Assembly (NCBI GenBank): GCA_963654365.1 | Contig: CAVJZP010000003.1 | Coordinates: 2,984 to 66,983, forward strand | Length of the DNA stretch: 64,000 bases | Reading direction: 5' to 3' | DNA from: Oscillospiraceae bacterium | GTDB taxonomy: Bacteria > Bacillota_I > Bacilli_A > RFN20 > CAG-288 | Part shown: positions 1-64,000 of the stretch, one piece after another | Layout: the number at the start of each line of letters is the position of its first letter | Numbering within the stretch: the first letter of the stretch is position 1 | Position numbers and translations under genes: made by a program | The notes under the pieces: model-generated | What the model saw: only the letters and a program-made list of their open reading frames with translations | Told to the model about the DNA's origin: nothing | Database searches by the model: none

Positions 1-1490
1 CCACTTGCTGATTTACGATTTTTTCCTTTTCTTCTCTCCGCTATCTCAGACTATTTTCTTTTTTTCTCAATGAAATGGTCAACATTGTGGATTCCTCCTT
101 TCTTTTTCATGACTTCAGCAGATTCGAGTTGTCCCATGCGTGGATCCTACGCTGTCATCTCCAGAGTTTTCTCATCAGGGTATTTTTTCTCAGACTACAA
201 TGACTTATTTCCATGGGCTTGGAAAAGGAAATGATTATGCCTTCTTATGAATCATCTCCCGTGCTTTCTTTCTGATGTTTGAGGCTGCGTTTTTGTCTCT
301 GTTTATCTTCTTTCCGCAATTTGGACAGATCCATTCTTTTTCATGCACTTTCAGATTCTTATTTACCACTCCGCAATGGAAGCATATCTTAGATGAAGGA
401 TACCACTTCGGTATTCGAATGATTCTTTTCCCCTCCTTCAACGCAACTTCCTGTAATATCGTTTCAAATTCATAGAAGCATTCATTGGTGATTGTCTTGG
501 CATAGGATTTTGATTCTTTCATCTTGCTCAGCTGCAATGTCTCCATTCCTACCGCCTCGTATTTATCAAAGATCTGATGGGATAGTATATAAAAATACTG
601 TCTTCTTTTCTTTTTCATCTTATCCATAGTCTTTACATATAGCATTCTTTTTCTTTCTCTGTTGTTGGATTTTGTTTCCGAGCGGATATAATTCTTCTGC
701 CTTAACTGTATTAGACGCTGTCTGTTTTTTGATGGCAGAATCATTTTCATATTCGGAACAATGGAATCATCTGTGGAAACAAAGAAATGCTTCACAGAAA
801 AATCGATTCCTAGGATATCATCAGAACCTATCTTCTTTGCTGGGGGAAGGGTGCTATAAGCGCGATCCAGAAGGAAATCGAAATAGAATTTCCTGTCGAT
901 TTCTCTTTTCAATGTCATCAGAACACATCGGCTGCTCTCGGGAAAATTTCTATGATAATGAAGTGGGAAAGCACCAAACGGAAGAAGATTCACTTCAGCC
1001 ATTTTCTCTGATGTCCGTCTGAAGCGCAGGTTGACATCACCCGGATAAAAAGAAAGGGATGCGATGGCGGAGAATGGATTTTTTGGTTTAGGAAGTTTCC
1101 ATCCTCTCGATTGTTGTCTTTCGTAGAATTGAATGGATTGTCTCAAGTAATGCATCAACGGTGAGAAATTCTTTCGGATATAGCATGCCTCTGGTCTTGC
1201 ACTCAGATTCTGATCCCATACTTTCAAGTTGATGTCTATATTTTTCGCCCCAGCTCTTCTTTCCGATGAAATGAACAGCACCATATCATTGAATAGTGCT
1301 ACATAACATCGATACAGCTCGTCAAATTGCTTCTTCTGCTCATCTTTCAGGTCGATTCGATACCTATAATTCAGAAAATTACTCATATTTCTGCCTCCTA
1401 CAAACACATATATGCGCAAAAGAAGAAAAAACGAATCTTATTTCAAAAAGTTAAATAATGTGAGTGATATAATGTTTCACGGAGAAATCA
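1..1490 (-). mobile_element. Putative IS200/IS605-family (IS1341-like) element remnant carrying only tnpB; ends not defined and the right end may lie outside the window
   Basis: The region holds tnpB, about 230 nt of non-coding 3' flank (no credible ORF on either strand) and about 100 nt of 5' flank. No tnpA is present in the window. LE/RE hairpins and the TAM cannot be assigned from a single copy. Confidence 0.4.
235..1386 (-). CDS. tnpB: TnpB (OrfB) RNA-guided endonuclease, IS200/IS605 family
   Basis: The C-terminus has a zinc ribbon (CFHCG...CPNCG). RuvC-like D/E/D motifs are present (GIDFS, GMETL, NRDKNAASNI). The start was moved to Met12 (MSNFLNYRY), 7 nt after an AGGAGG. The ORF-track ORF is 235..1419. 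Confidence 0.85.
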   Translation of the reverse strand: MSNFLNYRYRIDLKDEQKKQFDELYRCYVALFNDMVLFISSERRAGAKNIDINLKVWDQNLSARPEACYIRKNFSPLMHYLRQSIQFYERQQSRGWKLPKPKNPFSAIASLSFYPGDVNLRFRRTSEKMAEVNLLPFGAFPLHYHRNFPESSRCVLMTLKREIDRKFYFDFLLDRAYSTLPPAKKIGSDDILGIDFSVKHFFVSTDDSIVPNMKMILPSKNRQRLIQLRQKNYIRSETKSNNRERKRMLYVKTMDKMKKKRRQYFYILSHQIFDKYEAVGMETLQLSKMKESKSYAKTITNECFYEFETILQEVALKEGKRIIRIPKWYPSSKICFHCGVVNKNLKVHEKEWICPNCGKKINRDKNAASNIRKKAREMIHKKA

Positions 1491-1493
1491 GTT

Positions 1494-1838
1494 ATGAATG
1501 AAGAACAAGAAAAATTCTGTGAAAAGATAAATGATGTATTAGAAAGACTGCGTCCATTTTTGCAAAGAGAAGGTGGTGATGTCCATCTTGATCACTACGA
1601 TTTTGAAGCCAACACCTGCTATGTCAAAATGAGTGGTGCCTGCAATGGATGCTATATGGCAAGTTCCGATGTTTCAGATACGATTGCCGTCCTCCTTATG
1701 GATGAGATTCCGGAAATCAAGGATGTGCAATTAGTTCAAGAGGAACAAGAGAGCCTCGAAGATCTGATTCGAAGAATAAAAGAGCAAGAGATGGCAAACA
1801 AAGAATTAGAAGAATATAACAGAACGCATAAACAGTAA
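1494..1838 (+). CDS. NifU/Nfu-type Fe-S cluster assembly domain protein
   Basis: The 114-aa product has an Nfu C-terminal domain pattern (LRPFLQREGGDV...GACNGC). A GGAG Shine-Dalgarno lies upstream, and an extended -10 (TGATATAAT) lies about 25 nt upstream. Confidence 0.8.
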   Translation: MNEEQEKFCEKINDVLERLRPFLQREGGDVHLDHYDFEANTCYVKMSGACNGCYMASSDVSDTIAVLLMDEIPEIKDVQLVQEEQESLEDLIRRIKEQEMANKELEEYNRTHKQ

Positions 1839-1906
1839 ACGAACTAGCGAATATTCTTATCTGGTGGTTCGTCTATGTGGTACAATTTTCAATGAGGTAA
1901 ATTATC

Positions 1907-2551
1907 ATGAACGAAAAAGACACATTTATTGTTGAGACGAGTGCACATCATATTCATGTCACTCAGGAAGCTTTGGAATACCTTTTCGGCGAAGGCGCTG
2001 TCTTAGGTGTCAGAAAGGAACTTTCTCAGCCTGGTCAGTTTGCTTCCGACAAGAGACTTGATATCGTATATCACGCTTCCATCAAGAACAAGGTCACCGG
2101 TGAAATCGAGAAGAAGGATTTCACAATCAAAAACATGTCCATCTTAGGACCGGTCAGAAGTGCGAATCAGGTTGAAATCTCCATGACGGAGGCCCGTTCC
2201 TTAAAGGCAAACGTTCCTGTCAGAGAATCCGGTGACTTAGAGGGCAGCGCCCCTGTCACTTTGGTCAATCCGCTCAACGGAAAATCCCTTGACTGCAAAG
2301 AAGGCATGATCATCGCCAAGAGACATATCCATATGACTCCTGTTGATGCTGAGAAGTTTGGTGTGAAGAATGGCGATATTGTCGCTGTCAAGATTGTCTC
2401 TCCTAACGGAAGAAGTGCTGTGCTTGGTGACACTGTCATCCGCGTCTCTTCCAAATATGCTCTTGCTATGCATATCGATACTGATGAATCCAATGCGGTC
2501 GGTGGTGCAAGCACAGGCGTTGTCGGTTCTCTTGTAAAGATTGATTTCTAG
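1907..2551 (+). CDS. pduL: Phosphate propanoyl/acetyl-transferase PduL
   Basis: It has two PduL repeats with HHIHV and KRHIHM motifs, plus MHIDTDE. It aligns along its whole length with my recollection of Salmonella PduL. Confidence 0.85.
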   Translation: MNEKDTFIVETSAHHIHVTQEALEYLFGEGAVLGVRKELSQPGQFASDKRLDIVYHASIKNKVTGEIEKKDFTIKNMSILGPVRSANQVEISMTEARSLKANVPVRESGDLEGSAPVTLVNPLNGKSLDCKEGMIIAKRHIHMTPVDAEKFGVKNGDIVAVKIVSPNGRSAVLGDTVIRVSSKYALAMHIDTDESNAVGGASTGVVGSLVKIDF

Positions 2552-2574
2552 TTTTTCGATATAGGTGAATCCAA

Positions 2575-3522
2575 ATGCCGAATCTTCTTGCTCATTCTTT
2601 GATTGTAAAGCGATTTTATAATCACGAAAACGAATTGGGCCATCTAGAGAGCATTGATTCGTTCATCAAAGAAAATTACGATATGCTTGTTTTAGGATCC
2701 TTGGGTCCTGATCCATTGTTTTATGTCGGCATTTTGCCAAGAACCGGCCTTCACATTCCTACTGCATTGAAGAAGATTGGCAATAGGCTACATAAGACAA
2801 ACGGAAAGCAGTTCTTCAAGTTACTGATAGAGACATCCTATTCCATCGACAACGTTAAAGAGAAGAGAAAGTTTGAGGCTTTCATCTTCGGTCAGTTGGC
2901 GCATTACCTTCTTGACCGGGAGGCTCATCCTTACATCCTCTATGAATCAGGCTTTGATGAAGAGGGTAAGATCACGTCGCACTATCATTTCGATCACGCC
3001 TATTTTGAGACAAACATCGATTGCTCTCTGGCAAACAAATATTCCATCAGCCATTTTCTGACTTATCCGCAGGACATCATTCCGGATAACAGAAGAAATC
3101 TGGAAATCATCGACTGGAATTTGGTTCCTATCCTGGAAAAGATGTTTGACTGCCGTCTGCCAAAGCATATGTATTCCAATGCGATTCTGAACATGAAGCA
3201 TCTGTTGAAGTCGATGAATCATCATGGAAAATTCAAAGCGAAACTTCTTGGAAAGAACATTTCGCTCTCTGCAATGCATCATCCAAAGAATCCGGATGTT
3301 TCCACCTTGAACATGGATAAAAATGTATGGCTAGATCCTTGTACAGGCGAAAAGCATTCTGATTCATTCCTGGAACTTCATACTGCTGCTTTTGAGATAT
3401 TAGAAGCCTGCTATAACGATGTTCTGAAATCCGGATTCAACTATTCGACGATTGAAAAATACCTGAATGGCAAGGACTATTATGGTGCTTTGCCAGATCA
3501 GAAAAGAAAATTCAGAAAATAA
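2575..3522 (+). CDS. Zinc-dependent phospholipase C-like family protein
   Basis: The N-terminus is MPNLLAHSL, followed by GSLGPDPLFY and HYLLDREAHPYI, which are His/Asp motifs typical of that family. The assignment is by motif only. Confidence 0.55.
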   Translation: MPNLLAHSLIVKRFYNHENELGHLESIDSFIKENYDMLVLGSLGPDPLFYVGILPRTGLHIPTALKKIGNRLHKTNGKQFFKLLIETSYSIDNVKEKRKFEAFIFGQLAHYLLDREAHPYILYESGFDEEGKITSHYHFDHAYFETNIDCSLANKYSISHFLTYPQDIIPDNRRNLEIIDWNLVPILEKMFDCRLPKHMYSNAILNMKHLLKSMNHHGKFKAKLLGKNISLSAMHHPKNPDVSTLNMDKNVWLDPCTGEKHSDSFLELHTAAFEILEACYNDVLKSGFNYSTIEKYLNGKDYYGALPDQKRKFRK

Positions 3523-3601
3523 GGTGGCAAAAACCACCTTTTTTCATTCATACATTCTATTTTATGATATATTGATAGCGCCTATTCAAGGAGGATTTAT
3601 C

Positions 3602-3865
3602 ATGATCAAAGAATTCACTTATCGGCCTCATGGAACTTGTTCTTCATTGATGACCTTCAAAATCGATGATGAGACAGACAAGATTGTCGATTTCACTGTC
3701 AAAGGCGGCTGCCCTGGCAATTTATCAGGCATCCGCAAATTGATTATCGGTATGGATGCTAAGGATGTCGCTGAAAAGCTAAGTGGCGTAACGTGTGGCC
3801 CCAAATCGACTTCTTGCCCTGACCAGCTTTCAAAAGCGTTGGAATCCTATTTGTCAAACAAATGA
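3602..3865 (+). CDS. TSCPD-domain small protein (TIGR03905-like)
   Basis: The 87-aa product contains GGCPGN and a literal TSCPD motif. The start was set at MIKEF, after AAGGAGG. The upstream part of ORF 3467..3865 overlaps the previous gene and looks non-coding. Confidence 0.7.
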   Translation: MIKEFTYRPHGTCSSLMTFKIDDETDKIVDFTVKGGCPGNLSGIRKLIIGMDAKDVAEKLSGVTCGPKSTSCPDQLSKALESYLSNK

Positions 3866-3874
3866 TTTCCGACC

Positions 3875-5380
3875 ATGAATGATTTGAAAGATCAGAACCG
3901 CACTCCGTTTTTGGATGCGTTGATGGATTATGTTTCTTCTAATCCGACACCATTTGATGTACCAGGTCACAAACTTGGTTCTTTTCAGACCGATCTTTCC
4001 AGAAAAATCTCTGAGAGTTTCAGCGCCTATGATGCTAACGCACCATTAGGGCTGGATAACCTCTATAATTCCACGGGCGTGATCAAAGAAGCGGAAGCAC
4101 TTGCTGCAGAAGCCTGTCATGCGGATCACTGCCTCTTTTCAGTAAACGGAACAACTGGTGGCATCCTTGCCATCATCATGGCCTGTCTTAATGTCAAAGA
4201 CAAGATCATCCTTCCTAGGAATGTCCATAAGTCAGTCATCAACGCCCTTATCATCTCAGGTGCCATTCCAATCTTTGTCTCACCCATCATCGACCAGAAA
4301 TTAGGTGTTGCCTGCGGTGTCACTACGGATGCCTATATCGATGCCATGGATGAGAATCCGACGGCAAAGGCTATCTTTGTCATCAATCCGACCTATTTCG
4401 GCGTCGTATGTGATCTGAAAAGGGTCGTAGAAGAAGCGCACAAAAGAAATCTGATTGTTATCTGCGATGAAGCACATGGCTCCAATTTCTATTTTTCAAA
4501 GCAACTTCCTTTGTCTGCTATGGATGCTGGTGCCGATATCACTGCCATGAGCATGCATAAGAATTCTGGTTCGTTGACTCAGACTTCCTTGATTCTGACT
4601 AAAGGAGACAGAATCAACTATTCCGAGGTGAAAAGAGCCTTTGCTATGTTCTCTTCTACATCCCCTTATCACATTCTGATTGCGTCATTGGACGCTGCGA
4701 GAAAGGAGATGGCCCTCCATGGAGAAGAGATCATCCAGTCCAATCTGGACTTGGCCAGTTACGCAAGAGAGAGACTGAATCAGATCAAGGGCATCCATGT
4801 CTACGGAAAAGAATATGTGGATGAGCAGAACTCCGACGGTGTCTATAGAATCGACCTTACTAAACTTGTCATCGACGTAAGAGGATTAGGAATGTATGGC
4901 TATGAGGTCTATAAGAAGATAAGAAAAGAATACAATGTCCAGCTAGAACTTGGCGAGGTGTCTGTTGTCCTTGCTATCATTGGTCCTGGTACGACGTTAG
5001 AACACATAAACAAGCTGATTTCCGCTTTTCAAAGCCTATCTGATGAAATCGAAAGTTCACCGATCAAGCAGATTCCAGATTTTGCCTATTCCTTCCCAAG
5101 GACTTATGTACCACCTCGGGAAGCATATGATGCTCCGCACTCGGTCATTCCGCTCAGCGATTGCCTTGGTGAGATCTCCGCAGAAACAATTATGGCCTAT
5201 CCTCCCGGAATCCCGGTTGTGATACCTGGTGAATTCATCTCTCAGGATGCTTTGAATCTGATCCGTTTCTATTCAGAGGAAGGCGGTGAGGTATTGAAAG
5301 ATACAGATTCTGGAATGATCAAAATCATCGACAGGCAGAACTGGTATCTGACAGAGGAATTAGAAAAGAAGGCAAAGTAG
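3875..5380 (+). CDS. PLP-dependent Orn/Lys/Arg decarboxylase family protein (SpeA/YaaO-like)
   Basis: The 501-aa product has the PLP-lysine motif SMHKNSGSLTQTS and a fold-type I N-terminal pattern (FDVPGHK). Confidence 0.8.
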   Translation: MNDLKDQNRTPFLDALMDYVSSNPTPFDVPGHKLGSFQTDLSRKISESFSAYDANAPLGLDNLYNSTGVIKEAEALAAEACHADHCLFSVNGTTGGILAIIMACLNVKDKIILPRNVHKSVINALIISGAIPIFVSPIIDQKLGVACGVTTDAYIDAMDENPTAKAIFVINPTYFGVVCDLKRVVEEAHKRNLIVICDEAHGSNFYFSKQLPLSAMDAGADITAMSMHKNSGSLTQTSLILTKGDRINYSEVKRAFAMFSSTSPYHILIASLDAARKEMALHGEEIIQSNLDLASYARERLNQIKGIHVYGKEYVDEQNSDGVYRIDLTKLVIDVRGLGMYGYEVYKKIRKEYNVQLELGEVSVVLAIIGPGTTLEHINKLISAFQSLSDEIESSPIKQIPDFAYSFPRTYVPPREAYDAPHSVIPLSDCLGEISAETIMAYPPGIPVVIPGEFISQDALNLIRFYSEEGGEVLKDTDSGMIKIIDRQNWYLTEELEKKAK

Positions 5381-5490
5381 TAAGCGCTTTCAAATAGAAA
5401 TCGATAATTTTCGTAAATGTTCGATTATATGCTTTCCTTTCTGTCGAGAAAGCGTTTATAATATTAGTGGATAGAAAGGAGCCAGCTACC

Positions 5491-6027
5491 ATGAAAATCA
5501 CTTATGTATCCAAAGACGTCAACATTACCCCCGCCATGAAGAAAGCCGTTGAAGAGAAGTTGATGAAGTTCGATTCGCTGTTCCGTGCTTCTGATGAAGT
5601 CCGTTGTGTCGTTACACTTTCCATCCTTCCCAATCACTACAAAGCCGTTGAAGCCTCTCTTTCTACAACTGGTGTCGACTTAAGAGCCAAGGTCATCGCA
5701 GATGACTTCTACAACGCACTCGATCTGTTGGTCGAAAAGCTGAATGGTCAGATGCGCAAGATGAAGACCCAGTGGAAAAAAGCCCATAAGACTCATTCCT
5801 TGTCTGAGAACTTCATCATGGACGACATCTTGGAAGATGATGCTGTTGCAGAGATCGTCAAGAAAAAGAAATTGTCACTTGCTCCTATGGATGTAGACGA
5901 GGCACTCACAAGAATGGATGCCTTGGGACATAAATTCTTCATCTATTTGGATTCTTCTACCGATTTGGTCAATGTCATCTACGAAAGAGATGACGGAACC
6001 TATGGCCTTATCGAAATCGATCAGTAA
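5491..6027 (+). CDS. hpf: Ribosome hibernation promoting factor, long form
   Basis: It has an S30AE/YfiA N-domain (MKITYVSKDVNITPAMK) plus the C-terminal dimerisation domain (FFIYLDSSTDLVNVIYERDDGTYGLIE). The start is at the ATG after AAGGAG. Confidence 0.85.
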   Translation: MKITYVSKDVNITPAMKKAVEEKLMKFDSLFRASDEVRCVVTLSILPNHYKAVEASLSTTGVDLRAKVIADDFYNALDLLVEKLNGQMRKMKTQWKKAHKTHSLSENFIMDDILEDDAVAEIVKKKKLSLAPMDVDEALTRMDALGHKFFIYLDSSTDLVNVIYERDDGTYGLIEIDQ

Positions 6028-6038
6028 CCCCCTTTTAT

Positions 6039-6070
6039 GGAAGCGGCACCTGCCGTTTCCTTTTTTCTTT
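6039..6070 (+). terminator. Rho-independent terminator of hpf
   Basis: GC-rich hairpin GGAAGCGGCA-cc-TGCCGTTTCC followed by TTTTTTCTTTT. Confidence 0.7.
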
Positions 6071-6144
6071 TCCCTATTTAAAAGTAATTATCATTTGGTA
6101 TAATAGTATTTAGCCTTGTGTGCTTTTTCAAGTGAGGAAAATCT

Positions 6145-7032
6145 ATGAACGATGAAGAAAAGAATGTGATGACTATCGTCACTATTGCCCGTATTGTAGA
6201 GTCTACATTATGGTATTGCTTACAGCCGAGAAATACTGCTGGCTTCGATGTCAACGAGAGAAAATCCCGCTACAACGCATTGGTTGCATTGACGCAGGAA
6301 GGTTCTCCGTTTGCAATGAACTGCGATACGAACGGTGATGCTGGCAAGACTCTGAAAGAGGATATGCAGTATTTCATCGAGGATGTTTATGGTGACCCTG
6401 GAAGAATCGTCACCCTTACGATCGATGGGAAGTTGAATGTAGAACAGTCTTTGATCATCGAGATGTTCTCTACCATCGTCAAGCTCCGCGGCCTTTTGGA
6501 GGCTTTCATGATCGCTGCAAAGAAATCTTTGAAGGAAAGGGGAAAGCTCGAGACGGATTTCGAAGAGCTCATCAATGAGGACATCCGCTTCTTCCACGCT
6601 TTTGCCGGAAAAATTTCCTGCATGCTCATCTCGGACAAGTTCTTGGAACTGAACAACAACGCCAACACTTATGCTCAGTCCTATTCCAAGGAGCATAATG
6701 GCATCGATCCGCACAAGGATCCGGAGTTTGATCCTAGAAACGATCCTTCCTTCCGTATGTTGGAGAATGAATTCCATCAGCTCAACCAGGATATGGTCGC
6801 TGTTTTGAATTCCTACGGTGAGAACGATGAGGAATTCCGTTTTGCCCGTGAAGCAGTCTATTCTGACTGTGAAATCTTCACTGGCAAGAAGCAGACAACG
6901 GATCCGAAGAAATATTTTGAACTATTCAGTTCTTATTTTGATAAGATATTGAATGCGACTCAGAACGATCTGAACAAGAGATTTGCCGATATCGGCGAAA
7001 AGATGAGAAAAGCAGAAAACGGAGAAAACTGA
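6145..7032 (+). CDS. Hypothetical cytoplasmic protein; first gene of an envelope operon
   Basis: The 295-aa ORF has a GAGG Shine-Dalgarno, no TM segment and no motif I recognise. Its stop lies 1 nt before the next start. Confidence 0.6.
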   Translation: MNDEEKNVMTIVTIARIVESTLWYCLQPRNTAGFDVNERKSRYNALVALTQEGSPFAMNCDTNGDAGKTLKEDMQYFIEDVYGDPGRIVTLTIDGKLNVEQSLIIEMFSTIVKLRGLLEAFMIAAKKSLKERGKLETDFEELINEDIRFFHAFAGKISCMLISDKFLELNNNANTYAQSYSKEHNGIDPHKDPEFDPRNDPSFRMLENEFHQLNQDMVAVLNSYGENDEEFRFAREAVYSDCEIFTGKKQTTDPKKYFELFSSYFDKILNATQNDLNKRFADIGEKMRKAENGEN

Positions 7033-7033
7033 T

Positions 7034-7393
7034 ATGAAAGACAAGAAAGAGAATAAAAAGTCCAGAAAACTATTCACGGGCGAAATCGTATGGTACAGCA
7101 TTCTCGGTGCCATTTGGGTTACCGGTCTTGTTTTTGCCATTCTCGGTGTCTGTGCCTATAACATTGGCAAACTGAACACCAATCCTCTTTATGCGCTTCA
7201 GAAATCCTTTGCTACCTTCTTCAAAATGAGCGGCGTCATGGATTTCCGTCTCTGGGGAACTCTTGCCATGATCATTGCCATGATCGGCCTTCTCATTGTC
7301 ATTTTCTACTATACCAACAAGACAGTCCAGGAAGAGAACAAGAGAAGAAGATACGAAGAACGTATGCGTATCTTGATGGAATCTGACAAATAA
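7034..7393 (+). CDS. Hypothetical small membrane protein (2 predicted TM helices)
   Basis: The 119-aa product has two hydrophobic stretches and a basic C-terminal tail. The gene is tightly coupled to the upstream gene. Confidence 0.6.
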   Translation: MKDKKENKKSRKLFTGEIVWYSILGAIWVTGLVFAILGVCAYNIGKLNTNPLYALQKSFATFFKMSGVMDFRLWGTLAMIIAMIGLLIVIFYYTNKTVQEENKRRRYEERMRILMESDK

Positions 7394-7497
7394 GCAGAAA
7401 ATAGTTTTTTTGAATAACAATTGACCATTTTGTTGAAAGAAGATATGATACCTATACAGCACTATCATTCGTTTTGGGTGCTGAACTTTAAGGTATT

Positions 7498-8610
7498 ATG
7501 AGAAAAAACAAAAAAGAAACAGATTCAACTGAAAAAGAAAGCAATCCCGATAACGCAAAGAAAAAGACAAAAAAGTCCACTATCATCATCTCTACTGTCA
7601 TCAGCGTCATCTCTTGTAGTGTTGGCGTGATCGGCGGGTATGTCCTATATAACAATATCAATCCGGAACAGGATGCCATCGTCATCGAGAAGGATAAATC
7701 ATACGACAAAGATAAAATTGAGGCTTCATTGACGGCTGGAACGATTGCCGATGATTATAGTGAGAATTCCTATATCCTTATCAATTATGCCTGTGATTTG
7801 TACGCAGACACTCCTTATACCCTGACATTAGGCAAAGGTGTTGTTCAGGCCGCCGCCGGTGTCAAACAATCCATTTTAAGCACAACATATAGTTATCCGG
7901 AGGGTGTCTTCAACCAGAAGGTTTCCTCCTCTTCTATCGTAAGCACGGCAGATCGGTATTACGATACCAACGACAACAACGTGAAGGCATACGAATGCAA
8001 GAGCGAAGACGAATGGAAAAAAGATGGTTTGGAATCCAAGACATACACTTACGACCAGTACATCCAGTCCTTTGGAAAATTATTGCAAGGGACATACTAC
8101 TGCATCGATAAAAGCGATGTCTCCGATGAGGAACCGATACCGGAGAAATTCCTGACTCTGAGCAAAGATGAATACACCGCCTCTACTGAAGAGAGCAAGC
8201 ACAAACGAAGCGGAGTCATCGGTTACTCGTTGACAAACAAATCAGTCAGCAAGTCTCAAATCAGCAAGACGGATAGCGGATACCATGTCGAACTGGATCT
8301 GAATGTCAGCTATGCTGTATCCTATGTTCAGGTTCAGATGAAAACGACAGGAAGATTAAAATCTCGTCCTCAGTTTTCAAGTTGTAAACTTACTTTTGAC
8401 TTGAGCACCGAGTTAAAACTTGTCTCGTCTGTCTTCCATGATGAATATCGTGTCAACACAGGCGGACTTGTTACGAATGCGATTTCTGACCTGAATCAGA
8501 TCTATCTGACAGGCACGACAAACACCATTGAAAATGATGGTAAATCCGTTGCTGTGAAAGTCCCTGAGATAACTGAGGACTTCAACGGTTACGAATTGAT
8601 GAATATTTAG
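7498..8610 (+). CDS. Hypothetical membrane-anchored extracellular protein
   Basis: The 370-aa product has a basic N-terminus, a single TM helix (STIIISTVISVISCSVGVIGGYVLY), then a polar ectodomain. Confidence 0.6.
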   Translation: MRKNKKETDSTEKESNPDNAKKKTKKSTIIISTVISVISCSVGVIGGYVLYNNINPEQDAIVIEKDKSYDKDKIEASLTAGTIADDYSENSYILINYACDLYADTPYTLTLGKGVVQAAAGVKQSILSTTYSYPEGVFNQKVSSSSIVSTADRYYDTNDNNVKAYECKSEDEWKKDGLESKTYTYDQYIQSFGKLLQGTYYCIDKSDVSDEEPIPEKFLTLSKDEYTASTEESKHKRSGVIGYSLTNKSVSKSQISKTDSGYHVELDLNVSYAVSYVQVQMKTTGRLKSRPQFSSCKLTFDLSTELKLVSSVFHDEYRVNTGGLVTNAISDLNQIYLTGTTNTIENDGKSVAVKVPEITEDFNGYELMNI

Positions 8611-8624
8611 AAAGGAGAGCGATT

Positions 8625-11600
8625 ATGAAACATATCATTTTATATCCTCTTATCAGCGTACTGACATTGAGCGTTTCTGGTGCCGGTTCCTACCTCTATC
8701 AGAAACTCACAAGAACGTCAAATACACCTACGACCGATAACACAACCGACAATGATGACGATGATGAAAGCATCTATATTCCTCCGATTGAAGAGACTGG
8801 ATTTTCAAAGATGATCAACAAACTGATGAAAGTTCAGGAAGTAAAAGCAGATAAGGCTGCTGTAACTCTCTCTACGACTGGAAATGATGACATCTATCTG
8901 AACTTCAGCAATCTCGATATCGATTTAAGCGGTGCCTTAAGCGGAGACGTTTCCTCACTGAAACTGAACGGAACGCTGAACGTCAAATACAAAGATATCA
9001 ACGAAGAGCTTTCTGTCTATTATGATACGGATATGCTCTACATCGATTACAGACAGAAATCCTTCTCCTTCTCCGCTCCGAAGACCATTGCCGGAATCAC
9101 CGGTGTCCTTTCTAAACTGAACATCAATGTCCCTACGATTCCGGATGCCGGAAGCTTCGGCGATTTATCTACAATTATGAATAACGCCTTGGAGATCTTA
9201 GATGGCGTGGAAGAAGTAAAGACCACAACAGGATATGAATACATCCTTGACTGCAACAGCTTCCTTTCTTCCTTGAACCTTCCTGTCTCTATCAAAGGTG
9301 CAAAGATTGCATTGCTCTCCGATACGGATTATAACTTCATCGGCGGCAAGACGGTCGATGAAAACGGAATCCAGGTGAATGATTCCTATGCCGTGAAGCT
9401 CGATGTAAACAATATTCAGATTGAAGACGCCTCTTCCTATAATGGATTATCAGACGATCAGAAAAAGAATTACACGGACTATACGACACGCACGACCAAC
9501 CTTGTCACTTCCATCGCTTCCTTGATGGAAAAGAAAAACTTCGTCGCTGATTTCAATGCGGATGTCAGCCTTTCTGACAATTCGATTCAGAAGCAGACAT
9601 TCCGTGGAACATTAAAAGGCGACCTTAGTTCTATCACAGAAAATGTATCAAAAGGAAAATACGAGGTTTCCTTAGATCATCTCAATAACGGAAGCCTTAG
9701 CAACAGCGTCTATGCAACTTATAGGGACAACAATATCTATGTTGCATTGAACAATCTCGTCAAGGGAAAGATTTCTTCCTCTTCCATCGAAGATCTTATC
9801 CGCGTCATCTCATCTGAGATCAATACGGATGATATGCCTGACATCGCCACTAGCCTCAATAGCATCATTGAAGGCACTGACTTGCAAAAATTATTGAACG
9901 GAGACCTCTCTGTCTACAAGAACTTCCTCAGCGACTTCGAGTCGACGACAAATGGTTTCACACTTTCCATCAATGCAAAGGCCTTTGGCTTAGGAGACTA
10001 CATCCTGAAGATCACATTGGACGACACTTCTGCCACTGTCTCGGATGGATTCAAGATCACCATTGAAAATTTCAATTACAACAATATCCATCTCGACTTC
10101 AGCATCGACGTCAGACCAGTGGACCATATCTCCTTCCAGTATACGGACACGGAATTCGCTTCGTTCAAAGACTACCATGGAATCCTTTCCATCTTCAACA
10201 CTGTCACAAAACTCGCCGATGAGCGCAAGCTGAATACGACCTATTCCTTCAATCTACAGAATACAGCAGAAGGCACGAACTATCTTGCTAGCGGTGAAAT
10301 CTCTGCGGATGTCACTTCCCTCTCCTTGGATTCCGGAAACAATTATTATGGCGATTACCGCCTGACGATGAATACGAATCTGAACGGTTATGATCACACT
10401 CTTGATTTCGTCTATCAGGATCACGACCTCTACTTGCAGATGGATAACTTCTTCAAGCAGAAGATGTCCGATAGCGAAGTCGGTTCTATCTACGACCTTC
10501 TCAACAAAGACAAGGAAAACACGTCCAAGGCGTTTGATGGCATGAACACTGTCATCTACTCCATCATCGATGAAGTGAAAAGCAGTTACTCTCTTAAAGT
10601 CATCGAAAACTACTTCACATTGGATAAAGAGAATGTGGATTCCAATGTTCTGAGACTCGATATCAATCTTCCTCTCTTCTTCGAAGGATCCACATTGGCT
10701 GAGAATATTTCTAGCCTTTCTCTCTATGTCAACACGGATGATGACTCCATCACTTCCGTCTCTTGCAAAGGATTTGAGATCAATAACAAATACAAATTGG
10801 ATTTCACCCTGAATCTTCAGGATGAATACAAAGACTTCCATCTGACAGAGGATGAGGCAAAGTACTATACGGAAATCACTTCTGCCAGCAAGATCATCAA
10901 CGGATTCTATTCGCTTCCTACCGATCTCAAACAGTTCTCTGTGAACCTAAACGGTGAGATCAAGAAGAAAGATGATAATGATCAGTATCGGTCTTATCTT
11001 GGCCTGTACGGTGACGCTCAGGTAGACATCACCGACAAAGACAGTCCGGATGTCGGTGGCACCCTCCATCTCTTGCAGCAGCCTGACAGTTACGAAAAAG
11101 AGACAGACCACAAGATCGATTACCTCTATTCCGGCACCCATACTGCCGGACAGACTGTCGCTCAGTATACATCCAAAGATACGGATGCGAACAATGACTC
11201 CGGTACGACAAGCCTTGTCATGAACAACACTGACCTGTTCTCCATCTATGACCGCGTCACATCACTGAAAGACAACAAGACAAATCTTCTCTATCGTTAT
11301 CTGAAAGCTTACTTCGATACGACCGAGAAAGTAGTCACTGGACTTCCGATCCTCGATGCCATCAAGAACAAGGACTACACCATCCTCTTAAATGATTACA
11401 TCAAGCAAGTCGAAATCCAAGACAAGACTGTCACGTTGAAGCTTGCTTCCTCTATCCTCGACAGCGAAGATACCACAGACAATATCGATACAATCATTGT
11501 CACATTCGATGACAACTATATAATCAATAAGGCAGAGATTGACGGATATTATGACGGATATACGCTTCATGCCGAAATCAATCTCGGCGATTACGATGAA

Positions 11601-12635
11601 AGCGCAAAGCCGACAATCGAATACAACGACAACACGAAAGCAAACTTCGTCGATGTCCACGGATTCGATACCTTGGTCAACTGCGGCATCACAACGACAA
11701 ACCATCACTTCTTCGATTTAAGCGGAAGCATGAATCTGAATGCTTATATCCCAGGAATAAAATATTTCTCGGAAATAAACCTGAACACATATTATCAGGT
11801 CTATGTCTCTATCGTTGATTCCACAGTCAAAGCTTACCTTTCTTTCAAGAGCAGTTCCTCTTCCACGATTGACAGTGCAAACTTCTATGGCGTTGAATTC
11901 TTCGTTGAGAACGAATTCGTTCTCTCCGAAAGAACAACGACGGATAGCAAGAAGAACAAGAAAGTCGAGCTTTACAAACTCACTCCAAAAGAGATCACTG
12001 ACAATATCGCATACTATCTCTTGAGTTATATTCTCAACATCGAAAGTATCACCGTTTCGACTTTTAAGGCAGGTTACATCACACTTGAGAAGGTCCTTGA
12101 CGCTACAAAAGAGACCAGTGATGATTCCTCAGTCGTCATCAACCACAATTATTCCTCTCTCATCGATAAAGCGGTTTTGAGTGAGAACGAAGACGGCAGC
12201 GGTTCAATGAATCTGACTTGTTCTTTAGGAAAGGTTATCTCACTCCCTGTCCTGAGTTTCTCCGATCAGGGAACCAATATCAGCATCGGATACAATTCTG
12301 ATATGGAACTGACCAGCCTCAACATGTCGGTCAAATTCTCTATCGCTAACATAATGTATGGAACATTGACCTTCAATGCGACACGTAACAACATTTGTCT
12401 CGGCGATGCAGAAGATGCTATTCGTGATGAGAAGATGGCTAGATACAACACCTTCCTGAACGCCTATAATAACAACAGCGACTATGTGAACTTAGCTGAT
12501 TATCAATACGTTGACTATACCTTTACCACAAATTGGTTAGGCATTACCAGTGGCGGTTCCGTAGTAGATAACGGAGCCAAGTTGACTCTCAGCTATTCGG
12601 ATTCTACGAAGAACTATTTCTTCGGCGTAATCTAA
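8625..12635 (+). CDS. Very large (1336 aa) membrane-anchored surface protein, function unknown
   Basis: The ORF is long and uninterrupted. It has an N-terminal signal anchor and an N/D/S/T-rich ectodomain with recurring motifs of the L-N-N-L-V-K-G-K / F-F-K-Q-K-M-S-D type. AAGGAG lies upstream. Confidence 0.75.
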   Translation: MKHIILYPLISVLTLSVSGAGSYLYQKLTRTSNTPTTDNTTDNDDDDESIYIPPIEETGFSKMINKLMKVQEVKADKAAVTLSTTGNDDIYLNFSNLDIDLSGALSGDVSSLKLNGTLNVKYKDINEELSVYYDTDMLYIDYRQKSFSFSAPKTIAGITGVLSKLNINVPTIPDAGSFGDLSTIMNNALEILDGVEEVKTTTGYEYILDCNSFLSSLNLPVSIKGAKIALLSDTDYNFIGGKTVDENGIQVNDSYAVKLDVNNIQIEDASSYNGLSDDQKKNYTDYTTRTTNLVTSIASLMEKKNFVADFNADVSLSDNSIQKQTFRGTLKGDLSSITENVSKGKYEVSLDHLNNGSLSNSVYATYRDNNIYVALNNLVKGKISSSSIEDLIRVISSEINTDDMPDIATSLNSIIEGTDLQKLLNGDLSVYKNFLSDFESTTNGFTLSINAKAFGLGDYILKITLDDTSATVSDGFKITIENFNYNNIHLDFSIDVRPVDHISFQYTDTEFASFKDYHGILSIFNTVTKLADERKLNTTYSFNLQNTAEGTNYLASGEISADVTSLSLDSGNNYYGDYRLTMNTNLNGYDHTLDFVYQDHDLYLQMDNFFKQKMSDSEVGSIYDLLNKDKENTSKAFDGMNTVIYSIIDEVKSSYSLKVIENYFTLDKENVDSNVLRLDINLPLFFEGSTLAENISSLSLYVNTDDDSITSVSCKGFEINNKYKLDFTLNLQDEYKDFHLTEDEAKYYTEITSASKIINGFYSLPTDLKQFSVNLNGEIKKKDDNDQYRSYLGLYGDAQVDITDKDSPDVGGTLHLLQQPDSYEKETDHKIDYLYSGTHTAGQTVAQYTSKDTDANNDSGTTSLVMNNTDLFSIYDRVTSLKDNKTNLLYRYLKAYFDTTEKVVTGLPILDAIKNKDYTILLNDYIKQVEIQDKTVTLKLASSILDSEDTTDNIDTIIVTFDDNYIINKAEIDGYYDGYTLHAEINLGDYDESAKPTIEYNDNTKANFVDVHGFDTLVNCGITTTNHHFFDLSGSMNLNAYIPGIKYFSEINLNTYYQVYVSIVDSTVKAYLSFKSSSSSTIDSANFYGVEFFVENEFVLSERTTTDSKKNKKVELYKLTPKEITDNIAYYLLSYILNIESITVSTFKAGYITLEKVLDATKETSDDSSVVINHNYSSLIDKAVLSENEDGSGSMNLTCSLGKVISLPVLSFSDQGTNISIGYNSDMELTSLNMSVKFSIANIMYGTLTFNATRNNICLGDAEDAIRDEKMARYNTFLNAYNNNSDYVNLADYQYVDYTFTTNWLGITSGGSVVDNGAKLTLSYSDSTKNYFFGVI

Positions 12636-12642
12636 GCAAAAT

Positions 12643-12685
12643 AAAACCGGAAGTCAAATCAACGATGGCTTCCGGTTTTTGTTTT
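12643..12685 (+). terminator. Rho-independent terminator of the envelope operon
   Basis: Hairpin ACCGGAAG-15 nt-CTTCCGGT followed by TTTTTGTTTT. Confidence 0.75.
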
Positions 12686-12699
12686 AAGCGATATTCAGA

Positions 12700-12730
12700 A
12701 AAAATAGAAAAAGCTATCCGTTAGGATAGC
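12700..12730 (-). terminator. Rho-independent terminator of the small basic-protein gene
   Basis: Hairpin GCTATCC-taac-GGATAGC followed by a T-run on the minus strand. Confidence 0.55.
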
Positions 12731-12755
12731 AGATTCTTGATGGAATTCAGATGAT

Positions 12756-12902
12756 TTACTTTGCTTCCAAAGCAGCGGCCTTAGCAGCTTTCTTGGCAGC
12801 TTTATTCTTAGCTTCGGACTTCTGTTCCTTGGCTAATCTCTTTTTTCTTCTGACGGCCCATTCATCTGCAAAGCCTCTGGCTTCAAATCTTTTCTTTCCC
12901 AT
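12756..12902 (-). CDS. Small (48 aa) highly basic Lys/Ala-rich protein, unannotated in the >=60-aa ORF track
   Basis: The predicted product is MGKKRFEARGFADEWAVRRKKRLAKEQKSEAKNKAAKKAAKAAALEAK. It has its own TATAAT box, a GAGG Shine-Dalgarno and a terminator. The frame was resolved by assuming a one-base print offset at 12900/12901, which ORF 12926..13165 in the track supports. Confidence 0.45.
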   Translation of the reverse strand: MGKKRFEARGFADEWAVRRKKRLAKEQKSEAKNKAAKKAAKAAALEAK

Positions 12903-12968
12903 AGTAAATATACCTCACTGATATAATGCTAAATAATTATAGCGAAAAATCCTATTTTTTCAAGTGTT

Positions 12969-13238
12969 TTATTGCTTCCAGGAGTAATACTCTTCATCTT
13001 TTTTCATATCGACTGCTTCTTCCTCATTTTCGGAATCGATTTCAAAGAGACAGTCATGGTAGATTTCCTGGAAGGAATATTCATTCAGCGTCAGAAAATG
13101 CTCTTCGCCGAAGACTAGTATTTTCTCTTGGCTATAGGAGAAATGGACTTCTCTTTTATCGATGATGCTTCTCAGATGATATCCGGCTTTGAGATAGGAT
13201 AGCGCCTGTCTCTGATTTATCTTGTCATTTTGTATCAT
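12969..13238 (-). CDS. Hypothetical acidic protein (89 aa)
   Basis: The ORF shows a coding-like composition and has no recognisable motif. Confidence 0.5.
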   Translation of the reverse strand: MIQNDKINQRQALSYLKAGYHLRSIIDKREVHFSYSQEKILVFGEEHFLTLNEYSFQEIYHDCLFEIDSENEEEAVDMKKDEEYYSWKQ

Positions 13239-13289
13239 GTTCTTTCAAATCTCGCTATAATGATACTCGAATAGGAGAGACAATTCTAT

Positions 13290-13766
13290 ATGGACTACAT
13301 TCAATCGATGCGAAAATATATCGGACATGACCCTCTTCTCTCTGTCGGCGTCTGTTCCATTATCGAGAACGAAAAGGGAGAAATCCTATTAGAGAAGCGC
13401 CATGACAACGGAATGTACTGTCTTCCCGGCGGTGCGATAGAACTCAACGAGACCGTCTCTGATGCGCTGAGAAGAGAGATTTACGAAGAGACTGGCATTA
13501 CCCTCAACAATCCAAAACTTTTGATGGTACTTTCTGGTGAAAAGGAGATCTTCTATTACCCTAACGGAGATGTCACCCATTATGTCGATTTCATCTTCTA
13601 TGATAAAATAAAAGAAGGTGAAAGAATCCAGCCGCATGACAAAGAGTCGGATTCCATCGCATTCTATCCGTTGGATTCTCTTCCGGAAGATTCCCAGTAT
13701 CTTCGCGGAACAAAAAGAATCCTAGAGAAATACAGAGAGAAAGACTACACCATCATCGTAGACTAG
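13290..13766 (+). CDS. NUDIX hydrolase
   Basis: It contains the Nudix box GGAIELNETVSDALRREIYEETGI. Confidence 0.85.
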   Translation: MDYIQSMRKYIGHDPLLSVGVCSIIENEKGEILLEKRHDNGMYCLPGGAIELNETVSDALRREIYEETGITLNNPKLLMVLSGEKEIFYYPNGDVTHYVDFIFYDKIKEGERIQPHDKESDSIAFYPLDSLPEDSQYLRGTKRILEKYREKDYTIIVD

Positions 13767-13779
13767 AAAGGACAATAAG

Positions 13780-14130
13780 ATGAGCGACAAAATCAATTTC
13801 AACCAATATCAGAAGGAAGCCTATGATCTGATCAGTGAAGACGGAAAGAAGGACATGGTCCTCAATGGTGTCCTCGGCTTGGCAGGGGAAAGCGGTGAAT
13901 GCTGCGACATCGTCAAGAAAAACCGTTTCCAAGGGCATGAGCTGAACAAAGCGCATCTCATGGAGGAATTGGGTGATGTTCTCTGGTACATTGCAGAGAC
14001 GGCATCCGGTCTTGACGTCACCTTGGAAGAGGTGGCACAATATAACCTCGACAAGCTGCATAAGAGATATCACGGAAATCATTTCAACAAGGAAGACAGC
14101 ATCCACAGAAATGAAGAGAAGAAAGACTGA
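13780..14130 (+). CDS. MazG-like nucleotide pyrophosphohydrolase (YpjD type)
   Basis: It has the EExxE/D-type motifs LAGESGECCDIVKK and EELGDVLWY. Confidence 0.8.
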   Translation: MSDKINFNQYQKEAYDLISEDGKKDMVLNGVLGLAGESGECCDIVKKNRFQGHELNKAHLMEELGDVLWYIAETASGLDVTLEEVAQYNLDKLHKRYHGNHFNKEDSIHRNEEKKD

Positions 14131-14140
14131 GGACTGATTC

Positions 14141-14659
14141 ATGGATAAAACATGGTGGATCTATATTGTTGTCATCGTCGGTGTCATCGCTTTGTATCTC
14201 ATCTCCGGTGCCATCGTTCATTTCCTGATGAAAGGTGCAAAGAAGAAAGCATATGCAGAACTAGAGAAGGTCATCCCATACGAGAAGGAACGTTTCGATG
14301 AGATTTCCTCTTCCATTCACACGATGCAGGATGATGGGCGTTTCCTTCCGAAGAATATGATCGAATGTCTCAATACAATCGATGAGTCCTTCAAAAAGGT
14401 TCCTGTCGACGTCTCCTCTGTCAAGAATCAGAACGATTTCCTGATTCTGTATATCCGAAAATACCTATCTGAGAAACGTATTGTCGAAAAGTACAAGAGC
14501 ATCGATGAGAAGCTGGAAAAACTACTCTTCCTTGATCCTTCCTCCAAGAGTTCTCCCTATCACACCTACAACAAAAAAGCGGCCCATTATAACGCCTATC
14601 TCGGCATGGGCATCTTCAATATCTTCCGCGGAAACAATACCGCCGCACCGATCCTGTAA
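14141..14659 (+). CDS. Membrane-anchored protein, possibly LemA family
   Basis: It has an N-terminal TM helix. The C-terminal YNKKAAHYNAYLGMGIFNIF resembles the LemA YN..V..YN...FP motif. Confidence 0.45.
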   Translation: MDKTWWIYIVVIVGVIALYLISGAIVHFLMKGAKKKAYAELEKVIPYEKERFDEISSSIHTMQDDGRFLPKNMIECLNTIDESFKKVPVDVSSVKNQNDFLILYIRKYLSEKRIVEKYKSIDEKLEKLLFLDPSSKSSPYHTYNKKAAHYNAYLGMGIFNIFRGNNTAAPIL

Positions 14660-14694
14660 CGTAGAGAAACAAGAAAGGAGTCGATACTACTATT

Positions 14695-15354
14695 ATGGTT
14701 TTATTTATTGATACAGCGAATCTTGATGAGATTAAGGAAGCTGCCACTTGGGGATTTGTAAAGGGTGTCACCACAAATCCATCTCTGATTGCAAAGGAAG
14801 GACTGACACAGAAGGATGTCATCACACAGATCACGAAACTGATCGATGGCCCGATCTCTGCCGAAGTCACAAAGGAAGACTATGATGGAATGATTCAGCA
14901 GGCAGAAGAACTTTACGCCATCGATCCGAAGCATATCGTCATCAAGCTTCCGATGACCATTCCTGGACTTCAGGTCTGCAAAGCTCTCTATGAAAAGCAT
15001 ATCCCGACCAACGTCACCTTATGCTTCTCCTCTGCACAGGCGTTACTAGCTATGGAGAATCACGCAACCTATGTCTCCCCGTTCTTAGGCCGTCTTGACG
15101 ACAATGGCTGGGACAGCATAAAACTGATTGAAGACATTGTCAGATTCAAAGCCAACTTCGGATACGAAACCAAAATCATTTCCGCTTCGATCCGTTCCAA
15201 AGCGCATGTCGAAAACTGTGCACTTGCTGGTGCTGACATCGCTACCGTTCCATATAAGGTCCTCAAATCCCTGATCGAGCATCCTCTGACAGAGAAAGGA
15301 TTGGATTCCTTCAGAAAAGACGCCTTGAAGACAGCAAGCCTCGAAAAGAAATAA
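14695..15354 (+). CDS. tal: Transaldolase / fructose-6-phosphate aldolase (TalC/Fsa subfamily), housekeeping copy
   Basis: It contains FIDTANLDEI, GVTTNPSL and the Schiff-base Lys motif VIKLPMT, in a 219-aa product. Confidence 0.85.
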   Translation: MVLFIDTANLDEIKEAATWGFVKGVTTNPSLIAKEGLTQKDVITQITKLIDGPISAEVTKEDYDGMIQQAEELYAIDPKHIVIKLPMTIPGLQVCKALYEKHIPTNVTLCFSSAQALLAMENHATYVSPFLGRLDDNGWDSIKLIEDIVRFKANFGYETKIISASIRSKAHVENCALAGADIATVPYKVLKSLIEHPLTEKGLDSFRKDALKTASLEKK

Positions 15355-15367
15355 TATAAAAACAGAC

Positions 15368-15397
15368 AAAAAGCAGGGTATAGCGCCCTGCTTTTTC
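15368..15397. terminator. Bidirectional rho-independent terminator between convergent genes
   Basis: Hairpin AGCAGGG-tatagcg-CCCTGCT flanked by an A-run and a T-run. Confidence 0.75.
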
Positions 15398-15400
15398 CGT

Positions 15401-16948
15401 TCATCGATAATCGGTTGCGTAATAAGTTTTTGTCTCAGAAGACTTAAGATAATCGATCATGACATCGAGGATATACGGGTTCTCACTGCGAAGGTCATAC
15501 TGTGTCGCATTACCGAATGCCTTCTTTCCGTAGTATCCTTCGGATACATAATCGATGGTCACAACATCATAGGTGACACTGGAAGAGAAAGCGACATCGG
15601 TTTCCCTCATATAGGCGTAATATCCAGTGGAATAGGTTCCCTCTACATCACCGATCAAAGAGGAGAGTTTTGAACCAGAGACATTCTTGATGATCTTGAC
15701 TTTGTTCTCAAACGGTTCGACTTTGAAGAGTTTCTCCCTCGTCAGCTTGCCGGATGAAATATTGCTTCGGATACCGGCAAGATTATGAATTGCAATCAGT
15801 TCATTGGTTCCTTTGTATCCGTACTCAATCGCCTGTTTGAGCATGATCTGAGGAACAAACTTGTTGAGCTCATATCCCCTTCTGAAATCACCGACGAGTT
15901 CACAGATCTCCTCTGAGCCGTTGTATTTATTTTCTGCCGTCTCGATCTTCGTGACTATATCCTGATTGAGAAGAGAGGTATCCACATTGTAGTTTCCAGA
16001 ATGGAACGCCTTGACATACGAGTGCTCAATCGCCTTCTTGTTCTTGACGGAAAAACTCATCTTCGTATAGCCTTTTGTATTGCTTCCACCCTGGACAAAC
16101 GGAATCTTATTCGTTCCTAACTCTGTCGATTCAAAAACGTGCGTATGCGCACCGAAGATTCCCTGAATCTGTGTGGTATCAAAAGTATTTGCAATAGAAT
16201 TGACATATCCGGATTTTGCCGTGTAGGAGTCATGCGCCGCGAGAATGACAAGGTCACATCCTTCTCCAGTAAGATAGTTGACCTCATCCTGTATCAGGCT
16301 GACCCGACTATCAAAGGAATAGCCGGCCAAGGAACTGGTGGAGATGGAACTTTCCAGTCCGCTTCCCATGACACCGACGATACCAACTTTAACATTGCCT
16401 TTCGTGATGATGGTGGAATTGTCGGAAAGCTCATTGGTATGAGCACCGTTCGGTGTTTTGATGTTACAGGCCAAGAACGGGAAGGATGCTTTTGCCTTGA
16501 GGTCCTTGATGGTATCGATACCCCAGTCGAATTCATGATTTCCTAAGCACATGGCCTCAACGCCCATGTCAGCAAGAAGCTCATCTGTCAATGTCTTTTC
16601 CTTATAGGCAAGGTAACCTCCCTGCCAGGAATCTCCAATTGAGATGATGATGCTTGTCGTTGGATCATAATCGACGTCATGCTTGATGGCATAATCCAGT
16701 TTGGCAAGACCTAATTCCCCTTCATCCGCATTCTCTTGTAAAGAGCCGTGAACATCATTGACGGCAAAGACGGTGATAAGTTCGGCTTTCTCGACGGAAT
16801 CCGACTGCTTGGACGAAGTCTCTTCCGATGCTTTCTTATCCGACTCCGTAGAGGTAGACGAATTGCTGCTAAAGCCATTTATAACAAGGTCACAGCTGAC
16901 CAAAGGCAGGAAGAGAGGAAGTATAAACAGAATGTGTTTTGATTTCAT
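15401..16948 (-). CDS. Lipoprotein 5'-nucleotidase / metallophosphoesterase (UshA family)
   Basis: It has the lipobox LPLVSC. Metallophosphatase motifs are VNDVHG, GDSWQG and GNHEFD, and a C-terminal 5'-nucleotidase domain is present. Confidence 0.85.
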   Translation of the reverse strand: MKSKHILFILPLFLPLVSCDLVINGFSSNSSTSTESDKKASEETSSKQSDSVEKAELITVFAVNDVHGSLQENADEGELGLAKLDYAIKHDVDYDPTTSIIISIGDSWQGGYLAYKEKTLTDELLADMGVEAMCLGNHEFDWGIDTIKDLKAKASFPFLACNIKTPNGAHTNELSDNSTIITKGNVKVGIVGVMGSGLESSISTSSLAGYSFDSRVSLIQDEVNYLTGEGCDLVILAAHDSYTAKSGYVNSIANTFDTTQIQGIFGAHTHVFESTELGTNKIPFVQGGSNTKGYTKMSFSVKNKKAIEHSYVKAFHSGNYNVDTSLLNQDIVTKIETAENKYNGSEEICELVGDFRRGYELNKFVPQIMLKQAIEYGYKGTNELIAIHNLAGIRSNISSGKLTREKLFKVEPFENKVKIIKNVSGSKLSSLIGDVEGTYSTGYYAYMRETDVAFSSSVTYDVVTIDYVSEGYYGKKAFGNATQYDLRSENPYILDVMIDYLKSSETKTYYATDYR

Positions 16949-17724
16949 AAGAGTATCTCCATCGTTTCTTTTCTATTGAACATACAGTATCCATCTAAAT
17001 TATAGACATTTTTCCGATTGTAGACAAAAGGCTGTTTCTTCGTATCTACGAATATGCCACCTGCTTCCTGAATAAGGAGATTCGGAGCACAGATGTCCCA
17101 CTCCTTTGTCATCTTGGTATATCTCACGCAGCAATCCGCATCACCTGAGGCGATAGCAACCGCTTTTGTTGAAGCGCCAAGAGGTACAACCTCTTTGATG
17201 ATATCTCGGTTTTTATCGATTAGTTCTCTATCCTTTTCCGAGACATGTGTCTTAGATACTAAGAAAATGAGATTGTTTGTCTTATCGGATGTATGAAGAG
17301 GGACTGACTTCTCTCCATCAAGATAATAGGCTCCTTTTCCTTTGACAGCATAATAGATCTTATCCTGTGCAGGAATGGCAATCACGGACAAGACCGGCTT
17401 CTTATCGACGACCAATGCGATATTGACACCGAAGGAATCGTCTTTGTCCACAAAGTCGGATGTGCCATCGAGCGGATCGACAACAAAGAGCATTCGTTTA
17501 TCTAACCTTGTCAAGTCGTCAGCGTCTTCCTCGCTGAGCCATCCGATATCCGTAAAAGGGGAAAGCGTCTTGCGGATGATACCATTGGATGCGATATCAG
17601 CATCAGTGACAGGAGAGAAATCCTCCTTCTCGGATACATGGAAGCCTTTCCGATAGATGTCCATGATTTCCTTGCTGGATTTCTTTGCAGCAAGGATCAT
17701 GGCATTCAGTTCTTTCTCAAACAT
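16945..17724 (-). CDS. Inositol monophosphatase family / CysQ-like 3'(2'),5'-bisphosphate nucleotidase
   Basis: It has the motifs WLSEEDADD and VVDPLDGTSDF. Its start overlaps the nrnA stop and its stop overlaps the next start. Confidence 0.75.
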   Translation of the reverse strand: MFEKELNAMILAAKKSSKEIMDIYRKGFHVSEKEDFSPVTDADIASNGIIRKTLSPFTDIGWLSEEDADDLTRLDKRMLFVVDPLDGTSDFVDKDDSFGVNIALVVDKKPVLSVIAIPAQDKIYYAVKGKGAYYLDGEKSVPLHTSDKTNNLIFLVSKTHVSEKDRELIDKNRDIIKEVVPLGASTKAVAIASGDADCCVRYTKMTKEWDICAPNLLIQEAGGIFVDTKKQPFVYNRKNVYNLDGYCMFNRKETMEILL

Positions 17725-18671
17725 CAGATTTGTTCTGCCTTATTGAGCGCGTCTAAGACTTCCTGGACTCTGTCAAAGCTCTCTAAGCGGCATCCAGAGG
17801 CGGCCAAGTGACCGCCACCATTGAAGAGGGTAGCGACTTTCTGGACATTGTATTTCCCATTGGAACGGAGTTCGACACGGATGATGCCATCCTCCTGTTC
17901 GGTGAAGAATGCCCACATCGGATGGTCATCAAGCATCGAAAGCAGATTGACCTTGCCACTGGCTTCGTTCTGTGTGAGTCCAAGTTCCTGATAGGTCTTT
18001 TTGTCCATAAGGCAATAGGTGACAAGTCCATCGAATTTGAAGTTCTGATAGATGACAGAACGGTACTTAAGGTCGATAGAGGACTGACGGTACAAGGCGT
18101 TATACATCGACTTGTAATCGACTCCATAGCTGATCAGTTCTCCTGCGATTTCCAAAGTTTCCGGTTCTGCATCGTACTGAAATCTTCCGCTATCCGTGAC
18201 AAGTCCCATATAAAGGTAGTATGCGCACTGTGCAGTAGGAATCTTTCCATAGCGGAGAAGAAGACATTTTGCAATGATGAAAGTTGCAGAAGGTGCCTTC
18301 TCATCGCGGACGATGGGGAAGGTAAGATCGTACTGCTTCATATGGTGATCGATACAGACAATGGAGGGAGCTTTCAAGATGCGCTGGTCTTCTACGCGGT
18401 CAAGATCGGAGAGATCTACCATGAGGGCAAGAGAGTTCTCGATGATTTCATCTGACACATCATCGCTTTCCTCTACGACAGGAAGATAGGCCGGATGTGT
18501 ACCGACAGCATACACCTTCTTATCTGGGAAAAGTGCCTTCAAGGCATGCTTCATGCCTAAAACGGAACCGACGCAGTCACCATCCGGATTCTTATGTCCG
18601 AATATGACAATGCTGTCTGCTTTCTCTAATGCGGAGAATACTTTCTCTCTGTCTTCATCAAAATAACTCAT
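17724..18671 (-). CDS. nrnA: DHH/DHHA1 phosphoesterase NrnA (nanoRNase / pAp phosphatase)
   Basis: It has the motifs FGHKNPDGDCVGS, CIDHH and GGGHLAASG. Confidence 0.8.
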   Translation of the reverse strand: MSYFDEDREKVFSALEKADSIVIFGHKNPDGDCVGSVLGMKHALKALFPDKKVYAVGTHPAYLPVVEESDDVSDEIIENSLALMVDLSDLDRVEDQRILKAPSIVCIDHHMKQYDLTFPIVRDEKAPSATFIIAKCLLLRYGKIPTAQCAYYLYMGLVTDSGRFQYDAEPETLEIAGELISYGVDYKSMYNALYRQSSIDLKYRSVIYQNFKFDGLVTYCLMDKKTYQELGLTQNEASGKVNLLSMLDDHPMWAFFTEQEDGIIRVELRSNGKYNVQKVATLFNGGGHLAASGCRLESFDRVQEVLDALNKAEQI

Positions 18672-18719
18672 TTTCGATTACCTTTCTGATATGTGAGTCC
18701 TTCACATATCCTTTCTATA

Positions 18720-18751
18720 AAGAAAAAGCCCTTTGATTTTTCAGAGGGCTT
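18720..18751 (-). terminator. Rho-independent terminator of rpoE
   Basis: Hairpin AAGCCCT-11 nt-AGGGCTT followed by a T-run on the minus strand. Confidence 0.6.
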
Positions 18752-18768
18752 CATAAAGACAAGTGGAA

Positions 18769-19203
18769 TTAGTTGTTTTCGTCGTCTTCGTCATCCATAC
18801 CACTCTCGATGGTGTCGTCTTCTTCGTAATTGTTCTCGTTTTCCTCATCATTGAGCAGTTCGGAACCTTCATCATCATCCTGATTCTCGTCTTTTCTCTT
18901 CTCATTTTCGCCTTCATCGACATCGAGATCAGAATAGACCTTGTTCATATCGATGTGGATGTTCTTGTAGAGCTCGTGCTCTCTTAAGGACCAGGTGTTG
19001 TTCTCCTTGATGACAAAGCGGCCATCCAAGGTCAGATCCGTATAGAAGCGGGAGACCAATTTAGTGAACTCCTCTTCGGACATATTGATTCTGTTGCAGA
19101 TCTCAGCACAGAGGGCAAGGAATTCCTTGGGTTCTTTCTTTCCGCTGTTATAATCTTCGCTAAGGATGTCATAAGCGACGCTGACTAATGATTTTTCTAC
19201 CAT
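18769..19203 (-). CDS. rpoE: DNA-directed RNA polymerase delta subunit
   Basis: It has an HARE-HTH-like N-domain (SLVSVAYDILSE...) followed by a long Asp/Glu tail. The start is at MVEKS, after AAGGAG. Confidence 0.8.
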   Translation of the reverse strand: MVEKSLVSVAYDILSEDYNSGKKEPKEFLALCAEICNRINMSEEEFTKLVSRFYTDLTLDGRFVIKENNTWSLREHELYKNIHIDMNKVYSDLDVDEGENEKRKDENQDDDEGSELLNDEENENNYEEDDTIESGMDDEDDENN

Positions 19204-19303
19204 GGTTATATTCTCCTTTATCAAAACAATATAATTCAATGTTGGCTTTACAAGTATACTATTAAAAGTGCCTGAAAGAAAACAATTTATTCAAAAATCA
19301 ATG

Positions 19304-20953
19304 CTATTCTGCTTTTTCTGCAGAAACCATTCTGACTGGTGCATCCACAGCGATGAGATTCAATGCGGATGCAAGGACATCTCTGCAGGCTTCCACTAGA
19401 CCAAGTCTCTCTTTTGTCAGTTCTGGATTCTGGTTATCGATGACACGGCACTTGGTATAGAATTCGTTAATGCTCTGAGCAAGGGTATGGATGTAATTGG
19501 TGATCTTATAAGGCTCATTCTCCAAAGTTGCCGATTTGATTGCATCCGCATATCCTTTCAAAAGGATAAGAAGGTTTTTCTCCGATTCACTGACAAGAAG
19601 GGAAGAGGAGTAGTCAATCGGATAGAAATCCTTGGCGTTATTCATGATTCCGCAGAGTCTTGCGTGCGTGTACTGAGCGTAATAGACCGGATTCTCGCTT
19701 CCGAGCGTCTTTGCAAGATCGATATCGAAATCGAGATGGGAAGTTCCGCTTCTGGAAACGAAGAAGTAGCGGACGGCATCCACACCGACCTCTTCCACAA
19801 GTTCCTTCATGGAGATGGCATTTCCGGTACGTTTGCTCATCTTGAATTCCTCTCCGTTCTTAAAGAGACGGACCATCTGAACCAAGGAGACATGCAAGGC
19901 ATCCGGATTGTGTCCTAAGTCTTTCTGAGAGGATTTCAGACGCATGATATATCCGTGATGGTCTGCACCGAAGAGATCGATGAGAAGATCGAATCCACGG
20001 CTGAACTTATCGTTATGATAGGCGATATCCGGAAGAAGATAGGTATAATTTCCATCGGACTTGACAAGAACTCTGTCTTTGTCATCGCCATCTTTTGTCG
20101 TATTGAGCCAAAGAGCACCGTCCTGCTCATAGCAATAAGGCTTCAGGGATTCTAAGACTTTCTCGACATCTCCTCTTTCACGGATGGCTTTTTCTGAAGT
20201 GTAGACATCCTGGTCGACGCGGAAGTCATGAAGATCCTTTTTGATGGCATCGAGAAGTTTGGCACCGCCGAACTTCTTGAAATCATCCAGGTGGCTTTCA
20301 GGATCGGCAAGATAGCTATCTCCTACTTTCTCCTTGAGTTCCTTTGCTAATGCGATAATTTCAGGTCCGTGGTATCCATCTTCAGGCAAAACTGCGTCTT
20401 TTCCGAATTCCTGGAGATAGCGAACCATCAAGGAATCAGCAAGATGGTCCATCTGGACACCAGCATCGTTGACATAGTATTCTCTTGTGACATCATAGCC
20501 GGATTTCTTGTAAAGTCTGGCGAGGCAGTCACCTAAGGCAGCTCCTCTTGCATGGCCTAAATGAAGTGTTCCTGTCGGATTGGCAGAGACATATTCAATA
20601 TTGACTTTGATACCTTTTCCGATATCCAGGTCCCCATAATGTTCCTTCTCCGTGACGATGGTCTTGATGATGGAACCTAACTCATCCTGCTTTAAGAAGA
20701 AGTTTAAGAAACCTGGCTTGCAGGCTTCGATATGATCGACTCCATCCAAAGAGAATTCCGCGATGATATCATTGGCCAGATCCATCGGATTCTTATGGAA
20801 GGTCTTGGCTTTTCTCATCGCAAGGTTAGAAGCGTAATCTCCGTGCTCTCTTGTGTCAGAAGGGGAAAGAACAATTTCCTTGTCCTCTATCTCTCCGCCA
20901 AGCTTGACAATGACACGCTTGAGCTCATCTTTTATTTTCTGTTGAATATCCAT
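19304..20953 (-). CDS. argS: Arginine--tRNA ligase
   Basis: It has a HIGH-type motif (HLGHARG), a KMSKS-type motif (MSKRTGN) and a class I anticodon-binding C-terminus. The start is at MDIQQ, after GAGGTG. Confidence 0.95.
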   Translation of the reverse strand: MDIQQKIKDELKRVIVKLGGEIEDKEIVLSPSDTREHGDYASNLAMRKAKTFHKNPMDLANDIIAEFSLDGVDHIEACKPGFLNFFLKQDELGSIIKTIVTEKEHYGDLDIGKGIKVNIEYVSANPTGTLHLGHARGAALGDCLARLYKKSGYDVTREYYVNDAGVQMDHLADSLMVRYLQEFGKDAVLPEDGYHGPEIIALAKELKEKVGDSYLADPESHLDDFKKFGGAKLLDAIKKDLHDFRVDQDVYTSEKAIRERGDVEKVLESLKPYCYEQDGALWLNTTKDGDDKDRVLVKSDGNYTYLLPDIAYHNDKFSRGFDLLIDLFGADHHGYIMRLKSSQKDLGHNPDALHVSLVQMVRLFKNGEEFKMSKRTGNAISMKELVEEVGVDAVRYFFVSRSGTSHLDFDIDLAKTLGSENPVYYAQYTHARLCGIMNNAKDFYPIDYSSSLLVSESEKNLLILLKGYADAIKSATLENEPYKITNYIHTLAQSINEFYTKCRVIDNQNPELTKERLGLVEACRDVLASALNLIAVDAPVRMVSAEKAE

Positions 20954-20963
20954 AAATGGCACC

Positions 20964-21443
20964 TCACATTCTTATCAGACATACATTGGAATAAACGACA
21001 ACGGCTTTGTCTTCTCCGACTGCATCCAGGTTTTCCTTCGTGTTGGCGTGGATAGCGATTCGATCCATCCCTAGATCCAGCACCTTGGCTAAATGTTCCT
21101 TGATTTCCTTCTTATATTCTTTCAGTCGGATGGACTGCAATTGAATATCGATGACAACATTCGATATCTCGTATCCTCTCGCTTGCATCTGAGCCAAGGA
21201 GAAGGAAAGAATATCTTCGCTATTGAGATCTTCCGTCTCTTTCTGACTATCCGGGAAATACGTTCCGATATCGTCTAATCCTAAAGCGGAGAGGATTGCA
21301 TTCGAAAGAGAGTGATATAAGCAGTCACCATCGGAGTGGGCTAGGATTCTCTTTCCTTTGATTTCCACACCGGAGAGAAGGAATCTCTTTCCGTTCTCAT
21401 CGAAACGATGAATATCGTAGCCAAAACCTGTTCGGATATCCAT
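20964..21443 (-). CDS. ispF: 2-C-methyl-D-erythritol 2,4-cyclodiphosphate synthase
   Basis: It contains GFGYDIHRF and HSDGD in a 159-aa product. Confidence 0.9.
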   Translation of the reverse strand: MDIRTGFGYDIHRFDENGKRFLLSGVEIKGKRILAHSDGDCLYHSLSNAILSALGLDDIGTYFPDSQKETEDLNSEDILSFSLAQMQARGYEISNVVIDIQLQSIRLKEYKKEIKEHLAKVLDLGMDRIAIHANTKENLDAVGEDKAVVVYSNVCLIRM

Positions 21444-21445
21444 GC

Positions 21446-22561
21446 TTACTTTTTCTTTGCGGCAGAGCGGATATAAAGGATATCACCGTCTTTGACGATA
21501 TAATCCTTGCCGACTGTCATCATCTTTCCGGCTTCCTTGACAGCCAATTCTGTACCATAGGCGATCAAATCATCATAGGAATAGACCTCAGCCTTCAGGA
21601 AGAATTTCTGGAAATCCGTATGGATGACACCAGCGCATTCCGGAGCAGTGTATCCTTCGTGGAATGTCCAGGCTCTCACTTCATCTTCACCGCCGGTGAA
21701 GAAAGTTCTTAAGCCAAGGATATGATAGGCAGCAAAGGTGACCTTATCCAAACCGGTCTGTGTCGTACCTAAGCTTTCAAGATATTCCTGTCTGTCTTCC
21801 GGAGAGACGCGGGAGAGTTCCTCCTCAATCTTAGCAGAGACCGGGATGCATTCAGCATGATTCTCTGCTGCAAACTCCTTCAGTTTGACAAAATAAGGAT
21901 TTACATCCGGATCGGCATAACTTTCCTCATCAACATTTCCGACATAGATGACAGGCTTCATCGTGATGAGGTTGAAGGACTTCGCCACTTCCTCCTCAGC
22001 GGAAGAAAGAGGGATGTCTCTTGCCATCTTCTCACTCTGCAATCCATCGATGAGTTTGTGAAGAGCGGAAACTTCGACTAAAGCGTCCTTATCCTTTGTG
22101 GTAAGAGCTTTTCTTTCCACTTTCTCAAGTCTCTTCGTCATGACATCGATATCGGATAGCATCAATTCCAGATTGACTTCCATGGCATCGGCGACCGGGT
22201 CGACTGCTCTTCCGTTATAAGTAAGGATTTCACTGGAATCAAAGCAGCGAACAACATGAATGATGGCATCCGTATTGCGGATGTTTCCTAAAAACTGATT
22301 GCCTAAGCCTTCTCCTTTGCTTGCGCCTTTGATAAGACCGGCAATATCCGTGAATTCAAATGTTGCTCTCACTGTCTTCTTCGGGTGGAAGATATCGACT
22401 AAGGCATCGACTCTGGAATCATTGACTTCCACGACACCAGTGTTTGGATCAATCGTCGCAAAAGGATAATTCTCTGCCAAGATATTGCTATTGGTAATAG
22501 CGTTGAACAAAGTAGATTTTCCGACATTCGGCAAACCGACAATACCAGCTGTTAAACTCAT
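21446..22561 (-). CDS. ychF: Redox-regulated ATPase YchF
   Basis: It has the P-loop GIVGLPNVGKST and an overall YchF/OLA1 architecture with a TGS-like C-terminus. Confidence 0.95.
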   Translation of the reverse strand: MSLTAGIVGLPNVGKSTLFNAITNSNILAENYPFATIDPNTGVVEVNDSRVDALVDIFHPKKTVRATFEFTDIAGLIKGASKGEGLGNQFLGNIRNTDAIIHVVRCFDSSEILTYNGRAVDPVADAMEVNLELMLSDIDVMTKRLEKVERKALTTKDKDALVEVSALHKLIDGLQSEKMARDIPLSSAEEEVAKSFNLITMKPVIYVGNVDEESYADPDVNPYFVKLKEFAAENHAECIPVSAKIEEELSRVSPEDRQEYLESLGTTQTGLDKVTFAAYHILGLRTFFTGGEDEVRAWTFHEGYTAPECAGVIHTDFQKFFLKAEVYSYDDLIAYGTELAVKEAGKMMTVGKDYIVKDGDILYIRSAAKKK

Positions 22562-22641
22562 GTTATCACACTTTCTCTAAAAGGATTTAGTCAAACCCTT
22601 TTATTATAATAAAATAATTTATATTATCAAATATAACCAAA

Positions 22642-24561
22642 CTAACGATAAACGTAAATTGTTGAACTGGAAGTTGGGAAATAGGATGTCGTTTTCTCGC
22701 TTCCGTCTACAACGAGAGTCAATTTCGTATACTCTCCTAATAGAGCAAGAGTATCACTGGAATCCGATATCTTGGAACCCGGCAGGACTTTCAAGGTTCC
22801 GATTGTTTCACCGGATGACTTTTCGACAAAGGAAACATCGATTGCCTTTGTCATCTTCTGATATAGAGTTCTTGAATTGACCTTGTCATGAGACGATGAA
22901 AGACTGAGAGGGAAGAGCACTTTCGAAGAAAAGGAACTATCCGAATAGAATCCGTCGAAGAGATAAGTCTCATCATCTTGGATAACGGCTTTTGACCTAT
23001 CCTTGAGGGAAGTCAGATCGATGATGTCCTCTTCGTCAAGATATACTTTTTCAGACATCGAATCCTGTTTCTCGTAATCGGAAGAGACATTCATATAGAC
23101 TTCAAACTCCAGATAAGGACGATAATTCAGCTGAAGATAGATTTCCGTATCCGCTTTGGGCATATACTGAGAATTGAGATTCTTCTTGTCTGTTCCATCG
23201 AGCGTATAGAATCCGATGACAATGAGATTATCTTCTATGCAGGCATTCTTGAAATCATTCAGAACAGTGGAAATATCACTTCCACCCTTTATCTTTGATT
23301 CTAAGTCGGTAAGTTTGTCTCCATCATATCCATCAGGATAATCGTAATGAAGTTTCAAGGTTGGATAATCATCATATACAGCAACAAGGGTGATGTCGTG
23401 ATCGGGAAGTTTCTCTTTTGTCATATCGAATTGGAAACCATCCAACTGATAAGTGACAAAATCTTTTTCGTAGGCGGTCGGAATATGGCTGTTATAGAAT
23501 TCTTCTCCTAAGACATCCGAAGAATAATATTCTGTCGAAAAGACTTCGGTGCTCTTTCCGTTGCATTCTCCACCCTGATAATCCAAGGTGACCGTAATCT
23601 GATCATCCCATCCTAAATATAAATCGACGTTGCTATCCGCAATCGTAGAGGTGAGATTGAACCTCGATTTCAGTTCGGAATCAAGATAGAAGCCTTTGAA
23701 TCGCTTCTTCTTGTCGGAAGTATAAAAGCAGTCCTGATTTTCCGCGTTCAGATTGATGCCAGTCTTTTCGTACATCTCTGAGATAAGAATGGAGGAAATG
23801 TTGTTCCTTCCCTGGAAGACAGAATCTTCTACGCCATCGAGGTTATAGTGGACCGTGATGGTCGGATCCATTGTCCATTTTGCATAGAGGACAAAGTTGT
23901 TGTCATCAGAAATCGGGAAGGACATATTATCCGTTCCAAAGGAACGGTCAAACTCATACTCTCCGATTTCACCTGTCGTATCAAGAGAATAATGTTTCTG
24001 TCCGTTTTCATCCGTCACACCCTTGAGCGGATATTGTGTATACCAATAATCAAAAGTAAGATGTTCATCCTCTTCAACAGAGACCGTAGGTAGATAATCC
24101 AAGGAGAGAAGTTTCTTGGATGCGTATCCATTCAGTTTTCCATCCGAGAAAGAGGAAGAATCCACCTTCGGAGCAATGAGTGAGGCGACATCCGCACCGA
24201 TTGTCAAATCAAAAGTGATGGTAGACAACGGCTCAAAATACGCATAGAAGATATCATTAACATAAGGATAGAAGTAATAGGACTTTCCATCTTTGTCCGT
24301 TCTCTTATTGATAGTTCTGTAAGAGCCGTCTTTTGCCTTCTCTCTCCATCCGACAAAATAATATCCTGGCTTGGAGGGGTCTGGAATCTCAGTCAAGATT
24401 GCAGTTCCACTCTCTCCTTCAATATAGGTCGTCCCAAAGGAATCCGGAAAGGAACCGCCATCGAGTTCGAAGGTGATTCGTCCGGTCATCTTTTTGCCAC
24501 AGGAAACCATAGAAGAAAGGAAAAGAAGAGATAAGCCGCAAGTGATGAATTTGTTCCTCAT
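22642..24561 (-). CDS. Surface lipoprotein with multiple Listeria-Bacteroides (Flg_new/InlB B-repeat) type repeats
   Basis: The start is set at MRNKF, after the pnp terminator, and the lipobox is SMVSC. It has repeated modules of the form ITFELDGG....GYYFVGW. Confidence 0.75.
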   Translation of the reverse strand: MRNKFITCGLSLLFLSSMVSCGKKMTGRITFELDGGSFPDSFGTTYIEGESGTAILTEIPDPSKPGYYFVGWREKAKDGSYRTINKRTDKDGKSYYFYPYVNDIFYAYFEPLSTITFDLTIGADVASLIAPKVDSSSFSDGKLNGYASKKLLSLDYLPTVSVEEDEHLTFDYWYTQYPLKGVTDENGQKHYSLDTTGEIGEYEFDRSFGTDNMSFPISDDNNFVLYAKWTMDPTITVHYNLDGVEDSVFQGRNNISSILISEMYEKTGINLNAENQDCFYTSDKKKRFKGFYLDSELKSRFNLTSTIADSNVDLYLGWDDQITVTLDYQGGECNGKSTEVFSTEYYSSDVLGEEFYNSHIPTAYEKDFVTYQLDGFQFDMTKEKLPDHDITLVAVYDDYPTLKLHYDYPDGYDGDKLTDLESKIKGGSDISTVLNDFKNACIEDNLIVIGFYTLDGTDKKNLNSQYMPKADTEIYLQLNYRPYLEFEVYMNVSSDYEKQDSMSEKVYLDEEDIIDLTSLKDRSKAVIQDDETYLFDGFYSDSSFSSKVLFPLSLSSSHDKVNSRTLYQKMTKAIDVSFVEKSSGETIGTLKVLPGSKISDSSDTLALLGEYTKLTLVVDGSEKTTSYFPTSSSTIYVYR

Positions 24562-24579
24562 ACTGCCTAATATTATATA

Positions 24580-24627
24580 AAAAAAGAAAAAAAGAAAAAA
24601 GACTACAGCGGATTTTCCGCTGTAGTC
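24580..24627 (-). terminator. Rho-independent terminator of pnp
   Basis: An 11-bp stem GACTACAGCGG-5 nt-CCGCTGTAGTC followed by a long T-run on the minus strand. Confidence 0.8.
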
Positions 24628-24638
24628 CATATCATCAT

Positions 24639-26879
24639 TTATCTGTGATCGTGATGAAAGGACTTTCTGTCCTTGTTGTCGCGAGGACGGTCCGGTCTTT
24701 CAACATAACCTTCCGGTTTAGGAAGGAATTCACGATGGGAGATGTCGATTCTGCCCTGGGCATCGATGCCAGTGATGATGACTTTCAGAGTGTCACCAAG
24801 TTTGCAGACATCTTCGACTTTCTCAACACGGTTCCAGCCGAGCTTGGAGATGTGGCATAAGGCATCGGTGTTGCCGTAGAGATTAACAAAGGCGCCATAG
24901 GATTCAATGCGGACAACTTTGCCATCATAGATCTCACCGACTTCAGGAACCTTGGCAATGGACATGATCATTCCATATGCTTTCTCAATCATATCCTTAT
25001 GGACAGAGTAGAGAATGACACGGCCGTCATCATTGATGTCAATCTTGACATCTTTATTGCATTCATCAATGATGGAATTGATGACCTTACCCTGGCTTCC
25101 GATGACTTCTCTGATCTTATCGGTAGCGATGTTGAAACGTTTCATCTTCAAAGCGAACTCAGAAAGCTCTTCTCTCGGTTCCGGAATGGCAGCGAGCATG
25201 ACATCGAGAATCTGCTTTCTGGCCGGTTTTGCCTGATATAATGCTTCTCTTAAGATATCCTTTGTGATACCACGGATCTTGATATCCATCTGAAGAGCCG
25301 TGATGCCGTTAGGAGTTCCAGCGACTTTGAAGTCCATATCTCCTAAGTGGTCTTCCATACCCTGAATATCGGTAAGGATGGTGTAAGGATGATTGCCATC
25401 CAAAGGACCAGAAGTGATAAGGCCCATAGCAATGCCGGAGACAGGAGCCTTCAGCGGGACACCGGCATCCATCAAAGCCATGCAGGATGCGCAGATAGAA
25501 GCCTGAGAGGAGGAACCGTTGGATTCACAGACATCAGCGACGCAGCGGATAGTATAAGGGAATTCCTCTTCAGAAGGAATGACATAGCTAAGAGCTCTTT
25601 CACCTAAGTTGCCATGACCGATTTCACGGCGTCCGGGAGTTCCCATTCTGCCTAATTCACCGACAGAGAAAGGCGGGAAGTTATAGTGATGCATCCATCT
25701 CTTGGTGGTATCGCCAGTGATGTTGTCAAGGATCTGAGCATCATCCAAAGAGCCTAAGGTACAAGAGGAGATGACCTGAGTCTGTCCACGGGTGAACATA
25801 GCAGAGCCATGTGCTCTAGGAAGAAGATGAACCTGGGCGTCCAAAGGTCTGATCTCATCGACCTTTCTTCCGTCCGGTCTCACTTTGTCAACAGTGATAA
25901 GGCGTCTGACTTCGTTGCGGACAACAACTTCAAGAACTTCCTTGGCCTCATTGACAGCGAGATCATGAACCTGCATGGTCTCATATTTCTCACCAGTGAG
26001 GAAATCAGCCTTATCGACAAGATCGATGACCTCTTTCTCTAAGGCATCGATGGTATTCTGTCTTTCAAGCTTATCAAAGATAGAGACAGCCTTGATGATT
26101 CTGTTCTCGGTTGTCTCATTCTGATTAGGAGCGACATAATTGCGGCATTTATCGGCAAAGGCCTCATCGATATGATAAATGTTGAGCGGTCTCTTTGTCT
26201 TTCCGACTTTGCTGACGATTTCTTTTTCGAAGGCACAAAGCTTCTTGATGGCTTCATGTCCGAACATCAAGGCATCGAGCATATCGTCTTCACTGACTTC
26301 ATTGGCACCGGCTTCGACCATGTTGATGGCGGTCTCAGTGCCAGCGACAGAGAGATCGATATCGGACTGTGCCATCTGTTCCACCGTCGGATCGATGACG
26401 AACTCGCCATTGACTCTTCCGACATGAACACCGGCGATAGGTCCTTCAAACGGAATATCGGAAATGCAAAGGGCTAAGGAAGCACCGAACATAGCAGACA
26501 TATCTGTGCAGGCATCCGGATCCGCGGACATGACAGTGCAGGTCACCTGGGTCTCGTTGACATATCCTTCCGGGAACATAGGACGGATTGGTCTATCGAT
26601 CAGTCTGGAGATCAAGGTCTCACGGGTAGACTGTCTTCCTTCTCTTCTTAAGAAGGAGCCCGGAATTTTGCCGGCTGCATACTGACGTTCGAAATAGTTG
26701 ATGGTGAGCGGGAAGAAATCCTGACCAAGCTTTGCCTCGTGAGCACCACAGGCAGCGCATAAGACGGCGGAATCATTGAATCGGACAAAGACAGAACCAT
26801 CGGCCTGTTTTGCGATTTCTCCGGTTTCTACAGTGAGCGTCTTGCCGTAGAAATCAAGAGTGAACACTTCTTTTGACAT
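24639..26879 (-). CDS. pnp: Polyribonucleotide nucleotidyltransferase (PNPase)
   Basis: The 746-aa product has two RNase PH domains plus KH and S1 domains, and a basic C-terminal tail. Confidence 0.95.
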   Translation of the reverse strand: MSKEVFTLDFYGKTLTVETGEIAKQADGSVFVRFNDSAVLCAACGAHEAKLGQDFFPLTINYFERQYAAGKIPGSFLRREGRQSTRETLISRLIDRPIRPMFPEGYVNETQVTCTVMSADPDACTDMSAMFGASLALCISDIPFEGPIAGVHVGRVNGEFVIDPTVEQMAQSDIDLSVAGTETAINMVEAGANEVSEDDMLDALMFGHEAIKKLCAFEKEIVSKVGKTKRPLNIYHIDEAFADKCRNYVAPNQNETTENRIIKAVSIFDKLERQNTIDALEKEVIDLVDKADFLTGEKYETMQVHDLAVNEAKEVLEVVVRNEVRRLITVDKVRPDGRKVDEIRPLDAQVHLLPRAHGSAMFTRGQTQVISSCTLGSLDDAQILDNITGDTTKRWMHHYNFPPFSVGELGRMGTPGRREIGHGNLGERALSYVIPSEEEFPYTIRCVADVCESNGSSSQASICASCMALMDAGVPLKAPVSGIAMGLITSGPLDGNHPYTILTDIQGMEDHLGDMDFKVAGTPNGITALQMDIKIRGITKDILREALYQAKPARKQILDVMLAAIPEPREELSEFALKMKRFNIATDKIREVIGSQGKVINSIIDECNKDVKIDINDDGRVILYSVHKDMIEKAYGMIMSIAKVPEVGEIYDGKVVRIESYGAFVNLYGNTDALCHISKLGWNRVEKVEDVCKLGDTLKVIITGIDAQGRIDISHREFLPKPEGYVERPDRPRDNKDRKSFHHDHR

Positions 26880-27051
26880 TTTCTTTACCTCTTTATTTAA
26901 TAATTAAACCAAGTGTTATTGTACCAAAAACGAAAAGAAGTAGATACAAATATTTTGTAAGATTTCCGGCACGTGAAAGACAAGACGTCATCAAAAGGGA
27001 AAAGATTTCGAAATCCCGTTTACAATTTATAAACGATGAAATGATACGCTT

Positions 27052-28098
27052 TTAGGATAACGAATCATCATGATGGTATTTACTATAGATTTTCCAGTAA
27101 TAGTCTCTCCACATCTTATAAAGATTCTCTTCTCCGTACTTTTCAGAAATCGACTTGGAAAGAGAAAGTGAAGAGTCATAAAACGATTTATCATTCTTCA
27201 GTTTTCTTAAAAGAGAAGAAAAACCTTCTACATCCTTCGCCTTCAGATAATCATCGACAAGGATATCTTTATAAAGGTCTAAGTCACGCACGATATACGG
27301 CTTCCCGACGGAGCAGTTTTCTAATAGCGCCATCGGGAAAAGTTCATTATAAGAAGGGAGAACAAAGACGTCAGCCATGTTATAGACTTCATTCATCTTA
27401 TTTCTGTCGATAATGCCAAGGAAGGTTAGATTCTTCCTTTTCTTTGCCATCTCTCTCTTCAGTTCATAATAACCGTCTGTGATATTCTTGAAGGAGAATC
27501 CGCCTGCCCAGACAAAATGCATATCCGGATTCTCTTCACTCATACGGATGAAATCGAGAATTCCTTTTCTTGTCTGTACCTGGCCAACTCCTAAAACGAC
27601 AAAGGCATCAACGGGGAGATTATAGCGCTTTCTGATCTCTTTTCTTTTTTCTTCCTCCAAGAGGAAATATTCGCTGTGAGAGACAAAGTTCGGAATATAA
27701 GTGATCCGTTTCTCGTCCAATCCGTATTCCACAAGTTCCTGTTTGAACGAAGGATTCACAACGACAATCTCCTTTGCCTTCTTATAAAAGGAGACCACAT
27801 ATCTCTTGAACAAGCCAAAGGCAAACTTAGGAAGTCTTACGCTTCCTACTAAAGTATCAGGCATAAAATGGACAAAACAGATGGTTATCCGCTTTTTCTT
27901 CATCATCCGATAGAAAGGATAATTGACGGAATGGATATGATAGATATCCATCTTAGAGGAGAGTTCATTGACGCGGACATCAAAATCCTCTTTTCCGTAT
28001 TGGTCCAAAAGCCTCATCAATTCTATATAGACACTGCCAACACCCTGTGCAGGAACGCTTGTGGCACGGGAGAGCATATCGATCTTCAGTTTCTTCAT
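27052..28098 (-). CDS. GT4-family glycosyltransferase (glycolipid synthase-like)
   Basis: It has a GT-B fold pattern and the EX7E motif (ELFPMALLENCSVGKP). The start is at MKKLKIDML. The upstream part of ORF 27052..28182 was rejected. Confidence 0.8.
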   Translation of the reverse strand: MKKLKIDMLSRATSVPAQGVGSVYIELMRLLDQYGKEDFDVRVNELSSKMDIYHIHSVNYPFYRMMKKKRITICFVHFMPDTLVGSVRLPKFAFGLFKRYVVSFYKKAKEIVVVNPSFKQELVEYGLDEKRITYIPNFVSHSEYFLLEEEKRKEIRKRYNLPVDAFVVLGVGQVQTRKGILDFIRMSEENPDMHFVWAGGFSFKNITDGYYELKREMAKKRKNLTFLGIIDRNKMNEVYNMADVFVLPSYNELFPMALLENCSVGKPYIVRDLDLYKDILVDDYLKAKDVEGFSSLLRKLKNDKSFYDSSLSLSKSISEKYGEENLYKMWRDYYWKIYSKYHHDDSLS

Positions 28099-28163
28099 AA
28101 TTAGTATTATATGCTCTTCCTCATCTTGAGAAAAGTGAGAAAAAAATATAAGATAGGTACAAA

Positions 28164-29687
28164 ATGAAAGGCTATTCAACAATGAACGAACAACTCAACC
28201 ATCTATACGATTTGCTCAAGAAGTGCGAATCGTTAGTCCACACGATGCAGATTCTGAATTACGACATGGAGACTCAGGCTCCGAAGAAAGGCATGGAAGA
28301 TGATGCCAGAGATATCTCCTATCTTTCCGAGCAGGTCTTCGCTATCCGCTCCAACAAAGAGTTCAAAGACCTAGTCCAGAAACTGAACGAGGAGATCGAC
28401 ACTCTCGATGTCTATGACCAAAGACTTATCACTCTTCTGATGAGAGAGATCAACGCAGAAAAGAATGTAACTCCGGAATTCGACAAGGAAAGAACCGACC
28501 TCTTCAACAAAGCATATATCACCTGGATCAATGCCAAAGAGAAGAATGACTACTCCCTTTTTAAAGATACGTTAGAGAAGATCTATGATTTGGAAAAGAG
28601 ATATGTCGAACTGCAGGATAACTACGATAAAGACAATCTCTACAACACCCTGTTGTCCGGCTATGAGTTCGGTTTCACGACAAAGGACTTAGATCCTTTC
28701 TTCGATGAACTGGAGAAAGGATTAGTTCCGCTTTTAAAGGAAGTCAGAAACACAAATTACCAACCTAGACACGACTTCTTAAGAAGAAGAGTTCCGATTG
28801 GAAAGCAGGCTGAGTTCTCTGAATTCCTGATGAAGTTCAACGGCTTTGATTTCGAGCGCGGTTCCCTTTCTACGACAGAGCACCCCTTCACAGAGCAGTT
28901 CTCCTATAACGACGTCAGAATCACAACACACTATTTCGAAGACAATTTCCTCTCCAATATGTTCTCCATCATCCATGAAGGCGGTCACGCCCTATTCGGC
29001 CAGAACATCAATGAAGATGTCTTCACCCATCATCTCGGAGAAGGATCTCTGAGCATGGCAAAGCATGAATCGGTTTCCCGCTTCTATGAGAACGTCATTG
29101 GAAGAAGCAGGGAGTATATCCATGCAATCTATCCTAAATTCATCAAGATTTTCCATGATGAAATGTCTGATGTAACTGAAGATGACCTCTATGAAGGTGC
29201 AAACTACATCGACTTCGATAATCCGCTTAGGACCGAAGCAGATGAATTGACCTACTCCCTCCACATCCTGATCCGTTACCGCCTCGAGAAGAAGATCATG
29301 GAAGGAAAAGCAGACTTTGCTCACCTCAATGAGGAATGGAACAAACTCTACAAAGAATACCTTGGAATCGATATCCATGACGATAAATCAGGAATCCTTC
29401 AGGATGTCCACTGGTCTTCCGGATTCGGATACTTCCCAACCTATAGCATGGGTAATGCTCTCAACTGCATCTATTCCAAGAAGATGGAGAAAGAAATCGG
29501 CATGAAAGAGAAAGTAAAGGAAGGCAAAATGGATGAGATCCTGCTCTGGATGAAAAAGAACGTCTTTGCAACAGCGCCTTTATACGACACCAAGGAATGG
29601 ATCTACCGTCTCACGGGAGAAAACTTCTCCGCAAAAGACTATGTGGAATACCTGGACAAGAAATTCAGAGAACTCTATCACTTATAA
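28164..29687 (+). CDS. M32 carboxypeptidase (Taq-type)
   Basis: It has the HPF motif (TTEHPFT) and HEXXH (IHEGGHALFG). An alternative start lies at 28182 (MNEQL). Confidence 0.85.
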   Translation: MKGYSTMNEQLNHLYDLLKKCESLVHTMQILNYDMETQAPKKGMEDDARDISYLSEQVFAIRSNKEFKDLVQKLNEEIDTLDVYDQRLITLLMREINAEKNVTPEFDKERTDLFNKAYITWINAKEKNDYSLFKDTLEKIYDLEKRYVELQDNYDKDNLYNTLLSGYEFGFTTKDLDPFFDELEKGLVPLLKEVRNTNYQPRHDFLRRRVPIGKQAEFSEFLMKFNGFDFERGSLSTTEHPFTEQFSYNDVRITTHYFEDNFLSNMFSIIHEGGHALFGQNINEDVFTHHLGEGSLSMAKHESVSRFYENVIGRSREYIHAIYPKFIKIFHDEMSDVTEDDLYEGANYIDFDNPLRTEADELTYSLHILIRYRLEKKIMEGKADFAHLNEEWNKLYKEYLGIDIHDDKSGILQDVHWSSGFGYFPTYSMGNALNCIYSKKMEKEIGMKEKVKEGKMDEILLWMKKNVFATAPLYDTKEWIYRLTGENFSAKDYVEYLDKKFRELYHL

Positions 29688-29702
29688 AGAAAGGCATACA
29701 GC

Positions 29703-31433
29703 ATGATTCAGCAATTTGACCCAAATTTCAAAAATCTCGAAGAGATCAAAGTAGAAAGACCGGATAAGGAGGAGATCATTCAGGCAATCGATGCTTTGGA
29801 CAAGAAGCTTGTCGAAAGCAAGACAGGAGAAGAGGCCATCAAGACCGTAAAGGAATATTTCCTCCTCTCCGACAACGTGAGAACAATCTTCTCTCTTGTC
29901 TATATCCGTTACACCATCAACACCCAGGATCCCTATTACAAAGATCTCTCGGAACTTATCGATAACATATCTCCTGAAATCTCCGAACACTTCAACAGCT
30001 TTGACAAGCATTTCTTCGACTCTCCGTTCCGAAAGGAACTCGTCGATGCTTTCGGTCAGCTCTATTTCGATGAAGTTGAACTCTCCAACAAGACCTTTTC
30101 CAAAGAGATCGTTCCGGACTTGGTAGAAGAGAACAAGCTCACACGCGACTACATCAACGTCGTCTCCAGCGCCCTGATCGAATTTCATGGAGAGAAGTAC
30201 AGCCTTGCTCAGATGGGTAAATTCACTACTTCCTCCGACCGTGAGACAAGAAAAGAAGCCAGCGAAGCAGTCTGGGCTTTCTATGCTGAGAACGATGAGA
30301 AGATCGGTGATATCTATGACAAGATGGTCAAAGTCAGAACAACGATCGCTCACAAGTTAGGCTACAAGAACTTCCTCTATCTCGGATATGACAGAATGGG
30401 AAGACTCGACTGGACTCCCGAGGATGCCGAAGTCTACAGAAAGAAGATCTTAGAGAACATCGTCCCACTCTCAGAAGAGATCTTCCAGAAGCAGAAAGAG
30501 AGAATCGGATATTCCGATATCCACTACTATGATTACAGCATCTTCTACAAGAGCGGAAATCCGACTCCGAAAGGAACACCGGATGAGCTCATCCTCGCAG
30601 CAAGAAAGATGTACGAGGAACTCTCTCCCGTCGCTAGCAAATACTTCAACTTCATGGTGGATCACCACTGCATGGATCTCCTTGCCAAGCCCGGAAAATC
30701 CGGTGGCGGATATATGGACTATCTTCCGAGTCTGAAGACTGCATTCATCTTCTCCAATTTCAATGGAACCAGTGGAGATGTCGATGTTCTCACCCATGAG
30801 TTCGGCCATTCCCTCCAAGGTTTCTTAGGTGCAGAGGGAACCGATGTCCCCGCCTATCGAAATCCAGGAATGGAGTGCTGTGAGATGCATTCCATGTCGA
30901 TGGAATATCTCACCTATCCTTGGATGAAGTACTTCTTCAAAGAGGATACAGAGAAATATCTCTATCAGCACCTCTGCGATGCGATTACCTTTATCCCCTA
31001 TGGATGCATTGTCGATGCCTTCCAGGCCTATGTCTATGAACATCCTGAACTCACCCACAAGGAAAGAAAAGCCTATTTCCGCGAATTGGAGAGAACCTAT
31101 CTCCCGCACCGCCAGTACGAAGATAACGCCTTCTTAGAATCCGGCGGATACTTTGAAAGGCAGCACCATATCTTTGAAAACCCGCTCTACTACCTCGACT
31201 ATACCATCGCCCAGGTCGTCGCACTGGAATTCTTCGCCGAAGCCGAAAAGGATCACAAGAAAGCCTTCGATAAATATCTCGCCTTCGACCGACTCGGCGG
31301 AACCCTTCCTTTCCGTAGCCTCTTAAAGAAAGCCAATATCGCTAATCCGATGGATGGCGACACCTTAAAAACGGTCAGCGAAGACGTGATGGAATATCTG
31401 AAGAAGTTTGATCTTGCTAAGATCGATAAGTAA
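29703..31433 (+). CDS. pepF: M3B oligoendopeptidase F family
   Basis: It has the HEFGH zinc motif in a 576-aa product with PepF-like architecture. Confidence 0.85.
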   Translation: MIQQFDPNFKNLEEIKVERPDKEEIIQAIDALDKKLVESKTGEEAIKTVKEYFLLSDNVRTIFSLVYIRYTINTQDPYYKDLSELIDNISPEISEHFNSFDKHFFDSPFRKELVDAFGQLYFDEVELSNKTFSKEIVPDLVEENKLTRDYINVVSSALIEFHGEKYSLAQMGKFTTSSDRETRKEASEAVWAFYAENDEKIGDIYDKMVKVRTTIAHKLGYKNFLYLGYDRMGRLDWTPEDAEVYRKKILENIVPLSEEIFQKQKERIGYSDIHYYDYSIFYKSGNPTPKGTPDELILAARKMYEELSPVASKYFNFMVDHHCMDLLAKPGKSGGGYMDYLPSLKTAFIFSNFNGTSGDVDVLTHEFGHSLQGFLGAEGTDVPAYRNPGMECCEMHSMSMEYLTYPWMKYFFKEDTEKYLYQHLCDAITFIPYGCIVDAFQAYVYEHPELTHKERKAYFRELERTYLPHRQYEDNAFLESGGYFERQHHIFENPLYYLDYTIAQVVALEFFAEAEKDHKKAFDKYLAFDRLGGTLPFRSLLKKANIANPMDGDTLKTVSEDVMEYLKKFDLAKIDK

Positions 31434-31442
31434 ACGATATTG

Positions 31443-31496
31443 AAAAACTCGGCATAGAACTAGGATAGATATCTATCCCAGTCAGCCGAGTTTTTC
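31443..31496. terminator. Bidirectional terminator between pepF and nnrD
   Basis: Outer stem ACTCGGC...GCCGAGT enclosing the palindrome GGATAGATATCTATCC, with an A-run before and a T-run after. Confidence 0.7.
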
Positions 31497-32390
31497 TTAT
31501 TCTTTTTGTTTCAGCTGCTCTAATAGGATCTTCATTCCCTCTTTCAAAGAAAGAATCGAACAGAGCGAAGGTGAAATCCTCTTCTCTAATTCCGCCATAG
31601 AACGATGAATCATCTCATCTGCAAAGAGAATGACATCCGAATAGCTGACATGTTTCTCCGCAAAGGATAACAGTCCTGCAATATATCCAGAAAGTCCATC
31701 TCCCGATCCTGCCTTCCCTAAACTTGGAGTTGGAAGATAGGAGGAAGAAAAATGACTTCCATCTGGAAGGACGAGTATCGATGATACACTTTTCAAGAGG
31801 ATAGATACCTGATATTTTTGAGCAAATCCGATTGCTTTCGGAAGGTAATCAAAGGGATCTCTAGAATGTTCCTCTATATTCAATAGCGTTTTAGCCTCCC
31901 CTAGATGAGGAGTCAATAGTATTTTACAATCTTCCTTTTTCCCTTTCAGGATGTCACATCCGTAAAGAGAAAGGATTCTAAGCGCACTCGCATCCAAGAC
32001 AAGATTCTTCTCTGCGTTTTCAATCAGTGATTTCAGATACTGATGGTTCTTCTCTGAGACAGATACTCCATTTCCGAAAAGAACAGAGTCATATTTATGA
32101 AGATAGAAGAAATCATCCAAAAGGAAATCATCTTCCAAACAGGGTATTCCCTGATGTATGCAAAGCGGAGAAATCCGAGAGAAGACAATCGGATAGACTG
32201 TATTTGGAATAGAGAGAGCATTATATCCGTTTCCAGATAGGATTGCCGCTTCCGCAGCAATCAGTGTCGCATTCGGAAAATCGCGGCTGGATCCAATCAG
32301 CAGAGTCCGACCGTTATCCGACTTGATGGCATTCCGAACACGATGGAAATAGAGTTTTGCTGCGATCTGCTCAAATATTTCTTTCTCCAT
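31497..32390 (-). CDS. nnrD: ADP-dependent NAD(P)H-hydrate dehydratase (YjeF C-terminal type)
   Basis: It has the motif GKAGSGDGLSGYIAGLL. Only the carbohydrate-kinase-like domain is present; there is no epimerase domain. Confidence 0.8.
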   Translation of the reverse strand: MEKEIFEQIAAKLYFHRVRNAIKSDNGRTLLIGSSRDFPNATLIAAEAAILSGNGYNALSIPNTVYPIVFSRISPLCIHQGIPCLEDDFLLDDFFYLHKYDSVLFGNGVSVSEKNHQYLKSLIENAEKNLVLDASALRILSLYGCDILKGKKEDCKILLTPHLGEAKTLLNIEEHSRDPFDYLPKAIGFAQKYQVSILLKSVSSILVLPDGSHFSSSYLPTPSLGKAGSGDGLSGYIAGLLSFAEKHVSYSDVILFADEMIHRSMAELEKRISPSLCSILSLKEGMKILLEQLKQKE

Positions 32391-32393
32391 GTT

Positions 32394-33266
32394 TCACCTC
32401 TTGTAAAACAGTGTTTTCATCTCCTTCATCTTACTCTTCTTTTCCTTCCGTTTCATCCCCTTTAAATCATAAGAGAGCTGAAGTCGGTTCAGTAAGGAGA
32501 GATGAGAGAAGAGTTTTTTTGCTAATCTATTGTCTTTCTCTGAGATATAGGAAAGAGAGTTTTCCATTGCTTCCTTATGATAGTGAAACCGGTCGTGATA
32601 GTCTGACATGATGGAATCATATCCTTGTCGGTATCCGTAGAGCATCTTCTTTAGGAAGACCGTTTTTTTCGCGTGATAGAAGACAACATTCATGAAATAC
32701 CAGTCCTCGTACTGCCTTAGATTCTCAGAGAAGAGAATTCCGTTCTCTGTCAAGAGACTCCTCTTATAGAGCCTTCCCCAGCAGAAGGTACGGTATCTGC
32801 CGAAAGAGTCCTTATAGAGCTTCTTCAGGATTGTCTTACCGTCTGTTATCTTTCTTAACCTAGAATATCCAGGAATCTTACGTTTTCCTTTGAAGAGATA
32901 GTATCCGCAGGAGACGACATCGGCATTCGTCTTCTTCGCCTTCTGATAGAGCGTAGAGAGATAATCTGCTTTCACAATATCATCTCCATCGACAAAGCCG
33001 ATATATTCTCCTACTGAGTGAAAGAGACCAAGGTTTCTCGAATAGCCAGGTCCTTTGTTGACTTCCCATCGGTAATAGAAAAAACCCGGGTTTGCTTTCT
33101 CGAATGACTTTGCAAGTTCAGAGCAGCTTTCTTCTCCGCAACAATCGATCATGACAACCTGATAAGGCAATGAAAAGTCCTGCTCTCTTAATGAAGAAAG
33201 ACATTCCATGAGGAATTCACTCTTGTGATAGACAGGAACGATAATAGTTATAGCAGTACGATTCAT
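32394..33266 (-). CDS. GT2-family glycosyltransferase
   Basis: It contains ITIIVPVYHKSEFLMECLSSLREQ and the DGDD motif (FVDGDDIV). Confidence 0.85.
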   Translation of the reverse strand: MNRTAITIIVPVYHKSEFLMECLSSLREQDFSLPYQVVMIDCCGEESCSELAKSFEKANPGFFYYRWEVNKGPGYSRNLGLFHSVGEYIGFVDGDDIVKADYLSTLYQKAKKTNADVVSCGYYLFKGKRKIPGYSRLRKITDGKTILKKLYKDSFGRYRTFCWGRLYKRSLLTENGILFSENLRQYEDWYFMNVVFYHAKKTVFLKKMLYGYRQGYDSIMSDYHDRFHYHKEAMENSLSYISEKDNRLAKKLFSHLSLLNRLQLSYDLKGMKRKEKKSKMKEMKTLFYKR

Positions 33267-33302
33267 TTACCTATAGATTATATCAAAATCAGAAAAACAC
33301 AA

Positions 33303-33998
33303 TCATTTCTTCTCTCTCATCTTCCTGAACTTCTTCAGAAGCGTATTGATCCGATATGCGATCGTGGAAGGAGATACTCCCATGATATCCGCAATGTCTC
33401 GGTAGGAGTATGACATCATGTACATCGTCAGAACATCCTGGTCTTCTTCATCCTGAACAGAGAGAAACTGCTCAAAGTCAACCTTGTCCAAGATGGTTGC
33501 AGTCGGATTCATCCCTTCAGTGACGCTGTCAAAGAAGGTCAGCTCCGAAACACAGACTTTCTTTCCCAAGGCAGCCAGTTCCCTGTGGTACCGGACTCCC
33601 TCATTTTTGAGAAACCAGTTGAAATAGGACTGGAAGTTCTTCCTCAACAGATTCTCAACCGGTATCCCATAAGTTCCGACATAGATGTCGACGACTTTGT
33701 TGGCTGCCTTTACTAAGGTCGTATAGACACTGCTGTAGTCCAAAAACGGCCTCACCTCACAGACATACTTTACGTAGTGTTTAATGGAAGGATCGACACG
33801 TTTCATGAACTCATCTCTTGCCACGGCATCCGTTTTGGCAATCACAGTCAGCTCAGAAAGGGAATAAGCTTCGAACTCATATCCCTGATTCGGAAATTCG
33901 GATTCCGCCTTCACAAACTTGCCGGCCTCTTTGTCAAAGACCATCTTCATCTCGTCCCGTACCTTACGATTTTCATAGACTCGTCTAGCGTGTTTCAT
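33303..33998 (-). CDS. Divergent sigma-70 family factor, SigH/ComX-like by position
   Basis: The C-terminus carries a region-4 HTH (SYRDIADIMGVSPSTIAYRINTLLKKF). The region-2-like segment is weak. The gene lies directly downstream of rlmB, as sigH does in Bacillus and Staphylococcus. Confidence 0.6.
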   Translation of the reverse strand: MKHARRVYENRKVRDEMKMVFDKEAGKFVKAESEFPNQGYEFEAYSLSELTVIAKTDAVARDEFMKRVDPSIKHYVKYVCEVRPFLDYSSVYTTLVKAANKVVDIYVGTYGIPVENLLRKNFQSYFNWFLKNEGVRYHRELAALGKKVCVSELTFFDSVTEGMNPTATILDKVDFEQFLSVQDEEDQDVLTMYMMSYSYRDIADIMGVSPSTIAYRINTLLKKFRKMREKK

Positions 33999-34103
33999 AG
34001 TTACGCACCTCCAAATCCATAGGAAAACAAAAGCTATAAGCTCCCTTTTCGCTGGATATATTTCAGTGCTTGATGATGAAAAATGCTACTAAGACAAATA
34101 CTA

Positions 34104-34850
34104 TTATTTACGCTTTTTTCTGCGATAGGAATCAATCTGGGCAACAAAGACAGCACAGGCAATGCTTGCGTTCAACGCTTTGACTTTGCCTTCCAATGGG
34201 ATGGATGCGATGAAATCGGAGTGTTCTCGGACAAGTTTGGAAACACCGAAACCTTCGCTTCCGATGACTAAGACAATCTTGCCGGAATAATCGATCTCAT
34301 CATAAACGTCTTTGCCTTCACCGGCAGAGGCAACGACCCAATACCCTTCCTTTTTCAGCTTTTCCAAGGTCTGTGAAAGATTGGTGACCTGAACGATCGG
34401 TATGATTTCTTCTCCGCCTGTTGCGACTTTTGAAACGGTTCCCGTTACCTGAACCTGTCTGTTCTTTCCGATGATGATGCCATCGACATTAAAACCGGTG
34501 GAGGTACGGATGATAGATCCGAAATTGACGGGATCTTCAATCCCATCGAGCATAATGATTGTAGAATCCTTTTTATCCTTCACTTCCGAAAGAAGCTTCT
34601 CCAGTTCCGTGAAATGGAATTCCGGCATGGAGCAAACGACTCCCTGATGGTTTTTGTTTCCGGAGAGACGGTTTAACTCCTCAGCGGAAATCATCTTGAC
34701 AGGGAGAGAATTCTTTCTTGCCAAAGCAAGGATATCCGCATCGGGATGATTCGAATTCAAAAAGATGCGAACTGGTTTTCTGTTTCCTACAATGGCATTT
34801 TTGACGGGTATTTTTCCGAAAACAATATTGTCATCCATAGCGGTCCTCAT
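34104..34850 (-). CDS. rlmB: 23S rRNA (guanosine-2'-O)-methyltransferase RlmB (TrmH/SpoU family)
   Basis: It has an N-terminal L30e-like domain plus SpoU motifs (GIEDPVNFGSIIRT, LVIGSEGFGVS, IPLEGKVKALNAS). Confidence 0.85.
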   Translation of the reverse strand: MRTAMDDNIVFGKIPVKNAIVGNRKPVRIFLNSNHPDADILALARKNSLPVKMISAEELNRLSGNKNHQGVVCSMPEFHFTELEKLLSEVKDKKDSTIIMLDGIEDPVNFGSIIRTSTGFNVDGIIIGKNRQVQVTGTVSKVATGGEEIIPIVQVTNLSQTLEKLKKEGYWVVASAGEGKDVYDEIDYSGKIVLVIGSEGFGVSKLVREHSDFIASIPLEGKVKALNASIACAVFVAQIDSYRRKKRK

Positions 34851-34949
34851 TTCTTCGCTATATAAACTATAAAACTTTTTAAGGGAAAGAGCAAAGGAAA
34901 CTTAATGCCAGCTAAAAGAAAATACATCCTGTGAAAGTGTGAAAAAAGA

Positions 34950-34986
34950 TTGACATAGTCCTTTAACTGTATATACTGAATATACA
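34950..34986 (+). promoter_or_regulatory. SigA-type promoter with overlapping inverted repeat (candidate GntR/YtrA operator)
   Basis: TTGACA-16 nt-TATACT. The perfect inverted repeat TGTATAT-actga-ATATACA overlaps the -10, about 13 nt before the ABC start codon. Confidence 0.5.
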
Positions 34987-34998
34987 CGGAGGCACACT

Positions 34999-35850
34999 AT
35001 GGCAATACTGACTGTCAAAGACTTATGCAAATCCTATCCAAACTTCTCCCTTCAGAATGTCTCTTTTTCTTTGGAGTCTGGATATATCATGGGTTTCATC
35101 GGGAAAAACGGTGCCGGAAAGACGACTACTATCAAGTCTATCTATAAACTGATCCATATCGATTCCGGTGAAATCACTCTGTTCGGAAAGAAGTTAGAGA
35201 AGACCAATGAGACAGAATTGAAGCAGGATGTCGCCTTGATGTTGGGCGGATTGGATATCTATTCGAATTTTCGGCTCTCCGTCATCAAGAATGCGATTGC
35301 TCCTTTCTATCAGAATTTCGATGACGCAAAATATGATTCCCTGATTCACCGCTTCTCATTGGATGAGAAGAAGAAATTCAAAGACCTTTCCAATGGGATG
35401 AAGACAAAATTCCTCCTTGCCTTGGCAATGTCTCACCACGCCAAGCTTCTCATACTGGATGAACCAACCTCGGGATTGGATCCCTTCTCAAGGGATGAAA
35501 TCCTCAGTGAATTCCAGAACTATATCAAGGATGGAGAGCATAGCATCATCTTCTCCACTCAGATTGTCTCCGACTTAGAAGCAGTTGCGGATTATATCAC
35601 CTATATCAAAAACGGAAAGATTGTCTTATCCGATGAAAAAGACTCCTTTATCGATAGTTACCGGATGATTATCTGTCCAAAGGCAATCGGAAAGCAGTTG
35701 CCGGAGGATATCATCATCGGAACAAAGGAATCTCCTTATTCCTTTGAGGCGCTGATAAAGAGCAAAGATGAAGATAAGGTTCCCTCCTCTGTTGAACTCG
35801 TCACTCCTAACATCGAACAGATCATGATCCTTACAGAAAGGGGAAAGTAA
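34999..35850 (+). CDS. ABC transporter ATP-binding protein
   Basis: It has Walker A (GKNGAGKTT), the signature LSNGMK and Walker B (LLILDEPTSGLD). Confidence 0.9.
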   Translation: MAILTVKDLCKSYPNFSLQNVSFSLESGYIMGFIGKNGAGKTTTIKSIYKLIHIDSGEITLFGKKLEKTNETELKQDVALMLGGLDIYSNFRLSVIKNAIAPFYQNFDDAKYDSLIHRFSLDEKKKFKDLSNGMKTKFLLALAMSHHAKLLILDEPTSGLDPFSRDEILSEFQNYIKDGEHSIIFSTQIVSDLEAVADYITYIKNGKIVLSDEKDSFIDSYRMIICPKAIGKQLPEDIIIGTKESPYSFEALIKSKDEDKVPSSVELVTPNIEQIMILTERGK

Positions 35851-35851
35851 A

Positions 35852-36502
35852 ATGAAAGCATTGCTGAAAAAAGAATTTCTTCTTATGCACCCTGTCTATT
35901 ATCTGGGATATTCCTGTGTTTTGCTTTTACTGATTCCGACGTATCCTGCTGCAATCTCGTTCTATCTTCCGCTTACATTCAGCATCAACATCTATGTCGG
36001 ATTCATCAGCGAAAACCATGATATGCTCTTCTCTTCTTTAACCCCGATATCCAAAAAGGATTACATCAAAGCAAAACTTTTCATGACCATCTTTTTTGAA
36101 ATCACCTTTATGCTTTTATCCCTTCCTTTCCTCTTTGTGAAACAGCTGATATTCACGTCGGAGATGATGGCAAGCATTCCTGGCATCGATAGTATCTTCT
36201 CCCTCTTTGGATGCTGTTTTCTATGCTATGGAATCTATAACCTTCTTGTTTGGACTATCTATATCAAGACAGCGCCGAAGAGAATGCTTGCCACCCTCCT
36301 TTCCCTCTTTGTCTCCTTCCTTTTCTTCCTCTTCTTTGGCATAGTATTAGCCTATCTTCCCACCATAGGGGAAGCATTGGACTTTAACGGAGAGATCCTC
36401 TATCAGATTCTCTATTTCCTGATTGGATTATTATGTTTTGTTCTATTGAATCTTTTCACCTATCATATCTGTGCTGATACGATGGAAAAGAAGGATCTCT
36501 AG
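35852..36502 (+). CDS. ABC-2 type permease-like membrane protein
   Basis: The 216-aa product has about 6 hydrophobic segments. The gene is coupled to the ATPase gene. Confidence 0.7.
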   Translation: MKALLKKEFLLMHPVYYLGYSCVLLLLIPTYPAAISFYLPLTFSINIYVGFISENHDMLFSSLTPISKKDYIKAKLFMTIFFEITFMLLSLPFLFVKQLIFTSEMMASIPGIDSIFSLFGCCFLCYGIYNLLVWTIYIKTAPKRMLATLLSLFVSFLFFLFFGIVLAYLPTIGEALDFNGEILYQILYFLIGLLCFVLLNLFTYHICADTMEKKDL

Positions 36503-36503
36503 T

Positions 36504-36878
36504 ATGGATATCATCATTACCCCTGTATCGGAATTACCGATATACAGGCAGATTGAAGAATCCATAAAGACAGAGATACTGAACGGGAAACTAGAGCAGA
36601 ACTCTCTTCTTCCTTCTATCCGTCAGTTAGCTTGTGACTTGAATGTATCTGTCATCACAGTCAAAAAAGCATACGAGGATCTAGAGAAAGACGGCTACAT
36701 CTATTCTTTCCCTGGGAAAGGATTCTATGTCAGTGAAATGAGCGAAAAACAGATTAAAGTCATCAAAAAGAAAATCGCAGAGAACACGATGAGAAAGCAG
36801 ATTGATTACCTGAGATCTCTTGGCTTAGAAAACGATGAGATCATGAATATCATAAGTGAAAAAATACTGACGAAATAG
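36504..36878 (+). CDS. GntR family (YtrA subfamily) transcriptional regulator
   Basis: It has a wHTH (PIYRQIEESIKTEILNGKL...LPSIRQLACDLNVSVITVKKAYEDLEKDGYI) and a short C-terminal domain. The start is at MDIII. Confidence 0.85.
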   Translation: MDIIITPVSELPIYRQIEESIKTEILNGKLEQNSLLPSIRQLACDLNVSVITVKKAYEDLEKDGYIYSFPGKGFYVSEMSEKQIKVIKKKIAENTMRKQIDYLRSLGLENDEIMNIISEKILTK

Positions 36879-37109
36879 CCTTCGTTTTCCTTTAGCGCTT
36901 TTTTGGCGGATAAATAAAACAACTTTCAGTTTTCTTTAAAGTAGTAAAGTTTATTATTTTCCAAACCATCGACATTTAATCATTAAATGTTTAATAAAAT
37001 CATTAAAATAGAACCAAAACAGATGGAACGGGATTCCTTCCCTCTGTTTTTTTGACTTTGCTTTCCTCTTCCATTATAATAAAGAGTGTAGGAACAGGAG
37101 GACAATCCT

Positions 37110-38171
37110 ATGAAAAAGAAAAATCTAATCTCGTTATTATTTCTGCCTATTTTGATCACATCCTGCAATGGAAGCACAGGGAATGAAACAAAGCTTCCGA
37201 ACAACGGTACTGCAATCGACAGAACCGTCGGAAAAGAAAAACTCAAAGCTGCCGTAAAGAGCGAAGTTGAACCAGATAGCGACAACGACGCTTTCGGTTT
37301 CTCTATCAGCGGTGCTCACTTCAGCGAGTCTTTCACTGGTGGCATGACTGTTGCCGATCAGTCTATCGCTTCCATCACATCCAAGATTGAAGCAAAGAAC
37401 GGAAAGATCAGCTTCGGTGTCAAAGGTCATACTGGAACAAAGGCCAGCGATTTCCGTGCCACCCTTTCCGCTTCCATCAATGTCAAAGGAAATTACACCA
37501 CAACCTATAACGCCAATATCGCAGTACCAACAGCCGATGTCGCCGCAACACCTACCACAAACACCGAATTCAACGGTGACTATGCTGTCTCCGCCGATCT
37601 CTTCGAGAACAATCTCTACCTCGACTTATCCAATAAGCAGGTCTTCTCTCTCCTCTCTACTCTCTTAGGTCAGTATACAAGTTCCCTTCCTAGCAGTGGC
37701 AAAGCCAAAGTCGCACTCAACATGAGCGACGAGGACTTCCCTCTCATCAAAAATCTTGACACAACGGAATTCGATGAAGCCTATGAAGAGTTCTATTCTT
37801 CTCTTCCGGATGATGGCGAGTTCAAAGATCACGGAAAAGCCGGATACTCCTATAGCGGAAAACTGACTGGAACAGAACTCAACGAAGAGGGAGAAGAAGA
37901 GACCACCACTAAGATCTCCTATAACTACAGCGCTGATTCTTCCTTCAGCTATGCTCTTGTCTTCAACGAGAGTGGATTCGTTTCCTTCGGCATCGATGCC
38001 AATTTAGGTCTTTCCACCTCTGTCGATATGGGAACTTCCGCTTCTTCCTATAAGCTGAATTATAGCGGTAACCTCTCCTTCGGACTCAAGTTCGAATTCC
38101 TCAGAGGAAATGATGTCAAGTTCCCGACGGTTGACACTGCCGCATATACCACAGTCAGCACAGCCTACTAA
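37110..38171 (+). CDS. Lipoprotein, function unknown
   Basis: It has a signal peptide with lipobox ILITSC. The mature part is 353 aa and T/S/N-rich. Confidence 0.7.
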   Translation: MKKKNLISLLFLPILITSCNGSTGNETKLPNNGTAIDRTVGKEKLKAAVKSEVEPDSDNDAFGFSISGAHFSESFTGGMTVADQSIASITSKIEAKNGKISFGVKGHTGTKASDFRATLSASINVKGNYTTTYNANIAVPTADVAATPTTNTEFNGDYAVSADLFENNLYLDLSNKQVFSLLSTLLGQYTSSLPSSGKAKVALNMSDEDFPLIKNLDTTEFDEAYEEFYSSLPDDGEFKDHGKAGYSYSGKLTGTELNEEGEEETTTKISYNYSADSSFSYALVFNESGFVSFGIDANLGLSTSVDMGTSASSYKLNYSGNLSFGLKFEFLRGNDVKFPTVDTAAYTTVSTAY

Positions 38172-38192
38172 TTCAAACTTCTATCGCAATAG

Positions 38193-38217
38193 AAAGCTAG
38201 CTTCGGCTAGCTTTTTT
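38193..38217. terminator. Bidirectional rho-independent terminator
   Basis: Hairpin AGCTAGC-ttcg-GCTAGCT with flanking A and T runs, between convergent genes. Confidence 0.75.
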
Positions 38218-38269
38218 GCTGCAGCAAAAAAGCCACCACCCAGTTAGGATGATGGCTAATCACTATCGA

Positions 38270-40339
38270 TTAAGCAGTGTGAACAGGATTGATGATTGTC
38301 TTAGTTCCGTCGCTAAGAGAAATCGGGCAGCATTTGACTTTGTTGTTCCAATTGACCATGGCAACTTCCATAGTAATCTGCTTTCCGACAAACTCTTCTA
38401 AGAATTCGAATTGATCACTGTTACCGGAATAAAGAGAAAGTGAGGTGCTTCCTTCCTCAGCTGTCACCGCATCTTCGTTTTCGTAGAAAACTATCTGAGG
38501 ATATTGTGAATCGGTCTTATAAACATAAGCAGAAGTCTTATAGACCTTAGCCGTGTCTGCATCCGAATACTTGTTGACTAAATCGGTTATGCTCCTCTCA
38601 GTGAAGCTTGCAGTAGAATAGGTGTTTCCGGTGGAGATGATGCCACCGATTGTGCAGCCATCCAGAATAATCTGATGGTCTTTGAAATTCGCTCTCTTTC
38701 CGACAAGAACAACCTCATCACCATTATTGAGTGTGTTAAGGTCGTTAGAGTCTTTCAACAAACATGCAATAGCACCAGAATCATCGATAACATAAACACC
38801 AAACTTACCAATTGTCTTTGCAGCGACGACGCCGTGAACTCTGACTTCCGTATCAACTTCAGCATCAATGCCTTCCTTGACTGTGACAGAGCCATCTAAG
38901 GCATTCTCGTATGTGACGTTGATATACTTTGTAAGAGAGACATCACCATACTCTGCCTTGATGATAATCTGAGAAGCAGAATCAGAAACGGCTTTGACAT
39001 GGAAGTAGGTCTTTCCATCCTTCTCTTCAAAGTAAGCTAAATCCGTATTGGTAGAAGAATAACTGACCTTGACCTCACTCATATGGATGATATCAGAAGA
39101 ATAGGAAGTGACGACTTCAAGGTTCGGATCACCAGCATAGACAGCTGTGAACTGAGGGTATGCGATATAGTCCATGACGAACTTCGGTGCAAGATTCATA
39201 TCGAACTGATAGTCATCGATAGCAGAAACAGCAACCGGAACAAAACGGTAAATAGCACCGGAAGAGGTGGATTTGCAGTTGATCGGAGATACATAAAGGT
39301 CAACCAATTTTCCAACATAGTCTTCCAAATAGGAGAAATCAGAATTGTTGTTCGAAGTATAGACATAAGAACCCGTCTTATTGTCCAAGTCATCGATATA
39401 GTAATTCAGAACGGAATCCGACAACGACTTGTTGATGATAGCAGTGACATGATAGATATTGCCAGTGATGTTCTCGGTTTTGACATCCGTATCAAGAATT
39501 GCTTTGACTGTTGTATCCTGAATGCCAGCCTTAGAGAATTCATGCTGTCCTTTATCATTGGAGACCAAGGAAACATTGGAGACCTGAATCGCACCCTGAT
39601 AACCGATCTTTTCTGCAGCGGACGCTTCGCTGGAAGAGATATAATGATCGACTTCACCGATGACGGTGACTTCGTTTCCTTCCTTGACCTGAACAGCAGT
39701 AGCACCGCCATAAACGAAGGTAGAACCTGTCTCATCAACGATGAGGAAACCATTGTAGTTCATCTTCTGTGTATGTGTCTTCTTGACGACAACACCAGTG
39801 ATCTTGACCTTGGTGCCAACAGCAGAAGATCTCATATCAGCAATCGACATCTCGGTATATCCTGTTGTATCGACAGGGGCACGTTCTGCTTGTTCAATCT
39901 TCTGAATGGAAGATTTTCCAAGTTCTGCTTCACCCTTATATAACTTTAAAACACCTTTGACAGTGATAGTATCTCCGACAACCGGAACATAATCCATCTC
40001 ATCGAAATAGGTTGTAGTACCGTCTGCATTGAGCAGATAGCAGCCATAGACCGGAAGATCATTGGTTCCATCGGTCAATGTGAGCTGACCATAGTAATAG
40101 TTCGTAAAGGACTTGATCTGTCCGCGGACAGAATATTCCTTCTCCTCGCCAAGGGAAGCGATATCGATAGCGTCAGAGACACTGAGGACAACTTCCGGTA
40201 CTGTAGATTCAGAGGTGGCACCACTCTCTGTATCTGTAGTAGGAGCAGATGTTGAACTATCATTCGAACAGCCAACCGCCAAAAAAGAAACAACAGCTAA
40301 GGCAACTACACTCCATCGTCTAGACTTACGTGATTTCAT
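38270..40339 (-). CDS. Large lipoprotein with at least three OB-fold-like modules
   Basis: The lipobox is LAVGC. It has repeated modules of the form V.V.G.V......G..L.D.TG....Y........GD.VTV.G, which resemble the OB folds at the N-termini of extracellular nucleases. No nuclease motif was seen. Confidence 0.7.
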   Translation of the reverse strand: MKSRKSRRWSVVALAVVSFLAVGCSNDSSTSAPTTDTESGATSESTVPEVVLSVSDAIDIASLGEEKEYSVRGQIKSFTNYYYGQLTLTDGTNDLPVYGCYLLNADGTTTYFDEMDYVPVVGDTITVKGVLKLYKGEAELGKSSIQKIEQAERAPVDTTGYTEMSIADMRSSAVGTKVKITGVVVKKTHTQKMNYNGFLIVDETGSTFVYGGATAVQVKEGNEVTVIGEVDHYISSSEASAAEKIGYQGAIQVSNVSLVSNDKGQHEFSKAGIQDTTVKAILDTDVKTENITGNIYHVTAIINKSLSDSVLNYYIDDLDNKTGSYVYTSNNNSDFSYLEDYVGKLVDLYVSPINCKSTSSGAIYRFVPVAVSAIDDYQFDMNLAPKFVMDYIAYPQFTAVYAGDPNLEVVTSYSSDIIHMSEVKVSYSSTNTDLAYFEEKDGKTYFHVKAVSDSASQIIIKAEYGDVSLTKYINVTYENALDGSVTVKEGIDAEVDTEVRVHGVVAAKTIGKFGVYVIDDSGAIACLLKDSNDLNTLNNGDEVVLVGKRANFKDHQIILDGCTIGGIISTGNTYSTASFTERSITDLVNKYSDADTAKVYKTSAYVYKTDSQYPQIVFYENEDAVTAEEGSTSLSLYSGNSDQFEFLEEFVGKQITMEVAMVNWNNKVKCCPISLSDGTKTIINPVHTA

Positions 40340-40493
40340 GATGTAATCTCTCTTTCAATTAAGGATAGCAAAACAGAGATTGAAACTAAAGCAAGGCTTA
40401 AGGCACTGAAACCGCTTTCTTAAATAATTTAAGCAAATGACAAGTATACTGAACCCACCATTTCACATAAACAATAGAAAGTGGTTTTAGTAT

Positions 40494-41087
40494 CTATTCT
40501 TTCTTCCTGTTCTTCCTCTCCCATAGCGTCCACTCTAGTTTTTCACGGATGAAATCATTCCGAATATCTGAGATGTTCTCAGAAGCAAGATCGCTGACTG
40601 CAGATTCTAACAGAGACTTCGGTTTCTCTATTTTCTGAAAGACGAAGAAACGAAGTCCTTTGTCGATGAATCCATATCTTCCAAACAATTCGATCAAATC
40701 GATTTCGGCCTGGTAACAGGGAACTTTCTCCTTTCCATCCGATTTACAGAAACAGAGCGTATAGATATCATCCCTCTTGTTGTCATTGTCATACGTGTTT
40801 CTGAGCAATCCATGGATCAATAGAAAATCCTCTTTCATCTCTTCCTCATAATGATCGAGAAGACAGATTCCATAGATTCCTTTCTCTTTCCCAAAGGCGA
40901 CATAATCATAGGAGAATACCGTCTGTCCTTCCACTGCAATCAGTTTGTCCTTCACACACTTCATCAAGATAAGAGACTCATCGAAAAGAAATATCCTGAG
41001 TATCTCCTCGAGAAAGGAGATATCATCCAATGCTTCCTGAAATACTTTCACATCCCGAAACGTCTTTTCTTTTCTGTTAGCTGTCAT
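40494..41087 (-). CDS. Hypothetical protein (197 aa)
   Basis: The ORF is isolated and has its own flanks. Any resemblance to PD-(D/E)xK Rpn-like proteins is only vague, so no call is made. Confidence 0.5.
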   Translation of the reverse strand: MTANRKEKTFRDVKVFQEALDDISFLEEILRIFLFDESLILMKCVKDKLIAVEGQTVFSYDYVAFGKEKGIYGICLLDHYEEEMKEDFLLIHGLLRNTYDNDNKRDDIYTLCFCKSDGKEKVPCYQAEIDLIELFGRYGFIDKGLRFFVFQKIEKPKSLLESAVSDLASENISDIRNDFIREKLEWTLWERKNRKKE

Positions 41088-41140
41088 TTTGTGTCCTCAA
41101 AAAGATATATATCCGAGAAACAGAGAACGCAAAGTTTTCT

Positions 41141-41178
41141 AAAGAAACAAAAGCGGAAGCGGCAAGTGCCGCCTCCGC
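41141..41178 (-). terminator. Rho-independent terminator of the ABC operon
   Basis: GC-rich stem GCGGAGGCGGCA/TGCCGCTTCCGC followed by a T-run on the minus strand. Confidence 0.75.
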
Positions 41179-41191
41179 AATAACCATCTGT

Positions 41192-43582
41192 TTAGAGTGG
41201 TAAATCCTTCTTGGTGAATCTTCCCATACCGACAACATAGGTGACAATGGTGATGATGACAAGGCCCATCAGCTTCAGGCCATAGGTCAGCCAGTCCTTA
41301 TTCATGACAGCCATAGCATCGAAGAGAGAGTCGATAGTGCAATAGTTGAAGTAATTCATCGCCTCGATTCTTACCGTTCCCGGGATAGCAGGAGTACCGA
41401 ACAGACCAAGGATAGAGAAGATGAAGAAGGCAATCGTGATACCGCCACCGCAGGCAATGGCCTGAGAGGACTTGTTGAAGAAGCAAGAGGAGAAGAAGCA
41501 GATACCAGAGACAGCAAGGGTGACAAGGAAGTTGCCTAAGGCATAGAAGCAGATATCCTGTATCGGAAGCGATGTCAGTAAATCTGTACCGCCACAGGCT
41601 ACACCTAACATCTGAGTGATGATAGAGACAATAGCCAAAGTCGCACCCATGACAAGTTCGGTGAAGATGAGATAGCAGGCTTCGGTGAAGACGAAGGAGA
41701 TACGGCGGATAGGAGTGGAGAGAGTGAAGGCAAGAGAACCAGTCTCAACTTTGTTGGCAACAAGGCTGTTGGCCGTCATGATGGTATAGACCATCGGGAT
41801 AAGCAGAGCTGCGATACCAAAGCCGACAACACCGACCATAATGCCATAGGTGTTCATATCGCCCATCTCAGTAAGAGAATCGCTGACCTTGCCAGGGAGC
41901 TGACTCATGACGCCAGTGCTTCCTTTGACAGTAGCGACCATCAGGCAATCCATATCGGAATAGCCCTTGTTCTTGCAGGATGTGAGATAGCTCTTATAGG
42001 ATGCAATGCCGCTATCGACATATCCGCTGACAGTGTTCATCATCTCTTCACCGGACATGCTGTAGTTCTGCTTGGTGATCTCTTCGATAGAGGAGATCTT
42101 CACATCGTGGGATTCATTGTATTTCTCGATGAGCTGTTCTTCCGCCATCGTGGTGACAATATTGGAGACACGTTTAGAAAGGTTGGTTTCATTGATGGAC
42201 TTTCCGTCATAATAATCATTTGTATTGTTCTCATCGACTGTGAGGAAATCCTTCATGAAGGAAGCAAGCTCTCTCTGAACCATTTCCAGATTCTCATCCG
42301 CTTCTTTCTTCGCATCAGCAATCTCCTCATCGGTATAAGGAACACCAGTGATGACCTCCTTATGCATCTTCTCGAGCATATTGGCCTTAGCACCCATATC
42401 TCCTTTTACTTTCGTATAAACGCTAGGATTATAGGATTTGACTTCAATCGCTTCCATGATTTCGTTTCCGTTATCAGCATACTTGCCAGTGGAGACATAA
42501 CGGACTGGATATCCTCTGTCGCTGGTGACATATTCGACAGTGAAACTCGGAAGATACTGATAATAAGCGAATTCCTTTACCATGGACATGACATAATCCT
42601 GGATGGCAGTGGAAAGGACACCCTTTTCAATGCTGGAATCAGCCATGTAGGCATCCTGGTCTTCATTGTACTTGGCAAGGAGCAGATCAGTGGCATTATT
42701 GACAAAATCCGTCTGGATTCCTGTAGCGACCGTCTTCATGACTTTCAGAGAAGTCTCAAAGGAAACCTTGCTCTTGTCTTCGTTATTGTCAAAGACACGA
42801 TTGAAGGCATCCTGGTAGATTGTCTTAATTTCCGCTTTCTTCTCATCATCAAGAGATTGCTGTTCGCTGATGACATCAGTGATCGTAAGCGGAATCGCCT
42901 GCTTGAGAATCGTTTCCGTCGAAGCGCTCTTATCATTGGCATAGATATCAAAGTAGTAGGAGATAGCGGATAAGGCAACCTTCTTCTCGTCTTCTGTCTT
43001 AGAGCTATCGTTGTTCAGAATCGTCTGAACCGCAGTCATCGTCGTACTCTTTGCAGTCGCATTCTTCTCTTCCTCTGTGCCGGAAGAAAGACGATAGGTA
43101 GCATCATAGATCAACTTTGCAGATTTGATCTGATTCTGGGTATCCGAATCGCTGACCATACTGATAGCAGACTCCGTCGTTGTCACTAATGTATTTTTGG
43201 AATCCTCAAAGGTCAAGTAAGCATCGGCGGAATTGCTGAAGGAGGAATAGAAGGAGATAGCACCAGTCTTGATCGTGGTCTCGGTATCGGCATTGCTGAA
43301 TAGATCCTTTAAGGCGTCACTGGTCGAATTGATGTTCAAAGTAGAAAGGATGACGATGATGATGACCATGATCAGAGCGTTAGCGATGGATACGACGGTA
43401 AGGCCAACGCGGTTGGAACGTAAGGACTCTTTGAAAAGAGCCGGCGAGAAGATTCTCTTATGCTCTTTTCCGGACTTTGTCTGGCCGTTCAAGGACGGAG
43501 GCAAAGCCATTTCTATCTTCTTGTCTTCTTTCGGAAGTTCCACTCCATCAAGAAGCAAATCATCTCTAGTTAACATATTCAC
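41192..43582 (-). CDS. ABC-2 type permease with a very large (about 500 aa) extracytoplasmic domain
   Basis: It has an N-terminal TM helix, a long polar loop, then about 5-6 C-terminal TM helices. Its start overlaps the stop of the upstream ATPase gene. Confidence 0.75.
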   Translation of the reverse strand: MNMLTRDDLLLDGVELPKEDKKIEMALPPSLNGQTKSGKEHKRIFSPALFKESLRSNRVGLTVVSIANALIMVIIIVILSTLNINSTSDALKDLFSNADTETTIKTGAISFYSSFSNSADAYLTFEDSKNTLVTTTESAISMVSDSDTQNQIKSAKLIYDATYRLSSGTEEEKNATAKSTTMTAVQTILNNDSSKTEDEKKVALSAISYYFDIYANDKSASTETILKQAIPLTITDVISEQQSLDDEKKAEIKTIYQDAFNRVFDNNEDKSKVSFETSLKVMKTVATGIQTDFVNNATDLLLAKYNEDQDAYMADSSIEKGVLSTAIQDYVMSMVKEFAYYQYLPSFTVEYVTSDRGYPVRYVSTGKYADNGNEIMEAIEVKSYNPSVYTKVKGDMGAKANMLEKMHKEVITGVPYTDEEIADAKKEADENLEMVQRELASFMKDFLTVDENNTNDYYDGKSINETNLSKRVSNIVTTMAEEQLIEKYNESHDVKISSIEEITKQNYSMSGEEMMNTVSGYVDSGIASYKSYLTSCKNKGYSDMDCLMVATVKGSTGVMSQLPGKVSDSLTEMGDMNTYGIMVGVVGFGIAALLIPMVYTIMTANSLVANKVETGSLAFTLSTPIRRISFVFTEACYLIFTELVMGATLAIVSIITQMLGVACGGTDLLTSLPIQDICFYALGNFLVTLAVSGICFFSSCFFNKSSQAIACGGGITIAFFIFSILGLFGTPAIPGTVRIEAMNYFNYCTIDSLFDAMAVMNKDWLTYGLKLMGLVIITIVTYVVGMGRFTKKDLPL

Positions 43583-44502
43583 ACCCCTTTCTTGGACTTG
43601 CGGATATCATTGAAGTAATTCGCAAGATTGTATTTCACTTCGGATATGTATTTGACATCCATGTGGCTTAAGTCATCGAGAAGCAGGTCGACACATTTTC
43701 TGTCAGCTCTTATCGTGACCTGATTGTATTCTGGCTGAACACGAATGATGTCATCTCTTCCCTTTAGGAAATTGACGTACTGTTCTTCATTGTTGAATTC
43801 GATTTTGAAGTCGCGGAAGTAACGGTTCTTGATATCGTTGACATTGGCAATATCAATGATGTGGCCCTGTGAGATCAGAGCGACTCTGTCGCAGACGCGT
43901 TCCAACTCTTCAATCGTATTGGAGGAGATGAACATCGTAGCGCCTCTCTGTTTCTGCTCTTCGACAAGAGTGAGAAGCTCATCTCTCATCAGAGGATCAA
44001 GACCCGTTGTCGGCTCATCCATGATGAGGATTGGAGCTTTGAGCATGAAGGCGGAGACAATGGCTGTCTTCTGTTTCATACCTTTACTCATTCTCTTCGG
44101 ATACGCGCGGATATCTAACTGCATTCTCTTGATGATTTCATCTGCGTATTCGAAGTTGTCTTTCTTCATTCCGAGGCTTTCACCATAGGAATGAAGAAAT
44201 TCCGTACCAGACTTCACATCCGGGAAATTGATCTCACCAGGGATATAGCCGATGTACTGTTTTGTATGGGCGCTATCTTTATAGGCATCCATGTTATAGA
44301 TGTTGATATGGCCCTTGTCCGGCTTGATGAATCCCATCATCTGACGGATCAGTGTTGTCTTTCCAGCACCGTTCTCTCCGACGATTCCCATCGTCTCACC
44401 CTGTTTGATGTTCAGAGTGATATCGAAGTCTCCTCTTCCCTGACCATAGTCTTTTGTGATGTGGTCAATGTAGATGACTGTCTTATCTTTGTCGATCATC
44501 AT
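43579..44502 (-). CDS. ABC transporter ATP-binding protein (second ATPase)
   Basis: It has Walker A (GENGAGKTT), the signature MSKGMKQK and Walker B (ILIMDEPTTGLD). Confidence 0.9.
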   Translation of the reverse strand: MMIDKDKTVIYIDHITKDYGQGRGDFDITLNIKQGETMGIVGENGAGKTTLIRQMMGFIKPDKGHINIYNMDAYKDSAHTKQYIGYIPGEINFPDVKSGTEFLHSYGESLGMKKDNFEYADEIIKRMQLDIRAYPKRMSKGMKQKTAIVSAFMLKAPILIMDEPTTGLDPLMRDELLTLVEEQKQRGATMFISSNTIEELERVCDRVALISQGHIIDIANVNDIKNRYFRDFKIEFNNEEQYVNFLKGRDDIIRVQPEYNQVTIRADRKCVDLLLDDLSHMDVKYISEVKYNLANYFNDIRKSKKGV

Positions 44503-45422
44503 TTGATTCCTCCATATTCTCTGTCTTCCTTATAGAAGGACATAAAGTAATCTTCCAACGTCTCTTTCTTCTCGGAGAAGTCTGTGAAGTCCTTCGGAAG
44601 AAGAGATAAGAAGTCATGAAGCTTCTCTTCGGAGACATGGATTGTGATACGCTTCTCATCGACCGTAGAATCATCGACCTGGTATCCGTTCTCTATAAAG
44701 AGATTCTTCACTTCGTTCTTTCTGTCTACATTCGGATAGGTGACATGATAGGTCTTGATCGTCTTATGCTTCAAATCGTTAGCGACAAAGAGGGAAACAA
44801 TCTTTCCGTCCTTGATGACGGCGATTCTGTCGCAGCAGGCATCGACCTCGGAGAAGATATGAGAGGAGAGAAGAATGGTCTTGCCTCTCTGTTTCTCCAA
44901 ACGGATCAGTTCAACGAACTTCTCCTGCATCTCCGGATCCAAGCCAGAGGAAGGCTCATCCATGATGATGACATCCGGATCATTCATGAAGGCACAGACG
45001 ATTGCCATCTTTCTCTTCATGCCTAATGACATCTCCTTGCACAATAAGGAATCGTCCAGTTCGAAGGTCTCTTTCAGCCAATCGAGGAAGGTTCTGTCTG
45101 TCACACCCTTGAGCTTCATCTGCTCTTCAATGACTTCTTTTCCTTTTAGATTCTCAGGAAGTGCAATCTCACCAGGGATATAGGAGACACCCTGCATGAT
45201 GACATCTCTTTCCTTTAAGGAATTGACACCTTTGATCAATGTCTCTCCGTTGTCCGGAACAGAGAATCCCATAAGATGACGGATGGTCGTAGATTTTCCG
45301 GCACCATTCGGGCCTAAGAATCCGAAGACCTCTCCTTTGTCGACATAGAAGGAAACATCAAAGACACCACGTCCTTGCCCATAGTCTTTTGTTAGATTTT
45401 TAATTTCAATGACATGTTCCAT
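44499..45422 (-). CDS. ABC transporter ATP-binding protein (first ATPase)
   Basis: It has Walker A (GPNGAGKST), the signature MSLGMKRK and Walker B (VIIMDEPSSGLD). The start is at MEHVIEI, after GGAGG. Confidence 0.9.
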   Translation of the reverse strand: MEHVIEIKNLTKDYGQGRGVFDVSFYVDKGEVFGFLGPNGAGKSTTIRHLMGFSVPDNGETLIKGVNSLKERDVIMQGVSYIPGEIALPENLKGKEVIEEQMKLKGVTDRTFLDWLKETFELDDSLLCKEMSLGMKRKMAIVCAFMNDPDVIIMDEPSSGLDPEMQEKFVELIRLEKQRGKTILLSSHIFSEVDACCDRIAVIKDGKIVSLFVANDLKHKTIKTYHVTYPNVDRKNEVKNLFIENGYQVDDSTVDEKRITIHVSEEKLHDFLSLLPKDFTDFSEKKETLEDYFMSFYKEDREYGGIK

Positions 45423-45442
45423 TGTGAATTTTCCTCCATTCA

Positions 45443-45469
45443 AGTTATTGGTACACTTGCCCAATAACT
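45443..45469. promoter_or_regulatory. Candidate TetR operator in the divergent promoter region
   Basis: Perfect 9-bp inverted repeat AGTTATTGG-9 nt-CCAATAACT between the ABC operon start and the tetR-like gene. Confidence 0.5.
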
Positions 45470-45566
45470 CAACGCATGTTATAATAAATGTGCTTGAGTT
45501 AAATATCAAGAGAAAAGTTCAATATTTTTTCAAACAATTACAAATTGGAAGGAAAGGTTAAACAAA

Positions 45567-46163
45567 ATGTCATCTACTGTTGAAAGTTTACAAAAAGAAG
45601 ACGCGCGAATCGTCCGTACCAAAAGAGATTTGGCAAATGCATTAGAGGAATTATTGCAGGAGAGAAACTACGATGAGCTCTCTGTGAAGGACATCACAGA
45701 CAAAGCGATGATCTCCAAAAACACATTCTATAATAACTTTCAGGACAAGAATGAGCTCTTGAATTTCCTCTTCACCCGTTACCGCACAGAGCTGATGAAG
45801 AGGATTCAGCCTTATCTTGATCATTATGTCCACGCACTGAAGAAGATTTTCTTCCGCACCTGCTTAGAGAAGATGATTCACGCCTTTTATGAAAGCAATC
45901 TCCCTATCGACAAGATGATCAAAGCAGATCAGTCCAAGAGCCTTTACTGGAACATAACCAAGTTCATCAAGGATGCCTTAGAGGAACTGGATAAGAAGTA
46001 TGATCACTTCCTCACCTCCCGCGCTGACCCGAAGATCTCCGCCTATTACTTTGCCGGCGCCTTTGCTTCTACTCTGTACTTCAATGTTCTCGAGAACGAA
46101 AATGTCACAGAAGAGCAGATATTCAAATCCCTGCTTCGACTTGCTGCCCCGGTTGCTGAATAA
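45567..46163 (+). CDS. TetR/AcrR family transcriptional regulator
   Basis: It has an N-terminal HTH (RTKRDLANALEELLQERNYDELSVKDITDKAMISKNTFYNNF). It is divergent from the ABC operon. Confidence 0.85.
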   Translation: MSSTVESLQKEDARIVRTKRDLANALEELLQERNYDELSVKDITDKAMISKNTFYNNFQDKNELLNFLFTRYRTELMKRIQPYLDHYVHALKKIFFRTCLEKMIHAFYESNLPIDKMIKADQSKSLYWNITKFIKDALEELDKKYDHFLTSRADPKISAYYFAGAFASTLYFNVLENENVTEEQIFKSLLRLAAPVAE

Positions 46164-46303
46164 TAACAGGGATAAATAGGTTTCCTATTTAGCCTATATA
46201 TAAATATAGATACATAGAATCGTCATCAACGAAAAAGGATTTAATCCTCAGAAAGATACGTCTCCTGTTGATTAAATCCTTCGTGGATGACTATTTTTTC
46301 TTA

Positions 46304-47578
46304 TCAGAGATAACTGATGCTAGAGGTAGAACCACAGTACGTCTTAGATGTATCCCAGTCCTGAGAAGACAGTTTTACCTTCACCGTTGCACCATTGGCC
46401 CCTGTCTTTCCCCACTGGTTCGTCGCTTCTGCCAACATGAGATAATCGGAGGAAGAAGCCTGAGTGAATGTATTGCCTGTCAAAGTGACAACAGCGGAAA
46501 TATTCGTCAGATAGAACATCGGAACACTACTAGTCGTGACTTCAAAAGTACAGTTCGATGCAGTGAAATAGTCCGTGCCTTCACTCGAATCACCTGAGAA
46601 GGACTGATAGATGAAGATTCCGCCAGCATCGATAGTGTGGGTTGAAGAATTGCTGTCGCTAGTTCCGGTTCTGTTTCCAGAGCCTGTGCAACTGAATCTG
46701 CAATCAGATAACGTAGCGCTAGAACCGCCTTCTACAACGACCATCTGAGCTTTATTGGCAACGCCATTAGAAGAAGTGACTGTAATTGAATCCGTAGAAT
46801 AGACCAAAGGAGAGCCATTGGAGTTCGTCTCCAATGTCATATTGCTGGCAACGATTGTTCCGCCGCCTCTGTCATTGGCTAAGGATGCACAGGACGCCCC
46901 ATGTGTCTTGATGTCAACGCCATCAGCAGTGATAGATCCTCCATAGGTTGTATGAAGGCCTCTCGAACCTGCAGATCCCGTTGTCGTGATTGTGGAATTT
47001 AAGATATGGATGGTTCCGCTATTGGTTGCAACGACCGCATTGGAACCATTGCTGGAAGTACTGATATCCGCATACTGAATCGTAGCGCTGGAAGAGGAAC
47101 CAGAGACAACGATTCCCGAATTGATTCCATAGAAGTTATAGTCATCACTGACCTGTCCATTGCTTGCACCGCTTCCGGACTTTGAAATATTCACATAATC
47201 AGAACTGGTACCTGTGATATTCAATGTTCCTCCGTTGATTACAAGTAAAACAACCTGGTCAGAGGAATTCGATGCGCTAAGATATTCTCCGGATGTGATG
47301 TTCACAGTCACACCATCGATCAGGTAAGCCGCAGATATGGTCTTGCTCGTTGTCTGATTTCCATACTTGAAGGAGACAGACGAACTTCCGGACTTGATTT
47401 CATTTCCGGATGTGTCATACACCGTGTCCGAAGAAGTTGAGGAACCAGAGGATGAAGAACTAGAAGAACCGGATGAAGTGCCTGTTGTCGAACCAGTGTC
47501 CGCCTTACCGGAACAGGATACACAGAGCATCATCAGTACCGTAGTCAGAACGAATTTTTTTAAGTTTTTCATAAACAA
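46304..47578 (-). CDS. S/T/G-rich lipoprotein with beta-helix-like repeats
   Basis: It has a signal peptide with LCVSC and a poly-Ser linker. It then has repeats of the type VNITSG / LNITGTSS / IHILNSTITTTGS. An alternative start lies at 47572. Confidence 0.65.
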   Translation of the reverse strand: MFMKNLKKFVLTTVLMMLCVSCSGKADTGSTTGTSSGSSSSSSSGSSTSSDTVYDTSGNEIKSGSSSVSFKYGNQTTSKTISAAYLIDGVTVNITSGEYLSASNSSDQVVLLVINGGTLNITGTSSDYVNISKSGSGASNGQVSDDYNFYGINSGIVVSGSSSSATIQYADISTSSNGSNAVVATNSGTIHILNSTITTTGSAGSRGLHTTYGGSITADGVDIKTHGASCASLANDRGGGTIVASNMTLETNSNGSPLVYSTDSITVTSSNGVANKAQMVVVEGGSSATLSDCRFSCTGSGNRTGTSDSNSSTHTIDAGGIFIYQSFSGDSSEGTDYFTASNCTFEVTTSSVPMFYLTNISAVVTLTGNTFTQASSSDYLMLAEATNQWGKTGANGATVKVKLSSQDWDTSKTYCGSTSSISYL

Positions 47579-47722
47579 AACCTCCCTTTCATGATTCTAT
47601 TTTTAAAACACAAATCTAAAGAGCACCTTAAGTCTCCCAATTTTTTCTCGGTTACTGAAGGAAACAGGTTTCCGGTATCTAGCACGGATATGAGATATCA
47701 ACAGAGAAACGTGGGCCGATGA

Positions 47723-47812
47723 TTGCGCTTTTTTGATGATTCGTTAAAATTAATTTTGCGCTTTTTCGATATTTCGTAAGAAAAACGTTTGTGCTTTTTC
47801 CGAGAAGAACCC
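47723..47812. repeat. Three tandem direct repeats with a 33-bp period (TTGCGCTTTTT...TTCGTAA core)
   Basis: The repeats start near 47723, 47756 and 47789. Copies 1 and 2 match at about 20 of 24 positions and copy 3 is degenerate. Confidence 0.5.
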
Positions 47813-47879
47813 TTTTTAGGTATCATCTGCATACCAGCTTATATGACATTCTGTTTATAGAAAAAATCGGGCACAATAG

Positions 47880-47926
47880 AAAACCATATCATTCCCTGTC
47901 TAAAACAAAGAATATGATATGGTTTT
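47880..47926 (-). terminator. Hairpin terminator downstream of the 3-hydroxyacyl-CoA dehydrogenase gene (bidirectional-looking)
   Basis: A 13-bp stem AAAACCATATCAT...ATGATATGGTTTT with a 21-nt loop and T-rich tracts on both strands. Confidence 0.6.
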
Positions 47927-47956
47927 GTTTTTAAGCGCTAGTTCTAACCGAATCGA

Positions 47957-48925
47957 TTAGTTGTACTTGTAGAATCCTTCTCCGGAGGACATGCCTAATT
48001 TTCCGGCATCCATATACTCCTTCAGAATCTTGGCCATCGCCTTGAAGTTATACGGCATCATCATCTTTCTGAGAAGAGGAGTGAATAATCCAGGAACCTT
48101 CTGGTACTGCATGACAATGTTGTATGCAGTATTCAATCCGACGGTATCGAAGATCTGGAACGGGCCCTTCGGTGCACCGGTTCCCTTTGTCCAGGCAAGG
48201 TCGATGCTCTTCGGATCAGAGACGCCATTGGCATAGAGGTCAAGACCGGATAAAAGGAAAGGAACCAACATGGAATTGAGGAGGTATCCACTCTTTTCCT
48301 TTAAGACCGGCAAAGCTATCATATGGATTGCATTGGCAAATTCAGTGACTTCATCGAAATATTTGCGGTCTGTCTGGCCCTGAACCATGACTTCAGCTGT
48401 ATTGTTCTTCCAGATGGTGTTGGCGAAGTGAAGGGAGAGATATTTGTTCGGTCTTCCTGTATATTTGGCAAACTGGGAAGGAAGAAGAGTAGAGGAATTG
48501 GTAACTAAGATGGTCTTCTCAGGAAGAAGAGGAGCAAGTGCCTTATAGAAGGCGATTTTTGCTTCGGCATCTTCGGCCATGGATTCGATGACAAGATCCG
48601 CATCCTCAACCGCTTTCTTCATATCCAATTCGAGCTTGAGACTGTTATAGGCGGATAAAGTTCTTTCGACCGCCTTCTCCGCATCGAAGGTGTCACCCTC
48701 AGCAAAGCCACGGCACCAGTCAGCAGAATCCTTCACAGCATTCTTCATCTTTTCGATGTCAGCGAGATAGGTTTCCTTGAGATGATCGATCTTGGGCTGT
48801 GTGCGCTTGATGCTGCCTTCGCTTCTGAGCCAAATGGTGACATCAAATCCCCAATAAGCGGCCTGGAAAGCAATCTGGCTACCCAAAACACCGCCACCGG
48901 CAACGACTACCTTTTTGATATTCAT
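47957..48925 (-). CDS. 3-hydroxyacyl-CoA dehydrogenase family protein (NAD-binding)
   Basis: It has the Rossmann motif VVVAGGGVLGSQIA and a two-domain HADH architecture. The start is at MNIKK, after AAGGAG. The substrate cannot be inferred. Confidence 0.8.
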   Translation of the reverse strand: MNIKKVVVAGGGVLGSQIAFQAAYWGFDVTIWLRSEGSIKRTQPKIDHLKETYLADIEKMKNAVKDSADWCRGFAEGDTFDAEKAVERTLSAYNSLKLELDMKKAVEDADLVIESMAEDAEAKIAFYKALAPLLPEKTILVTNSSTLLPSQFAKYTGRPNKYLSLHFANTIWKNNTAEVMVQGQTDRKYFDEVTEFANAIHMIALPVLKEKSGYLLNSMLVPFLLSGLDLYANGVSDPKSIDLAWTKGTGAPKGPFQIFDTVGLNTAYNIVMQYQKVPGLFTPLLRKMMMPYNFKAMAKILKEYMDAGKLGMSSGEGFYKYN

Positions 48926-49132
48926 GTATGCATTCTCCTTTTTCATACAAAATTATTTTACCGAACTTTGTTCAACTTTCAACCATATAGAAAGAAATGT
49001 TACATAATTCAATTTTTGTTACATCACAAATGGCAACGCTTCCATAAATATCAATGATTGCACAGCTAAATCCAGTTGAAGATAAATTGGTGTTCAAAAT
49101 CAAAAAAGAAAATGAGATAATACTATATACGT

Positions 49133-49209
49133 GGCCCTGTAGCTCAGTTGGATAGAGTACCTGACTTCGAATCAGAGGGTCAAGAGTTCGAGTCTCTTCA
49201 GGGTCACCA
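49133..49209 (+). tRNA. tRNA-Arg (anticodon UCG), CCA encoded
   Basis: The cloverleaf was folded by hand. The acceptor stem is GGCCCTG/CAGGGTC and the D-arm is GCTC-AGTTGGATA-GAGT. The anticodon stem CCTGA/TCAGA carries the loop CT-TCG-AA, and the T-arm is AAGAG-TTCGAGT-CTCTT. Confidence 0.9.
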
Positions 49210-49222
49210 GTATCGTATATAG

Positions 49223-49247
49223 TCTGATGCACTCGCATCAGATTTTT
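49223..49247 (+). terminator. Rho-independent terminator after the tRNA
   Basis: Hairpin TCTGATGC-actc-GCATCAGA followed by TTTTT. Confidence 0.7.
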
Positions 49248-49304
49248 ATATTTATCCTAGTATCTCTATCCTAGTCATTTTCCGATAACATTTATAAAAA
49301 TCTA

Positions 49305-49368
49305 TTGCCTTTATAACAGTTTCAGTCTATAATTTTTTAAGTCACTTAATTAATTGCGCTAAGCAATT
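49305..49368 (+). promoter_or_regulatory. Near-consensus SigA promoter plus downstream inverted repeat (candidate ROK operator) of the sugar operon
   Basis: TTGCCT-17 nt-TATAAT, then AATTGC-gctaa-GCAATT between the -10 and the Shine-Dalgarno. Confidence 0.5.
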
Positions 49369-49385
49369 TGAGGAAGGATGTCATT

Positions 49386-51347
49386 ATGAACAAAGAAGAA
49401 ATGTATCAGTACTTCTTAAACCAGCTGAGCAATGGCGATTGCTATCTTGTCATCGGCAAAGGAAAAGCAAAGTACAAGATGAAGCGTGGTTCCTTCACTA
49501 CAAAGGACCATATCGTCGACAGAAGAAAGCTGACTTTCTCATTCCAGGACGGAAACCGTTATATCTTCACAGATGGAAAGGTACAGGCAGAGATTATTGT
49601 CGACAAGGATCCCTGGGTCAAATTCCACTTCCATGTCGATCCGGGATATAACCGATTCACACTGCGATTCAAGACATTCGAAGATGAGCATATCTATGGA
49701 TGCGGAGAGCAGTACTCCACATTGGATCTGAAAGGAAAGGATGTCCCAATCTGGGTCAGCGAACACCAACAGGTCATGAAGATTGTCAAGAAGCAGCTTA
49801 GAGAAAGACTCAAAGGTCCTGATCCGGATTACCAGGCTCCTTATAAGGACCATCAGACCTACTGCTCCACTCCTTCCTTCTTCTCCTCCAAAGGCTATGC
49901 TATCTACTGCCATGAGGATACCTACGGATTCTTGTCTTTCAAAAAGGATGAGCTCTTCATCAAGTTCAGACAGGTCCCTCAGTCTATCTCCTTACTCTGC
50001 GCTGATTCCTTATTGGAATTGTCTCAGGAAGTATCGAAATTAGTCGGCTTCCAGCCCCGTGTCCCCTCTTGGGTGAATGACGGGGTCATCCTCGCAATTC
50101 AGGGAGGAAGCGAAGTCCTCTTAAAGAAGTATGAGGAAGCGAAGAAAAAAGGGCTGAAGATTGCCGGAATCTGGTGTCAGGACTGGTGCGGAAACGTTGT
50201 GACCAGTTTCGGATATCAGGTCTTCTGGAACTGGGAAGCGGATGAGAAGCTCTATCCGAATCTCAAAGAGATCATAAAGAAGCTCAATTCCGAAGGCGTA
50301 AGATTCTTAGGATACATCAACACCTTCTTAAAAGAGGGTGGCCCTCAGTATCTCGAAGCCAAAAAGAAAGGCTTCCTGATCCGTCATAAGGACGGCTCTG
50401 TCTACCACATCAAATCCACTACCTTCAATGCAGGAATCGTCGATCTGACCAATCCTTCCGCCAAGAGATGGTATATCGATATCATCAAGAAGAACATGAT
50501 CGAATACGGACTCTCCGGATGGATGGCAGACTTCGGAGAATATCTTCCGACCGATTCTGTCTGCTACGGAGGAGAAAGCGAGAAACTTCACAACCGTTGG
50601 CCGACCATGTGGGCAAAATGCAATTACGACGCTGTCAAAGAGTGCAGAAAAGAAGAGGAATGCTTCTTCTTCTCCAGAGCCGCCTACGGACATACCTTCC
50701 AGTACACCAACTCCATGTGGAACGGAGATCAGCATGTCGACTTCTCCGACGAATACGGCTTAGGTTCCGTTATCCCTGCTTCTCTTTCCTTAGCCTGCTC
50801 TGGCGCTGGTGTCATCCACTCGGATATCGGCGGATATACGACCATCACTGCCTTATATCCGATGAAGAGAAATGCAGAGCTCTTCAACCGTTGGGCAGAG
50901 ATGAACATCTTCACTCCGGTCTTCCGCACTCACGAAGGAAACCAGCCGAAGAACAATGTCCAGTACGATGACAAGGATACCTATGATGAGTTTGTCAAAA
51001 ACACAAGATACTATGTCGCCTTGAAGGAATATAGAGAAGCACTATACGAGGAGTATTACACAAACCACACTCCGATGATCCGTCCTCTCTTCTTCCATTA
51101 CGATGAGAAAGAGGCCTACGAGAACAAAAAGGAGTTCATGTTCGGAAGCGATGTCATTGTTTCACCAGTTCTTAGACCAAATGAAACAAAGCATAAATAT
51201 TACCTTCCGAAAGGTGAATGGATTCAGTTCTTCACGAATAAAGAAATCCCGTCCGGTGAAGGAGAGTTGGATTCTCCGTTAGGACTCCCTATCGCCTTCT
51301 ACAGAAAAGACAGCAAGTTCAGATCATTATTTGAAAAGATAAATTGA
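49386..51347 (+). CDS. GH31 alpha-glycosidase of the YihQ (sulfoquinovosidase) subfamily
   Basis: It shares long motifs with my recollection of E. coli YihQ (HIYGCGEQYS, GIWCQDW, GWMADFGEYLPTD, WAKCNYDA, MWNGDQ, HSDIGGYTT, FTPVFRTHEGNQP). The start is at MNKEEMYQ, after GAGGAAGGA. Confidence 0.9.
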   Translation: MNKEEMYQYFLNQLSNGDCYLVIGKGKAKYKMKRGSFTTKDHIVDRRKLTFSFQDGNRYIFTDGKVQAEIIVDKDPWVKFHFHVDPGYNRFTLRFKTFEDEHIYGCGEQYSTLDLKGKDVPIWVSEHQQVMKIVKKQLRERLKGPDPDYQAPYKDHQTYCSTPSFFSSKGYAIYCHEDTYGFLSFKKDELFIKFRQVPQSISLLCADSLLELSQEVSKLVGFQPRVPSWVNDGVILAIQGGSEVLLKKYEEAKKKGLKIAGIWCQDWCGNVVTSFGYQVFWNWEADEKLYPNLKEIIKKLNSEGVRFLGYINTFLKEGGPQYLEAKKKGFLIRHKDGSVYHIKSTTFNAGIVDLTNPSAKRWYIDIIKKNMIEYGLSGWMADFGEYLPTDSVCYGGESEKLHNRWPTMWAKCNYDAVKECRKEEECFFFSRAAYGHTFQYTNSMWNGDQHVDFSDEYGLGSVIPASLSLACSGAGVIHSDIGGYTTITALYPMKRNAELFNRWAEMNIFTPVFRTHEGNQPKNNVQYDDKDTYDEFVKNTRYYVALKEYREALYEEYYTNHTPMIRPLFFHYDEKEAYENKKEFMFGSDVIVSPVLRPNETKHKYYLPKGEWIQFFTNKEIPSGEGELDSPLGLPIAFYRKDSKFRSLFEKIN

Positions 51348-51366
51348 GAAATAGGAGGAAAACACA

Positions 51367-52047
51367 ATGAAATATTTTCTTGATTCAGCGAAGTTAGATG
51401 AGATCGATTACGCTTATAAAAACTATGCTATCGATGGTGTCACAACCAATCCGAAGCACATCATGGCATCCGGAAAGCCGTTTCTTGTCGCCATCAACGA
51501 TATCGCAGATTGGCTGAAGGAGAATAACCTTTTAGGAGTCGAGAAATTCCCCGTCTCTGTCGAGATCAATCCGCATCTCGATAATGCAGCTGATATGATC
51601 AGCGAAGCCAAGAAGATCTCCGCTATCTGTGAGAACTTCGTCATCAAAATCCCATGCACCACAGAAGGTGTCAAGGCTGCGCTTCAGTTAGAGAGACAGG
51701 GTATCAGAACCAATGTCACTTTGGTCTTCTCTCCTTCTCAGGCTATCCAGGCCGGAAGAATCGGCGCCAAGTTTGTCTCTCCTTTTGTCGGATGGAAAGA
51801 AAATAACGGCGAAGATACCTATCCTTATATGTCACAGCTTGTCAACATCTACAAAGAGAAAGGTTACAAGACCGAGATTATCGTCGCTGCTGTCAGAAAC
51901 GGCAAGCAGATTGCCGATGCCGCTGAGATGGGGGCTGATATTGTAACAGCCGGTCTTGCTGTCTATGAAGATAGCTTCAATCATCCCTTCACTACCTATG
52001 GCTTAGGTGTCTTCCAGAATGCCTGGGATCATACGAAAGGAAACTGA
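51367..52047 (+). CDS. Second, divergent TalC/Fsa-type transaldolase (candidate 6-deoxy-6-sulfofructose transaldolase)
   Basis: It contains FLDSAKLDEI, GVTTNPKH and the Schiff-base Lys motif VIKIPCT. It is clearly a paralogue of 14695..15354. The functional call rests on context. Confidence 0.8.
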   Translation: MKYFLDSAKLDEIDYAYKNYAIDGVTTNPKHIMASGKPFLVAINDIADWLKENNLLGVEKFPVSVEINPHLDNAADMISEAKKISAICENFVIKIPCTTEGVKAALQLERQGIRTNVTLVFSPSQAIQAGRIGAKFVSPFVGWKENNGEDTYPYMSQLVNIYKEKGYKTEIIVAAVRNGKQIADAAEMGADIVTAGLAVYEDSFNHPFTTYGLGVFQNAWDHTKGN

Positions 52048-52050
52048 TCC

Positions 52051-52887
52051 ATGAAAGTAGCATTCATCGGCCTTGGCATCATGGGAATGCCAATGGCAAA
52101 TAATGTCAGCAAAAAATATGATCTCATCGGATACGATGTGATCAAAAAAGAGACACCTTTCCCCTTTGCTTCCTCCTATAAGGAGTGTGTCGACTTCGCT
52201 GATGTCATCATTTCCATGGTCCCCAAAAACGAGCATATGCTCTCTCTTTACAAGGAGATCAAGCCTTTCTTGAGAAAAGGACAGATCTGGATCGATATGT
52301 CCACGATCTCTCCTAGCACCAATCAGACTGTCGCAAAAGACTTGGAAGGAACGGGCGTTGAGATTTTGGATTGCCCCGTTGTCAAATCACAGCCTGCCGC
52401 TATCAAAGGCGAGCTTGGCATCTATGTCGGCGGAAAGAAGGAAGTCTATGAAGCAGTCAAAGAGATTCTCTCCTGCATGGGAAAAAACATCATCTTCATG
52501 GGTGACCATGGCGCCGGACTTCAGATGAAGATCCTTCACAACGCTTTGGTAGGTGAAATCCAGAACGGCGTCAACGAGATTCTCGGCTTAGCCAAGAAAT
52601 TAGGACTGAACCAGGAAGAGGTCGTCGAAGCCTTCGGATACGGAGGGGCTTCCTGCTTCTATCTCGATACGAAAGCAAAGAACATCATCACAAACACCTA
52701 TCCGACCGCTTTCTCCGTTGAGAACATGAACAAAGATGTCCATTTTGCAAAAGAGATAGCCAGTGAAATCAATAAGGACTGTCCGTCCTTGAACCGTGTC
52801 GTAGAAGTCTATGAAAAGGCGATGGAAAAGGGATTGGCGAAAGAAGATTTCTCCGCCTCCTATAAAATTGTCAACGAGGAAAATTAA
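52051..52887 (+). CDS. Beta-hydroxyacid (HIBADH-family) dehydrogenase (candidate 3-sulfolactaldehyde reductase)
   Basis: It has the Rossmann N-terminus MKVAFIGLGIMGMPMA in a 278-aa product. The family call is solid, while the substrate is inferred from context. Confidence 0.8.
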   Translation: MKVAFIGLGIMGMPMANNVSKKYDLIGYDVIKKETPFPFASSYKECVDFADVIISMVPKNEHMLSLYKEIKPFLRKGQIWIDMSTISPSTNQTVAKDLEGTGVEILDCPVVKSQPAAIKGELGIYVGGKKEVYEAVKEILSCMGKNIIFMGDHGAGLQMKILHNALVGEIQNGVNEILGLAKKLGLNQEEVVEAFGYGGASCFYLDTKAKNIITNTYPTAFSVENMNKDVHFAKEIASEINKDCPSLNRVVEVYEKAMEKGLAKEDFSASYKIVNEEN

Positions 52888-52889
52888 AT

Positions 52890-54221
52890 ATGAGAAAGCC
52901 TATTATCGGTATTGTCTGCTTAGTCAGAAAAACCTTTGATTATGAAACTGCCTTCCAGTTATACAAAGAGAGAAGCGCAAAAGTCATGGAAGACAAGAGC
53001 GTCGACTGGGTCTATTATCCAGAGATGGTGATTGAACCAGGCGAAGCAAAGAAAGCCGCGGACTATTTTGTCGAGAAGCATGTTGATGCCGTCGTTGTCG
53101 TCTCTGCCACCTTCCACCTCGGCGGACTGGCTTTGATTCTTCACAACATCGTCAAGCGTCCTTTCCTGTTGCAGGGATATAACGAGCTGCCTTACAACGG
53201 CGGAAAAATCCGTCTCAATGCCGTCTGCGGTGTCAATCTCAACGCCTCCAACCTTTATAAAGGCGGCGTCGATGACTTCATCGTCTATGTCGGCGACGAC
53301 ATCGATCACGACTGGGTCACGGCAATCAAGATGAAGACGGCTTTGGAGAATTCCAATGTCGGTCTCATCGGTTTCCACGCTCAGGGATTCTACAATGTCG
53401 GTGTGGATGAACTGCACCTCTATAAGGAACTCGGTGTCCTGATTTCCCATTATGAGCTTTCCGATTTCTTCGGAGGAGAAGCAAACGAGGAAGAGATCGA
53501 CAAGGAAGAGAAGAATCTTCGCGAGATCTTCGACTGTTCCAAACTCAATGATTTCCAGGTAAGACAGGTCTCTAGACTGATTGTCGTATCGGAAAGATTC
53601 ATGAAGGAGAAAGGCTTGGATGTTGTCGCTATCCGCTGCTGGCCGGAATTCGCCAAGAACTACGGTGTCTCTCCTTGCGCTATGATGTCCGTCCTTCAGT
53701 CAAGAGGCATTCTATTAGCCTGTGAAGGTGATATCGAAGCCGCATTGAGCATGGTAGCTGTAAAAGCTGCCGGAGAAGAGACTCCTTTCATGGCCGATCT
53801 CTCCCAGGTCAATTATGAGGAGAACTACGCTCTCCTTTGGCATGACGGCGTTGCTCCCTGCAATCTCTGGGATCATCGCTGCAACCGTTCCTTGGAAACC
53901 TATTTTGCTGGTGGAAAAGGTGTCACAGCTGACTTCGTCTTAAAACCGGGAAAGATGTCGATTCTAAGAATCGATACGGCCAGAGGAAAGACAAGAATCT
54001 ATTACGAAGAGGGAGAAGCCTTTGAGATGAACAAGGATCTCTCCGGAACCTATGCGAAGGTCGTATTTTACCGCCCGATCAACGAAGTGATCGACACTGT
54101 CGCCTATACTGGTGTTGCGCATCATGTCATCATGGGATACGTCCAGTATAAGAAGGCAATGAGATATCTGGCCAAAATGATGAATTGGGAGATTCTCGAT
54201 GAAAATACAAAATGCTACTGA
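52890..54221 (+). CDS. L-fucose/L-arabinose isomerase-like family protein
   Basis: The 443-aa product has an N-terminal flavodoxin-like pattern. It also has the motif ACEGDIEAAL, typical of the FucI/AraA metal site. Confidence 0.7.
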   Translation: MRKPIIGIVCLVRKTFDYETAFQLYKERSAKVMEDKSVDWVYYPEMVIEPGEAKKAADYFVEKHVDAVVVVSATFHLGGLALILHNIVKRPFLLQGYNELPYNGGKIRLNAVCGVNLNASNLYKGGVDDFIVYVGDDIDHDWVTAIKMKTALENSNVGLIGFHAQGFYNVGVDELHLYKELGVLISHYELSDFFGGEANEEEIDKEEKNLREIFDCSKLNDFQVRQVSRLIVVSERFMKEKGLDVVAIRCWPEFAKNYGVSPCAMMSVLQSRGILLACEGDIEAALSMVAVKAAGEETPFMADLSQVNYEENYALLWHDGVAPCNLWDHRCNRSLETYFAGGKGVTADFVLKPGKMSILRIDTARGKTRIYYEEGEAFEMNKDLSGTYAKVVFYRPINEVIDTVAYTGVAHHVIMGYVQYKKAMRYLAKMMNWEILDENTKCY

Positions 54222-54813
54222 TCCCGAGTTTTCGGAATACGGTTCTCTTTTATCCGTTGACACAAAGGAGATCGTCGACTATCTGAAGACGAAAGCCAAG
54301 ATGCCGGAAGAGAACAATATCTATGTAAGAGATGACAAAGACATGTCCTCTTTGAAAGGCATGAAGGAAATAAAGGAAAGTGTATATGGTCTATCCGATA
54401 TTGAGACCGGATACTGCAATGGATACAATTCCCTTCTCAACTGCATGGAATACCATGCCTGCCCGGAAGTGGATATTGCAGCCGACGATCTGATTCTCCT
54501 TTTGGCGAAGCCCTCTGACATCAAGGATGGAATCTTGAATTCCTCCGATGTTAAGGCTTTCCTTGTAAGGAGAGGAGAGGCTGTCTCACTCTATCCTTAT
54601 ACGCTTCATTTCTCCCCTTGCAAACTGAGCGACAACGGATTCCGATGCGCTATCATCCTTGCGGACAAGACCAATATGGATCTTACTGAAACTCCAAAGG
54701 ATACAAAACTTTGGAAGGTAAATAAATGGCTTTTGGCACATAAGGATTCCAAACAAGCCACTTTAGGTGCTTATGTCGGAATTGTCGGAGAAAACATCAA
54801 GGTCGATTACTGA
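54199..54813 (+). CDS. Small cupin-like protein, possibly DUF4867 / SqvD-type sulfoquinovose isomerase
   Basis: The 204-aa ORF overlaps the previous gene by 23 nt and has a GGGAGA Shine-Dalgarno. The family assignment rests on size, context and recollection, not on a verified motif. Confidence 0.5.
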   Translation: MKIQNATDPEFSEYGSLLSVDTKEIVDYLKTKAKMPEENNIYVRDDKDMSSLKGMKEIKESVYGLSDIETGYCNGYNSLLNCMEYHACPEVDIAADDLILLLAKPSDIKDGILNSSDVKAFLVRRGEAVSLYPYTLHFSPCKLSDNGFRCAIILADKTNMDLTETPKDTKLWKVNKWLLAHKDSKQATLGAYVGIVGENIKVDY

Positions 54814-54815
54814 TC

Positions 54816-55532
54816 ATGCTCTATGATGCTCTATTCATCCTAATCATATTCTTAAGCAATATCATACAGACGATAACCGGATTTGCAGGAACCGCTCTTG
54901 CGATGCCTCTCTCCCTCCGTTTAGAGGGGAGTGATGTTGCAAAGCCGGTTCTGAACCTTGTCGCGCTTTTAGTCTCCGTCTATGTTGTCATCGCTCACTT
55001 CAAGGATATCGACTGGAAGCATTTCCTTACGATCATCATCACCGTCGGCCTTGGATTTGCGACTGGCTATCTTGTCGATATGATACCGATGCAGAGCAAG
55101 ATTCTTCTCTACATCTATGGATCGATTGTCATTCTGATCGCCATCCTTTTCTTCTTCATCGACTTTGAGAAGATCAATCTTCCGAAATGGCTGATGATAC
55201 TGTTCCTCTTCTTAGGCGGAATCATCCATAAGCTCTATGTCTCTGGCGGACCGTTTGTTGTCATCTACGCTCTTCATGAGCTAAAGGACAAAAACAAGTT
55301 CCGTGCCACCTTATCCCTATTATGGATCGTTCTGAATTCCGTCCTCTTTACGACCGAGATGATCAGTGGCATCTTCACGGCTCACACCTGGATTCTCTTT
55401 GGAATCGGAGCTGGTGTTACTGTCCTTTCCTTAGTTCTCGGTGCGCTGATTGCTCCGAAGCTATCGAAAAAGGTATTTTTGAAGATCACCTGTGTCCTTT
55501 TGTTCATCTCCGGTGTTACACTATTAATATGA
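54816..55532 (+). CDS. TauE/SafE family anion (sulfonate/sulfite) exporter
   Basis: The 238-aa product has about 7-8 TM helices. The N-terminal pattern IIQTITGFAGTALAMPL is typical of the DUF81/TauE family. Confidence 0.75.
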   Translation: MLYDALFILIIFLSNIIQTITGFAGTALAMPLSLRLEGSDVAKPVLNLVALLVSVYVVIAHFKDIDWKHFLTIIITVGLGFATGYLVDMIPMQSKILLYIYGSIVILIAILFFFIDFEKINLPKWLMILFLFLGGIIHKLYVSGGPFVVIYALHELKDKNKFRATLSLLWIVLNSVLFTTEMISGIFTAHTWILFGIGAGVTVLSLVLGALIAPKLSKKVFLKITCVLLFISGVTLLI

Positions 55533-56497
55533 CAATGAATTTGACCGATACCCAGAAATCCATCCTGAAGATTCTGTTTGTCGAGAAGGAGAGTTCCCGC
55601 TCTCTGTTAGCAAAAAGGCTTTCTCTGACAAACGCTGCTTTGACGTTGTCCTTAAAGCCATTGATTGAGGACAAGTTCGTTCTGGAGAGCAAGAATGATG
55701 CTCAGAAAGTCGGAAGAAAGGAATTGAAACTTTCCTTGAATCCGAAGCATGGCTACTTCTTCGGCATCGACATCAAAAAGAACAATACCTACTACTCTCT
55801 TATGGATTTTTCCTCTGGTCTTGTGAAAGTCACAAACAGCAGGGAAACGGATATCGCTTCCTTCCTGTCCGGATACGAAAAGAAGATCCTCTCAATCGGA
55901 ATCACGATGCGTGGAAACGCATCCTGGGATTCCTTTACGAAAAAACAGGAGACTCTCTATCAGGAGCTCCTTCCGCTCTCTCTTCCTATCCATGTCTTCA
56001 ACAACGTCGACTGTTTAGCCGATATCTATTCTCTCCAACACAAAGAGGACAAAAACTTCCTCCTCATCAAATATGGCCCTGGTGTTGGTTCCTCTATCTA
56101 TGTCAATGGGATGTCCTTAGGAAACCAATCCGAACTCGGTCATACCTATTACCACGATAAGACCGTGGAAGAGACGATTTCCTATCTCACCCTGCTCAAT
56201 AAGGATGTCAACGAAGAGGAAGGAACCGCACTCCTTTTAGAAAAAGAAGAGAAGCTGAAGAAAGTCATTCACGTCCTTGCCTTCTCCCTTCTGAACGCGG
56301 ATTCTCTTCTCTCCTTGCAGAAGATCATCCTCTCCGGAGCCTTACTATCCAAAGAGGAGATCATCGAAAGATTGAAGGAGGAGATTCACTCTTACAAAGA
56401 GGATTTCGTTCTCGATAAGCTTTGCCTCTATCCTGACTACAACACGCTGAACACAAAGAAGAGCTGCATCGGCGCCTTCATCAAAGAATTCGAATAA
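55529..56497 (+). CDS. ROK-family transcriptional regulator (wHTH + sugar-kinase-like domain)
   Basis: There is an ATGA start/stop overlap with the exporter gene. It has an N-terminal wHTH (SRSLLAKRLSLTNAALTLSLKPLIEDKFV) and a ROK-like ELGH motif. The ORF-track N-terminal extension from 55322 was rejected. Confidence 0.7.
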   Translation: MTMNLTDTQKSILKILFVEKESSRSLLAKRLSLTNAALTLSLKPLIEDKFVLESKNDAQKVGRKELKLSLNPKHGYFFGIDIKKNNTYYSLMDFSSGLVKVTNSRETDIASFLSGYEKKILSIGITMRGNASWDSFTKKQETLYQELLPLSLPIHVFNNVDCLADIYSLQHKEDKNFLLIKYGPGVGSSIYVNGMSLGNQSELGHTYYHDKTVEETISYLTLLNKDVNEEEGTALLLEKEEKLKKVIHVLAFSLLNADSLLSLQKIILSGALLSKEEIIERLKEEIHSYKEDFVLDKLCLYPDYNTLNTKKSCIGAFIKEFE

Positions 56498-56502
56498 AAA
56501 TT

Positions 56503-56533
56503 AGGCTATTAGAGCTGTTCTAGTAGCCTTTTT
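56503..56533 (+). terminator. Terminator of the sugar operon
   Basis: Hairpin AGGCTA...TAGCCT followed by TTTTT. Confidence 0.6.
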
Positions 56534-56543
56534 ACGTCTAACG

Positions 56544-56597
56544 AAAAGAGACTGTCTATCCTACCGCGGATCTGCGATATCAAGACAGTCTCTTTTC
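56544..56597 (-). terminator. Terminator of the GPH transporter gene
   Basis: A 12-bp stem AAGAGACTGTCT...AGACAGTCTCTT with flanking A and T runs. Confidence 0.7.
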
Positions 56598-56615
56598 TAT
56601 AACGCTGAAAGGAGA

Positions 56616-58133
56616 TTATTCGTTTCCACCGATGACGATTTCGTTGTTTTCAGCCTGTTTGGCTAATAGCGCTTCCTTTTCATCCTGCAAGGCTTCTGTC
56701 TTCTTCTTGCTCAAGGTGTAGAGAAGAAGCATGACAAGACCCATGAGGAGGAATAGACCTGCTGGGATAGCGGTTGCCATGTAATACATGACGTTCAACG
56801 TATCTGCGCTCTGAACCTGACCAGAACCAGACTTATAATGTGTGCCAAGCAAAGCACCATTGACAGCGATAGCGGCAACGACCTGACCTAACTTTCTGAA
56901 GAACATGAAGACAGAATAGGAGGAACCATCGTTTCTAAGGCCTGTCTTGACTTCGACATCATCGATGGCATCTGTGGCAAGTGCCCAGATCTCAAGACCG
57001 ATGATCGATAATCCGAAACCGCTGATGACGCAGAAGAAGAGGAAGATGAACGGATACTTGATGATGATATCCTTCATGAAGATCATGATGAAGTTCGGAG
57101 CAGCAGCGACAAAGCCACCGACAGCACAGAGTTCCTTCTTTCCGAATTTACGGACCAACTTGCCAGCGCAGAGCATCAGAATGATCATCGGACCATAGGT
57201 GCAGGCCTGAGAGGCAAGGTTCATCCAGTTCTGACCGAAGAGATCGTTGAAGAGGTAGGTGTAGAAAGACTGCGTAAACATCTGACCAGCCAATAAGAGA
57301 AGACCAGTAAGACAGACAGCGACGAAGTTGCGGTTCTTGAGCAAGATCTTTGCAATCTTGAAGGTTTCGCCTTTGACATGCGGCTTCTGAACAGCGACAA
57401 CTCTTTCCTTGTTGTTGCGGTAGGCGACAAAGAGGAGAACAGCGGCGATAGCAGCCATGACGGAGACACCGATGATGATTGGCATATACTGAACGGTCGT
57501 AAGTGCCTTTCCGTTTTCGCCGAGGATGACATTTCCGCTCTCATCGGTCACATTCTTCGAATAGAACATCGTGACAAAGAGGACAGGGATCGAACCTAAG
57601 GCAGCACCAGCAGAACGGAAGACGGAAAGCTTGTTTCTTTCCTTGGCATCGGTTGTGACAACAGAGGCCAACGATCCATAAGGAATCTGATGCATCGTAT
57701 AGATCATACCGAAGAGGATATAGGTGACAGCCGCATAGACACAGACACCGACTTTGCCCATCTTGTCAGCTAATCCTGGCCAAGGCAAAAACATCAGTAT
57801 CGTAGCTAAGGCCAAGGGGATAGCGACCCATTTCATCCAGACGCGATATCTGCCTTCCTTTCCTGGCTTGCGGATATCAGCGATTCTACCCATGATAGGA
57901 TCATTGACCGCATCCCAGACACGGGCGAGGATGAACATGAGCATGATGAACATCGGCGTCAGTCCCAAGACATCCGTATAGTACTTCTGCAAAATCGTAG
58001 TGACCGTAGAGAAACATAGACATCCCGCAAAATCTCCTAACGCATAACCGATATAATCGTTAGCGTGCAGACCCGATGTCTGCGAAATATAGGAACGGCT
58101 CTTCACTTCTTCATTGTTGACATGGTCTTCCAT
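56616..58133 (-). CDS. MFS transporter, glycoside-pentoside-hexuronide (GPH) cation symporter family (YihO/MelB-like)
   Basis: The 505-aa product has 12 TM helices and an N-terminal GYALGDFAG pattern. Coordinates are taken from the ORF track. Confidence 0.85.
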   Translation of the reverse strand: MEDHVNNEEVKSRSYISQTSGLHANDYIGYALGDFAGCLCFSTVTTILQKYYTDVLGLTPMFIMLMFILARVWDAVNDPIMGRIADIRKPGKEGRYRVWMKWVAIPLALATILMFLPWPGLADKMGKVGVCVYAAVTYILFGMIYTMHQIPYGSLASVVTTDAKERNKLSVFRSAGAALGSIPVLFVTMFYSKNVTDESGNVILGENGKALTTVQYMPIIIGVSVMAAIAAVLLFVAYRNNKERVVAVQKPHVKGETFKIAKILLKNRNFVAVCLTGLLLLAGQMFTQSFYTYLFNDLFGQNWMNLASQACTYGPMIILMLCAGKLVRKFGKKELCAVGGFVAAAPNFIMIFMKDIIIKYPFIFLFFCVISGFGLSIIGLEIWALATDAIDDVEVKTGLRNDGSSYSVFMFFRKLGQVVAAIAVNGALLGTHYKSGSGQVQSADTLNVMYYMATAIPAGLFLLMGLVMLLLYTLSKKKTEALQDEKEALLAKQAENNEIVIGGNE

Positions 58134-58333
58134 AGTTCTTTTTATGCCATAAACGGCAACTCCTGTTTAAAATCATACAACAAATGTAAGCGCATTACTA
58201 GTATTTTTTAAGCAACTTAAAAAATTATTTCCCTTGCGAGATGAAAAAGACCTGTTTCTCCTTTCTTTATATATAGAATAGGATATCTGGATAAGATATG
58301 TGATTCATCGATTCAATGCTTGAGCGAAGATTG

Positions 58334-58355
58334 AAAACCGGATTTTCCGGTTTTT
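58334..58355. terminator. Orphan terminator-like hairpin inside the 560-bp spacer
   Basis: AAAACCGG-atttt-CCGGTTTTT is symmetrical, with A and T runs. No ORF of 25 aa or more with a Shine-Dalgarno lies on either side. Confidence 0.5.
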
Positions 58356-58598
58356 ACTAAATGGCACTTTTGTCAAAAAAGTTTTGATGTCGCTCTTTCA
58401 CTTGCCTCCCTCTGTTTTCCTATCAAAATTGGACAGGCATTCAATTTAAATCGTTTTTGTTCTCCTTTTGAAATTATGTGCTGAAATCATATGTTTTTCT
58501 TGTTTTGCCGATTTGATTGAGAAATCGTATTTTCTCAACCATATGGCGCTTGTAAAGTTGCTTGAATTACTAAAAATTCACTAAAAAATTATTCTCGT

Positions 58599-58613
58599 TT
58601 TTGCAATGCAAAA
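58599..58613. promoter_or_regulatory. Perfect 15-bp palindrome upstream of nrdG (candidate regulator site)
   Basis: The palindrome is TTTTGCA-A-TGCAAAA. A second half-site, CATTGCA, lies 25 nt downstream and overlaps an extended -10-like TGCATAATA. Confidence 0.3.
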
Positions 58614-58696
58614 CGATTGTTTTCCCCTGTTTTTCATTGCATAATAGATACGCTATTTCGTGCTAAGAAACATCTATGAAATAAGGAGGAATCGTC

Positions 58697-59212
58697 TTGA
58701 AAGTCATCATCGCAGGAATCGAAAGACACTCCTTTGTCAATGGCCCTGGTACCCGTTATGTCCTCTTCTTCCAAGGCTGCACTCACCGCTGTGAGAAATG
58801 CCAGAATCCGGACACATGGGATATCGAAAAGGGAACAGAATACGATGCCGATGATATCGTAAATGATATCCTCTCCACGAAATATCTTGATGGCGTCACC
58901 TTCTCCGGCGGCGATCCTCTGTTGCAGGCAAAAGCCTGTCACTATATCGCCAAAAAGCTAAAAGAGAAGAACATCAACATCTGGTGCTATACCGGATGGA
59001 CGTATGAGGCGATTGAAAGCGGTAAGGTATCTATCGATGCCAAAGACGCTTTGGATGATATCGATACTCTGATCGATGGTCCCTTTGTCTACTCTCTTCT
59101 CTCCGACAAGTGCCTTTACAGGGGAAGCACCAATCAGAGGATCATCAACATCAGAAAGAGCAGGGAAGAAAAAAGAGTCGTAGAAGATGACGTGTTCGAT
59201 TACGGTTTATGA
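58697..59212 (+). CDS. nrdG: Anaerobic ribonucleoside-triphosphate reductase activating protein (radical SAM)
   Basis: It has a TTG start 7 nt after AAGGAGG. It contains the CxxxCxxC cluster CTHRCEKC and FVNGPGTR. Confidence 0.9.
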   Translation: MKVIIAGIERHSFVNGPGTRYVLFFQGCTHRCEKCQNPDTWDIEKGTEYDADDIVNDILSTKYLDGVTFSGGDPLLQAKACHYIAKKLKEKNINIWCYTGWTYEAIESGKVSIDAKDALDDIDTLIDGPFVYSLLSDKCLYRGSTNQRIINIRKSREEKRVVEDDVFDYGL

Positions 59213-59225
59213 AAGAGGTAGTGCT

Positions 59226-61640
59226 ATGAAAAACATCATCAAAAGAGACGGTACGGTTGTCGCATTCGAACCAGAGAAGATTGAAAACGCCATTGCCAAG
59301 GCTTTCATTTCCACAAGCGAAATTCCTGCTAGGGATATCTCTGCGATGGCAAGAGCGGTGGAACTGATCGTTGAGTCTACGCTCAACAGCGAGAACAAGG
59401 ATTCTGCTACTGTCGAAGAGATTCAGGATGTCGTCGAAAAGACCCTGATGAAGGTCGGATATCAGAACACCGCAAAGGCGTATATCCTTTACCGCAACCA
59501 GCATGAGAAAGTAAGACAGGCGGAGAACACCATCATCGACTACAAGAAGCTTGTCGACGGATATATCGGAACAGATAAGGACTGGAGAGTCAAAGAGAAC
59601 TCTACCGTCACTCTTTCTGTCGGCGGTCTTATCCTCTCCAACTCCGGCGCCATCACTGCCAATTACTGGCTCAGCGAGATCTATGACAAAGAGATTTCCG
59701 ATGCCCACCGTCAGTGCTTTATCCACCTTCACGATTTAAGCATGCTCACCGGATACTGTGCCGGCTGGTCTTTGAAGCAGCTCATCAAAGAGGGATTAGG
59801 CGGAGTCGTCGGAAGAATCACTTCCTCTCCGGCCAAGCATCTCTCTACTCTCTGCAACCAGATGGTCAACTTCTTAGGCATTATGCAGAACGAATGGGCC
59901 GGCGCTCAGGCGTTCTCCTCCTTTGACACATATTTAGCGCCTTTCGTCAAAGCCGATCATTTATCCTATAAAGAAGTGAAGCAGTGCGTTCAGTCCTTCA
60001 TCTATGGCGTCAATACACCCTCCCGCTGGGGAACACAGGCTCCGTTTACCAACATCACATTGGACTGGACTGTCCCGGAAGACATGGTCAACATGCCTGC
60101 CATCATCGGCGGAAAAGAGATAGACTTCACCTATGGTGACTGCAAGGAAGAGATGGACATGGTCAACAAGGCCTTCATCGAGATCATGATCGAAGGAGAC
60201 AGCGAAGGAAGAGGATTCCAGTATCCGATTCCTACCTACTCCATCACAAAGGACTTCGACTGGTCTGAGACAGAGAACAACAGACTTCTCTTCACGATGA
60301 CAGCAAAATACGGAACTCCGTATTTCTCCAACTATATCAATTCCGACATGAAGCCGAGCGATGTCAGAAGCATGTGCTGCCGACTTCGTCTTGACCTCCG
60401 TGAACTGAGAAAGAAGGGAGGCGGATACTTCGGAAGCGGTGAATCCACCGGAAGCATCGGTGTCGTCACCCTCAACCTTCCTAGAATCGCTTACCTTTCC
60501 AAGTCCAAAGAGGACTTCTATTCCATTCTCGATCATTACATGGATATCGCTGCCCGCTCCCTCAACATCAAGAGAAAGGTCATCACCCGTCTTCTCGACC
60601 AGGGCATGTATCCTTATACAAAGAGATACTTAGGAACCTTCGACAATCACTTCTCCACCATCGGCCTTGTCGGCATGAATGAGTGCTTAGAGAACGCCAA
60701 ATGGTTCTTAGGCGGAAACCTTACCACCGAAGAGGGTAATCATATGGCAGAAGAGATTCTCAATCATATGAGAGAAAGACTCTCCGACTATCAGGAGAAG
60801 TATGGTGCTCTCTTCAACTTGGAGGCAACACCGGCAGAAAGCACCACTTACCGCTTTGCCAAGCACGATGTCGCAGAGTTCAAGGATATCAAGACCGCCT
60901 GCAAGAACGGTGGTTCCCCCTTCTATACCAACTCCTCTCATCTCCCGGTCAATTACACCGACGATATCTTCAAAGCCTTGGAGATGGAAGATAACTTACA
61001 GGTCCTCTACACCTCAGGCACGGTCTTCCACGCCTTCTTAGGCGAGAAGCTTCCGGACTGGAAGAGCGCGGCCTCCTTAGTCAAGAAGATCGCCTATAAC
61101 TTCAGACTTCCTTACTTCACCCTCTCTCCTACTTATTCCGTCTGCAGCGAACACGGCTATATCTCCGGCGAACACTTCAAGTGCCCGACCTGCGGAAAGG
61201 AAGCCGAGGTCTATTCCCGTATCACAGGATACTATCGTCCGGTCAAGAACTGGAACGACGGAAAAGTCTCCGAATTCAATTCCAGAAAGACCTATACTCC
61301 CTATGAGTTAAAAGGCGTCGAGACTCCAAACGCGGAGATTCAGTCTACCATTGAAAGAGTAAAAGCCGCATCGACACCTTGCGCTTGTCATCATCACCAT
61401 CAGAACCGTCTCACCCTCATCACTACCTCCACCTGCCCGAACTGCCGCATCGCAAAGCATCTCCTCGATGACAAGGGAATCGAATACGATGTCCTTGTCG
61501 CCGATAAGGATGAGAAAGGAAAGGAACTGGCAAAGAGACTCAACATCACCCAGGCTCCTACCCTTATCGTCGAAGACGAGGATGAAAATGTCCTCTTAGA
61601 CAATCTCTCCTCTATCCGTTCCTACATCGACAATCTGTAA
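59226..61640 (+). CDS. nrdD: Anaerobic (class III) ribonucleoside-triphosphate reductase with a C-terminal glutaredoxin/NrdH-like domain
   Basis: It has an ATP-cone (IIKRDGTVVAFEPEKI), a finger-loop SMCCRLRLD, the Zn site CSEHG...CPTCG and the glycyl radical motif RITGYYRP. An extra ~115 aa follows, containing CACHHHH and a CPNC thioredoxin-fold domain. Confidence 0.9.
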   Translation: MKNIIKRDGTVVAFEPEKIENAIAKAFISTSEIPARDISAMARAVELIVESTLNSENKDSATVEEIQDVVEKTLMKVGYQNTAKAYILYRNQHEKVRQAENTIIDYKKLVDGYIGTDKDWRVKENSTVTLSVGGLILSNSGAITANYWLSEIYDKEISDAHRQCFIHLHDLSMLTGYCAGWSLKQLIKEGLGGVVGRITSSPAKHLSTLCNQMVNFLGIMQNEWAGAQAFSSFDTYLAPFVKADHLSYKEVKQCVQSFIYGVNTPSRWGTQAPFTNITLDWTVPEDMVNMPAIIGGKEIDFTYGDCKEEMDMVNKAFIEIMIEGDSEGRGFQYPIPTYSITKDFDWSETENNRLLFTMTAKYGTPYFSNYINSDMKPSDVRSMCCRLRLDLRELRKKGGGYFGSGESTGSIGVVTLNLPRIAYLSKSKEDFYSILDHYMDIAARSLNIKRKVITRLLDQGMYPYTKRYLGTFDNHFSTIGLVGMNECLENAKWFLGGNLTTEEGNHMAEEILNHMRERLSDYQEKYGALFNLEATPAESTTYRFAKHDVAEFKDIKTACKNGGSPFYTNSSHLPVNYTDDIFKALEMEDNLQVLYTSGTVFHAFLGEKLPDWKSAASLVKKIAYNFRLPYFTLSPTYSVCSEHGYISGEHFKCPTCGKEAEVYSRITGYYRPVKNWNDGKVSEFNSRKTYTPYELKGVETPNAEIQSTIERVKAASTPCACHHHHQNRLTLITTSTCPNCRIAKHLLDDKGIEYDVLVADKDEKGKELAKRLNITQAPTLIVEDEDENVLLDNLSSIRSYIDNL

Positions 61641-61645
61641 CAACT

Positions 61646-61675
61646 AGAAGGTAGCTCCGGCTACCTTCTTTTTTG
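61646..61675 (+). terminator. Rho-independent terminator of nrdGD
   Basis: Hairpin AGAAGGTAGC-tccg-GCTACCTTCT followed by TTTTTT. Confidence 0.8.
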
Positions 61676-61677
61676 TC

Positions 61678-61705
61678 TTGAACATTCATCGAAAAGTGAT
61701 ATAAT
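61678..61705 (+). promoter_or_regulatory. SigA-type promoter of the coaX-like / ECF S-component pair
   Basis: TTGAAC-16 nt-TATAAT with an extended TG (GTGATATAAT). Confidence 0.55.
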
Positions 61706-61780
61706 TCCTTCTCGGAGAACTTTATATACTCTCCGCATTACTCGCACGGTACTTTCATAGACTGTAGAAGGAGAATGAAA

Positions 61781-62551
61781 ATGATTCTATTATCGAGTTT
61801 GGAAAACAGGACTTTTTCTGTGTGTCTTTATACAGAAGACAAGAAAAAGGTCGCATCTTCCCGCACCTTTGCAGACAAGACAAAAAGCGAATCCGAATAC
61901 ATGGATTCCCTCATTCAGTTCTTCAGAATGAATGAGATTGACGTAGAAGGAATTGATGGCTCTATCCTCTCTTCTGTCGTTCCTTCCCTGACGAAGAGGA
62001 TTCAGAACGCCATCGAGAAAACGACAATGACAAAATGTCTTGTCCTATCGAGGAAGCTGAAGACAGGCCTTGCCATCCGGACAGACAATCCAAGCGAAGT
62101 CGGATCGGATTTGATTGCAAGCTGTATCGGCGCTTTATCCGCTTATGACGAGGACTGCCTTGTCGTTACCTTGTCAACGGTCTTATCCTTCGCTGTCGTA
62201 ACGAAGAAGAAGGAATTTGTCGGCTGTTCTCTTTTCCCAGGTCTAAGGGCCTCTTGTGAGACGATGTGGAACAGCTGCGCTCAATTGATGGATATCGATC
62301 TGACAATTCCAGAACGCTTAGTCGGAAAAAGCACAAAAGAGAGCATGAACGACGGAATTGTCGGCGGATATCTCTGTCTCATAAGAAACTTCTCCGATGA
62401 GATTGAACGAGAGATGAAAAGACCGCTGAAGCGCGTCCTCACCGGAAGCGATATGGCGATTGTTGAGAATGCGCTCTTCTCCGACTTTGAGATCCATGCC
62501 GATTTGCTCTTTGACGGATTATTCGAAATATATAACAAGAACAGGATATAA
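61781..62551 (+). CDS. Type III pantothenate kinase (CoaX/Baf) homologue with degenerate ASKHA motifs
   Basis: By my recollection it is colinear with B. subtilis CoaX (IDGSILSSVVPS, KTGLAIRTDNPSEVGSDLI, FPGL, VGKST). DxGNT is replaced by SLENRT, DFGTA by TLSTV and TGG by TGS. The start is at the second ATG (MILLSS). Confidence 0.65.
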   Translation: MILLSSLENRTFSVCLYTEDKKKVASSRTFADKTKSESEYMDSLIQFFRMNEIDVEGIDGSILSSVVPSLTKRIQNAIEKTTMTKCLVLSRKLKTGLAIRTDNPSEVGSDLIASCIGALSAYDEDCLVVTLSTVLSFAVVTKKKEFVGCSLFPGLRASCETMWNSCAQLMDIDLTIPERLVGKSTKESMNDGIVGGYLCLIRNFSDEIEREMKRPLKRVLTGSDMAIVENALFSDFEIHADLLFDGLFEIYNKNRI

Positions 62552-62556
62552 CAATT

Positions 62557-63261
62557 ATGAACAAAAGAAGAAAGAACAACGTCTATTTATTAGCTTTGAC
62601 TGCCTTGATGATCGCCATTCAGTTCATCTTCGGCTTTACTCCGATTGGGACGATACAGACTCCGGTTCTCACCATCACCCTGATGGGAATCCCTGTCGCT
62701 ATCATCGCCTGTGTCTTCGGTCCTATCATGGGACTTGTCTCCGGTACCGTCTGGGGCATCATCTCTTTGATTCAGGCCTTCACCGGAATGGATGCTACTG
62801 CCATCATCTTACAGGAGTGCGTCAGAAACGGAGAAATCTCCAACGCCAGATATTTCAGCGGTCTTATCATCATGGCATTAGTGAGCAGAATGCTTGTCGG
62901 ATTCTTGACTGGACTCATCCATGATGCGATTGCTATCGTGGACAGAAAAGGCTATTTTGCCCCTTATATCGCAAGTATGTGTACTGCTCTTCTTAACACG
63001 ATCCTCTTTATGACATCCTTCTGCGCCTTCTTCTACAACACTCCTGTCATCTCCCATATTGTCGGTGATAAAACCTATAGCAATGTCTTCCTCTTTGTCT
63101 TTGCCATCATCGGAATCAACTTCGTCGTTGAATTCATCACCAATGGAATCATCGGCGGAAGCTGTGCTTTAGGAATCAGTAAAGCTACGGCAAAGAATGG
63201 CATCTACTCTCCTCTTCCTCATTTCTTCACAGGAAGAGAGAAGAAAGCAGAAGAAAAGTAA
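62557..63261 (+). CDS. ECF transporter S component (substrate-binding membrane subunit), pantothenate (PanT)-like by context
   Basis: The 234-aa product has about 6 TM helices and an N-terminal pattern LALTALMIAIQFIFGF. It lies 5 nt after the coaX-like gene. Confidence 0.75.
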   Translation: MNKRRKNNVYLLALTALMIAIQFIFGFTPIGTIQTPVLTITLMGIPVAIIACVFGPIMGLVSGTVWGIISLIQAFTGMDATAIILQECVRNGEISNARYFSGLIIMALVSRMLVGFLTGLIHDAIAIVDRKGYFAPYIASMCTALLNTILFMTSFCAFFYNTPVISHIVGDKTYSNVFLFVFAIIGINFVVEFITNGIIGGSCALGISKATAKNGIYSPLPHFFTGREKKAEEK

Positions 63262-63323
63262 ATTCGACTATTCAAATGCTTTCATTCGAAGGCGGAAAAA
63301 GGTAGACTATTTCCGTAGGAGAA

Positions 63324-63752
63324 ATGATTATGATCGATAATAAGATTTCAACCATCAAGAAATGGGTAGATGAGAAGATTGCAGATCCTGGAAACGAGTT
63401 TTCACCCGTTTATCAGGAATTCAGAAGAAGAGTAGGCATTACTTCCTTTGTCATGTTTGTCCTCTTCACGATGCTAGGTACTGGAATCTATGTTGGGTTT
63501 TCCTACTTCCATCCAGAGATGTGGAGTTACTTATGGACTCTGACTCTCTCAGGACTCATCATCGCTTCCTTAGTCCGAAGTCTTCTCTTCGGAAGAATGA
63601 TTCAGTTTGCCTATCCGCTTCTTCTTATCGCTATCTACTTCCCTGTTGCAGCAACCTATAACATCTATCATCCCTTATGGGTGATCTTCCTATCTATTCC
63701 TCTTTATTACATCCTTGGACGCCTCATCGATAAGATTGAAAGAAAAGAATAA
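63324..63752 (+). CDS. Hypothetical membrane protein (4 predicted TM helices)
   Basis: The 142-aa ORF has hydrophobic segments. An alternative start lies at 63330. Confidence 0.55.
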   Translation: MIMIDNKISTIKKWVDEKIADPGNEFSPVYQEFRRRVGITSFVMFVLFTMLGTGIYVGFSYFHPEMWSYLWTLTLSGLIIASLVRSLLFGRMIQFAYPLLLIAIYFPVAATYNIYHPLWVIFLSIPLYYILGRLIDKIERKE

Positions 63753-63938
63753 GGATTCTATCTGAAAGCCGACATCATCCGCTCTATCAGCAGCAATCTC
63801 GACGTATTTGTTAGCACGAATACAAAAAGAGGTTGCTGCTTTTTCTGTGATGACATGCTTAGTTCGGCTTTGATGATGCTTGGATTGTTCTTCTTCCCCG
63901 AGATTATTCTCTCGTCGGATTCGGTCCGTGTTTTTTGA

Positions 63939-64000
63939 TTATAAGTTGTCACCAACCTTATCACCAACCTTATTACCAACCTTTCTGTTGTGATTGAAAG
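63939..64000 (-). CDS. 3' end of a gene that starts beyond the window; C-terminus made of (K/N)VGD tetrapeptide repeats
   Basis: The minus-strand frame reads ...VGNKVGDKVGDNL-stop (TAA at 63939..63941). It is encoded by three 12-bp tandem repeats at 63950..63985. The fragment is too short to name. Confidence 0.3.
   Translation of the reverse strand, partial: FNHNRKVGNKVGDKVGDNL

Follow-up and report, generated by a model that had tools for sequence, protein, structure and literature searches.

Does the block of genes that follows a tRNA-Arg gene in the genome of this uncultured gut or rumen Bacilli bacterium encode a complete route for the catabolism of sulfoquinovose (SQ), and how far does it depart from the systems already described? 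The window, by which we mean the whole 64-kb stretch of DNA that was analysed, holds eight clustered genes (Table 1) whose content equals the SftA/G/I/T/R/X/E set, which has been defined experimentally (PMC7491151; PMC11968277). We put at roughly 85% the probability that the block is a complete SQ catabolic regulon of the sulfo-TAL type, also called sulfo-SFT. The transaldolase route for SQ has itself been described before and the cluster represents a known pathway; by sequence comparison its unusual features are confined to an SftG without the sulfonate-binding Arg, a divergent SftI, and a predicted repressor whose operator is conserved. Reference clusters were taken from metagenomes, that of Eubacterium rectale being recognised by a GH31 protein 99% identical to PDB 6PNR and that of Priestia megaterium by an SftT 99% identical to 8BC3.

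Table 1. Features of the predicted sft locus, with coordinates in the window.
Feature	Coordinates	Strand	Description and evidence
tRNA-Arg(TCG)	49133..49209	+	ARAGORN; Rfam tRNA 64.7 bits; neighbour, outside operon
Terminator-like hairpin and T-run 3' of tRNA-Arg	49221..49244	+	10 pairs, then TTTATATTTA
sftG operon promoter	49305..49333	+	TTGCCT 49305-49310, 17-nt spacer, TATAAT 49328-49333
Predicted operator O1	49337..49349	.	Palindrome TTAAGTCACTTAA, 3 nt 3' of -10 box
sftG	49386..51347	+	GH31, YihQ family, Gln-301 variant; predicted sulfoquinovosidase; Pfam GH31 domains
sftT	51367..52047	+	Sulfofructose transaldolase, TAL_FSA; PDB 8BC3, E = 1.8e-95
sftR	52051..52887	+	NAD(P)-dependent beta-hydroxyacid dehydrogenase family; Pfam NAD_binding_2, NAD_binding_11
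sftI	52890..54221	+	FucI/AraA-superfamily aldose-ketose isomerase ("type B"), Fucose_iso_C; NF048012 full-length match
sftX	54199..54813	+	DUF4867 metal-binding cupin, conserved accessory; Pfam DUF4867, 223.8 bits
sftE	54816..55532	+	TauE/SafE-family anion exporter; Pfam TauE, 69.3 bits
ROK-like regulator	55529..56497	+	wHTH and degenerate ROK domain, 322 aa; predicted repressor
Intrinsic terminator, sftG-to-regulator operon	56503..56529	+	12-pair stem, then TTTTT
Terminator-like hairpin 3' of sftA	56543..56597	-	-34.5 kcal/mol, z = -5.5, then UUUUCGUU
sftA	56616..58133	-	GPH-family cation symporter; TIGR00792 gph 255 bits, cut-off 231
Predicted operator O2, upstream of sftA	58208..58220	.	Inside perfect 23-bp palindrome

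The first-pass annotation had proposed a sulfo-transaldolase SQ cluster yielding 2,3-dihydroxypropanesulfonate (DHPS), and the scores of SftT and SftR, together with the match to the published gene set, support it. SftT scored 322 bits against the sulfofructose (SF) transaldolase of P. megaterium (BmSF-TAL, PDB 8BC3), which has been structurally characterised by cryo-EM, and 158 bits against the best-scoring ordinary TalC; its identity to the former is 66-68%, and to the orthologue in the E. rectale cluster 63%. The catalytic Asp-Glu-Lys residues (D6, E61, K89) are retained, as are W138, R126 and R172. Trp138 occupies the position of the phosphate-binding Arg of ordinary transaldolases (TalB/FSA). 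SftR, a predicted sulfolactaldehyde reductase yielding DHPS, reached 241 bits (48% identity) with its counterpart in the E. rectale sft cluster vs 121 bits with the best HIBADH and 100 bits with YihU, and in the profile search it fell below the cut-off of every curated NCBIfam model. It is 28% identical to YihU and keeps the catalytic Lys, with His and Val at the positions of YihU Asn174 and Ser178. The annotation had itself named placement among housekeeping enzymes as damaging to the proposal, and by these scores neither the transaldolase nor the reductase belongs there.

SftI, predicted to isomerise SQ to sulfofructose, matched the NCBIfam SftI model NF048012 over its full length at 181 bits, below the cut-off of 700; the E. 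rectale SftI likewise falls below it, at 415 bits. Identity to the characterised SftI proteins is 23-25% (E. rectale 23%, P. megaterium 25%), and on these alignments SftI is placed in a second FucI/AraA-like subfamily, divergent from them. Its AlphaFold model (pLDDT 83, pTM 0.88) has the fold of the metal-dependent aldose-ketose isomerase type, with TM scores of 0.82 to L-arabinose isomerase and 0.73-0.76 to L-fucose isomerase, and SftI homologues at 50% identity adjoin canonical sulfoquinovosidases. SftX matched PDB 9gyy at 151 bits, keeps an E-x-H-x3-E motif and a distal His that make up a 2His-2Glu site, and is 36% identical to its E. rectale and 41% to its P. megaterium counterpart. PF02952 and DUF4867/SftX are listed markers of sulfo-SFT (PMC11968277). 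Two components had been described as unexpected under the textbook pathway; if the FucI-like isomerase and the cupin were meant, both are standard sulfo-SFT parts (PMC11968277). SftE, which shares 38% identity with its orthologue in the E. rectale cluster, is a predicted DHPS exporter, and SftA, which is 25-26% identical to YihO/YihP, 29% to the P. megaterium SftA and 40% to the SftA of other sft clusters, is predicted to import SQ or sulfoquinovosyl glycerol.

Taken in sequence, SftA would bring in SQ or sulfoquinovosyl glycerol, the GH31 enzyme SftG would free SQ, and SftI would convert it to 6-deoxy-6-sulfofructose. SftT would then form a Schiff base through Lys89 and split off 3-sulfolactaldehyde; the glycerone unit (C1-C3) would go either to glyceraldehyde-3-P, to make fructose-6-P, or to erythrose-4-P, to make sedoheptulose-7-P. 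SftR would reduce the sulfolactaldehyde to DHPS, recycling NADH, for exit through SftE. The ROK-like protein would sit on palindromes abutting the -10 boxes until released by SQ or a derivative. The sequences show which genes are present and in what order, their homology and retained residues, and a conserved promoter and operator; from these we infer all the substrates, DHPS rather than sulfolactate as the product, the direction of transport and the repression.

One near-consensus promoter ahead of seven tightly packed genes had been annotated, with a convergent GPH symporter after them, and every one of these elements was found in place. The seven are sftG-T-R-I-X-E and the ROK-like regulator gene, with sftA lying beyond their terminator; from sftG through sftE the genes are separated by gaps of 19, 3 and 2 nt, a 23-nt overlap and a gap of 2 nt, and the order G-T-R-I-X-E(-regulator) is common to 48 species-level genomes. 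Plus-strand terminators were found only 3' of the tRNA-Arg and 3' of the regulator gene, and it is therefore plausible that the genes from sftG to the regulator form a single transcription unit. The sftG reading frame is open from a TTG at 49368, and the start is most likely the ATG at 49386, which has a ribosome-binding site, GAGGAAGG, 8 nt upstream and is kept in relatives; gene callers give a protein of 653 aa. The promoter score of 10/12 was tied for the top with three other sites among 20 promoter-like sites in the region, a number showing no enrichment over the 14.9 +/- 4 expected. The real support for the promoter is its conservation across relatives rather than the site score: across 34 related genomes both the TTG and the TATAAT persist at the same spacing, whereas the nucleotides between them have diverged.

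The operator is conserved along with the promoter in those 34 genomes. A TTAAG-N3-CTTAA palindrome abuts the -10 box at both promoters of the locus, and exact TTTAAG-N3-CTTAA sites occur only twice in the 64 kb, once per promoter. The extended form of O1, AATTTTTTAAGTCACTTAATTAATT, spans 49331-49355. O2 lies in the palindrome ATTTTTTAAG-CAA-CTTAAAAAAT at 58203-58225 and is preceded by 3 nt by a -10-like AATAAT (58229-58224, minus strand), the same spacing of -10 box and operator as at sftG; the sftA promoter has a poor -35 element. In most relatives sftA is preceded, at 75-100 nt, by an exact or one-off variant of O2. Wherever a relative carries the ROK-like gene and its upstream sequence could be read, the operator is there too; L039-L044 and L048 have neither the operator nor the regulator gene. 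The regulator starts at ATG 55529, its ATGA overlapping the sftE stop, giving 322 aa rather than 391; its Pfam ROK match is weak (27.4 bits), it has MarR-like HTH matches, and a Cys-rich zinc motif was looked for in it and not found. The ROK-like protein probably represses both promoters through TTAAG-N3-CTTAA.

The first-pass annotation suggested that the block could have arrived by horizontal transfer, as an island inserted at the tRNA-Arg; this is doubtful, and a tRNA-linked acquisition is not established. The cluster begins, at its promoter, 96 nt after the tRNA-Arg(TCG). An HADH gene adjoins the same tRNA in relatives L003 and L130; a relative with an 86% identical HADH keeps the HADH/tRNA-Arg pair and has Flg_new, cyclase and SbcCD genes in place of sft, the upstream flanks of the cluster vary between related species, with a tRNA-Leu upstream in two, and an IS element lies within the L003 cluster. 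On the other side, no integrase or recombinase was found in the flanks, the tRNA 3' end has no repeat at the far end of the block, and composition does not deviate (GC 0.457 in the cluster vs 0.441 elsewhere; codon-usage distance 0.103 vs a null of 0.093 +/- 0.011). The site is moreover common to the closest relatives, and the far flank, nrdGD, is also not conserved in L130, the difference therefore being a synteny breakpoint rather than a clean insertion. Nor is the AT-rich spacer of some 560 bp a boundary of foreign DNA: at 58134-58696 (563 bp, GC 0.36) it holds the sftA promoter, predicted operator O2 and the nrdG upstream region.

SftG was assigned earlier to the YihQ subfamily, and it does pass the NCBIfam model PRK10426 (688.6 bits, cut-off 553), with PDB matches of 506 bits to 8r56, 504 to E. 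rectale SftG (6PNR) and 499 to E. coli YihQ, and identities of 40% to the E. rectale and 41% to the P. megaterium orthologue. The assignment needs narrowing, as a neighbor-joining tree put SftG outside the clade containing E. coli YihQ and E. rectale SftG, and its sequence indicates a clade sister to the canonical sulfoquinovosidases, marked by Gln in place of the sulfonate-binding Arg301. The published sulfonate pocket is Arg301-Trp304-Tyr508 (PMC8006165). SftG retains D405, D472, W304, Y508, Q262 and Q288, leaving nucleophile and acid/base intact, with R301Q, R294V and K300Y kept across its whole clade and further concerted changes at G368/E369 (to T/T) and at N474 (to H, beside the acid/base residue). 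These substitutions and the tree position lend something to the idea that the pathway stands but SftG is no sulfoquinovosidase, the loss of Arg301 having shifted its specificity towards, for example, some other alpha-glucoside or a glycoside with a different 6-substituent, so that the cell would depend on free SQ released by other organisms. We consider this improbable: a sulfoglycolysis marker is present at 34 of 43 Gln-301 GH31 loci vs 29 of 37 Arg-301 loci, and the SftT gene adjoins the GH31 gene at 22 of the 43, so that the linkage of the Gln-301 clade to sulfoglycolysis genes matches that of the canonical clade. Against it stand also the equivalog match, the retained Trp304, Tyr508, Gln262 and Gln288, and the position of sftG at the head of the operon, with no other GH31 in the window.

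That the cluster instead degrades a non-sulfonated or otherwise different sugar (a 6-deoxyhexose or ketose), its resemblance to sft being superficial, can be given very little credence: DUF4867 and FucI-like isomerases do co-occur in non-sulfonate aldose/ketose clusters (PMC11968277), and SftR and SftI lie below curated family cut-offs, but SftT closely resembles a proven SF transaldolase (66-68%) and has Trp138, its gene is apparently co-transcribed with those of a YihQ-family GH31 and a TauE/SafE exporter, and all seven components occur together, just as they do in the clusters of E. rectale and Priestia whose induction has been shown by experiment.

The SQ regulon proposed here can be set beside several known systems. 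The sft cluster of E. rectale (Agathobacter rectalis), EUBREC_2585-2596, follows the sulfo-TAL route to DHPS (PMC7491151, PMC11968277) and shares with the window a GH31 sulfoquinovosidase, an SF transaldolase, a HIBADH-type sulfolactaldehyde (SLA) reductase, a FucI-like isomerase, SftX and TauE, as well as the reductive branch to DHPS expected for an anaerobe. It differs in gene order, in its SftG motif (FGKRLQWDW, with the canonical Arg301, vs FGYQVFWNW in the window), and in an isomerase of a different subfamily (23% identity); in the window, unlike in E. rectale, import is predicted to fall to a GPH symporter, and the operon itself carries the gene of a ROK-like regulator. The sft/sqv clusters of Priestia (Bacillus) aryabhattai SOS1 and P. 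megaterium DSM 1804 are alike in their SF transaldolase (66-68%, PDB 8BC3), DUF4867 protein (41%, PDB 9gyy), GH31, FucI-like isomerase (25% identity), MFS/GPH importer (29%) and TauE, but they encode an aldehyde dehydrogenase, SftD/SlaB, that takes sulfolactaldehyde to sulfolactate, whereas the window encodes a reductase and lacks such a dehydrogenase, and their regulator is GntR rather than ROK-like. With the E. coli sulfo-EMP cluster (YihQ, YihS, YihV, YihT, YihU, YihO/P and CsqR) the window shares a YihQ-family GH31 (499 bits), GPH transporters (25-26% identity), the SLA reductase superfamily (28% identity) and, by prediction, DHPS as end product. The core chemistry differs, E. coli using a kinase and an aldolase where the window has a transaldolase; YihS has an AGE-type fold different from that of SftI, the repressor is of the DeoR family, YihQ has Arg301, and the YihU sulfonate residues Asn174/Ser178 are missing in SftR. 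Like the sugar-responsive ROK repressors NagC, Mlc and XylR, the regulator joins a winged HTH at its N terminus to a ROK domain resembling sugar kinases, and has a palindromic operator, here predicted, overlapping the promoter; unlike them it is shorter (322 aa), scores only 27 bits for ROK and lacks the Cys zinc motif.

Pfam and NCBIfam searches assigned the seven operon products to GH31, TAL_FSA, NAD_binding_2 plus NAD_binding_11, Fucose_iso_C, DUF4867, TauE and a weak ROK match with an N-terminal winged HTH, and the product of the convergent gene sftA to the GPH symporters. The transaldolase route of sulfoquinovose (SQ) breakdown, sulfo-TAL or sulfo-SFT, uses the importer SftA, the SQase SftG, the isomerase SftI, the transaldolase SftT, the DUF4867 protein SftX and the TauE exporter SftE, completed by either a reductase, SftR, or a dehydrogenase, SftD (Frommeyer et al. 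2020, PMC7491151); its markers include PF00923, PF02952, PF03446 and PF14833 (Sharma et al. 2025, PMC11968277). The predicted SQ isomerase (PF02952), sulfolactaldehyde (SLA) reductase, SQase, importer and TauE exporter and the DUF4867 protein are co-located here in one operon and a convergent gene, in agreement with both lists, and because the FucI-like isomerase and the cupin appear in these descriptions they are canonical parts of the pathway. The first-pass annotation had read the block as a sulfo-transaldolase SQ pathway, and the full gene set and the apparent orthology to sft-cluster proteins indicate that this main interpretation is correct.

Reference loci for comparison came from a metagenome scan, in which L124-L129 carry a GH31 99% identical to E. 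rectale SftG and L099 and L105 a transaldolase 99% identical to the P. megaterium SF transaldolase (BmSF-TAL). Identities to the E. rectale cluster were 63% for SftT, 48% for SftR (241 bits), 40% for SftG, 38% for SftE, 36% for SftX and 23% for SftI; to the P. megaterium cluster they were 66% for SftT, 41% for SftX and for SftG, 29% for SftA and 25% for SftI. The SF-TAL structure reportedly has an "Arg-Trp-Arg" sulfonate triad. SftT keeps Asp6, Glu61, Lys89, Trp138, Arg126 and Arg172, and has Lys at position 30 where BmSF-TAL has Arg; Lys89 is the Schiff-base lysine (PMC12890257). Among solved structures SftT scored 322 bits against BmSF-TAL (8BC3; 66-68% identity) versus 158 bits against the best ordinary TalC, and it fell under the fsa_talC equivalog cut-off (180 versus 246).

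SftR sits beside SftT, as the reductase does in the E. rectale cluster, shares with that protein a pattern of sub-threshold NCBIfam scores, and matched it at 241 bits versus 121 bits for HIBADH. Identity to YihU was only 28%, the YihU equivalog NF012005 was missed (124 bits, cut-off 348), and two YihU sites are changed (Asn174 to His, Ser178 to Val), with the catalytic Lys171 kept. By sequence and position, SftR is an orthologue of the SftR of Firmicutes that produce 2,3-dihydroxypropanesulfonate (DHPS). A transaldolase and a reductase of housekeeping type would have counted against the pathway; this is not what was seen, as SftR lies far nearer the cluster reductase than HIBADH or YihU. SftX matched PF16161 (223.8 bits, cut-off 28.7) and PDB 9gyy (151 bits), and its E-Y-H-x3-E motif and distal His align with Glu97, His99, Glu103 and His150 of the P. 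megaterium protein. In the solved DUF4867 structure, a cupin binds Fe/Zn at a 2His-2Glu site, and no function was found for it (Sharma et al. 2025, PMC11968277).

The isomerase is more divergent. Against the SftI model NF048012 (cut-off 700) the P. megaterium protein scored 831 bits, that of E. rectale 415 and that of the window 181, below the cut-off in a full-length match, and the window protein belongs to a second subfamily, which we name type B. Its AlphaFold model (pLDDT 83, pTM 0.88) superposed on L-arabinose isomerase with a TM score of 0.82 and on L-fucose isomerase with 0.73-0.76, and the alignment contains invariant Glu, Asp and His columns, candidates for the metal site; the predicted fold fits a metal-dependent aldose-ketose isomerase of the FucI/AraA superfamily. 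Other sft clusters (L086, L107) encode homologues with about 50% identity, and such homologues are also immediate neighbours of canonical Arg-301 SQases at L080 and L102, where a ROK regulator and an ABC transporter accompany them. The latter loci are compact modules of ROK regulator, type-B isomerase, ABC sugar transporter and Arg-301 SQase (L080:2846-11935 and L102:2745-11926), with no transaldolase, kinase or aldolase nearby; the remaining steps may be encoded elsewhere in those genomes or be of another kind.

The first-pass annotation had placed SftG in the YihQ subfamily of GH31, and this holds for the family assignment: the structures 8r56, E. rectale SftG (6PNR) and E. coli YihQ each gave about 500 bits, and the window SftG passed the YihQ equivalog PRK10426 with 688.6 bits (cut-off 553), on a scale where E. 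rectale SftG scored 1043 and a Gln-301 protein of another sft cluster 797. The catalytic nucleophile and acid/base (E. coli D405 and D472) are kept in WMADFGE and GDQHVD motifs that align gap-free, as are Trp304, Tyr508, Gln262 and Gln288. The assignment does not extend to the published sulfonate pocket, Arg301-Trp304-Tyr508 (PMC8006165), in which Trp and Tyr are retained and Arg301 is replaced by Gln; Arg294 and Lys300 are replaced by Val and Tyr, so that FGYQVFWNW stands in place of the FGKR..W.W of E. coli, E. rectale and 8r56. R301Q and the loss of Arg294 and Lys300 are fixed across the 46 related genomes, even where SftG identity is as low as 54%.

A search of 1.84 billion representative proteins and a neighbour-joining tree of 139 sequences, built without bootstrap or maximum-likelihood support, put SftG among proteins of 650-670 aa, all with Gln-301, in a sister position to the clade in which E. 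coli YihQ and the SftG of E. rectale fall. Of 80 recovered metagenome loci, in which proportions are biased because loci were picked by similarity to the query, 43 encode Gln-301 proteins, a large uncharacterised clade, and 37 Arg-301 proteins; SftT adjoins 22 of the 43 versus 11 of the 37, and at least one sulfoglycolysis marker lies near 34 and 29 of them, respectively. The linkage of Gln-301 GH31s to sulfoglycolysis genes is clear. Three further changes, G368T, E369T and N474H, go together with Gln-301, N474H adjoining the acid/base residue, a pattern that suggests remodelling of the pocket and not decay; Arg294 is kept in most Gln-301 proteins and lost in the clade of the window. We give roughly even odds to the Gln-301 proteins being true sulfoquinovosidases whose sulfonate binding does without the canonical arginine, in a pocket remodelled by R301Q, G368T, E369T and N474H, with the window SftG as an extreme form that has no basic residue in the 294-301 loop. 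The clade may instead have a shifted range among sulfoquinovosides. A search of the accessible literature returned no description of an Arg-less SQase variant, which is not proof that it is undescribed. If Arg-independent SQases are real, surveys that use the Arg-Trp-Tyr triad or canonical yihQ to define SQases would overlook a considerable fraction of the SQ degraders in gut and rumen.

The layout proposed in the first-pass annotation, a tRNA-Arg followed by a promoter, packed genes and a convergent symporter gene, was borne out at 49133-58133. A 653-aa call for sftG is present in a 95% identical genome. An Rfam scan of the whole window at gathering thresholds returned tRNA only, with no riboswitch or RNA element in the leader or the 563-bp spacer. 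In L003, the closest relative with flanks, the stretch from the tRNA terminator to the sftG promoter (L003:5917-6480, compared with 49210-49385 of the window) is longer by about 400 nt, and the added sequence includes a degenerate duplicate of the promoter region that lacks the operator.

Features of the sft locus and other genes of the window, in window coordinates
Feature	Position	Remarks
Large ORF, 1336 aa	8625-12635	no Pfam match
Large ORF, 689 aa	38270-40339	no Pfam match
Large ORF, 424 aa	46304-47578	no Pfam match; lipoprotein-like N-terminus, then Ser/Gly-rich linker
tRNA-Arg(TCG)	49133-49209	hairpin and T-run downstream, 49221-49244
sftG operon promoter	49305-49333	TTGCCT-17-TATAAT
sftG start (corrected)	49386	ATG; RBS GAGGAAGG 8 nt upstream; MNKEE start common to relatives
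Seven co-directional ORFs		successive gaps of 19, 3 and 2 nt, 23-nt overlap, 2-nt gap, 4-nt overlap
Regulator start (corrected)	55529	ATG; ATGA overlap with sftE stop
Intrinsic terminator of operon	56503-56529	
sftA	56616-58133	convergent, 505 aa; own strong hairpin, -34.5 kcal/mol, z = -5.5
563-bp spacer		sftA promoter and operator; upstream region of nrdG and nrdD
Second conserved element	58186-58198	minus strand, GTAATGCGCTTAC
nrdG	58697-59212	anaerobic RNR activase
nrdG and nrdD	58697-61640	26-nt overlap; NrdD 817 aa, N-terminal ATP-cone, C-terminal glutaredoxin domain

Two promoters appear to share an operator. At the sftG promoter the palindrome TTAAGTCACTTAA lies 3 nt past the -10 box, and TTAAGTTGCTTAA lies 3 nt past a -10-like AATAAT upstream of sftA, within a perfect 23-bp palindrome; these are the only exact occurrences of TTTAAG-N3-CTTAA in the 64 kb. 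The arrangement of -35 TTG, 17-nt spacer, TATAAT, TTT and palindrome is kept in 34 related genomes in which the surrounding sequence has diverged, and most relatives have exact or one-off variants of the operator 75-100 nt upstream of sftA. Where the motif is missing (L039-L044 and L048), the ROK-like gene is missing too. The regulator matched Pfam ROK weakly (27.4, cut-off 22.9), with HTH hits, and has GH-TYYHDK in place of the ROK zinc motif CxCGxxGC. By occluding both promoters this protein would repress them, so that protein and palindrome form a concrete candidate pair of repressor and operator for the response of Firmicutes to SQ. The second conserved element, between the operator and the sftA start, is a GCGC-centred near-palindrome that reads GGAAAGCGCTTCC in many relatives and imperfectly resembles a catabolite-responsive (cre) site.

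The order G-T-R-I-X-E is common to 48 species-level genomes of gut and rumen origin, most of which also have the regulator and sftA. Taxonomic placement is based on the PNPase in the flank of the cluster, which is 85-88% identical to those of uncultured "Bacilli bacterium" MAGs. About 17 related species have two further genes after sftA in the same operon (for example L012:13659-17185; also L005, L008-L011, L017, L019, L023, L026, L027, L030, L032-L034, L045 and L046), one for a 445-aa carboxylesterase (Pfam COesterase) and the other for a second GH31, of 743 aa, that has Lys in place of Arg301 and lies outside the YihQ model. These enzymes, both absent from the window, could deacylate or process sulfolipids ahead of SftG. 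Clusters about 85-97% identical to that of the window (L001-L046) come from MAG records titled Alistipes, Bacteroides, Faecalibacterium, Parasutterella, Slackia, Prevotella and others. At least some of these names must be wrong, and within that assembly series they look like misassignments.

The suggestion that the block is an acquired island inserted at the tRNA is not established. The flanks consist of ordinary chromosomal genes, for an ABC transporter, TetR, HADH, NrdGD, CoaX, an ECF component and PNPase, and contained no integrase or mobility genes; no att-type repeat of the tRNA 3' end was present at the distal border, where the sole repeat shared by both ends is the promoter/operator motif; and GC, GC3 and codon usage fell within the spread of the window's other gene blocks. 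What speaks for an island is one relative with a HADH 86% identical, in which HADH and tRNA-Arg are kept and followed by other genes, with neither sft nor nrdGD there. In another relative the tRNA is absent at that place, and the tRNA is thus a synteny breakpoint. Acquisition of the cluster is possible but unproven. In L003 an IS element (DDE transposase plus DUF772) lies between the regulator and sftA (L003:13707-18283), in an insertion that also holds genes for two secreted proteins of 198 and 654 aa with no Pfam match.

These results, in which every function is predicted from sequence, place the transaldolase route in a widespread group of uncultured Bacilli as well. Many sulfoglycolysis clusters carry a glycosidase without the hallmark SQase arginine and a second isomerase subfamily, which matters for the recognition of SQ degraders in metagenomes, and SftG offers enzymologists a defined variant. 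The locus is best described as a known pathway in a host lineage new to it, with three variant features: an Arg-less SftG, a type-B SftI and a ROK-like putative repressor with a conserved operator.
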